Below, piece by piece: positions 1 through 48,117 of a DNA stretch of 48,117 nucleotides (the first letter of the stretch is position 1; each line of letters begins with the position of its first letter). Origin of the DNA: Dimargaris cristalligena (taxonomy: Eukaryota); contig ML002282.1 of NCBI GenBank assembly GCA_003614675.1, forward strand, positions 1-48,117. The letters run 5' to 3'. A program made the translations under genes and the position numbers. Below the pieces are notes generated by a model. That model was not told the DNA's origin, did not search any database, and worked only from the letters and a program-made list of their open reading frames with translations.

Positions 1-50
1 GAAAAAAAAGCCACTTCATACCCTGCATAATGATAATAATAGTAATATAA

Positions 51-3000
51 TTAGTGTGGCTTATAGGGGGACAGTACACCTTGCCACACCGGTCCCTGAT
101 GTTCGTGGACAATAAGGTTAACCTTGGGAAGAATCCGACAAGTCAGAATGCCCCGGGTCGAGTAGAACGAGCACCGCAAAGCGTCGGTCCTATTTAAAAG
201 TCCGTCAATGATGAGCTGTATAGTCGATGTCGACAGGTGCGTCGACGAGGTGATAATTGCTTGATGGTAAAAATGAATGACAAACTCGCCCATTCGACCT
301 AGGGATCAAATACAATGTTGCCGGTCGGAGATGGGTAGAGTACGTACATGAAGCACTGGTAACTCGACTGCCTCAGGGGCATTGAGGAGAGATTTTATCG
401 TCACCCCTGATTGCCTTTGGTTCACAATGACGTGAGCCAAAGCGTGGACATCAGGGAACTTGACCAGTTCGCCCAATGTTAGGGTCACATGGTATTTTTG
501 ACCAATGCAGTACTGGAGTTGCTCCAACTGGGCCAGTGAAGCCGCAGCTGTGGAATGTAGCGGCTGAGGCAAGTTCAATAAATACTGTTCAGGAGAGACA
601 AGTAATTCATTCACGACCACAGCTAACCACCATTCAGTGAAGGGTAGTGATTGGGTGGACTGAGGGGGAGGGACACTGAGGAAGGCTTGGGCAAACTGAC
701 TCAGTTGATGTGGCTGATCAATCTTGTCAACCAGGTGAGGGAATTGGTGAATGGAGATGTAGGTGTGGGGAATTAGGGTTGTTGGAACAGTGGGCGGGAG
801 CATGGCGGTTCGTAATAGCGCCAAATCATCGTCGGAAGAATTAGCCACTAGGACCACCAATCGATCGTTGGGCAGTAGCAGGGCTTTAGTAGATCGCGCT
901 CCAGCTTGGATAAGGGCTTGCTCCACAGTACCGAGGTGGACATGCTGGCCCCAGACCGTTACTCGCTGATCGGCGGAACCCAGAATACGAATGGAACCAT
1001 CGACATCCCGATAAGCGAGGATTGGGCGACTAAAGGGAATGGGTGTAGGGTTATTATGAGAGTTGGAGAAGTCCAGGCGGCCGATAACATCAGGTGGGCA
1101 GGGATGGTTGCGGCTATCCCGCACGGTCAGGGCGTAGTCACCTAGACGTTTGTCGATTTTGGGCAGACATAAAGTTACCAGCTGCTCACGAGATACTATA
1201 CAGTGACCATGAAAAATGGTTCCCTGGAAGACAATGAACCTGATAGAATCCTGCATTAATTGGAATGAACTGTGTCGAGCCCCGCTGGCCAGATTATGAA
1301 TAACCAGCTGCTCCCCCTCCCATGAGTCCAGAGGAACATTGTCAGCAAAGATGGCGCAGTGGTAGGATGACGCCGTTTCCGCCGAGGCGGAAGCGCAGGA
1401 TGTCGATATGGTGACATGAGAGACTAGACAGGCGAGAGTTAACCAAACGAATTCGGGACTGTTCAGGGCCAGCGATGAGCCAATCACACAACACCCCTTC
1501 CCACTAAAGTAAGAACCTGTTGACGAAAGAGCGCGGCCGATGGATGAATGGTTAACGGTAGAAAGAACAGGCCCTGTAGGGCACCATCCAGAATTGAAAG
1601 TCAGTGCAAAGTTATCCCTGTTTGCGGATAGAGTAGGCTGGGTGATGCACAAGGCACCATCCGTCAAACTCTCGGTTGGACTTGGAATATCAACTGTATG
1701 AATTCCGTTGGGCAGATGGGACGAAACGGCTTCAGCCTGGTCTGACGGTAGCCAAAGAGTACGGGAATCAGTCACTTTGACACAAGCTACTAGTTGGTCA
1801 ATGGATTTATCCATCGGCATTAATAGCAGCTGGGCTCCCAGTTTAATTCCCGCCAATAAGGATATCATTAGACTATCAGGACCGTCCACCAAAGCCACAA
1901 TCGATGACGAATCCGGGCTGGTCATCCCGGTAGTCTGGCAGGCCAAAGAATCGGCCAGCATGTTGACCTCATGATATAAAAGGGTGCATTCACGGAAAAT
2001 GAGCGCAGGACCATTTGAATGTTCCTGTACAACCTCGTCCCATTGCTGAGCTAGAGAAAACTGAGATAATGGTTCGCCATGATCGACCAATGAGCCGGGG
2101 GGTGTGGTGACTAGGGCTAGAGTATCGATATTAGTCTGTAGCCCGGCGGATAGAATCTGGGTGATGACAGCCTGGACCATACCGACTAAATGGACGATGG
2201 TGCTTTCGGAATAAGCTTCTTGGCTGTAGAAAGTACCAATTTCAGTGCCAATGAGTTTCTCAATAAACCCAATGGAAAGAGGATACTCAGTGAATTCATG
2301 AATTCGCACTTCGGAAACGACAAGCTTATGGGCCGGGTCGGGCGGCACTTCCGGGAAGTTCTCGAACCCTAGTAGGGTATGGAAGAGTGGACCGGCACGA
2401 CCGGCAGGACTTTGGTGCACACTTTCGGTGAGAACAGTATGTTCAAAAGGAATCATCCGCACCTGGGCCTGATGGAGGGACTGAAGCCAGGGGCCGAGAA
2501 GTGCTGAGTGGAGACCCACGCGGAACGGTAACGTATTCGTGCAGGGCCCTAACACTTCGTTCATAGCTGGCAGATCCAAGTTACGCCCCGAAACAGTAAC
2601 CCCAAATACTACGTCATCCTGATCAAGTAGGCGGCCCAAAACAATGGCATAAGCAGCCTGGAATAGAGTGGCTAAGGTTATACCCAGTTGCTGAGTAAAT
2701 GATTTTAAGACGCTCCGGGAAATTTCCAGTTGGGTTGAATAGGTCGCGAACCCCGGGGAACCCACGTAATTGGGGGAGAGAAGCGGGGCCGGCGTGACTG
2801 GCGCATCCAGCAGGTAGTCGGCCCAAAAAGCTTTGGCCGGAATCGGGTCTAATTTGTGCACGTGATCCACCACAGCCGAGAAGCCGGTTAGGGGAGCCGG
2901 TACCAGCATAGCAGGGTGGTGATAGGCCAATTTCCACTGCTGGAGTAGCAGAGGCAGTGACCAGCCATCAATAAGCGAGTGGTGGATAGTGACTATAACC

Positions 3001-6000
3001 TGGTGGGCCAAGCCATCGGCAGTGGGGAAGACGAAATTGCGAATCATTTGGTCGTGTAAATTAAACCCGCGCCGGCGGTTTGTAATGAAAAAGTCGTTAA
3101 GCGAGTCCAACGGTATATCAGTAATGGTCCAACTAGCTAGCGAGGAACGGAGTACAGCTTGGACAAAACCCTGGGACTGTTTAGCCGAGGATTCCATAAA
3201 CACTGTTCGCAATGGGGCATGTTGGTTAGCAACCCTATTCCAGGCGAATATCAAACGACCCGAATCCAGCGGGCCTGAAATGGTAACGGCCATTTGAATG
3301 AGGTACGATGAAGGGTCTTTTGATAAACTGGCCAGTAACCCGCCCTGAACCGCAATACAAGGCAAGAGATCATCCAGTTGCGTTAGAGGGATGTGTCGGA
3401 TATTTAGTTCCTTAACGATGACTTTGAATTCGGTGTCTGTGAGGGCCAGTTGGGGGAAATCATATTGGGTGACTATGGGCTCAATGGTCATTGAAGGTGA
3501 CGACTGTTTGGCAGTATTGGCGAGCTGAACCAAGTTGTGTCGCCAGCCCGTCATCATTTGGGAGATTACGTCACTGTGGTATACACGAGGATTGAACTCC
3601 ATAATCAATCGTAAACAGTCCCCGACCAGAGTGGGCATGGGGTTAATGTCGAATATGACATGGTCATTGGGGGCAAAGTCATGTAAGCCAAACAAATCGG
3701 ACCATTCAATTGTAACGAGGTCCTCACTTTGGCCATGGCCGGTATGGCCGAATCGGCCAAAGTAATTGAACTGAACGTCCATGCGGGCGGGTGTCTTGGC
3801 CTCGAGTTTGGCCCGTTCTTCGGCCGGAACGCTGGACATGTACTTGAGTAACCCGTACGGGAACCCTTTGGCTGGGATTTGCTGCAGGGCCACTTTGGTG
3901 TGTCGTAGTAGGTCGAGGACGGATTGGCCCGGTTGCACTCGGAGGACTAGGGGGTACAAGGCAGTGAACCAACCTATAGTACGAGTAATATCTTGATCCG
4001 GCAGCCAAGGCTCCCCGGCCGTGACATTCCATACAGAGGGAAACATAAGATAGACCCACGCTGTTGGCAAAGGTGTGGGCAAAGGTAGCTAAGAGTACGT
4101 CCCGAGGAGATACCCGCCACTGAGGGGCCAATTGGAAAAGCAAGGTGCTGGTAAACTCCGCTTCAAAGTCGAATGACGTTGATAGCCGGGCTGCTAGAAC
4201 TCCGGGACTGCTCAGTTGGGGTGGGGGCAGTAGCATGTGTAACTCGGGCATCGTTACTGCAGAGTCTACTTGGTTGGGCCAAATGTCGGCCGATAAGCCG
4301 GATGCATAGTCAACCAACTGATTCGACCAAGCCTGGAAGGATAGGGTATTGAGATCTTCGATTAACACTCGCCAGGCCACAAGGTCCACTAGAGAATGGT
4401 GGATGGTGATAAATAGCCGCGTGTCAGCCGATTCGGTGGGGTCGTGAATCAAGGCCGCCGCCAGGATGGGCCCGGCTGCAAGGTTCAAACTCGCCTGAAT
4501 TTGCAAAATAAAATCAGGGTAGTCCTCTGCAGCTACTGCCGCTTCCTGAACCACAAAGTCATCGGGTAAGGCCGCGGTGGTCGGAATGGTCTGGATCCAG
4601 TCCTGCCCAGATGCACCGGGTTGGATCCGCGCCCGTAAGATGTCGTGGTGGTTGGCCAGAGCAACCAAGACCTCGATAAGGATTGCTACGGGCAGGGCCG
4701 ATGCCTGCTTTACCTTGAGCGTAAACGATTGGTTGAAATGATGGGGGTTCTGCAGGGGCGCTTTCATGAACCAGTGCTGGACGGGTGTCAGAGGCACTTC
4801 GCCGAGAATTTGTCGCTGATGAGTCTCATTAATATTCAAGCAGGTTCTTTGAGCGTAATGGGCCAATTGGCCGAGTTCGGGGTACTGGTATATTAAGGGA
4901 ACGGTTAATCGAAAACCGAGTTGTTGGCCCTTGGACACCAAAAGAATGGCCGAAATCGAATCCCCTCCGATACGGAAAAAATGATCAGTGGTGCTTATGC
5001 TATTGGGGTCCATCTGAAGGACCTGGGCCCAGGCGTGGCGGAGGTCGTGCTCACTTTCGGATAGGGATGCTGCACTGTCATTGCTGGTATTATCAGCCAT
5101 AATCGATTGGCGCAGCAGGTGATCAATAGGTGGCAGGGACTTGCGGTCTAGTTTACCATTGATGGTGCTCTGGAAGTTGACCACCGGCACAATCAGTTGG
5201 GGGACCATCTGCTTAGATAAATGGCTAATTAAAAAGAGGCGTAGGGCGCTGTGGTCCAAGTCGGCCGGGCTGGCGTACAAACATAAGGTGTCCTGGACCA
5301 CGGCTGCGACGCAATGCTGAAGACCGGTGAAGCGACTGGCCACGTTCTCGACCTCTTCGAGTTCGATGCGATATCCGCGCAGTTTGACCTGGTTGTCAAT
5401 GCGACCTAGGAATTCGATGGTACCATTCGGGGTCCAACGAACATAGTCACCGGTCCGGTATACCCGCCCAGGCCCATAGGGATTGGGGATGAACTTGGCT
5501 TCCGTCAGTTCGGGAAGGTTTTGGTAGCCCCGAGCCACGCCAATGCCGCCGATGAGGAGCTCACCAGGAGCGCCAACCGGTACCAACCGGAGTTGGCTAT
5601 CAACCACTAAATCGAAACTGTTGCGAATAGGGGGTCCAATTGTAATAACGTCCTCCGAACCAATCTTGATAACGTTGCTATAGATTGTTGTTTCGGTAGG
5701 ACCATAAATGTTGGCGATAGTGCAATGACCTTCCCACTTGGCCTGAAACTCCAACGAGAACGGCTCTCCTCCAATGATGATAGTGCTCATATTGGGCAAT
5801 TCGGCGGGATCCAGGCGAGTGGCGAATGAGGGGATTAATAAACTAACGTCGGCCAATTTTAGGTCAGAGAGTATGTCAGCCGTTGGGATCACCATAGTCC
5901 CGCCACTACAGAGGATACGGACGGTATCTAGCAATATACCATCGAAGGCGACCGATAAAATCTGGATAGCCCGGTGGTCAGGGCCGTACATCTCCAGCAG

Positions 6001-7317
6001 GTAGGGCTCGGTTGCAATGTTGGCTAGACCACCATGCTCGACTAAAACGCCCTTGGGGCGCCCAGTGGTACCGGAAGTGTAGATGATGTAGGCCAAATGG
6101 TGAGATGACGAGGGATACGGCTCGAAATCAGACCAATGAGTGCTGTGGTATTGCCGGATAAAAGGGTCCACGGTCATAATGGGAACCTGGCTATCGCTAG
6201 GTACCTTTCCGAGGGCTGATTCAGTCACGATAACCATGGAAGCAGCGCTGTACTCCAAAATATATTGGATACGGTCGGCGGGATAGTCCGGGTCAATGGG
6301 CACATATGCCGCGCCGGATTTAAACACGGCCATAAAAGCGACGGTATAGGCAATTGTTTTGGGAATTAATAAGGCGAAGCGCGCCTCGGGTTGGGCGCCG
6401 TATTGCTCGACCAGGACGCGGGCAAGCGCAGAGCTAGTGCTATCCAACTGGCGATAGGTCCATTGGTCAGTACCGTGAACTAGTGCAGTATGATCCGGGT
6501 ACGTATGAGCGCAGTCGCTGAATAGTTGATGGATAGGCTTGCCAACGCCCTGAACGGGCGCATTCATCCGCGAAAACTCCATCAATCGAGCACGCTCTTT
6601 GCCACTGACCCAAGGAACATCGCTCAATAGAGTGGGTAGCGGGGACTGCAGTGCTTCGGCAACACCCCCCACCACAGTACCGAGTTGACTAATGAACTCC
6701 GCAATTCCTTCCGGTCGGTAATGCGTGCGGGAATATGTAGCAGTGATGGGCATACAGTAAGACGGTCCCTGGCAGCTAACAAGTACAAAAGCACCACTCT
6801 GGTTTAGAACATCCACGAACAGTGGGTGATGGCCATTAGCATCACCCATCCCGGCTGAAGTCGGGTTAACGCGTAGGAGGACTTCAGGCAGATTGGTTTC
6901 GGAATATTCTTCTTGAACACCAAGCACTCGATTGACTACCCCGGTTGAATCGAAATTTAATTCGCCAACCCAATTGTCCGGATTAATGCAAATACTCTCC
7001 GGTACTATAGAATGATGGAACTCGCGAGTGGTAGTTGTTTCAACAACATTGATACCGGTGAAGCCGAATGTAACGGCGTTTTCACGGGTATACCGACTGA
7101 GTATAATGGCCAGCGCCGTCTTGACCATCGTGATCGAAATAAGGCATTGGTCTGACTATGGGGGAACCCCGACGGGTTGGCCGAAATGGGTGGCGTAGCC
7201 CGGTTGGCTCACGCGGGGGGCACCTAAGGGCAGCCGCAGACTAGGCGAATGATGTCCGCTACGAACCGGAGGGTTGCGGCCCAAAATGGGGCGGGTTTGC
7301 TCCTGAGAATTGGCCAT
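51..7317 (-). pseudogene. Non-ribosomal peptide synthetase, disrupted: (C-fragment)-A-T-E-C-degenerate A-degenerate T-truncated C
   Basis: A-domain cores AYIIYTSGTTGRPKGV, NIYGPTE, YRTGD, GRIDNQVKLRGYRIELEEVE; T motif FFRIGGDSISA; E motifs PLTPVQHWF, HHSLVDLVAWRVL, ECHGR/EPW..DITRTIGWFT, FNYFG; C motif HHSLIDGWS. ATG 7317 is in frame with 7128 but interrupted by TAG at 7158-7156. An extra G (CCCC at 4013-4016 on +) separates ORFs 3724..7128 and 306..4082. TGA at 308-306 is in frame with ORF 51..293, which looks like a C-domain start (LPISDRQHCI*SLGRM..LLNRTDALRCSF). No introns needed. Confidence 0.9.
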
Positions 7318-10300
7318 GGGGGTGAGTTACGAGTTGATAAATTGAAGAGTGAAGCTCGAAAAAGCCTGGGTGTACGAAGTAGGAAAAATAATAATGTCTT
7401 ATGGAAAAATTGTGTGATCAAAGGGGTATACTATGGCAATCGCCAGATGAATGGGGTGGCTGGAAGTCAGGTTTTATGGTAAACCCGGCCCACTAACAGC
7501 AATGTGTCTTTCCACGGTTCGACACCTGAGGCTTGATCGGCATCTCCGACGATTGCTATACTGGTACTGTCGCATTCCCAGCGAGCGGAAACTCTGCATA
7601 TAACTTGTAAGATGCATGGAGACCGGTAGACTATAGAGAATGCAAATAGTGACTGATCCAAACAATCCGTAACGGTCGAACTTACATAACAGGTTCCTTA
7701 TTACCAATGCCATGTTATGGGGGATATATGAATTGCCATACAGTAAGTCCCAGCCCGGCTTTCCAGTGGTTGCATGGAGACTTAAGCAGGTTTTTCCTGG
7801 CAGAAGCCCTTGATGATATATGTCTCGTAAACCCTTCATTTGCTGGTGGGTTGACCTGGGCCCATCAATGAGTTTCTACATTCCTGTTGCGATGAGTGTA
7901 AGGGCCAACATTCTTCGGAGATTATGAACGTCATAGCAGTAATATCTATTGTTAACCTGTATATCCTAATATTAAATAGTTGCTACGAGTCAAAAGCCCA
8001 CATGTACCTCTAATTGGTGGGCCGCTAGGAAACAATAGACCAAGGTTCACGGGAATAGGGTGTGAATTAGGCCAAATAAGGGGCTTCGTCCAGGGAGTAA
8101 GGTCGTCCCATCGCCAGCTCCACACAGGGTCGGAAGTAGAGTTGGATTTGATGGCCGGGTCCTTCGTGCACTACGCTATAGCCCACACATACTCCAAATT
8201 TGTAACTACAAGGCTTGCAACCGCACTGTATGTGGCTGTGCAGATTACACCCCCCAAGGAAATATCCAAGTAACACATGTCTGAGAAATTGGGTCTGGTG
8301 GATGTAAGTGGGAAACTGCCTGGTGGTTCAACTATTTTTAGGGAGGAACTCTTATCAAAATAGCTGTACCCATGGCTATGCATACTAAACTCTCTAGAGT
8401 CCACAGTTGATGGAGTGTGGCGAGGTACGGACATACCAGCATCGGCCATCCTGTGAGTGGATTTCCGCCACCATAAATGAGTGTAGGTGGAGTTTTCCAT
8501 GCAATTGAATAGCTAATAAACCTACTGCCACAGACTCAGTTGACCGCGAAGTGCGGTTTTGATACTGGTATGCCTTGCCTTTCGGAATTCCAGGCTCGCC
8601 TCATTTCTCCCATCAGCTACTGTTACTGCTCATGACCGTGTCGCGAGTCTATTCCAAGCCCTTTATTAATCAACCCCAATTGGATAAAAAGGCGCTGTCA
8701 ATGTCCTGGGTGGGCCTAATCAGCGTTGCAGTGCAGCGCACCCGACTCGGTGCACTTCCTTGTCACAAGCAAAGTGACAGTATTAGTTCAATAACAAGGG
8801 GAAATAGCAATTTGGACCTATTCTGTGGGTCTAGATTTTTGGTATTATGTTGTGCTAATGTCACAGAAATAGTCAATTTACGGCGGAAAAAGAACTACAA
8901 TATCAGACGGACCACTATAAAAGACCTGTAGGGTGTATTTCGATACCCCTTAGCTGCCATTGCCTTTTGGGCTTATTTGGATATTCCTAAACCCATCCCG
9001 CATTCCTATAGATATTATGTATGTATTGCCACCCTTTGGGATATACTTGGATTACAATTAGTATTTTTATTTATCGTCAAGCGTCTTCCTTCCCTGTTCT
9101 TACCAATATTCGCTATTGGGAATACGTCCACTATCGCTGAGACACTGGGCACACCCGGGCCAACATCCAGTTAACTTAATTCAAGCACCTCCATACCAAT
9201 GTAATCATTTATTAAGATCCGGCGCGTCCTGCATACTCGATCCTGACACTCCTCATTGCTATAGCGGCATGGGTGTGGTGTAGGAAAATGGTACCTCATA
9301 CCCACCCTCTATATCCACATAGTAGCAACATCTACCGCGATCCTCGAGTAACCCATAATTACTACAGCTGGTTTATTATTGTATTAGATTAAACCCATGG
9401 AGTGTACTTTAGTATAAACATTTCAAACATATTACAAGGTATATGGATAAGGTCTTATAAATGGCACCTTTGTGCAACAGTTAAGCTACATTATTCCCTG
9501 TGTGATAGTTTATTACAAAGCCAACTCTCTCCCTAAGCAATGTCTATTGTCTTACCCGCTATTCTAGCCCTAATATAGTGGCTGGTCGAGGCTTTGGCAG
9601 TGGATTTCCTAACGTGAGGATATTGGATTGTCCCATTGGTGACGTGGTTATAAGTCAGAGAACAAAATAAGGAGCACCGCAGTGAACCAAGTTCGTCGAA
9701 AACGGCCTTGAAGTCGGATTTTTTTTAACTCTTATGCACTGCAGTTCTGCGCCCCTTAACTGACAGTGTAATGTCCCATTCAATACGGATCTTAACGTTC
9801 CTATTTATCTTCCGGCCCGTTCTTTGCCGGGACTTATCAATTGGAATACACTAAATAAAGCAACCATGGATGAATCGTCGCGCCGCTTCTATTGTGAGAG
9901 ATACTTTCGATTGACTACAGGCCGACATAACATGTCCTCCAATGGTTCCTAACTCCATGCCATTGACTGGGCGTCACCCAGACAATGAGCTTAAATACAT
10001 AAACATGGGAGAAGCCCAATCCGGCTGTATAAACGGTTATTGTCGGGCCTAATATTTTAGAGCCGCACATTTACGACTAATCTTCGCATGAATTCTATGT
10101 TGGATATACACAGATGGGCGTAAGTGCTATCCAGATTAAGCACAATACACCCGGTAAATATTAACCAAATAAAACCATAATCTGGGTCACTTTGAGTCAA
10201 GTCGGTTATTGTTTATCGGGGATAATAGCCGTGGAGGCGCGCCTATTGCTGAGTGTGCCGCTCGTATAAGGTGGATGGAAAAGTGGCGACTATTTTCCAA

Positions 10301-10800
10301 TTTGGCAAACACCTGTGTATTCTAACGTGAAGCAGTTAACCACCAAAAAAGTAGAAGGGATACTATGCCAGACCAGACTCGGAACACGTTTATATGGAAA
10401 CCAGGTTTTGGAAAGACTTGCCATTGCTATATATACGCCTTTTTTTCGAGGGTCAAAAGGGTATATCGCTCCGCAATGCGCATTATTCGGTATATTGCTG
10501 TGTCATTTCTACCCACGCGGTTGAAATGCTCACCCCACACTTTTATCATGTATAATACCAGATACACCTCTAGTCCCAAGTGTAAGTTGCCCGAAGTCGT
10601 AAAGAACATATTATATATACGGCCGGGTGAAGGGATTAACTGTGTAGGACTGAGGCGTTCACAGGACCCGCCCGCTAACAACCCACACAATAAGCACAAA
10701 CAGACAGACCCAGTGGCCATTCCCTCGCCCATTAGTTTTTTTTATAGTTCATTTCCCTCTCCATCCCTCGCGGTCTCATTTAACCCTAGGCTGACTTCAT

Positions 10801-11088
10801 GTGAGTAGGAGAGGCCTTTTTCACCTTGCGTCAATTAAACCCTTCTTATCCTTCTTCCATTTCCACGAGGTTACGCCCCTTTGTTCATACTCCAGACTCC
10901 GCCAAATCCCTCCCGCTTACATTCTAGCCGGCCGAAACCCACTTCCGCTCCAGCCTACTTAGCTTTTGACTTTGGTGGTTATTTCCCCTCATACTTAGGG
11001 ACATCTGCTATTATCGAGTACCGGCACTTCCGGCGCATCCCCAAGTGGCACTCCCGACCCATACAGTTTTGTTTATTTTTGATTTCAG
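10801..11088 (+). other. Probable 5'UTR intron of MTR10
   Basis: GTGAGT donor at 10801; T-rich tract ending TTTCAG at 11088, 10 nt before the ATG at 11099. Confidence 0.5.
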
Positions 11089-11098
11089 CTTATTCACG

Positions 11099-14000
11099 AT
11101 GGAATTCACCGTTGCTGGGATTTGCCAAACCGTCGGAGAACTCTATAAGAGTTCAACCCCAGAAAGCCAACAACTCGCCAACCAGCGTTTACTCGACTTC
11201 CAAAAAACAGTAAGTAACCCCGAGTAATGAGGTTCCACTGAACCATCTGCATCGCAATCCCTATACCTCGACCCGCCCCCCTTTTTTGAGTGAGAATCGA
11301 GGGACTCGATTGAAAAACCGCGAATCTCTCATCGCAGGAAGGCAAGAGCTCCAGCCCGCTCTCTGTTGGGCATTTGGTAACCCTAGCCAGGTTAGCTCTT
11401 ATCTAATCGCTTTAAGCTATACAACCGTATTGAATTTTTACCCACCCATAGCCCCAGGCCTGGTCGATTGCCGATAACATCTTGAACAACTCGGCCATTA
11501 GCCCCGAAATCAAAATTTTTGCGGCCCAGACCCTTAGACAAAAGGTAGATTACGGCAACAATGCCATTTATTCATTTTGGACTATTATATTCCTTACCAT
11601 TGTATGTGGTTACGCTGGTTAGTCAGCTACCATTCCTCACCACATTGTTCGTTTTATTTGGAACCTCCGGCCCCCTTACCGAATGATATTCTGCTTCTCC
11701 CACTCTATACCTTGTCCATTAGATTACCTACGATTTGAGCGAACTAGACACCAATGCCCGCATTTCGCTTCGGGACTCTCTACTCAACCTGCTCAACACC
11801 TACTGCAATGGCCCAAAAGCAATTACCACTCAAGTTTGCCTATCGCTCGCGGGGTTGGCCCTGCAAGTAACCGAATGGGACAACGTGCTGAACCACATGA
11901 TCCAGCTGTTCGGGTCTAAATCCGAGTCCGTGGGTTGCCTCATCGAGTTCCTATCCGTCCTGCCGGATGAGATCAACAACAACGATCGCATTGTCATGGA
12001 CATGGAGGTTTACCGCGAACGGTCCAAGACCCTGCTGACGGACAATGCGCCCCTGGTCGTTGGGGCCCTGGGTCAGTATATGCAGCAGAGTGACCTCAAA
12101 GCAGATGTGCGTCGCAGTATTTTGGAGTGCTTCCGAAGCTGGCTCAAGTCGGGTGACATTACCGCCGAGTCCCTCGACCAAAGTCCGCTCATGGGTATGG
12201 CCTTCCAGTCCCTCCAGATTGACGACCTCTTCGAAACCGCGGTGGATGTCATCTGCTGCATAGTATTCGAATCCAAGGACAACTCGACTTCCACCCAGAC
12301 TATCGAACGGGAAATTTACCCGCGTCTCCTGGAGGTGCGCCAGCTGATGCAGGTCAAACGGTCCGAAATGGATGACGAAATGGCCCGTGGGTTCTGCCGA
12401 ATTTTCACCGAGGCCTGCGAGTCCTATTTGTATCTATTGACCCGCAATGCCCCCGTGTTTGAGCCCCTGCTGCAGGGTCTGCTCGAGTGCATGACGTACC
12501 CGGACCTCGAAATTGTGCCCATGACCTTCAATTTCTGGGACCAGCTGGCCGAATACCTTAACTTGCCCGGCCAGCGGGCGGTCAAACCCCACTACGGACC
12601 CCTGTTCGCCACTCTCGTCGATATCATAATGACCCATTTGCGTTATCCTTCCGAACAGGCGACTTGGACGGCTGAACAGCAAGACCAGTTCCGGTCCTTC
12701 CGGCACCAAATGGGCGATGTTCTTAAGGCGTGTGTGACCGTTATTGGTGACGAAGCGGCCCTGGCCCGGCCCTACCAGGTGCTCGAGGCCGCCGTACCCA
12801 ACCAGGGTGGTGCCCCAACCAGCAACGATGCCTGGCAGACTATCGAAGCGGCCCTCTTTACGCTCCGGGCCATGGGCGCCGAAATCCCGCGCGAGTCGGA
12901 TGGCTTTATGCCTAAAATTATGGCGCTACTCCCGCGCCTCCCCAGCCAGCCCAAGATCCGCTATGCAGCCACCCTGGTGATTAGCCGCTACACCTTTTGG
13001 ACCCACGCCCACCCTGACCTTATCCCTTTCCAGCTGGATTTTATCTGCAACGGCCTGAAGGATCCCGACGTCGCCGCGGCCGCTGCCATGGCCTTACGGT
13101 TCCTCTGCCGGGATTGTGCTGAATGGCTCTTCCAATTTCTACCCCAACTCCACCAACTCTACACCGCCCTGGTCCCTGTGGCTCATCACCAGGACGCCCG
13201 GGAATTGACCGAGGGTGTGGCCCACGTTGTCGCCTCCCTGCCGGCCGACCAAATCCTAGGGGGCCTACAGCCGTTTTGCGAACCCTTCCTAGTTCGCCTG
13301 GCCGCCCTGGCCGACCGTAACGGAGGACTTGACAACTCGGAACGCCAAGAATTGGGCTATATTCTCGAACGGGTCACTCTATTCTTCCGGATCGCGGGCG
13401 AAAAGGGTAACGGGGCCCCGCTGAATGACCTCCTTGGGCAGGTTTGGACCTATGTGCAAAAGGTTGCCACCGTTTACCACGCTGACAATCAGCTCTCCGA
13501 GATGATCTGCCAATTCATGCACTGCTGCGTCGGTCCTTTCGCGGCTTACTTTGTGTCCCAACTGGGTCCCCTCGCCGAACTGTTGGTCCACTGCTTCTCC
13601 AACTCGGGTCTAAGTTGCTACCTTTGGGTGGCCAAGAACTGCGTGCGACGCTATTCGCTGCCGGGCGACCAAATCCCGGTGCTCCTAAATTTATTGACGC
13701 ACCTTGGCCAGGCCTACTTTAATATGGCCAACAGCCGCAATTTGGCCGATGTCCCCGACGTGGTGGAGGATTTCAATTGCCTGCTGGTGGCCTGTCTGCA
13801 TGAATTCCCTAGCCGTATTTTCGAAAGCCCCTGGTTTGGCCCCCTGCTTGCCCTGCAAATCCCCCTCTTAGCTATTCAGGAACGGTACGCCCTGGGGGCT
13901 ATGTTCAAAATGCATTTGCTGTGTTTGGACCTGGCGGTGAATAACTTCCCTAACCCCCACGAGTCCCCATCGAACGCGCACCACCATCGTCACCAGGACA

Positions 14001-14365
14001 GCAACCACCTAACCGCGGCGGCGGTGAACCAGGTAGTGGCGGCGTACCGGAACAACGGCCCCGGTCTGACCCGGGCGCTCATGTCAGGTATCCTCGAACA
14101 ATTTAACCCGTCGTTCGTGGGCGATGCCGCTACCGCCCTGACTTATTTGTTTGAACTAATGCCCACCGAAGCGCCCGGCTGGCTGGCCGATATCATTTCG
14201 ACCGTCCCTGACCATGCGTACCCTGGGGCGTCGAAGCAATCCTTCTTGGCCGCCGTGACGAATATTGTGCAGAACCGAACGTGGGCCAATCTGCCCCGTC
14301 GTTTGCGCGACTTGTCGGCGTTTTACCGCCGTCGCAACCACTTGGGTGGTCTGGCGACTGAGTAG
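11099..14365 (+). CDS. MTR10: Importin-beta family nuclear import receptor Mtr10/transportin-SR (TNPO3-like); exons 11099-11209, 11452-11544, 11723-14365
   Basis: Spliced N-terminus MEFTVAGICQTVGELYKSSTPESQQLANQRLLDFQKT|PQAWSIAD..FAAQTLRQK|ITYDLSEL matches the IBN_N/Xpo1 region. Donors GTAAGT (11210) and GTAGAT (11545); acceptors at 11451 and 11722; both phase 0. Family motifs FRSFRHQMGDVLK, WQTIEAALFTLRAMG, IRYAATLVISRYTFW. Confidence 0.92.
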
Positions 14366-16314
14366 AATTCGGATAGCATGCCTGTTTTTTTATCTCTTTT
14401 TTTTTAAAAAAAAAATCCAACCTCTAATTGTTCTTGCTATTCCCTATTTCCCACATATACCTAAAGTCGAATCCAAAGCGAATCGCTTATTTCTATCCTT
14501 TGTGTTCACCCTCACCTCGTCTTATATTTATAAATATATAACGCCTCTATTTTTCTGTATTGGTATCACCTGCCTCTTCCTTAATGTGACGGCATCGTGA
14601 TAGAGATTTGGAGGACGCAATGCCCATTAATATTCGATTACCAGGTATAGACTGATCCCCAGGTACATTTCTTAATCATATTTTCGAATTGTCGCCTGCA
14701 CACTTTACACCAACCAGCCCATTCGGATTCTAGACCCGCGGCCACATTTGGTTGTTTTAAAAACGTGAGTGTGGTGCTGTTAGGCGGTCCACGGCCAAGG
14801 TCCAATGCCCGACCATCAATTTCACTAATGATCAGGACGGTGAAATAGGTGATTGTGGATGTTTTTTATTTAGCGATAACGACGATAAACAGTATGTCAA
14901 GGCGAATAGAGGGGAAGGACATTACATCCCCAAGAAATGCCAGCCCCAATCGGCGATTCAATATGACTCCCTTATAGACCATATAATATAAAGAACACAG
15001 CTCAACTATTTGAACCTCGAAAATACATTGAATCAAAAGAAGCGACTACTTCCGGTCCTCCCCCGATAATAGAAGGGCCTTTCTGAAATAGCCAATTGCA
15101 TTCTGCTCATAACTCGAATATCATTTATATTATGGATGAAATCCAGCACGACTGTATAAGATTTTGAATAATACATGTATGAGAAAATATGTGGGAGATC
15201 TATCTTTAACTAGTGGCCTTTGCCTCATTCGACGGATATTTGGTTATATAGTCTGGTTGGACTTCTCCCATATATATTAAAATAGTTGGTAAATAACAGG
15301 ACAATGTACCTTCAATAGCCTGGTGGAATTATAAACTCGGGGCATTTATTAGAAATAGTAGTAAAGGGGGGATAGGGACCGTACTCTAAACTTAACTGGT
15401 GCGGTGCGGCTGGTAGTAGAGTTCTTTCGAGCTGAGTGGGCTATTCTTTAAAGGGCAACCATGATATTAGGGTGACGGGGTAATGGGAGGGGTGGCCGTT
15501 GGGAAGCCATCTGCGATTCGGGGCGTTTGCTGGACAGGATTAGATTCAGATAGAGTAACAATCCAGTGTTGGAGGGAAGGTTAGTAGCAGGCCAGAAAGG
15601 CATCACTTGGCCAAGGGTACCCATTTCTGGATGGAAACATGCCAATTAGTTAAGGTATTTGGGTATCAGGTGGAACTTCTATCCAAGCTGACGCAGTTAT
15701 GGAGTGCCATTACAAGTAGAGACCAGCTAATCAAATCGTACATTTGGAAGACCGGTTTATACTTTTGAGATGGTTTTTTTTGTGGGCGCAGCATCCCTTC
15801 AGTTCGTGTTTTATGTTGACATACCTAATGGATAGGTAGGTGGCAATTGTTGAAAAATAGGTTGTCTAGCTCTCAATAATCAGCCGCGGCACCCCCAATG
15901 TACTGGCTGATACTTTAAGGGAAGTCAATCAAGTCATACAAGAGCAAATTATATATGTGCAGTATGTTTACGATTGGGGCTTTAATATATTTTATGAAGT
16001 GTTTTAAACAGGTGGATATTAGATAATCCTACGGCACCCGCAGGATGCTTGGATTTTCATTGACAGAGTCATGTTCCTTAGAATATTTGGAATCCCCTTA
16101 TCCGCGCATGTATACCTAGCCCCGGGGGGCTTATGATATATCATTAATTGACGCACCCTGCTTTGAAATAGGCAGTAGTAGTGTTAATACAGTATATAAT
16201 CGATAAAAGCAGACATTTTGCTTTAAACTTGATTGTGAGCGCCGTTATTTGTATATCCATGTAGTATACAAATGGTATCCGGGCATGGGATGGTAGCCAA
16301 CATTTTTTACGGGG

Positions 16315-17077
16315 TTAGTGCCGGAGCTGGCGATTCCTTCTTGCCAAGTCATTGTGTTTGGGAATGACTCTATTACGTATGTGCTTCAGCTGAACCAGTT
16401 CCCGAGCATCATTAGGCTTAATGGCCACAATCTTGGATATGTCTCGGTCATGGGTCATGTCTTCGATGGCTATTTCATTCACCTTCTGCTCCATACGCTC
16501 GCCTGATTCGGCATCAGTGAGACCTCTGGGATCGTATAGAACGCACAGGGCCATATCACAGGTATCTGGATTAGAGCAGGGGCTGGATGCATTATAGTCC
16601 ACATAATACAGGCGGACGGCTAAGTGCCGCCGAGCCATAATAACACGAAGCTGGTCAAGGTAGTCGACATTGCGTTCTTCGATGTTGATGGTGCGGTTTC
16701 CAGTGTTCAGAGCGTGGAGTGAATACACCCAGCGATGGGCTAGACTGGTTGGGCTGATAGAATACCGTGTACCAATGGCTGATGTTCGGTACATTCCTCC
16801 TAGTAAATGTGGAACCAAAGAGCAGTGTGGTGTATTGAAGATAGAAGAGGGGTCGAGGGTTAGAGTTATAATACTTGTTGGGGGCCAGGCGGCTTATTAA
16901 TCCGCTCGCGTATATGGCAACGTTTAAGTTAATGGGGCGACAGAGTTATTTTGCTTACTTGAATTGATGGTAATGGTCGGGGATAGGACAAGTTCGTTGG
17001 TGCGAGTTAATTGAATGGCCAATGTGATAAGTATGGCGAGCCCACGATAATGACAATAGGGAAGGTGTAGTATCCAT
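16315..17077 (-). pseudogene. Hypothetical, probably decayed two-exon gene of unknown function
   Basis: 167-codon ORF 16315..16818 plus a canonical-looking intron 16958-16800 (GTAAGC donor, CTAAC branch, pyrimidine tract, CTAG acceptor). The upstream exon has a hydrophobic stretch (GLAILITLAIQL) in the matching phase, but the nearest ATG (17077) is out of frame. Confidence 0.3.
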
Positions 17078-18374
17078 TAAATTCACTAACGAGGAGGATT
17101 TGTAGTTTCTTTTATACGTTAAAACTCGTATAAGGCACCACTACCCCCTCCCGAGTGCCAATTGGAAACGCTGGGTTGCTGCGCCCACTCTTTCCCACTT
17201 AGTTGGAAGGTTCATGAATAAACGTGTACCAGTAGATTCCGCCTCATTTGTCATCTGATTCATCCGACCCAGACGGCTATATTTGGAAAATCCATGATAT
17301 GAACAGGAAAGGAGGGCTTCGTGGGATATTCAACTGTGTTTAATGGATGCGCTGGTAAAAAAGGATATTCGGTCTAGAATTATGCACAATATGTAACTAT
17401 CAATACACCAATGTTCATTTTCATACCAAGTTTCCAAATTGACATTGTTGTAGTACGTTGGGTGGGATGGTTGTTACGGCGTGGTGCTTGGGCTATGACG
17501 TGGAGGTAGCAATGAGGAATGACTTCATCAACCCATTGTCTATATTTTAAGTGGGGCGGTCAGAGCGATAGGGGGATATAATTTGTCCTTAACTCCTCGA
17601 TATAATCTTTGAAGCATTCGTTCAAAACCTGCGAAAGTTTCTAATCAATGGAGTAGTGGATTGGTTTCGCTATTGAGTTTTGTTGGTTGGAGAGTGCTCA
17701 TATATAAGCTACGGTAACAGGAGTATTGGTCGACCGCCTTGTAGCCACCGCGACTCGCAAGGGCTGCGTTAATTTCGAATATATGTTTGTTAGGCCCGTA
17801 CTGGAAATTGATGTATTATGCTATAGGTAGATGGTAACCCTTTTTACTTCATAAATAGAGGGCTAAAGTTCCCCCAATGTTGAATAGCTTCGACAGTGCA
17901 TCCACTACTATACGTTGGTTATCATGTAATAGGGTATAAGTTGGATCCAGCCCATTGTAATAGTGGCAATAATTTCCTAAAGCCACAGTGTAGGGGAAAA
18001 CAAGCGGGCGAGTCTCACAGTGGGGAAATAAATGGGACCACCTGGCCGGATTTTCCCCCACGACCTCTACCCAAGGCCAACCACAAAGATAAACAGTTGT
18101 CCCCCAATAGTCCAACCATAGGCGAGCCAATCTCCAAGTCCCCTCCCCCCACCAAATTGCGTTAGGGCTGTGTGGTACAGTTTTATTTTGGCCACGACAG
18201 ATTCATCCCCCCCCACACACACACAAAATGTAATTGATAGTGCAAAGTGGATTTTTGGAGTCGACGACGGATAGTGAAAACCAGACATCTAAACGCCAAT
18301 TAAGCACTCTCCCTCTTTTTCGTACTTATCCACCGAATTGTACACTTTATTGTCCCTTCGACTTCGTCAACGAG

Positions 18375-18989
18375 GTAAGCACTACGTTCCTGCATACCAT
18401 CCACCCCACCACCAACGAGAGAATAGCAGCCCGTAAGAGCGATTCCAGACTCCACCCTCTAGTGCAAACCAAGAAGCGGGTCCCGATACCCATCCATCCA
18501 TCCGTCCGTCGAACACCCATTACGCCCCGGACAATTTGTCAAAATGAAACCGATCTTCACGACCACGTCCTCTCCCACGATCGCCAAGTTATGAAACCAT
18601 CCATCCGAGCGTTCGCTACCTTAAACACCCACTTGACGGTTGGGACGCATCCGTGAATCTTCGACAATGCTCTCTATTTGACTGAATGGATGCACGAACA
18701 AACGGTCCGCTCTGATGCTGGCGAGAAGGAGAAGGGAGGTCAAAACGACGGACCGGTCACGGTTCATAATCTGCGCAACTTGGAGATTCTATCCCAACCT
18801 CGATCGGGAGCCTGCCGAATCTTACATCGTCTCAATACCACTCTCGAGATGGAGCCGGGCTGCACCTAATCCTCCCTCATCGCCTTCCCCATATGAGATC
18901 CCACCTGCCAATCCCCCTTGTAACTCATCCGTATTCCTCTTTCTCTTACCCATTGCCTCTATTAATCACATAACTCCCAATTTCTGCAG
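18375..18989 (+). other. 5'UTR intron of RPS16 (615 nt) with a nested stem-loop element
   Basis: GAG|GTAAGC donor at 18375; pyrimidine tract and TTCTGCAG acceptor at 18989, 25 nt before the ATG; pyrimidine-rich (TOP-like) putative start region near 18307. Confidence 0.7.
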
Positions 18990-19014
18990 GTACGATATCA
19001 TACCATTTCGAACT

Positions 19015-19437
19015 ATGCAGGCTGTGCAAACTTTCGGACGTAAGAAGAACGCCCTGGCCGTTGCCCATTGCAAGGCCGGTAAGGGTCTGATCAAGGTCAA
19101 CGGTTCCCCCATCAACCTGGTGGAGCCCGAGATCCTCCGCTTCAAGGTGTACGAGCCCATCCTGGTGCTCGGCGAGGACAAGTTCGCCCACGTCGATATC
19201 CGCGTGTCCGTCCGCGGTGGTGGTCACGTCTCCCAGGTCTACGCCATCCGCCAGGCTATCGCCAAGGCCATCGTGTCGTACTACCAGAAGTTCGTCGACG
19301 AAGTCTCCAAGAAGGAGATCAAGGATACTCTCGTCGCTTACGACCGGACCCTCCTCGTCGCCGATCCCCGTCGCACTGAACCCAAGAAGTTCGGTGGTCC
19401 AGGTGCCCGCTCGCGTTTCCAGAAGTCTTACCGTTAA
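19015..19437 (+). CDS. RPS16: 40S ribosomal protein S16 (uS9), 140 aa
   Basis: [30 protein letters not shown]...[17 protein letters not shown]...[31 protein letters not shown]; strong C-ending codon bias. True start is ATG 19015, not 18715. Confidence 0.98.
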
Positions 19438-20252
19438 AATGTTTACAATTTTTACGCGCAACACACACACATACCCTCCTTCACCTACAACTTCCCCCCT
19501 CTCACTCCCCCGTTTGTTATGTGCACCGGCTCATTTCATTTCTACGAGAAATTCCACTCCTTTTCAGTCGACGGCCTCCCTGAATGCCCTTATGTTTACG
19601 GTGCTAACTCTCGTTTGTTGTCTGTGCTGTTGCGTTTAGTCAGCCTCGTCCTTCTCCCCCCCTCCCTGTACTAAAACGGCCATTTAGTTACACCTGCCGA
19701 AATGGGTTGTATGGGATAAATGCGTGTGTTGGTCATCAATAAATATATTGCCATCATAGATGTCTTGGTCTGAGTAATTGTGAATGTATACTTGTGATGT
19801 TTTGTCAGGGTGTATAAGGAATCCCTTTTGGCGGATGTGATTATTTTAGCTGATTGAAGATATATATTCGCTGCCTGGGATGCCATTTGTAATTTGTGCC
19901 AACTCCCTAATATTAGGACTGAATTATATCCGTGTGGTTACAGCCAAGTCGGTCCTGATAGTTTTGGTCAAATCTCTTGATAGATGTTTGGCCATATTCG
20001 AGACACTGCTAAATTCCCTTAACTGAAAAAAACAATATTAACGCGAGCAGCTATAGATTATACGATCATGAAATTTATTGATTAGGTCAAGAATATAATG
20101 AATGTCACTAAAAACAAATGGACAGTAGGTGGTGTTACAGCTAGGTAATTTCAGCAAATAAGTACAGTCAGCACGTTTATTCCGCGGGTCGCGAGGGGGT
20201 TGGCGTTATTGTTGGTGTTGGTGATGGCGATGATATGTTCAATGCATCTCGG

Positions 20253-23200
20253 TCAGTTAGATCCCCCCGTTGATTTTAACACATTGGTGAGGAGCCGATT
20301 AGTGACATCCCGCACCGCCGTATCGACCCACAGGTCGGAATAGGGTAGCCAGGTACGTGATTCATCCAAAAGCATCGGGTCACCACCACGCTCCACCGTT
20401 GCATCGGATCTGGCCACAATTTGCATGCTGACCTCCGGATTATCCGGTGGGGGAAACCGGAAATTAGGGCCACTGTTAACAACCACGGCACCGCCCCGAT
20501 AGACTGACACCATCGGGTAATATCCGGGGCGGGCGGCATCCCAGTACTCGGCTAATACGGCACTTGTACTGGTGGAAGGGAACGTGTTGGCGTTGGTGTT
20601 GGTATGGTTATGGATAGGAGTAGGGGTAGAGGTTGAAGGAGATATACCAGACGATGCAGGGGACGGGGGTTCATCCTTGCGCTGGGCGGGGCTGGGTTTC
20701 ATGGCTATAGGTACGGCAAATGCCATGTCACTGCCATTGGATTTGGTCGTTGGTTTAGCGCCTACTCGGGAATTCTCGGAAAAGAAGGTTGGGGCAGGTG
20801 ATGGTAACGGCGAGTCCGCCAGGGGAGTCCCGGAAGTCGGCAGGGTGGTTGGTGATGGTTTAGTTGGTTGGGGACGGGCGCCGCCCGCGGCCTTGGCACT
20901 CCCTGCCGCTGGTCCCCTTTTCCGGGGGGCTCCCCCACTCCCTCCACCCGATGGTAATTTGGTGGGTGAAGCCAGGCCCATTCCTACCATACCGTTCCAG
21001 TCCGAGCCACCTGTCGGAGTACCTGCGGGGAAGGTCCCCCCTGGTCCGGGGGTCCGATTATGGGCCGGTGGAAGGGAGGGTAGCCAAGAATGGAGTTGAC
21101 CAAATGCTACGCCGAGGCACTTGCCATTTTTGTAAACGATGATCTTGGAGCCCGGTAAAAGGGACTGGGTGCTGATGGTAGGGGTGGCGGCGGCGGCCGA
21201 GGACTTGCCCCGTGTGGAATGGTGGGAACCGAAGCCCCCTCCTCCGGCCGGAATGGTCGAGAGGGGGGATGATACCCCACCACCGGGGGGTTTATGACTA
21301 TGTTTACCCCGCCCCGGCCCGGATTTCCGGATCGGCTCGGTATACGGGCAACATGGAGAAGGAGGGTGGGGAAGGGGAGTGTGCCATGCGGAACCGAACG
21401 CCAGCGGACCCGGTCGGGTATCAGAGCTCACATCCCCCGTGCGCAAATAGGATTGGCCCTGAATGGTGACCATGGCGGGCCGGATGCCCTCGTTAAGGAT
21501 GGGGGGCCGCTCACTGTTGTAGAGGCGCCCCTGGAGCGCGGCCTGTTGGCGGCGGGTAGCAAACTCATCGAATTCGGGCAGTCGGGGAATAGAAATAAGC
21601 AGGCCTATCGTATCACCCGTCCGAAACGTGGCGTTAAAAGGGAGACGTTTCCCGTTGTGTAAGGTGTCCCCGGATTCATCGCGGATTCCGTATCCGAATT
21701 TATCGCAGCCGACCGGTCCGTCCAGGGTGGCTGTTTAGTTAGGGGGAACATGGATTACAACAAGCAGCGATGCATAGTGGATGAGGGCCGTTAGGCATGG
21801 TGGGTTATCGGTTACTAATTCATAAGAAATCGATATACCTTCATAACATACTAAATGGATAATAACCCAGTAAGAATCAGTTGTTTTTAAATATGGGAGA
21901 AGTTCATTCAGGCTGTATAGTGAAAAATCCGTTGGATGAGGCCAATATTACTGGCTGAAAATGAACCACCCACTCATTGTCTCGTACACTTGTCATTTAA
22001 ATCCCTATACAGCTGAGTCGAATATCACCCATATATACGCAGAGGATGAATCGAAGCTGCAGTGGGACTGAGGCTTACCTTGGGGAAGTCCGAACCCGAG
22101 GCGGACGTGCGGCAATCCCTGGCCAGGCTGGGCCGCGGTAATAAAATACTCGATAAAATATTGGCCATCCGTTATGGGGTACACGCCCCGGATGCTACGA
22201 AACCCGCCCGTAGTAGTGACGCGAGTACCTCCCTCAGTAACCTTTAGGTTGGGATTGCGATCCTGGTAACTCAGAGCCCGCGATCGTAACTGGGGCTGAT
22301 CCGACGTCGTCGGTCCGGTGGAGGGGTAATAGTAATTAAGCAGGGAACCCGGTGGGGGGCATCCCGTCTTCCAGCTGTTTCCTGGTGTAGGTAGGGCACA
22401 ACAACAGGGAGTATACACCAGGCCGGGTTCATTGACGGCATCTAGTGGGGGGTCAACGTAATGAACTGTACGCTTAGGTGAATGGATAGCAAGGGTAGAA
22501 AAATAGGAGCTTCCCGTACCGTTGGTGGTACTTGGTTTTTCGGCGCGTGGCGCTTTCTTCGGATTGGCTCGGCTAGGTTCTACTTTGACCTCGATGGGGG
22601 GAAAGTTAGCGGCCGGGGAAGTGACCGAGGTTGCCGACGTTGGACAACCCGAGGCCGTACCCGAGACCGGGACGACTAGACCAAAGGGAGACTCGCCGAT
22701 GGTCTGAGCGAACCGCTTGGCAAAGGATAGACTCTTATTCTGGGCCTTGGCGTTGGGTGCGATCGGAACGGTGGTACCGGCTTTTTCCGCATCCCCGGCT
22801 CCCGCTCCAGCTCCAGCTCCAACTCCAGTTCCTGGCCCGGCCAGTAATTCCTCCTCGACCACTGCTGGGTCCGTGGAAGAATCTAGGGGGCGCTTCTTAG
22901 TTTTAGAGGAGTGTTTGGCTCGGTTACTGTCTTTGGGCTTTGCGGCACTTGGGGTAGTCGACAGAGCGGTGGGTCCCGCTGACCGATGGGGGCGCGGGGG
23001 GATCGCACCAGGGCGGAAATTCCATAAATTGACGTCCATTAAGCGAAAATCCGAGGCCGCTGTTCGGCGACCGCCATCTTTGGTGATAAATACATTGTTG
23101 ACGGTATACAGACAGGAGCCTAGCGTAGCCCACCAGGTGGTAGTACGGGACCGGAACGTGCAGAGGGCCTTCCAATTCGCATCCACAAAGGGTACGATGT

Positions 23201-24251
23201 CCTGTTTGTTGAAATAGCATTCGGGCAGGGGGTGGGTCTCCATCTGGGCGGAATATAGGTGGTCGGGGTCCCAATGGTTCCGCAGGTAATTAAGAGTCAG
23301 GTTAGCGATGGTGGTGGCACAAATGTCCTTCCAGCCGGCCGAGGTGCGCTGGTACTCCTCCTCCACTTCCAAGAATAAATCAAGAGGAGGAGCGGGTTCG
23401 GGTGGTTCAACTACCGGGGGTGGAGGGGCTGGCTCGGATATTGTCATTCGATTAACATTAGGTGGGCTGATTTCCTTTAGGGGGGCGGGTGATTCCACCA
23501 AAGGAGGAGTTGGGGCTTTTGCGGCCTCTGAATCGGGAGCGGAGGAGGGTGGTTGTGGTTGTGGTACACTTTCGGTGGGGCAGGTTGGGACATCTAGAGT
23601 GGGGAGCTCGGGGATATCATCGATATTCGAATCATCCCTAAGGGATGGGTCAAGCTCGGGAGACGATAGGTCTGAGGAATCGTCCGACGAAGCCATGGAC
23701 AAATCACTGAGGGAACTGGTGGATAGGGGCGAGCTGGTGGGATATGCTGCTAGACCGATAGACTTGGGGGGCGATGGGGGGGCAGTCGGTGGCGGGCTTG
23801 ACTTGATGGGTATATCAGTCAAGATTGCCGGACTTTCCGTGTCACCCGTGGGGGGAGGCGCTGGGGAAGCCTGTAATACAGTCGCTGCCGGTGGCGACGG
23901 CAACGACGGCAGCGGGGGAGTGGGCGGCATAGGTTCAGGTGGGGTGATTTCACTTCGACTTCCAGGGGGCGCTACTGGCGGTACGGCAAGACGTGGCGAA
24001 TGAGGATGGGCTGCTCGCCAAACACAACGGCGGCATTTGAGTTGGTAATTGGTCACGAGCGGGACGATGGGGCCCAGAGGAACGCGTAGGCAGCGCTCAT
24101 GGAACCAATTGAGGCATTGGTGGCATTGCAAACAGACATCGAGAATACTTCGGTCTTCGCCACAGTAACAATATTGGTGTTCGGCGTTGGTGGTATGGGC
24201 TTCATTCCAAGTGAGGCTATCAGGGTCATAGGGCGGCGGATCGGCAGACAT
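20253..24251 (-). CDS. ASH2: Set1/COMPASS subunit Ash2 (PHD - winged helix - SPRY); exons 24251-22079 and 21730-20253
   Basis: N-terminal PHD YCYCG..CLQCHQCLNWFHERCL..CRRC; winged helix (WKDICATTIANL..FVDANW..TTWWATLGSCL); SPRY (GFRSIRG..HVRLGFG|ATLDGPVGCDKFGYGIRD..GSKIIVYKNG..YYPMVSVYRGG..NSGPNFRFPP). Phase-1 intron 22078-21731 (GTAAGC..CTAAC..CAG) joins the two ORFs in frame. Confidence 0.92.
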
Positions 24252-25008
24252 GGTAAGAGAATCTCTTATACGGCATGGGCCATGCGGGAGGGGAAAGCTT
24301 GGTGAACTTTTTTAATAAAAATGTGGACAGGGAGGGGCGGTACAGAGTACTACCACCTGGGCAAGGCAAGGCCAATGATGCGGTGAAGGGAACTGGAGGG
24401 AGCCTGTGCGAGATGTATGAGCTGAATGGGTAATTGACAGTACAAGGGACGGGGGGCGGAACGCTTCGCTAATTTTGAAAGAAAATATTAGGGGAATGGG
24501 GAGTTAAAGCAATAGTGGCTTGAATGTGGGCATTTGCTGGAATGGGGGTAAAATAACGGCAGGCTGTGCACATCCGTCTTTGTAGGCTTTATACTATACT
24601 AGCATGGGTATGGGATTGGATCGGTTCGGTTCGATGTTCATGTATTTGGGACTACGGCCAATTTGGGTGGGCAAAGAGTGGGAACAGTGAGACACGCCAA
24701 TGTGAGATAAAGGAAAGAAGGGCCCTCCCGTATTCTTTGGCCTTCCAATATTGGCTCCACTCCCCTTTAGCCTCATTACTATTATTGGGTACTCCATTCT
24801 CTTTATTACAGCTGTACCATTATCATACCCACCTACTCATTTTGTTCCAGTCTTTAATTAGGGTGTTCAGAAGGAGTGTCTTTGTCGGTTTGGACGTTAT
24901 TGTGCACTTTTACTGGCTCGTACTGATAGCCCGTTGCAAACAAGACTCGGTTATTTACGGCCTCACCGCCTTTCATTAGACAGTCACGACACGACACAAC
25001 CTCTCGAA
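24252..25008. promoter_or_regulatory. Divergent (bidirectional) promoter region between ASH2 and ELC1
   Basis: Head-to-head start codons ~760 bp apart with no coding signal between them. Confidence 0.5.
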
Positions 25009-25564
25009 ATGAGCCTTAACGAACAGCAGGGTATGATTTCCCCGGAAGCCAGAGCGAGCTTAGATGAAGGAACTTCTTTTTTCCCTCGTCTTTGACGGTT
25101 AAGTAGATATACCGACAACCTAAACTGACCAGGAGGGGTGAGAGGATATTATATGCAACCCTATCCAATTCATTACCCGTACCTATGTTTGTCTAACTAT
25201 TCCTTGTCCTTGACGTGTGTCCCTCTAACATCACTCTTGCTGACTTTCGATTTCCACAGATAATGACGACCAGTCGTACATTCGGCTAGTGAGCAACGAC
25301 GGTTTCGTGATGCATATACACAAATCGGTCGCCAAGGGTTCGGGGGCGGTCCGCAACCTTCTGGCCAGCTCCGGGCAGTTTATGGAGTCCAAGACCAACG
25401 AGTTCGCGTTCCGGGATATCCGCGGGCCGATCCTCGAGAAGGTGTGCCAGTACCTGTACTATAAGCACAAGTACGACCAGACCTGGACGGATGTTCCCGA
25501 ATTCCCCATTGAGCCTGAGATTGCGCTGGAGCTGCTTATGACAGCGGATTTCCTGGATGCCTAG
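25009..25564 (+). CDS. ELC1: Elongin C; exons 25009-25030 and 25260-25564
   Basis: MSLNEQQ|DNDDQSYIRLVSNDGF..SGAVRNLL..GQFMES..ILEKVCQYLYYK..VPEFPIEPEIALELLMTADFLDA; phase-1 intron GTATGA(25031)..CTGAC..CACAG(25259). Confidence 0.95.
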
Positions 25565-26134
25565 GAAGTGAGGGGGGGGAGTCCTGCTGCGCATCTTGGA
25601 GATCAACAGGCCTTACTTTCCTCATACTTGCCACCCCAGTTAAAACGATAAATCACGTGTATTTTCCCCGATCTCTTTAGGGATTTTTTTGTACCGCCTG
25701 GGGTTTTTTTATTGGTAGCTGACTTAAAAAAATCGGGACTGTCAAATTACCATTATTACATATTATATAGTGCGCTACTACTGATGCATGGGCTGAACTG
25801 AAATCCGTATACACCTCAACAACACCCCAATTTTTTTCTACGAATGAGCTTGTCTCGTCTCGATAGTTGCATTCCCATTAAACGAGACGAATTATACACA
25901 CCCACCGCCCACACTAGCTGTGTAAGCGTATAGTGGAGTAGAGTAGAGTATAGCAGAAAAGGAGAGTGATTCGTCCACTCACATTGCAAGCGAGTGTAGT
26001 CGAGGGGGCCACTTTATTGAGGCGAATCCCCCTCCCCGAAGCCAAAACTGGACCTAGTAATCCTTTTCCGCTCTAAAACATCGACGGCTCCCCCCCCACC
26101 CACTCTATATGCAAAAAACCCCCTCACCGCCACC

Positions 26135-26737
26135 ATGAACCACTGGAAGCTGAGCACTATAATTTTAGTAGTGGCCATTGGTCTATACGCCGTTGCCTCT
26201 TGGTTCTCTTTGCCTCTTTCCTCGCCTCCCTCCGATCTCTCCCCAACCCCACCCCCCGTCTTCCCCCCCTTCCCTCCCAACCCAGTCACTATGGAACGTA
26301 CTTACATCATGGTCAAGCCCGACGGTGTCGAGCGCGGTCTTGTGGGTGAGATCATCAAGCGGTTCGAACAGAAGGGTTACCAGCTGTTGGCCCTCCAGCT
26401 CATGACCCCTTCCCAGCAGCTCCTGGAGGAACACTACGGCGATCTGGCCGGCAAACCCTTCTTCCCCAAGCTCATCAAGTACATGCTGTCCGGCCCCGTG
26501 GTCGGTATGGTCTGGGCCGGTAAGCAGGTCGTCAAGACCGGTCGCGTCATGCTCGGTGCCACCAACCCCCTCGACTCCGCCCCCGGTACCATCCGCGGTG
26601 ACTTCTGTGTCGATGTCGGTAAGAACCTGTGCCACGGTTCCGACGCTGTCGAGAGCGCCGAGAAGGAAATCGCCCTGTGGTTCCCCAACGGTGTTGCTTC
26701 CTACAAGCGTACCGTCGAGTCCCTCATCTACGAGTAA
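26135..26737 (+). CDS. NDK1: Nucleoside diphosphate kinase (group I); core from ATG 26291, with an in-frame 52-aa hydrophobic/Pro-rich extension from ATG 26135
   Basis: [55 protein letters not shown] (catalytic His)..EIALWF. Upstream ATG is in GCCACCATG context. Confidence 0.95.
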
Positions 26738-27130
26738 ACCCGACCCTATTTATCCTTCTTCCCCTCTTTTTAATCCCCCACATTTGGGTAGGCTGATTTT
26801 TTTTAAGGGGCTGAGACGCACCTCCTTGTCGAAGCCCCCCCCCCCTCTTCCCCCTATTTCTCGGCTCACTTGTGGGTTTTAATAAAGGTTGACTTGGTTA
26901 ACGCACTCTCCCCGTTCTGGGATTTACCAATGGAGGGGGGGGTACCCCTAAAGTCGCTTCATGCGGCAATGTTTATTACTGAATTTACGGGGGCGCGTAC
27001 AGCAAAGAGTGCACCTGCCATCATGGCTAATCCGGTGACTGTGCATTACTCTAAATTCTGGATCGAATAGAGAAGCAAATATAGCTAGATATATATTTAT
27101 ATTTATATAGATAGACAGGCATGGTTCAAC

Positions 27131-28632
27131 CTAGCAGCAGCCCCAAGGTCGGTGCGGTGGCGGGTGAGGGTGGTGGTGGTGATGCCAGTGGGGAAAGTCC
27201 GCCACCAGTACGCCGTTACGGAAGCACACGGTAGCGCGGTTCACATCAATTCCCCGGGGCAGTCGGACCGTGCGCTCCAGCACGTCCTTTTCGCACAAAT
27301 GACCGCGGGATCGAGTGACGGCCACCACGTGAAAATGGCGACAGTCGATTTGGTAGCTCACCCGGTGTGGTTCGCAGCCCGGCGGCCACCGCATAGTCAG
27401 CCGGAAACGACCCTTTTCTTCACTCACTTCCATCATCACTCGGGTCAGGAGGTGGCAGGCTACTTCCCGGGTACAACTGGGGTCCCACCGTCGACCCCCG
27501 CCGGCCCACGGGGGAGGGGGGGATCGATGGCATCCCCGACTGCAATCCGACCCCGACGGGTGGTCGTGCCGGCATTGGCGGCGGCTTTCAAAGTGGTCCA
27601 CCAAGGTATGGGCGTGGGACAGGGGCGGGGGGTGAGGTTGATGATGACCATGACCGTGGCCGTAGGAGGGACCGCCGTCCGTTTCGTAATCGGTGCGATG
27701 GCCGGACCCTTCCAGGCGGGGGCGGTGGTCGAATATCCGACTGTTGTTATCAATCGGCTCGATACGCTTGAGCTCCGGACTTTCCTTATCATCGGAGCTC
27801 TCGGCACTGGTTGTGCCCTTGCGACGGGAACGCCAGACTTGGAAGCAGCGGTCTGTATACGGAAACCCCATAGTCTTGGTTCGGGGGATTCGTGCCAAAA
27901 AGATGGGGTTCCGCTGAAATGTAACCTATAATAGAGATATTCGAGGGAAGGTAAGGCTAGTTTGGTCAAATGAATATATTGCAGGTTACTTCACTTTGTC
28001 TATGGGGAACAGGGTGTGTCAAGAAAATTGAAAAGGGATACGATGATATCGGCTTTTATATAATATAAAATAATAATAAATGCCTGGTATAGGTCAACCG
28101 CATTTTACTAAAACATTCAGCAGTCGGTTTGAGACCTATTCTGCAGCGACCAAATACCTGCTATGAGGTTATTGGTAAACTGGTCGTATTTCTGCATTTG
28201 TTTTAAACCAGGTTTATCAATGGTTATCAACTAAGCTATGTTTCTTATCAAATATATATAATTCGTGACTATTTGTTAACCAGGTATGCCTAGTTGCCAG
28301 ACGCTTCCGGATAGCAAACCTACTCACGGGTCGGCCTGTATAAACTACCATTGACCTTAGGCCGTGACTTCGAGTTCCGGTTAAGCAATGATCTTGTATC
28401 AGCCGGTCTAAAGTCACTGGCGGTCAGGCCTGATAAAACGAGAGGCAAAAACAACTCGCCCTATGTAAAAAGGTGATCTTACCAGGGCAATGTCCCCGAA
28501 TTTACGGTATAAGTGGGTGATAAATGCAAGGCCCGTGGCATTGAATGGTCCCACCAACTCCTTAAAAATCCATCCTAGTAGTAGTAGAGTGACAAGAATC
28601 GCTGATGAAAGGGGGATTTCCGCTAAAATCAT
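27131..28632 (-). CDS. Alpha-crystallin-domain (HSP20-like) protein with a predicted N-terminal TM anchor; exons 28632-28483 and 27925-27131, ~314 aa
   Basis: C-terminal ERTVRLPRGIDVNRATVCFRNGVLVADFP fits the ACD beta7-beta9 consensus (R..xLP..VD......NGVL). Exon 1 (CACCATG context) ends CTG|GTAAGA in phase 0; acceptor TTATAG| at 27926 opens the long ORF in phase 0. ACD call is firmer than the exon join; ATG 27871 is an alternative start. Confidence 0.7.
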
Positions 28633-28771
28633 GGTGCTGTTTTATTACTATTATTTATTAACAATTCAGAGGCCAATATAAGACATGTCGAATAGATCGG
28701 CGTACTTGTGGGCTATTGCTGGTACAACCGCGTGATGATCGCATCGAAGCATAGCCCAGCTAGCAATCCAT

Positions 28772-29599
28772 TTAAAAATCACACCGACTATTGTAGGATA
28801 GACTGACCAGGGAGCACGAGTTGCCCAAGATTTTGATTTGACAAACGGTTCTATTTACTACGCAGTTGGAAATGCTGATGGCGCCCGATAGTTTGTTGGC
28901 GAACCTGAGGATTGAACAGGAGCAGTGTGGACCCCGATGAATAAAAATAGGAATATATATATATATATATATGTAAAGTGGTTAGATAATTTTCCGGTTA
29001 ATCAGAGAAGAGTACTTGAAGCACGACCTGTATATACACTTCAAGAAGCCCGGTGTAGAATCGGCACTGGGGTATTATCACCCGGGCCTTGATACTGGGG
29101 CTACTTTGGGAAGGGAAGGAAAGTGTATTTGTGACTTACGACTTGGGACACCGGATTATGCTGGTCGTGTCGAGGGGGTCAAAGGACATGATATCAATGA
29201 CATCAACCGATTGCAGACTTCCGAAGAGGTTCGACGCAACATAGTCGATGGCGTCTTTGAAATCAAGTTCGTCTATTTCGCTCAATTTGGTTGAGTCCCC
29301 GTTGACAGTCAGTCTATAGAATTACAGCCAATATATATATATATATATACCCGAGGTGGTGGTATTCCGGTCGTGTATTCAAATGGTTAGAATGTCGGAG
29401 TGGAAGACGTGAATTAGAGACAAGTTGATTGTGTGAGGTTGTCGCTAGTGGGGCTCCTCATTTTACTTAGGGTGGGTACTTATGTTAGTGAAGGTCTATA
29501 TTCGGCCGCAACCTACAATTGCAATTTGAAGTAATGCCAGTCGGCTCCCCGGAGAACCGTTTTGTGAAAGGGCTGCTTGCGGGTCTCTGTAGTCGTCAT
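28772..29599 (-). CDS. POP8: RNase P/MRP subunit, Pop8/Rpp14 family, 129 aa; exons 29599-29517, 29313-29140, 28904-28772
   Basis: Manual splicing gives MTTTETRKQPFHKTVLRGADWHYFKLQLLTVNGDSTKLSEIDELDFKDAIDYVASNLFGSLQSVDVIDIMSFDPLDTTSIIRCPKSFANKLSGAISISNCVVNRTVCQIKILGNSCSLVSLSYNSRCDF. Both introns are phase 2 (GTAGGT..TATAG; GTAAGT..CTCAG). Motifs WHYFKL, LFG....DI, IIRC and LS.NSR resemble Pop8/Rpp14 as I recall them. Confidence 0.88.
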
Positions 29600-32500
29600 G
29601 GTAGTTGGAATGACTGAGGGGGGTGGTGGTTTCGATATAAAGCGTAAATGTGAAACTAGACTACTAAACCAAATGGCAAAAATAATAGGAATAATAGGAG
29701 AATAACTGGCAATAGTCAGCCTGGCATCGAGGACTCGTTCGCTGATCGCGCTCTGAGCAATGCCAATGGTGCTTAGGGCTGTAGGCGGTTCTGATCCTTG
29801 ACTGGGTCAGGGCAAGGGGCACAAGATCTCTCCCGAGCCTCGCACTGAAAAAATCGCCAAACGGACTCTGGATTTTACCCAAATTAGGTGGTACTCGATT
29901 TTTCCTCTTTCAGGTTGCCTTTAATGAAAAATTCCCCCAGCTAGACTGTGTAGATCACCCACTGTAGTGCCTACACAATCCCCCTCGGACACATGTCGTG
30001 AAGGCAGTTTCCCGCCACTCCAAGGGGGGGCAAAGGTCCCTCTTTTCGACTAGACCTGGGCTCTCTATATTTGGGCCGACTATTTCTGGCCGGGGGACAT
30101 TTCAGTTCAACAAACTTAGGAGAAGGAATAGAGTCTTGTGGTTGGAGGATATCGAATTCTCCCCTCTATTCATTCCACCACTACCTCTGTTGATTGCAAG
30201 GGCCTTCTGCTTCTCCCTCCGAATTTAACCAATTTTGGCCATTCATCGTTTGGGTAAAATGGTCTTAGGTTACCCTCGACTATACTATTAAGCGGGATTC
30301 TTTATTTTAAATTTTTATTTTATAACGGTAGCGAGGCCGTTATTACGAAATACCACCACAACGGCCTTGGCTTCCAAACCATGGTGCTGCTTAATATGAG
30401 GCCTTGGACAATTAAAATAGGGCCCGTGAAAATGGAAAGTGGGGAGTGTCAGCCAACCATCTAGATCACCGGCGGCTCAGCCGAGATCAACCGCTGGAAG
30501 TCGAGGGTGTAGATAGGAGGGAGGTGATGATATCTCAGACCAGCCCCATCCATCTGCGACAGACCACAGCCATTAGGGGGCCATGCGTGTTCTTAACCCA
30601 GCTTCCGAAATGAATGAAGTACAACCTCCCTCTACCTGCCAAGCGGACGACCATGGAAGCAAAAGAAAGGGCCGGCAGCCTGGAGACGCCTCGTTTCCTC
30701 GAATCCCCCCGTAAAGTAGAGGGTACTAATAATTATAATTATAATAATGTATATATATATATATATATTATAAAACTGGCTTGCTGCAGTCGACGACCAC
30801 CTATGTCCGTTAGCGATAATTTAATATACGACGTCTTCCATCCCATCCCACGGGTTCACACGAGCCAGTACAACCCGGTTGGCGGGGTGGTGGATACAGT
30901 CCCGTACCCCCGTCGCGTCGGGAGGGGGGCGGTGGTGGCCACCGCTTGTGCGTATCTAACGGCAGCGACCATGACGACGATATCCATTGGTTATGGGCAT
31001 GTCATGCAGAACAAGAGCCCTCTCCCCTCATACACACTGACATGTCTACACACACACAGACATGTCCCCTTGAAGCCATCTTCTTCTTTATACAGCCCTC
31101 CATTCCTCCTGTATTATATCGGTAGTGTTGTCATGCGTTCTATTCTTTAACCCGGACATCTATACTGTTCCGCCCCCCCTCCTCCGACTTGACATGGTTC
31201 GGTGCCACTTACCCCTTTCAGGGTCTATTCCGACGGGAAAAAAGTCCGTGTCAGTCATCTCCGATCTAGCTGCAAGTTTATGCTTGGTTCCACTTGATCT
31301 ATTTTTACGAAGAAAGGGGGGTGTCGGCGAAGAAGAAGAGGGGGATGAAGAAAAGGGGGGTGCGGTGATGGCGGAGGGAGTGGGGGCCCACAGTGTACGT
31401 CACATTGTATTGCTAAGTAGCGAGTGAATTATGGGGTTGGCAACTGGTAAATTTAATCCAGTCCAAAAAAACACCAAATGGGCGTAATAGTATAGTAGAC
31501 ATTATTAGTAGGTTTTTGTTTGATGATGGCAGCCCCGATTCTATTTGGTAAACGGGGAACTTAACTACCCATCTATCTTCCACCTTCTACTTGCCACATC
31601 CCCTTCCTCTCTATTTTCGCCCCAACGTTGTCCTAAAGCGGGTTAAAGTGTTTGGGTGCAATCGAACGAAGTTTACAGGACCTTGCACCCAACCGCAGCT
31701 GGTTGGGGGGGGGGCATGCGCCAAGAAAAGAAATATTCTATAATTGGCCCCACCCAAGTCTTGGAAGGCTTAATTGTACTCGTAGGTAAAGCCTCGTCTC
31801 GGCTTACAGTCGCGAAGAAGGGACACCCACTTGATCCAAAAATGGAATTAAAGGAACTTTCCTGGCGAATGCCTGGGGTCATTTACACCGATTGGTAATG
31901 TTCGGAAATCTGGTTTGAAGGCAGGTAACGAAAGGCTCGCTATGGCATGTGAGCCGATGCCGGTTTCGATTGTGCCGGAGGTACTGCCATTTATTGATCA
32001 AGTGCCTGGTACCCAGAAAATAACCGTAGGACTGTACGGCTAGGTATTCAGTTCTTATCTACCAAGCACTACTTTCCGGATCATTCAGAATGAGTCCCTT
32101 ATCAGTCGTGTACAAGTCAGTGGGTCTCTTTCCATTTTCATCGCAAACCACTCCTTCTCCTCCTATTATTTCCCTACTAGTTCATTATAATATTCCCAGC
32201 AATCTTCCATGTCAATAAGAGGCTTCAATGTTTTGGACAACATCCCCACGTCGATTCATCACGAATCTGCAATAAGCCCGAGCGCAACTGACAATGGTCA
32301 GTAAACCAAAAAAACAACAACTTATATTAAAGAGAACGGATGGGTAGGTTGCCCACACACCTGCCCATAATACCCATCCGTGCATTAGGCCTGGCTAATG
32401 GAATGGGCTGAAACGGCGGCCCTTTAATGTATGGGTGTGTGTATGTGGATTCACCCCTATTTGACCCAACTAAGCGGGTATTTATTTTCCACATGCTGGG

Positions 32501-35500
32501 TTCGTTCCCAATCTATTAGGATCCAGCACCGGCCGTGACTTGGACAAACATCATTAAGAAAATAAACAAGCTGAAGGAAAGGTGGGCGGCGGGAGAGGTG
32601 AAGGTGGTCTCCTATTTAGTCACCAAGGTAAAAGGATGACCGACAAATAATTCGGTTAGGCGCGAGTATTGGTTTAGGGATTACTATGAATGGGTGAAGG
32701 ATTGGGAGGGGGGCTTTTGTGTACCGAATAAAGGCCAGATGGTGGTAAATCTACTACGATGTATCTCGATGGACTTCAGTCCCGTCGGTTGTGAGGTCAG
32801 TGCTACCCACCCGCACAGTCACATTTCCCGAGAGTCTTTCCAAGGCAGGTCTTGCCGTTGTTTGGAACTCGGATCTTAAAATTAAGGGGCACCGTAACCA
32901 TTAATAATAGTTTTCTAGAAAAGTACCCATCACCTTGCCCCCACCCCAGCGCCTCCCATGACACTCGGAACGGTTAGGAGATTGGGCTAGGGCAACGCTG
33001 GCTTTTCCTATGCACGATGCCACGAGATGGACGTCTGTGCCGGGTGTGCTCCGCTGGGAATTACAATGTAATACCACTGATTGATTTTCCTGGTATCATC
33101 TTACCGTGGCACCATCACCGTATGTTCCTTCATGCTGGGGCGGGGAAGGGGTTAACAATAGACCTGAAAGCCTGCAGTCAGAAGATATGTCCAGCGAATG
33201 ATTCGATTTCTTCCACCTATTTTTAGGTGTAATCGATTAAAAAAAAGGGGGTTCCCTGGGCGACATACAGATCCCGTTACTGCGACCATTATTATCCCTC
33301 TTTGACCAGTTGGAACTATTGCACCTGTACTTTCCGGGGTAGATCCTTTTACTTGTGGTGCTTGAAGTACCTGCCGGGTCACCCATTTCGCCTGAATATT
33401 ACTTGATGGCCCCACCACTGAACCTGATTTAGCATATTGTTTAATGGGGAGAGACAATGTAATTCCCATCACCTTCCTGATGACCTGACACCCATTGATT
33501 TTTGTTTACCGCTCATTGTTGTGGGGTACCGACGTGTTAAGGAATAAACGATCAAATAGCTATTTTGGAGGAAGAATGGTCGATACACAGTATACAATCT
33601 ACTTGGTAAATGAATGGGAGGGACCGGGTGCTGGTCGGTTTAGGCAGTCGCTTGTAAGCCAGTGGCTATACTCAAGTCCCTCATGTTATTTGTTCTTTTC
33701 TATTTCTATTCTCTATTTTTGGGGACAGGCCCGGATCTTAACAAGAGTAATCGATTCCTTTAGTCAGCCGGCGAACTAGTTGAATCAGAAAGCGGATTCT
33801 GGAAGGACGTAATGTAGGTATTAGCCAAAGTATGAGCTGACACATGCGTTGTTCTCCACCAAACAATTTAAAGATTCTAATCAGAACCTCATAATTTCCT
33901 TACGTATCCCTCTCCTCCTCCATGGAATGGCCAAGAGAAATGAACCTATTGGGCCGATACTTTTTCCCGCGTCCACACCGTCGCCTTTTTCAAGATATGT
34001 CGCCCCACCCTAATGCACCTCGTCCCTTCTCCCGCGCGCCTTGGCTCGACTACGGACAGCTTTCCGTAGATATCAAGAATAAGACAGTCGACGTAATACC
34101 AGCAACGTAAGGCAGACCTTGCAGTGGGCAGCGCAGCAGGTGAACAGTTGTTATACGCTTAAACCATTTCCCATGGCCTAAAATTGGAAGCCCTTCAGGT
34201 CGTGGTGGGGAAAATGACAGGTGACGATATGAAAAGAGTTAGTGGGAAACATAGAGATGTATTACATATTAACCCCGGCACTGTAATACATACATTGGAG
34301 TTGAAAATCTCGCAAGAAATATAGAGCGAGCAAAAAAACTATAATAATAATAATAAGGAAAAGGATACACCAGACGACTCCCTTCGCCCGCCTCTTAAAA
34401 TTCCCCCCACCACCAGCCTATTACTCCGCCTTCGTTTAATACTTCACCTCCCTATCACCTCCTACCTTCATCATCGACTTTGAAACCACCGTCCATGGAA
34501 GAGTATAGTTCAGCCAACACAGTTGAGCCGAGGTGTAAGAGGAGTGGCTAGCCCCTCCCTCCCCCTGTCGGTGAACTGCACAGGCATGTCTGGTGCAGTG
34601 CACCGCCACTGGTGACCCGGACTTACAAGTCCACCGGTCTAGTCGGCTGTAGTCGGGAGCGGAATGGTGGTGAAGTGAGCGAGAGAGCCCCAGCGAGGCT
34701 GATAAGGAGAGGAGGGGAAAGGGAGAGTGGGAAGAATCCTCAGAACCATACACACCCTTGGATTTGTAGCGAATGTATGGTCTAGCGCTAGCGAGCGCGA
34801 CGGAGCTGGTGTGTAAAGGAGGGAAACGGGCGACATTTTCAGGCATGCGTGATGGGAATAGTGGGTATACCCCATACAGAGCAAGGCTGACTGGGCGGGG
34901 GTCTCCAGGGGAAGTAGGCAATGAATGGCCAATTTACCTATTGGTGTAACAGTCTTATATATATATATATATATTAGTTAAAGAAAATTACTTATACAAC
35001 TATATAGTCAGCGCCACCCGTCGGATCAAATAGTACGATACCATTCGTCCAACGACCAAAGTAGGACAGATGGTGTTCTTTGACAGTGTCGTATATTGGA
35101 ATAGCAATTGGGCGACCCTCACCCTTCATCCTCCATTTTCAGGTAACTACAAGTGGGTCAACTGAAAGAGCGGATTCTGCAACGAACTCCCGGTAAAACT
35201 GTGCGGCCGGAAGCAATATATCCTTGTATCCACATAGTTGGGCTACCCCTTTGCGGGTAGCAGTAATTAAACATCCCCTACGCTTAACTTTAATCGATTT
35301 CTTACACAGTCCCGTACAGTAATAAACCATTGTGATATATACATACCGTACAATTACGAGAAATAGTATTAGTGCTTATGACCAATATAGAATAACGGGT
35401 AGGGTTGTTGAATGGCGTTGTTGCACATGTGTGTCTGTTTGGAGAGGCCGTAAATAAAGGCGGATAGTAATTGAACCATTGTGTATACCGCTATGTGTAA

Positions 35501-38500
35501 TTTCATTAGTGATGTTTACGAGGGATGGACATTGGGAACCACCCATAAGGTACGCAGTCAGCCCGCTGCTGGAGGGTTAGCCACTAATCCGCGCGCTTCG
35601 CCGGGTTAACTTTATGGAAATGTAAGCGAGAATTAAGCACCTTGGATACTCCAATCCCTAACTGAAGTTGCGAAAAAGGGGTTTTTATAATAATATATAA
35701 TATGGTAGTAGACTGGGATTTAAACGGTTCATATATTCGACGATCTTGACCGATGGAGGAAACAATCACCTTCCATTTCCACCCAATCGCTATTTTGGAA
35801 CACCAGAGCTTGGGAAACCTACAAACAGGGGATTTGCGGCATCTTGAGGTTGCTGGGCAATGTATGATCTTATTATTATTATTATTATTATTATTTGGGG
35901 GGGAGGGAGGAGTGTAATTATGGTTCATTTTTGGCAAGTTAGTCTCGGCATTGGGGGAATTATTAACCCCTTACACAAACGTTCCTAATTTACCACTCCG
36001 CACGAGCAGTCCACGCATGCCTCCCACAATGCACACTGAGCATAACACATACGCCTAGTGAGCGGCCTCAGTCGCACTTCACCCGATCTTTGCATTTTCG
36101 AGTAAAAATGATATAATGGTATCATTCAGTACAGGTTCATATACACCCTCCTTTTCGATTTCTTTTTCATATATAAAAATCGGACATGGAGGCGTGGGTC
36201 TTTCAGTTACGACGACTCGATGAAACCCCGCCCCAATCCTAAAAGGGCTAGCCATGCGGGTCACTGTCAGTTCGTCAGGCTATACAGTTGGGGCACGCCT
36301 TGCATTGGCGAAAACAAAATAACCCACTGTAAAAATGTCAGTCTACGAATCACCTTATCGCTATTCAATTATATGTTTTTTTAAACCAAACCCCCCTAAT
36401 AATCGTTTCCGTATATTTCACTAAACCCAACGAACAATTAACGATCCCCCCCATTATATCGCCACCATCTTAAAACCCGGAAGGGGGAGGGACTGAATCA
36501 TATAAAAAAAACCAATGATGATTTCTTTGGTTCCCGCCCTTCAAGTGGTAAAGAGGAGTAGATTTGGGAGTGAATCCCCCACTGCTTTCATGTTAGGGTG
36601 ACTGGGATTTGCGGACCAGTTCCCGCACAAATTCGCTGGGCTGCGTTCCCTTTTTTCTTGGACCTTCCCCAACCCGCGGATGGATGCCGCCATTTCAACC
36701 ACTCTTGGGGTACCTCGCGTGACCTCCCGGGTGAGAGCGGAGGGTTCCCAGCTGGTGCAAGGGTGGGAATCGTCGCTGAGCTGCTGGCGAAGACATCTCC
36801 CCTCCTTCTTTCCAGTACGCTCCATTGTGTTTCAAGGAATATGGGAACCCCAGCGACACTTTAATTTCTACAGCCTTCTAAACAGGATTCCTCTTTTGCT
36901 AGATAATCCCCGGCTTCAGCGTTACAGATGCCTTTGGTGGGGGATAAAGATTCTCTCCAAAGAAAAGAATAGCGGATCTTGTCTGATGTTATATTTAGAC
37001 CATGGTACGCCATTATTATTCCTATACAATGTCGACTCCAAATTCGACCTGAACGCCATTCACCCTTCATTCTACGTTACTTACATATCAGCGGTGGTTT
37101 CCGCATGCACCGCAATCCATTCATACAAAGGGAACTTACGGTGTGTACTGGGCAAGATTAGCGAGAATGGGGAGAGTGCAAATGTATTCGAGCGACCTTT
37201 TTGGAATGGAATGTCCCCCTCCCTTCTCTCGCATATGCCGAGAAAACACACCGGCCCAGTCCCTCATGCACACTAATGCACGTCGGTATTTGGTCGCATT
37301 TCGAATTGAATTCACGGTTGGTGGGGCGGGTTATTAGGTGGGCTAATGTAGGTGCGCATGGGTTATGTCTTTCCCTAGCAACTTCGTCCATCCCCCCCCT
37401 TCCTTATCTTTCATTCTCGTTCTTCCCCCTCTCTCGCTTTTTTTTTATTTCACGCAGCACCACGACTGGAACGGGTTTCCCGTAAATGAGCTCCGAGCCG
37501 CTGCACCTTGACTGAACTGTACCCGTCACTCTCTTTTTGCCACGCAGCAATGATATATGTTCAGTCAGTAGGTGTCTAGATCCTTCCTTAACCGGGTGGA
37601 AATTACCTGTATTCAGAGGTAGGGCAATCCCCAGCATCCCTGACAGGGTGGGGGAGGCGCGGTCGGAAAGTGCCTCGTCATTATTCAACGAAAATCGGTC
37701 CAACCCTTATTATGCCTCGACTGATAAATCACTGGACCATACCTTTTAATGGAGGCGTTGGTGATGTCCAGGGAGGAGGAGAAAGTGGTGAAGGCCGCCC
37801 CCATCATTAAGGGGAGTGGAAGGGGGGGGGGCAATAGGGCCATGCGCCTTGCGATACTTCCTGATGCATAAACGGCTGTCCCGTATAACCTCCGACTGGA
37901 TGTCCCTTCCCCCATGGCCGCTGCCTAATTAGTCCCCGTTTCTTTCGAGCGTGGACTAACTAACCTTAGCCCCTCCCTACTTCGTGGGGTCTACTCGAGA
38001 TGTAAACAAGACCGACAAAAGCCCTTAATTGTGGGCGCGCGATGGCATAATAAGTGAGGTTTGGCTCCTTCGTCAACAATCCCCTCCCTCCAACAACATA
38101 ATAATACCCTGCGGGAGGAGTACCCTGGCTCATTTTTGGAGTCGCGGCTTGTGGTTATGAGCACCATTGCCATTAACATTACTATAGCAAGAAGCTCTTG
38201 TGTATTCCCTTCCTCTCGTCACCCACCCCCTGCCTATCTGCCTGTCTGTCTACCTGCTGTCGGTATCCCCCCTCTCTCACCTAAGGGCAGGGGCAGGGGT
38301 TCGATGCACTTACTGGCTTCCCGATGACTGTTTCGTAAACACAATCGAAACCACCTAGTTCGAGTCACCGCTTCCCGTCAAATATTCGCACACGCCCGAC
38401 ACACTGCACCCCGGATGACCGACCTTTTTCAGGGTACGCTGGCAATCCACGGCTAATTACTGGGGCCGAGAATGAGGCGCGGGTCCGTCGACAAGGGCGG

Positions 38501-40223
38501 CCATCCCGATGATGAGCTACTCTATTTTGGTCCATCCACCGAACTGTATGGGCGATGATGAAGATAGCCAAGTCTATTTCCCCTTCCCTATACCACTGTA
38601 CACTACGACCATAAAGGAGGTCCCCGGGCACAGTACCTCCTTTCCATTTGCCTCCTAGTCCTTCCCAATTCGACATGATGTTCATCCTACTGACTGGGGT
38701 CTTAAGAAACGATCCATAAGGAGAAAGGTGGGCTTTTCAGGGGATATTAAAGGGCAAGTAGTGTATATAATGCCAAGTTCAATAAAACTAAGTAAAGTAA
38801 AATATGGCATATGTGTTATGTGGTATGTAAGGCGCCCTCTCTCGTCTTGGGATGACCACTCCCCCCCTCTTCCGAGCCGCCTCGCACCCTATTCTCACAT
38901 GTCCCCTTCCCCAAACTTCAAATAATCATTTATGAGCCTGGGGATGCTGGTCAAGTATAAGTCGCAATCCTGAGTCGCGGTGTAATATAAAACTGGGATG
39001 CGATTGAACCTAGTATGAAGGTTCCCCAGATGGAATTAGTCGGGGTTCACATATACCGGGTTCTTCTCACATGGAAAAAGTCACTGGGTTGACCAGAGAG
39101 TCGGGAATCCGGTTCCCCAACCTTTTTGTCCCGCCCTGACAGGCCCACGGTCCTACGCCGCACGTTAAGAACCCTATGGTCGGGAAAGCCCTAGCTTTTG
39201 GACCACCTCCTCCCCATTCACAGACCCCTAAGTGACCAATGCGCGGGGATCAATGTAAACTATCCAGTACAAGTATTACTACGAACGGGGAAACTTGGGT
39301 AGAAGTCTGTTTATTTGCCTGGCGGGAGCTGGATTCCAGATGTTTGGTGGGGTTGGAAGCACTCGTTCCGATGGGAGATGGGTATGCCAATATTTGTGCA
39401 ATGGGTGTGGTAGGACGGTGGGTATTCCGGGTCAATGGAAGTTGCTTGGCGATGAGCCAGGGATCCGTGACTGGACCAAATTGGGCTTCGCACGGAAGCC
39501 AGGCGGGGAGATGGAAGCGTGGTTGCCATGACGATAGACCACCACTAGGCAGAAGAGAAGAGGCTCACCGAAGGGGGAAGCATTAAGGGGGGGTGTGGAC
39601 CCGCTAATTAGCGTAGTCGCGAGCCGCGGTCGAGTTATCCGACGCAATCTGCAAAGCTTCAACCGTGTATACGCTTGCCCCTGTATTATACCGATGCCCG
39701 TCAATGTCGGTTGGTTGACCGGTGTGACGCCGGAGTGTGAAGCAACGGAGAGTCCGCCCGTAATTAGGGTGCTTTTTTTGGGTCTGATATACTGGATCCT
39801 ACATGGGCATATGTAGGTTGAAGTAGCAGTCGTGGTATTAGCCATTGACAGTCGTTCAGTTCATGTAACTCGCGCCCCTCCCCCCACCTCCACCTCCTCT
39901 TTCTCCCTGTCCTTGTTCTCCTTTCACTTCCGTCTCTCTCTCGCATCCTTCCTCACATTACCCATGTCGTTCACCCATTTTTATTATCGGGTTTGCCATT
40001 ACCATATTTTTTTTAAAAAATTATTCATCATATGCCATGCATGCCTCTCCCTACTTTGAATGACCCTCGACTGTAGTAAATGAATTCTACGCAAGGCGCT
40101 CAATCACTTTTTTGATCCAGGTCAGATCAACCACCAAATACAGATTTATACATGTTATTTGACTTCCTCTAAGGGCACCACACCATATACCCTTCTATTA
40201 TTATTAATGGGCGCCGCAGAATG

Positions 40224-40744
40224 CCAGTAGTGGGCGGTAAGACCGATTGACAGGTTGAACCAATGGAAAGAGGGAGGAGGCCGCGCACCTTGAACAACCC
40301 AGTAGTGAGGGGGGGGCACAGCAAGTGATCACAGACTTCAGTAGCCCAATAATCCCAAGGGGTTTCTCACCTTCGACTTGTCCGTAGGTAAATTAGTGGT
40401 GGCCGTTTAACACCGCGGAGTTCAACGGACCAGTAGTGAGTGGCCACCCCAACTTATTTCCAGTTGGCAAGTCATACAGTGAATCTGCGATGGGCTACTG
40501 CCTAAATTTGCTAAGCCGCCGAGGGTGACGACAAAAAAGACGGAAGAAAAAAATAAATCTCAAGCCAATGAGCCGCCGGAAATACTGGGTAGCCATTATG
40601 GGCCACCACGACGACCTCTTGGGTGAGAGAGAGAAATAGTCCAAATAAAGCCCCCCGGTAGTGCGACCACAGTGTTGGCCCGAACCAAAGAGAAGAGGGC
40701 CTCCTCTCTCCTCTCTCATTATACCTTGCGCTGGACCAGTAGTG
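40224..40744 (+). promoter_or_regulatory. Cluster of repeated CCAGTAGTG motifs, putative enhancer upstream of the forkhead gene
   Basis: Exact CCAGTAGTG at 40224, 40299, 40430 and 40736; variant CCGGTAGTG at 40655; interspersed CCAAT boxes. Confidence 0.5.
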
Positions 40745-41104
40745 GTGTCCATCCCTCTTTTTTCTCACTTTTACACTGAAATGACCACCGCCATCGATCG
40801 AAGATGGGTGGGAATTGGGGAGGGAGGGACGGTTCATTAGCCCAGTATACAGTCCACGGGGAACGCCTATTGTTTCAGTTTTCCGCACTGCACGGGGGGA
40901 AACGTGGGGTGCGGGATGGATTTGGTTTGGGACCGCCAGGCCACGGGCTGCAGTCGGGTGTGTGCGCCAGCCCAGGCCCAACGAACTCCCAAGCAAAACC
41001 AGGCAGGTGGGGTCCTCGTCATCATCATCATCTTCTCGACGCCTATCCGTTCGTCGGAGTATCGATGAAGGTAGCGCGATGATTCCCGGGTTGCTGGCGT
41101 GTCC

Positions 41105-41128
41105 ATATATATATATATATATATATAT
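41105..41128. repeat. (AT)n microsatellite; similar tracts near 28952, 29331, 30750, 34957 and 42017, and (TTA)n near 35871
   Basis: Directly visible dinucleotide and trinucleotide runs. Confidence 0.9.
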
Positions 41129-41748
41129 AAGTGTGTATAATTCGGACCATTGTGATATACGGCCCACAATCTGGGGTGGGCTATAGGAAGTAGTGATCCT
41201 TTCGTCATCTGCCTCGTCCCATTGCTAAATTTCCCCTCCCTCTTTTCCCCTCCCCACCCTCGGTCGGGCCATTCCCCCATTTTGCCGTGACAATAGGCCA
41301 TTTCCGCACTGGGTGGTATGGCCTGGTGCGGCAGGTGTCCTTCCACTGGTCTTCGTGGACGATGTTCCTTTTTAGGAAACGGACCTTCAATTCCTGTTGG
41401 CTGGACCGTAGTAAAGCGGCGGACATGGGGCGAGAGAACGAGGGAGGAGGACCTTTCAGGCAGCTTGGCTCTTGGATCCACCACCAAGACGCCCTCTACC
41501 GTTGCAGCTGGCTGCTATTACTGCTGCTGCTATTGCCGCCGCCGCCATTCCTGCAGTGGGGGTTCAGTCCAGGTCAGGCTTACTGTTCTTAGGCTAGCCA
41601 ACCCCGCTTGGCCCTATTTCTCCTGCTCTTCCGTCTTCCGACCAGCTTCCCTGTCCATAGAGTCGCGCAGTGAGCACCTCTCCCTCCCTCTTTCTCTTTC
41701 AACCCCCCCCTTGTCATATCGAATCTCTCTCTTTATAATCCCCAGCAG

Positions 41749-41781
41749 CCAATCCTCCCACCCACCTGGGCCTATATAAAA
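41749..41781 (+). promoter_or_regulatory. CCAAT box and TATA box, probable core promoter of the forkhead gene
   Basis: CCAAT at 41749-41753; TATATAAAA at 41773-41781, followed by CT-rich sequence. Confidence 0.5.
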
Positions 41782-42927
41782 GCCAAGGGCCCTGCCATCC
41801 TCCCCAACGGCATCCCTCCTTTCTTACCACCAACATCTTCAACCCTCCCCGTCATTGTGTCTTTTGCCTTATTCCCTTAACTTGTCACAACAACCATCGC
41901 CTCCCACCCGCACCGATTTTCTTCCCGTTTCTTCCATTCGAACTCCCCTCACCACAGTGCGTCACATCGCATCCATCGCCACCTTTTCTTTTGTTCATAC
42001 TCAACAGTTCTTTCCGTATATATATATATATATATTATATTACATATATTTATATATACCTAGATTGATTTAAGCCCTCCCTCCCTCCGTGTACCCGCAA
42101 GCCCCGTTTATCCCATCTTCGTTTTTAAGTGGTCTTGTACCATTCCTTGGTGGCTTGTTGATTCCCGTGGAATTTATTCTAAATCCCCCCCGGGCCCTAT
42201 ATTAATCGGCAGTTCTCTCGGTTTTCCTGGGAGAAAGAAAAAATAACATGCACATTCATCCCTAGACTGTTCCACCGTGTTGTGTGTCACTGTCCAAAAA
42301 TCTCTGCATGCCCGTATTCTTACCTATATTAGAAAAGACTTACACCTCTTTCCTTTCGCTTTCTCCTACTATACACTACAGTATCTCCTATTGTTTTCAA
42401 CCTTCATTTATTACCCCTCCCCCGTGTACACCACTGCGACTGAACCCTCCGTTTTCGGCGTTGTGCAACCCCTTACCCCGCCCACTGTCCACAGTATCCC
42501 GCAGTTTGTAAATTGACGTGTCCCAGCTACTATTCCCTGTGGCGTTTCGGTGTATCCTGTCTCCCAAATACCCGGGTTGCCGTTCCCTGTTTCATTATTA
42601 CCTCGGTTTGCTTCTCGACCTCTCCGTTGGCGTTGGGTTATTTCGACCCCGATAGAATCCCTATACTAAACACCCAGCCACGCACACATACACCTACACA
42701 CGCACACCCACCGCCCTTCCCGGTTCCCACTCTTTATTACACCGCGGTGATTATATAGTCAGCCATCTGAACCCTCACGCCATATACCATCCGTGCAGTT
42801 TTACCGCCCGGGCCGTTTCTTTTTCTCTCTCTCTTTCTCCCCTTCACTTCCCTCCCCCCAATCTTCGGCTTTCCCGCTCATACCAACGGGTCTGAGTTAC
42901 CTGGTTGCCACACGCCCAATTTGCCGG

Positions 42928-44248
42928 ATGGCTGCATTCTCCCCCATCCATACGTTTGCCTCGAATACCGATTCGTCTCTTTCTTCGTACTACCCCGGCT
43001 TCGTATCTGCGCCTACCGACCTGGTTGCTAAACCGTCCACGATATCATATTTGTCACCCGGTTTCATTCCCATGAACCCGCCGACCCCCTCCACAAGCTA
43101 CGACCGCCCGCAACAACATCATCAGCAGCAACCCCTGCTGTCGAGCCCGGCAAGCACTCCCCTCCCCACCGTCCACCCCCATTTCGTCCTCCGCCGCTAG
43201 TCCACACGGGCCATCGCCCGTGCCGGATCAAGACGGCGGCAGTGGCACGCCGTCGGCCACTGGCGCTTCATCGACCAACCCAGCTGAGGCCGAAGCTCCC
43301 AACCCGAACGCCAAGCCCACGCTATCGTACGCCAGTCTTATTATGAAGGCCATCTTCAGCAGCCCGGCCCGGAAACTGACCCTCAACTCCATTTACCTAT
43401 GGGTGCAGGACAGTTATCCTTACTTTAAAACGGCGCCCAGTGGTTGGAAAAACTCCATCCGCCACAACCTTTCCCTGAACAAGGCCTTCCACCGGGTACC
43501 CCGCGATATCAACGAGCCGGGTAAGGGCGCTTACTGGACTATTGATATGAATTACGTCGATGAGTCGATGCGGCCCAAGAGCCGGTTCGGCCGGTCCACG
43601 AGCGATCCGCATCCCTATTTTGGCATGCCCTACCGGAATCCCATGAATGACTACATGCGTGGTACCGCTGCCCCCCACTACGTGACCCACCACCCCCACC
43701 ATAGTCCCCATCATCACGGTCACCCGCATGCGGCCCATCCGGGTTTCGCGACCGCCGCCGGAGTGGTGACCGCCAACAATCCCGCGATGGACATGTCGAA
43801 TATGTACTCCCCGTACATGCGGATCAACTCGGCGAATACCTCCCCGACGTACGGAGCCAACATGATGATAGCCTCGGCCACGGCCGCCGCCGCTGCTGCT
43901 AGTCCGCATGTGGCGTCACCCATTTCACATACCCACTCCCACTGGGCCGTCCAGAACCGGGCGACCATGGGATCGTTCCACCATTCCATGGTGAGCCCCT
44001 ACAGCAGTCCCAGTTTCCCCAGCTCCACCCAACATTATCTCCAAAATCCCACCATGAGTCCGCCCACCACCCACTCGGCCGCGGTGGCCGCGGCTTCATC
44101 CATAGCGGCTGTCTCGGCCGCCTCCATGGGCCACCACGACCCCATGTCCGATCCCCAGGTTCACCACTATGACCAGGGGCACACTCACAATCCCCATCAC
44201 CCGTTTTCATCCAACATGATGCCCAAAAATGACTACTCGGAGCAATAG
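42928..44248 (+). CDS. Forkhead (winged-helix) transcription factor without FHA domain; N-terminal part lies in a different frame (+1 break near 43140-43200)
   Basis: [65 protein letters not shown] followed by a His/Ala/Ser-rich tail. The FH frame has no ATG upstream of the domain (TGA at 43073). ATG 42928 opens a Ser/Pro/Gln-rich frame that ends at TAG 43198-43200. Confidence 0.9.
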
Positions 44249-47114
44249 AGGGATGGCTCAATCCGACTAGGGTCAAAAGGGGGTTAGTTCCATCCGGTTT
44301 AGCCTACCCGCCACATGGACGATGGGAGTGACCTGTTCGAACTATCGAACCCCACCCCTCCCCCACTTCCTTAAAATAAAAACCTTTGACTGTAGATTTT
44401 TTTTCTATTATTTTATTACTATTATTATTCTATAACTTACAAGGTATTCTCTACATCCCGATTAGCTCTCGACTCGATGCCTTCTGTCCGCCGCACTACA
44501 CCTATTGATATATATACATTACTCTCCCTATTGTTCGCCGTTTATATCCCCCCTTCTCCCATTCTCGCCCATTATCCCGCTTTTTCGTACTTATATTGAT
44601 TATATTACCCCTCCGGAGCTTGAAAAAAAATCTGGTCCCCTGTATCCTAATGTACGCATCCTTATGGAGTGCTTATTGGCCTTGTTAGGTGAGATCCCAT
44701 CCCCACCCCCCTCAATCATCACCTCTTCACCTACGTTTAGTGTTTCGCTATCCCTCCACCATGTCTGCTTTCAGGGTTTTAAAATTGCATTCGGAACCCT
44801 AAAGTTATGTCGACACTTATTCGTGCTTTCCCTGTGTTTTTGTGCGTCCTGATTCATTTGAAATGACCCATTACATTCCATCATTGGCATATCCCCTCTC
44901 CCCCCCATCCATTCATGACAAGGCGAGGGAACCGGCGAACTGTTCTATGCTTGGCCGCTGTCCCCCCAGCCCTGTTCCATATACATACATTATACCGACC
45001 ACTGTTGTATAATAAAATAACCATTTATCCATAGTCTTCAAAAGGATAGCCGTTGTCAGGGACCCCGGTTTGATTACCAGTAACAGGGAGGGTACTCGTG
45101 GTTTGTATTGTGGTGGTGGGCCTACTAACATTACATCACGGTTATTTACAGTTTTGTTGAAACTATCTATTATAGTTATATACCGCACAGTCAACTAAAC
45201 GTCCCCCCCCCCCATTACCCTGGCACAATGAAGCTTCGGCAATACTACTGCGCAGTAGCAGGCGTAATCGTCAAGGCGTATATAACCGGCAGCGAGGGGG
45301 AGAGACAATCACTCGACTGAAGGGCCTGATCGGTTGGCTGACCACAGCCTAAAAATAGATGACTGAACGTTTTCACCCACTCCTCTACCTGGCCTCATTG
45401 TACAGCAGCCTGGTTCACGTTGGTGTAACCCAACCCGAAACGGCAGGACACTGGTGCGAACCATACCATTAGTTCAAATAGGCGGATACACCGTAGCCTA
45501 GAGTAACCCAATTCCCCATCACCACTACTTTCCCCGCACTAATCTACACCGCAGCGAATGATAGCGAAGTGTGTGGTGATAAATTAACTGGGGGTAAGCT
45601 GGGAAATTCGTTGTCTATTCATGATGCATGGAATTTCATCCTGGAAGAGTATGGTGGCAGTAAAATCCGGTATGCTGCGTCACTGACCCCACGGTGATCA
45701 AAGAAACTCTCTCCCTGGCATGACGTTTTAGAAAGAAGGGGCGAATTGCCACTTTAATTATATGAGAAGACGGCGGAAATGAAGATTGGCCTTCTTGAAC
45801 ACGTCAGTGGTGATTGTTTTCTGTTCAAGATTGTTCAATAATAAAATAGGGATATATCCAATATGCCCCATAAAACGGTCTAGTCTTTGCTCTTTAATAT
45901 TTGACACTTTATGGAACCAGGTTATTTATATTGGGCACATAGTAGAATAACGAAATGGTTGAAACCAAAGCGACTGGTTACTTAGTTTAGCCTGTAGTCC
46001 TAATTTATCGGTGGATTGAGGGCACCTATCGGCTTGGTGAGATTAGTCACTGAGACTCAGTAGCTGTGAGGCGCTCTTGTCTAGTAAAACTATCCATAAT
46101 AAGGGACAATGTTGTAGACTAATGTTGTGCCAGCTGGTGCAGTTGGAATTACTTTGCTTAGAAAGTGGGTATATGAAGGAAGGTAGTTGATATCAGGCTC
46201 GTTATCTCAAAAATAATGTACTATCACATTGCTAGTGGGTGCAATAACCATGTGGCGATAATAATTAGCCTGTTGGTATTGGGGATTAAACGAATACTGA
46301 AGCCAGGTTGTTCAGCATAAATGGGGAACCTCGGCGATTGCTGTATTAATAAACCCACTTGCCCACCTAATATGACTCACGCCGTGCTTGGCTTTCTATC
46401 GGTGGGTGGCTACGATACTAACTAACCTGTTGAGTGTCTACGTGTATATAATGACGTTATCGATACCTTTGGATTTAAAGTATATATGGTGGTCGGTATA
46501 CTACACCATTTGTAATAAATGTAAACTAAACAAATGGCTGGCACATTTCAGCTACTTTCCTGGAAGAAAAGAGTCAACATTTAAAGTGCGTTCAACTTAG
46601 TGCCTATACATATCTCAGGATATCCCTTTTTAAAAGCTGGTTAACAATATATCGAGGTCACAAGGCAAAGCTTTCAGGGTGATGGTTGGCAAAACTCGAC
46701 TAATATTGTTTTCCCTCCTACGCTTACTTCGTTTCAATGTCGACCACTCGTAAAACATTTCAGCTAATTATGTGAAGTCAACGTAGAATATTATATAGGG
46801 GATAGATGAGATGGCATAAATTTTTTGAAAAAAAAAAAAAAAAACTAGATACCAGGAGCATCCGAATAAGATCACTTCAATTGAAGTATGGTAAACCGAG
46901 TGTACTTGGTGAAATGTGTACTGGTGCTTTGGTCTTACCCAAGTAAAATTGACATTATCAAAATAGCCCAGATATGGTAGTACAGACGCGTACGCGATTG
47001 CTTCTAATTGGTAAATGAATAGATAACCATCGGAATCACCACTATAATACTAACTTTAAATGTTATCTTTATCTAATACCCTTTACATGCCGCCGAGAAA
47101 AGTAGACGTCAGTA

Positions 47115-47654
47115 CTATTCAAGTGAAACATTTGGCGCCATATCCCTTCCCTCAAGATTTGATATCCCGAGATTCATAGCGTGCTCCTGCTTGGCCCATT
47201 CTATTGGTAAAAGGGACAAGGCCCATATTGCCCAAAATCGTTTAGGCTTCAATGGCGCCTGCCTATGGTATGGGTAGGGTGGTTTTAGATCCAATCTGTA
47301 AAATGTAAAAATATATTTATCGTAAATCACCAAAAATCTTGCAACTTCCATTCGACCGCCTCATTTCAGGATACCTACTCGATCAGTAGTATTATCGGAA
47401 TTCGCTATCATTTGCAGTGCTCGATCTAAAAATACTATTTCAACTAGATATATCTGTTCGATCCATATAAGTTCCATATAGATGTACCACTTCGTAGTCT
47501 TCTGATCACTTTTCAATGTAAACAGTGTAAATAAACAAAGGGGCCAACATCCCGAGAAAACTCTGAGTCCAGGTAATATGACATCAATAACACGTTTTAG
47601 GGGCAAAAACAAACTGTTGTGATATAGCCAAACAGCTATAGTAGTATTTACCAT
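47115..47654 (-). pseudogene. Possible decayed ORF (~180 codons, one internal stop), origin unknown
   Basis: ORFs 47361..47654 and 47115..47351 are in the same frame, separated by TGA plus three codons, inside AT-rich sequence. No convincing family motif. Confidence 0.25.
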
Positions 47655-47898
47655 TGTCTTATTTATTTTTCATCTTTTATTGAAACCACTATCCATATTT
47701 AGGTGATTAGTCAAGGAATTGGCACTGCTAGCCTAAGTTTTCCCTTTTTATAAGTTATTATTGTTATACAATGATTATATATTTCTTTTTGATTGGTTTA
47801 TTTTTTTGAGTATCACATTTATACCCTTGCTGTACTCTATTAACGAGTATCAGCCATTCCTTTAACCTATTATAAGTTCGTTTATACCTTTTATTCTT

Positions 47899-48062
47899 TT
47901 GTTTTTGTTATACCAATGTGTATTTTAGCCTTAACTAATTATTAGTACAAGTACCTTTTTAAATGCTGTTGTTTTTGTTATACCAATGGGTATAATCATT
48001 TTACTTATCCAATTATTATTTCGAAGTTTCCTTTCTTTACTATTGTTTTGGTAATACTAATG
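47899..48062. repeat. Degenerate AT-rich ~70-bp tandem repeat
   Basis: TTGTTTTTGTTATACCAATG exact at 47899 and 47969; 3-mismatch copy at 48043. Confidence 0.6.
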
Positions 48063-48117
48063 AATGGTTTACCATTTAAAAACCAATGATACAATTTGAA
48101 GACCCTTGTCTTTACTT

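Follow-up and report, generated by a model that had tools for sequence, protein, structure and literature searches.

A single ndk1 gene was found in the window (the whole stretch of 48,117 nucleotides of Dimargaris cristalligena DNA that was analysed), and we put at about one half the probability that it gives rise, from two transcripts, to an abundant cytosolic NDK of 148 amino acids (aa) and a minor 200-aa form that is anchored in the ER with its kinase facing the lumen. On the sequence comparisons described below, it is very probable that the long form is made.

Reading frame and domain layout

The open reading frame at 26135–26737 on the forward strand encodes 200 aa, in which a 52-aa extension precedes an intact group I NDK. 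ATG 26135, found in the context ACCGCCACC-ATG-A, is linked by 52 stop-free codons to an inner ATG at 26291, and the same frame continues until the stop ending at 26737, confirming the original prediction of an NDK with an in-frame signal-peptide or anchor extension. The frame of ATG 26135 is open upstream as far as 26021. A sequence scan showed this frame to be free of ATGs from 26021 up to 26135, and the stretch separating the starts at 26135 and 26291 to lack them in all frames. The features are listed below.

26106..26110, forward strand: TATAT, candidate core-promoter word for the long transcript (pattern scan, consensus match only)
26126..26138, forward strand: upstream start codon ATG 26135 in a strong context (context score ranking)
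26135..26149, forward strand: short positively charged N-terminal tail, residues 1–5 (sequence; N-side charge +2.5, with the amine counted and His as half)
26150..26212, forward strand: hydrophobic helix, residues 6–26, signal anchor or signal peptide (KD12 2.97, KD19 2.15, structure model)
26158..26162, forward strand: TATAA within the extension, candidate core-promoter word for the short transcript (pattern scan, consensus match only)
26189..26197, forward strand: possible A-X-A cleavage site, residues 19–21 (judged by eye)
26201..26290, forward strand: C/T-rich, G-poor leader ahead of the inner ATG, overlapping the linker codons (leader score)
26213..26290, forward strand: Pro/Ser-rich linker, residues 27–52 (12 Pro, no Lys/Arg; pLDDT <50)
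26291..26737, forward strand: group I NDK catalytic domain, 148 aa, from the inner ATG (PF00334, E 1.8e-53)
26633..26635, forward strand: catalytic His (active-site position check)

A hydrophobic core of about 17 aa had been predicted for the extension. The core itself was recovered, but its uncharged stretch is longer, with 21 residues (L6–L26) and Trp at both ends. This is a membrane-spanning length, and the predicted structure has a single helix at residues 3–24 (pLDDT about 77–89) followed by a disordered linker at residues 26–51 (pLDDT <50). The 26-residue linker leading to the domain is proline-rich and lacks Lys and Arg. None of the 28 residues downstream of the helix is basic, and the complete 52-residue extension includes 0 Arg and 1 Lys, which is not the Arg-rich amphipathic character of a mitochondrial presequence. 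An n/h/c layout with A19-V20-A21 as the A-X-A, both judged by eye, would be compatible with a cleaved signal peptide. No N-glycosylation sequon was found in the sequence scan. An intron is unlikely here, as 26001–26300 includes no CTRAY-type branch word and no donor-like word follows 25922. A second copy of the extension was not found in a search of the genome, and an Atlas search with residues 1–60 returned no usable match.

The kinase core aligned to solved NDKs and matched PF00334 with 180.5 bits (cut-off 27). All 11 positions checked, which were assigned by comparison with human NME1, are intact (K61, Y101, F109, R137, T143, R154, N164, H167, S169, D170 and E178). The core shares 93% identity with Ndk1 of Dispira simplex and 85% with that of Dimargaris xerosporica. 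Five NDK matches were found in the genome, namely this gene, L002 and three distant ones at 22–32% identity, and the only close group I matches are this gene and the mitochondrial-type L002 (L002:1246–1968; G000:C1503). Like the mitochondrial NDKs (L002, NME4 and plant NDPK3), the long form is a group I NDK with an N-terminal targeting extension. In L002, however, the presequence is rich in Arg and Ser, a hydrophobic stretch resembling that of intermembrane-space enzymes follows later, and there is no inner Met. In a 53-row tree, the window NDK grouped with Dispira simplex Ndk1 (99/86), a placement that identifies its core as the cytosolic type and not the mitochondrial paralog, and L002 lay apart on a long branch. 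As L002, the sole other close group I match, has no inner Met, the gene in the window is the most likely source of the cytosolic enzyme. The mitochondrial intermembrane space, named in the original prediction as a location of some group I NDKs, is unlikely for the long form because the genome carries a separate presequence-bearing NDK in L002.

Elsewhere in the window, an apparently intron-containing Elongin C/Skp1-POZ-like gene (about 25010–25564, forward strand) lies ahead of the NDK on the same strand, with 570 bases between its end and the NDK start. Genes for a Transportin-3-like protein (11897–14365, forward), ribosomal S9 (18715–19437, forward), an ASH2-like protein (22005–24251, reverse) and a forkhead protein (43343–44248, forward) are ordinary neighbours. 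An NRPS with AMP-binding, carrier and condensation domains (306–7128, reverse) is split into two overlapping frames, and the frame changes around position 4015, where a short run of G lies within a condensation domain. No intron-like pattern was found there, and the split is either a sequencing slip or a broken gene.

Start codons, leader and chance

The extension is unlikely to have arisen by chance. Its best 12-residue Kyte-Doolittle mean (KD12) is 2.97, and only 1 of 5000 dinucleotide shuffles was both open and as hydrophobic (1319 stayed open). In control frames drawn from 848 kb of the Dimargaris genome (<3% of the total), 212 off-frame anchors upstream of genes gave 16 open ATG frames of 25–100 codons, none of which reached 2.5, and of the 1313 ATG frames that lie outside long ORFs and span at least 52 codons, 32 attained a value of 2.5 and 7 one of 2.97. 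Some of the hydrophobic frames in the set of 1313 are probably real short genes. One control match, in L162 (reverse strand, near 4118 in reverse-strand coordinates), is a real-looking signal-peptide first exon before a long ORF, and because it holds some true genes the control set is if anything conservative. Among 113 genes, 13 others have signal-like N-termini, and the extension surpasses all of these (2.0–2.8) in hydrophobicity. A genome-wide scan could still yield a few chance cases, at roughly 7.5% x 0.5% per gene, and comparison across species therefore matters.

Both ATGs look selected, which indirectly supports the predicted production of two isoforms from alternative starts. Only 6 of 18,213 non-coding ATGs have a context as good as that of ATG 26135, which outscores all 70 presumed gene starts (here and for the leader, each is the ATG that comes first in a long ORF). 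Once promoter composition was cancelled out, its score was equalled by 5 of the 308 upstream ATGs and by 2 of the 69 presumed starts. The leader score of the inner ATG was matched by 2 of the 18,213 non-coding ATGs and by none of the 70 gene starts, and the 100 bases upstream of it are more leader-like than those at any of these starts, with a C fraction of 0.56 against a gene maximum of 0.47. Such a leader is typical of a strongly expressed gene. Codon bias was 0.49 in the core (GC3 0.80), 0.16 in the linker and 0.00 in the helix, where codon use is at background level; the bias begins at the inner ATG. Given the codon bias of the core, the gene-like leader at the inner ATG and the finding of no other cytosolic-type NDK, most of the product is probably the short form.

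It is decidedly unlikely that the extension is never translated and serves only as promoter and 5' leader for a highly expressed gene, its open frame and hydrophobicity having arisen by chance. The leader-like composition, the TATAA inside the extension, the absence of codon bias from the helix, the short annotation of Ndk1 in the closest relatives and the few chance cases expected per genome are consistent with this explanation. However, the shuffle and control-frame results, the top-ranked context of ATG 26135 and the recurrence of the layout in models from six other lineages and in the reported FgNdk1 argue for translation, and the hydrophobic part has a pyrimidine fraction of about 0.55–0.60. 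A pyrimidine-rich promoter or UTR, named in the original prediction as the alternative to a coding extension, probably does exist at 26201–26290, where the DNA would serve both purposes, but the hydrophobic part is not pyrimidine-rich. As the linkers of six other extended forms have 1–3 Pro each, the Pro richness of the linker in the window may, at least in part, be a consequence of the high C content of the leader.

The chance that only the long anchored form is made, with the inner Met a relic, is close to negligible. The context of ATG 26135 is stronger than that of the inner ATG, and the FgNdk1 paper treats the long form as the product (PMC12641451). However, codon bias starts at the inner ATG, whose leader ranks first in gene-like character, the 5 genome matches offer no alternative cytosolic NDK, and an inner Met is retained in all 7 extended forms. 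As the first ATG is strong, two transcription starts are likelier than leaky scanning.

Extended Ndk1 forms in other species

The comparison covered 97 other rows, found mainly by their core, and included 84 short, 4 partial and 2 fused forms and 7 with a Met-started extension of at least 20 aa. Extensions of at least 25 aa were present in 6 of the 97 rows and are 39–53 aa in length. These belong to Smittium megazygosporum, S. simulii, Cladochytrium replicatum, Hyaloraphidium curvatum, Synchytrium endobioticum and Amoeboaphelidium protococcarum, and all share a hydrophobic helix, a linker and an inner Met. A KD12 of 2.5, a cut-off set after inspection of the data, was reached by 6 of 6 extended models and by 0 of 16 control frames, all from one genome (Fisher 1.3e-5), and AT-rich genomes would give more chance matches than the control genome. 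A Linnemannia model (P0078; 23 aa, KD12 2.45) fell below the 25-aa cut and was left out of the count.

The extensions of the two Smittium species, the cores of which are 84% identical, aligned without gaps over 34 residues (score 77; 0 of 1000 shuffles as good), which suggests selection on the peptide. The window extension did not align to any of the six others beyond shuffles (11 to 832 of 1000 as good), and its weak match to P0236 (score 44; 16 of 1000 shuffles as high) is of low-complexity Pro/Ser sequence. P0236 is an ascomycete-type Ndk1 from the representative search with a basic tail, a helix, a Ser/Pro stem and an inner Met, and mostly ascomycete long-form clusters with 103 and 65 members were found in the Atlas. 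Ndk1 of the nearest relatives (Dispira simplex, Dimargaris and Tieghemiomyces) is annotated in the short form, with lengths for Dispira and Dimargaris compared at the level of 90% clusters. The four partial models and the Dikarya-type P0238 have non-hydrophobic upstream frames.

Two near-identical Ndk1 models of Cladochytrium replicatum, P0050 and P0058, were found, one with the extension and one without, a hint that annotation rather than biology may decide which form is listed.

In the 53-row tree, 6 of the 7 extended forms were located inside a supported set of 15 rows. Despite this, a 98-row tree (7 non-fungal or fused rows dropped and 2 skipped for motif mismatch) had no starred set containing the window, and the idea of a distinct extended subfamily was set aside. 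The extended forms are scattered on both trees, a pattern that would be compatible with either a common origin or repeated gain. A profile search with the 7 extended forms found no further extended fungal model among the 120 matches listed.

The 80 metagenome loci derive mostly from algae and other protists (54–74% identity), and the plastid-type signals at these NDK loci were set aside as a different feature. One metagenome Ndk1 is preceded by a Met-started, T-rich hydrophobic frame of 33 codons (L006:1216–1314), which may be a UTR and was not counted. A signal-like helix is also present in a group of animal-like or unassigned NDKs (P0165, P0175, P0181, P0189, P0205, P0206, P0230, P0133, P0253 and P0297), most with an inner Met and often with Cys in the linker, and the arrangement of helix, linker and inner Met may extend beyond fungi.

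Proposed membrane location, orientation and significance

The closest known case is FgNdk1 of Fusarium graminearum, which has an 84-aa N-terminus with a predicted TM helix at 31–50 and 10 prolines. GFP-FgNdk1 was reported to overlap an ER marker in part, and the overlap was abolished when the N-terminus was removed (PMC12641451). Both proteins are group I fungal Ndk1 in which an N-terminal hydrophobic helix is followed by a proline-rich linker (12 Pro in the window) and the kinase. They differ in extension length (84 versus 52 aa) and helix position (31–50 versus 6–26), and an ER location demonstrated in Fusarium is only predicted for the window. The window feature appears to have the sequence-level traits of the ER-anchored kind, and it is this part of the original proposal of a membrane-bound or organellar form that the likeness to FgNdk1 would support. 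The FgNdk1-type N-terminus was found in 7 plant-pathogenic ascomycetes among 17 species and was unreported in other fungi according to the authors; their species list includes no early-diverging fungi, and the words isoform and lumen have 0 occurrences in the main text (PMC12641451). A literature search, which covered few subscription papers, found no paper describing an extension of this kind among early-diverging fungi, nor any describing a dual start for a fungal ndk1. Dual-start fungal aminoacyl-tRNA synthetases likewise have a targeting sequence between two in-frame AUGs, but their first AUG is weak and their signal mitochondrial, whereas the first AUG in the window is strong; the same authors reported that a signal peptide with a second start was not enriched (PMC7049704). 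Further literature cited is PMC13120501, PMC2978717, PMC10713741, PMC9037145, PMC4585086 and PMC11323498.

The two transcripts and the translation of the long form are inferred as follows. A downstream transcription start at about 26160–26280 would yield the abundant 148-aa cytosolic NDK, and a weaker upstream start that takes in ATG 26135 would yield the 200-aa form. By analogy with FgNdk1, the hydrophobic helix would direct this form to the ER and remain as an uncleaved type II anchor, leaving five residues in the cytosol and the Pro/Ser stalk and kinase on the ER/Golgi lumen side. Under the charge rule, a negative difference between the charge after and before a helix places the N-terminus in the cytosol and the C-terminal part in the lumen. 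The kinase is predicted to be lumenal because this difference is -3.5 in the window; it is negative in all 7 extended forms and in P0236 (by another boundary rule, in 6 of 7, with one zero). The retention of N-terminal GFP-FgNdk1 at the ER would fit an uncleaved anchor in the type II orientation. A lumenal kinase could, speculatively, exchange phosphate between lumenal ATP and the GDP and UDP freed by glycosyltransferases and thereby aid secretion.

An anchored long form with its kinase facing the cytosol, on the ER, mitochondrial or peroxisomal surface, and supplying GTP to membrane GTPases as NME3 does, is very unlikely. Vertebrate NME3 (NDPK-C) has an N-terminal helix of 17 residues that attaches it to the outer mitochondrial membrane (PMC10432850, PMC7662248), and insect NDK models have a 15-aa hydrophobic extension and an inner Met; in all of these a group I NDK is tied to a membrane by its N-terminus. 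A cytosolic kinase would also account for the secretion defect reported for FgNdk1 without lumenal nucleotides. However, the NME3 helix is short, amphipathic and directly adjoins the domain, with basic residues after it, whereas the window has a longer, uniformly hydrophobic helix within a 52-aa extension, a 26-aa linker lacking basic residues and a reversed charge bias. The difference of -3.5 is opposite in sign to that of the insect type (+1, +1, +1 and 0 in four forms).

Cleavage of the helix as a signal peptide after A21, releasing a soluble NDK with a Pro-rich stub to interconvert nucleotides on the surface of the hyphae or at the interface with the host, is unlikely. The A-X-A at 19–21 would permit cleavage and secretion, small residues also end several homologous extensions (by eye), and there are precedents for NDKs on the secretory route, such as the gall midge NDPK reported to be secreted into rice (PMC8602583) and Waddlia WcNdk2, which has a signal peptide (PMC13318545). 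These, together with plant type IV NDPK, are separate paralogs or group II enzymes, not isoforms of a cytosolic gene. Against this explanation, the uncharged stretch extends as far as L26 and has a Trp at each end, the helix exceeds the other signal-like N-termini of this genome in hydrophobicity, and FgNdk1 remains at the ER (PMC12641451). Some of the species with an extended form are also free-living.

The original prediction had tied an ecto-NDK to parasitism, a connection that is not supported, as the same layout is present in the free-living Cladochytrium replicatum and Hyaloraphidium curvatum.

The occurrence of an FgNdk1-like layout in a Dimargaritales fungus and in six other early-diverging models widens the range of an anchor that had been described as limited to seven plant pathogens (PMC12641451) across the kingdom, and weakens the case for a purely pathogenic role. 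A possible but doubtful extension of this argument is that an Ndk1 isoform of the secretory pathway, whose transcript begins at a second start and whose kinase lies on the ER/Golgi lumen side, is old and widespread in fungi (aphelids, chytrids, Zoopagomycota and ascomycetes) and mostly missed by gene models, rather than the specialty of a few pathogens. If the dual-start and lumen-facing readings are true, the interpretation of ndk1 deletion phenotypes would change, as a deletion removes both forms, and a widespread lumenal NDK isoform would point to a lumenal reaction, so far unrecognised, in which nucleoside diphosphates are phosphorylated again.
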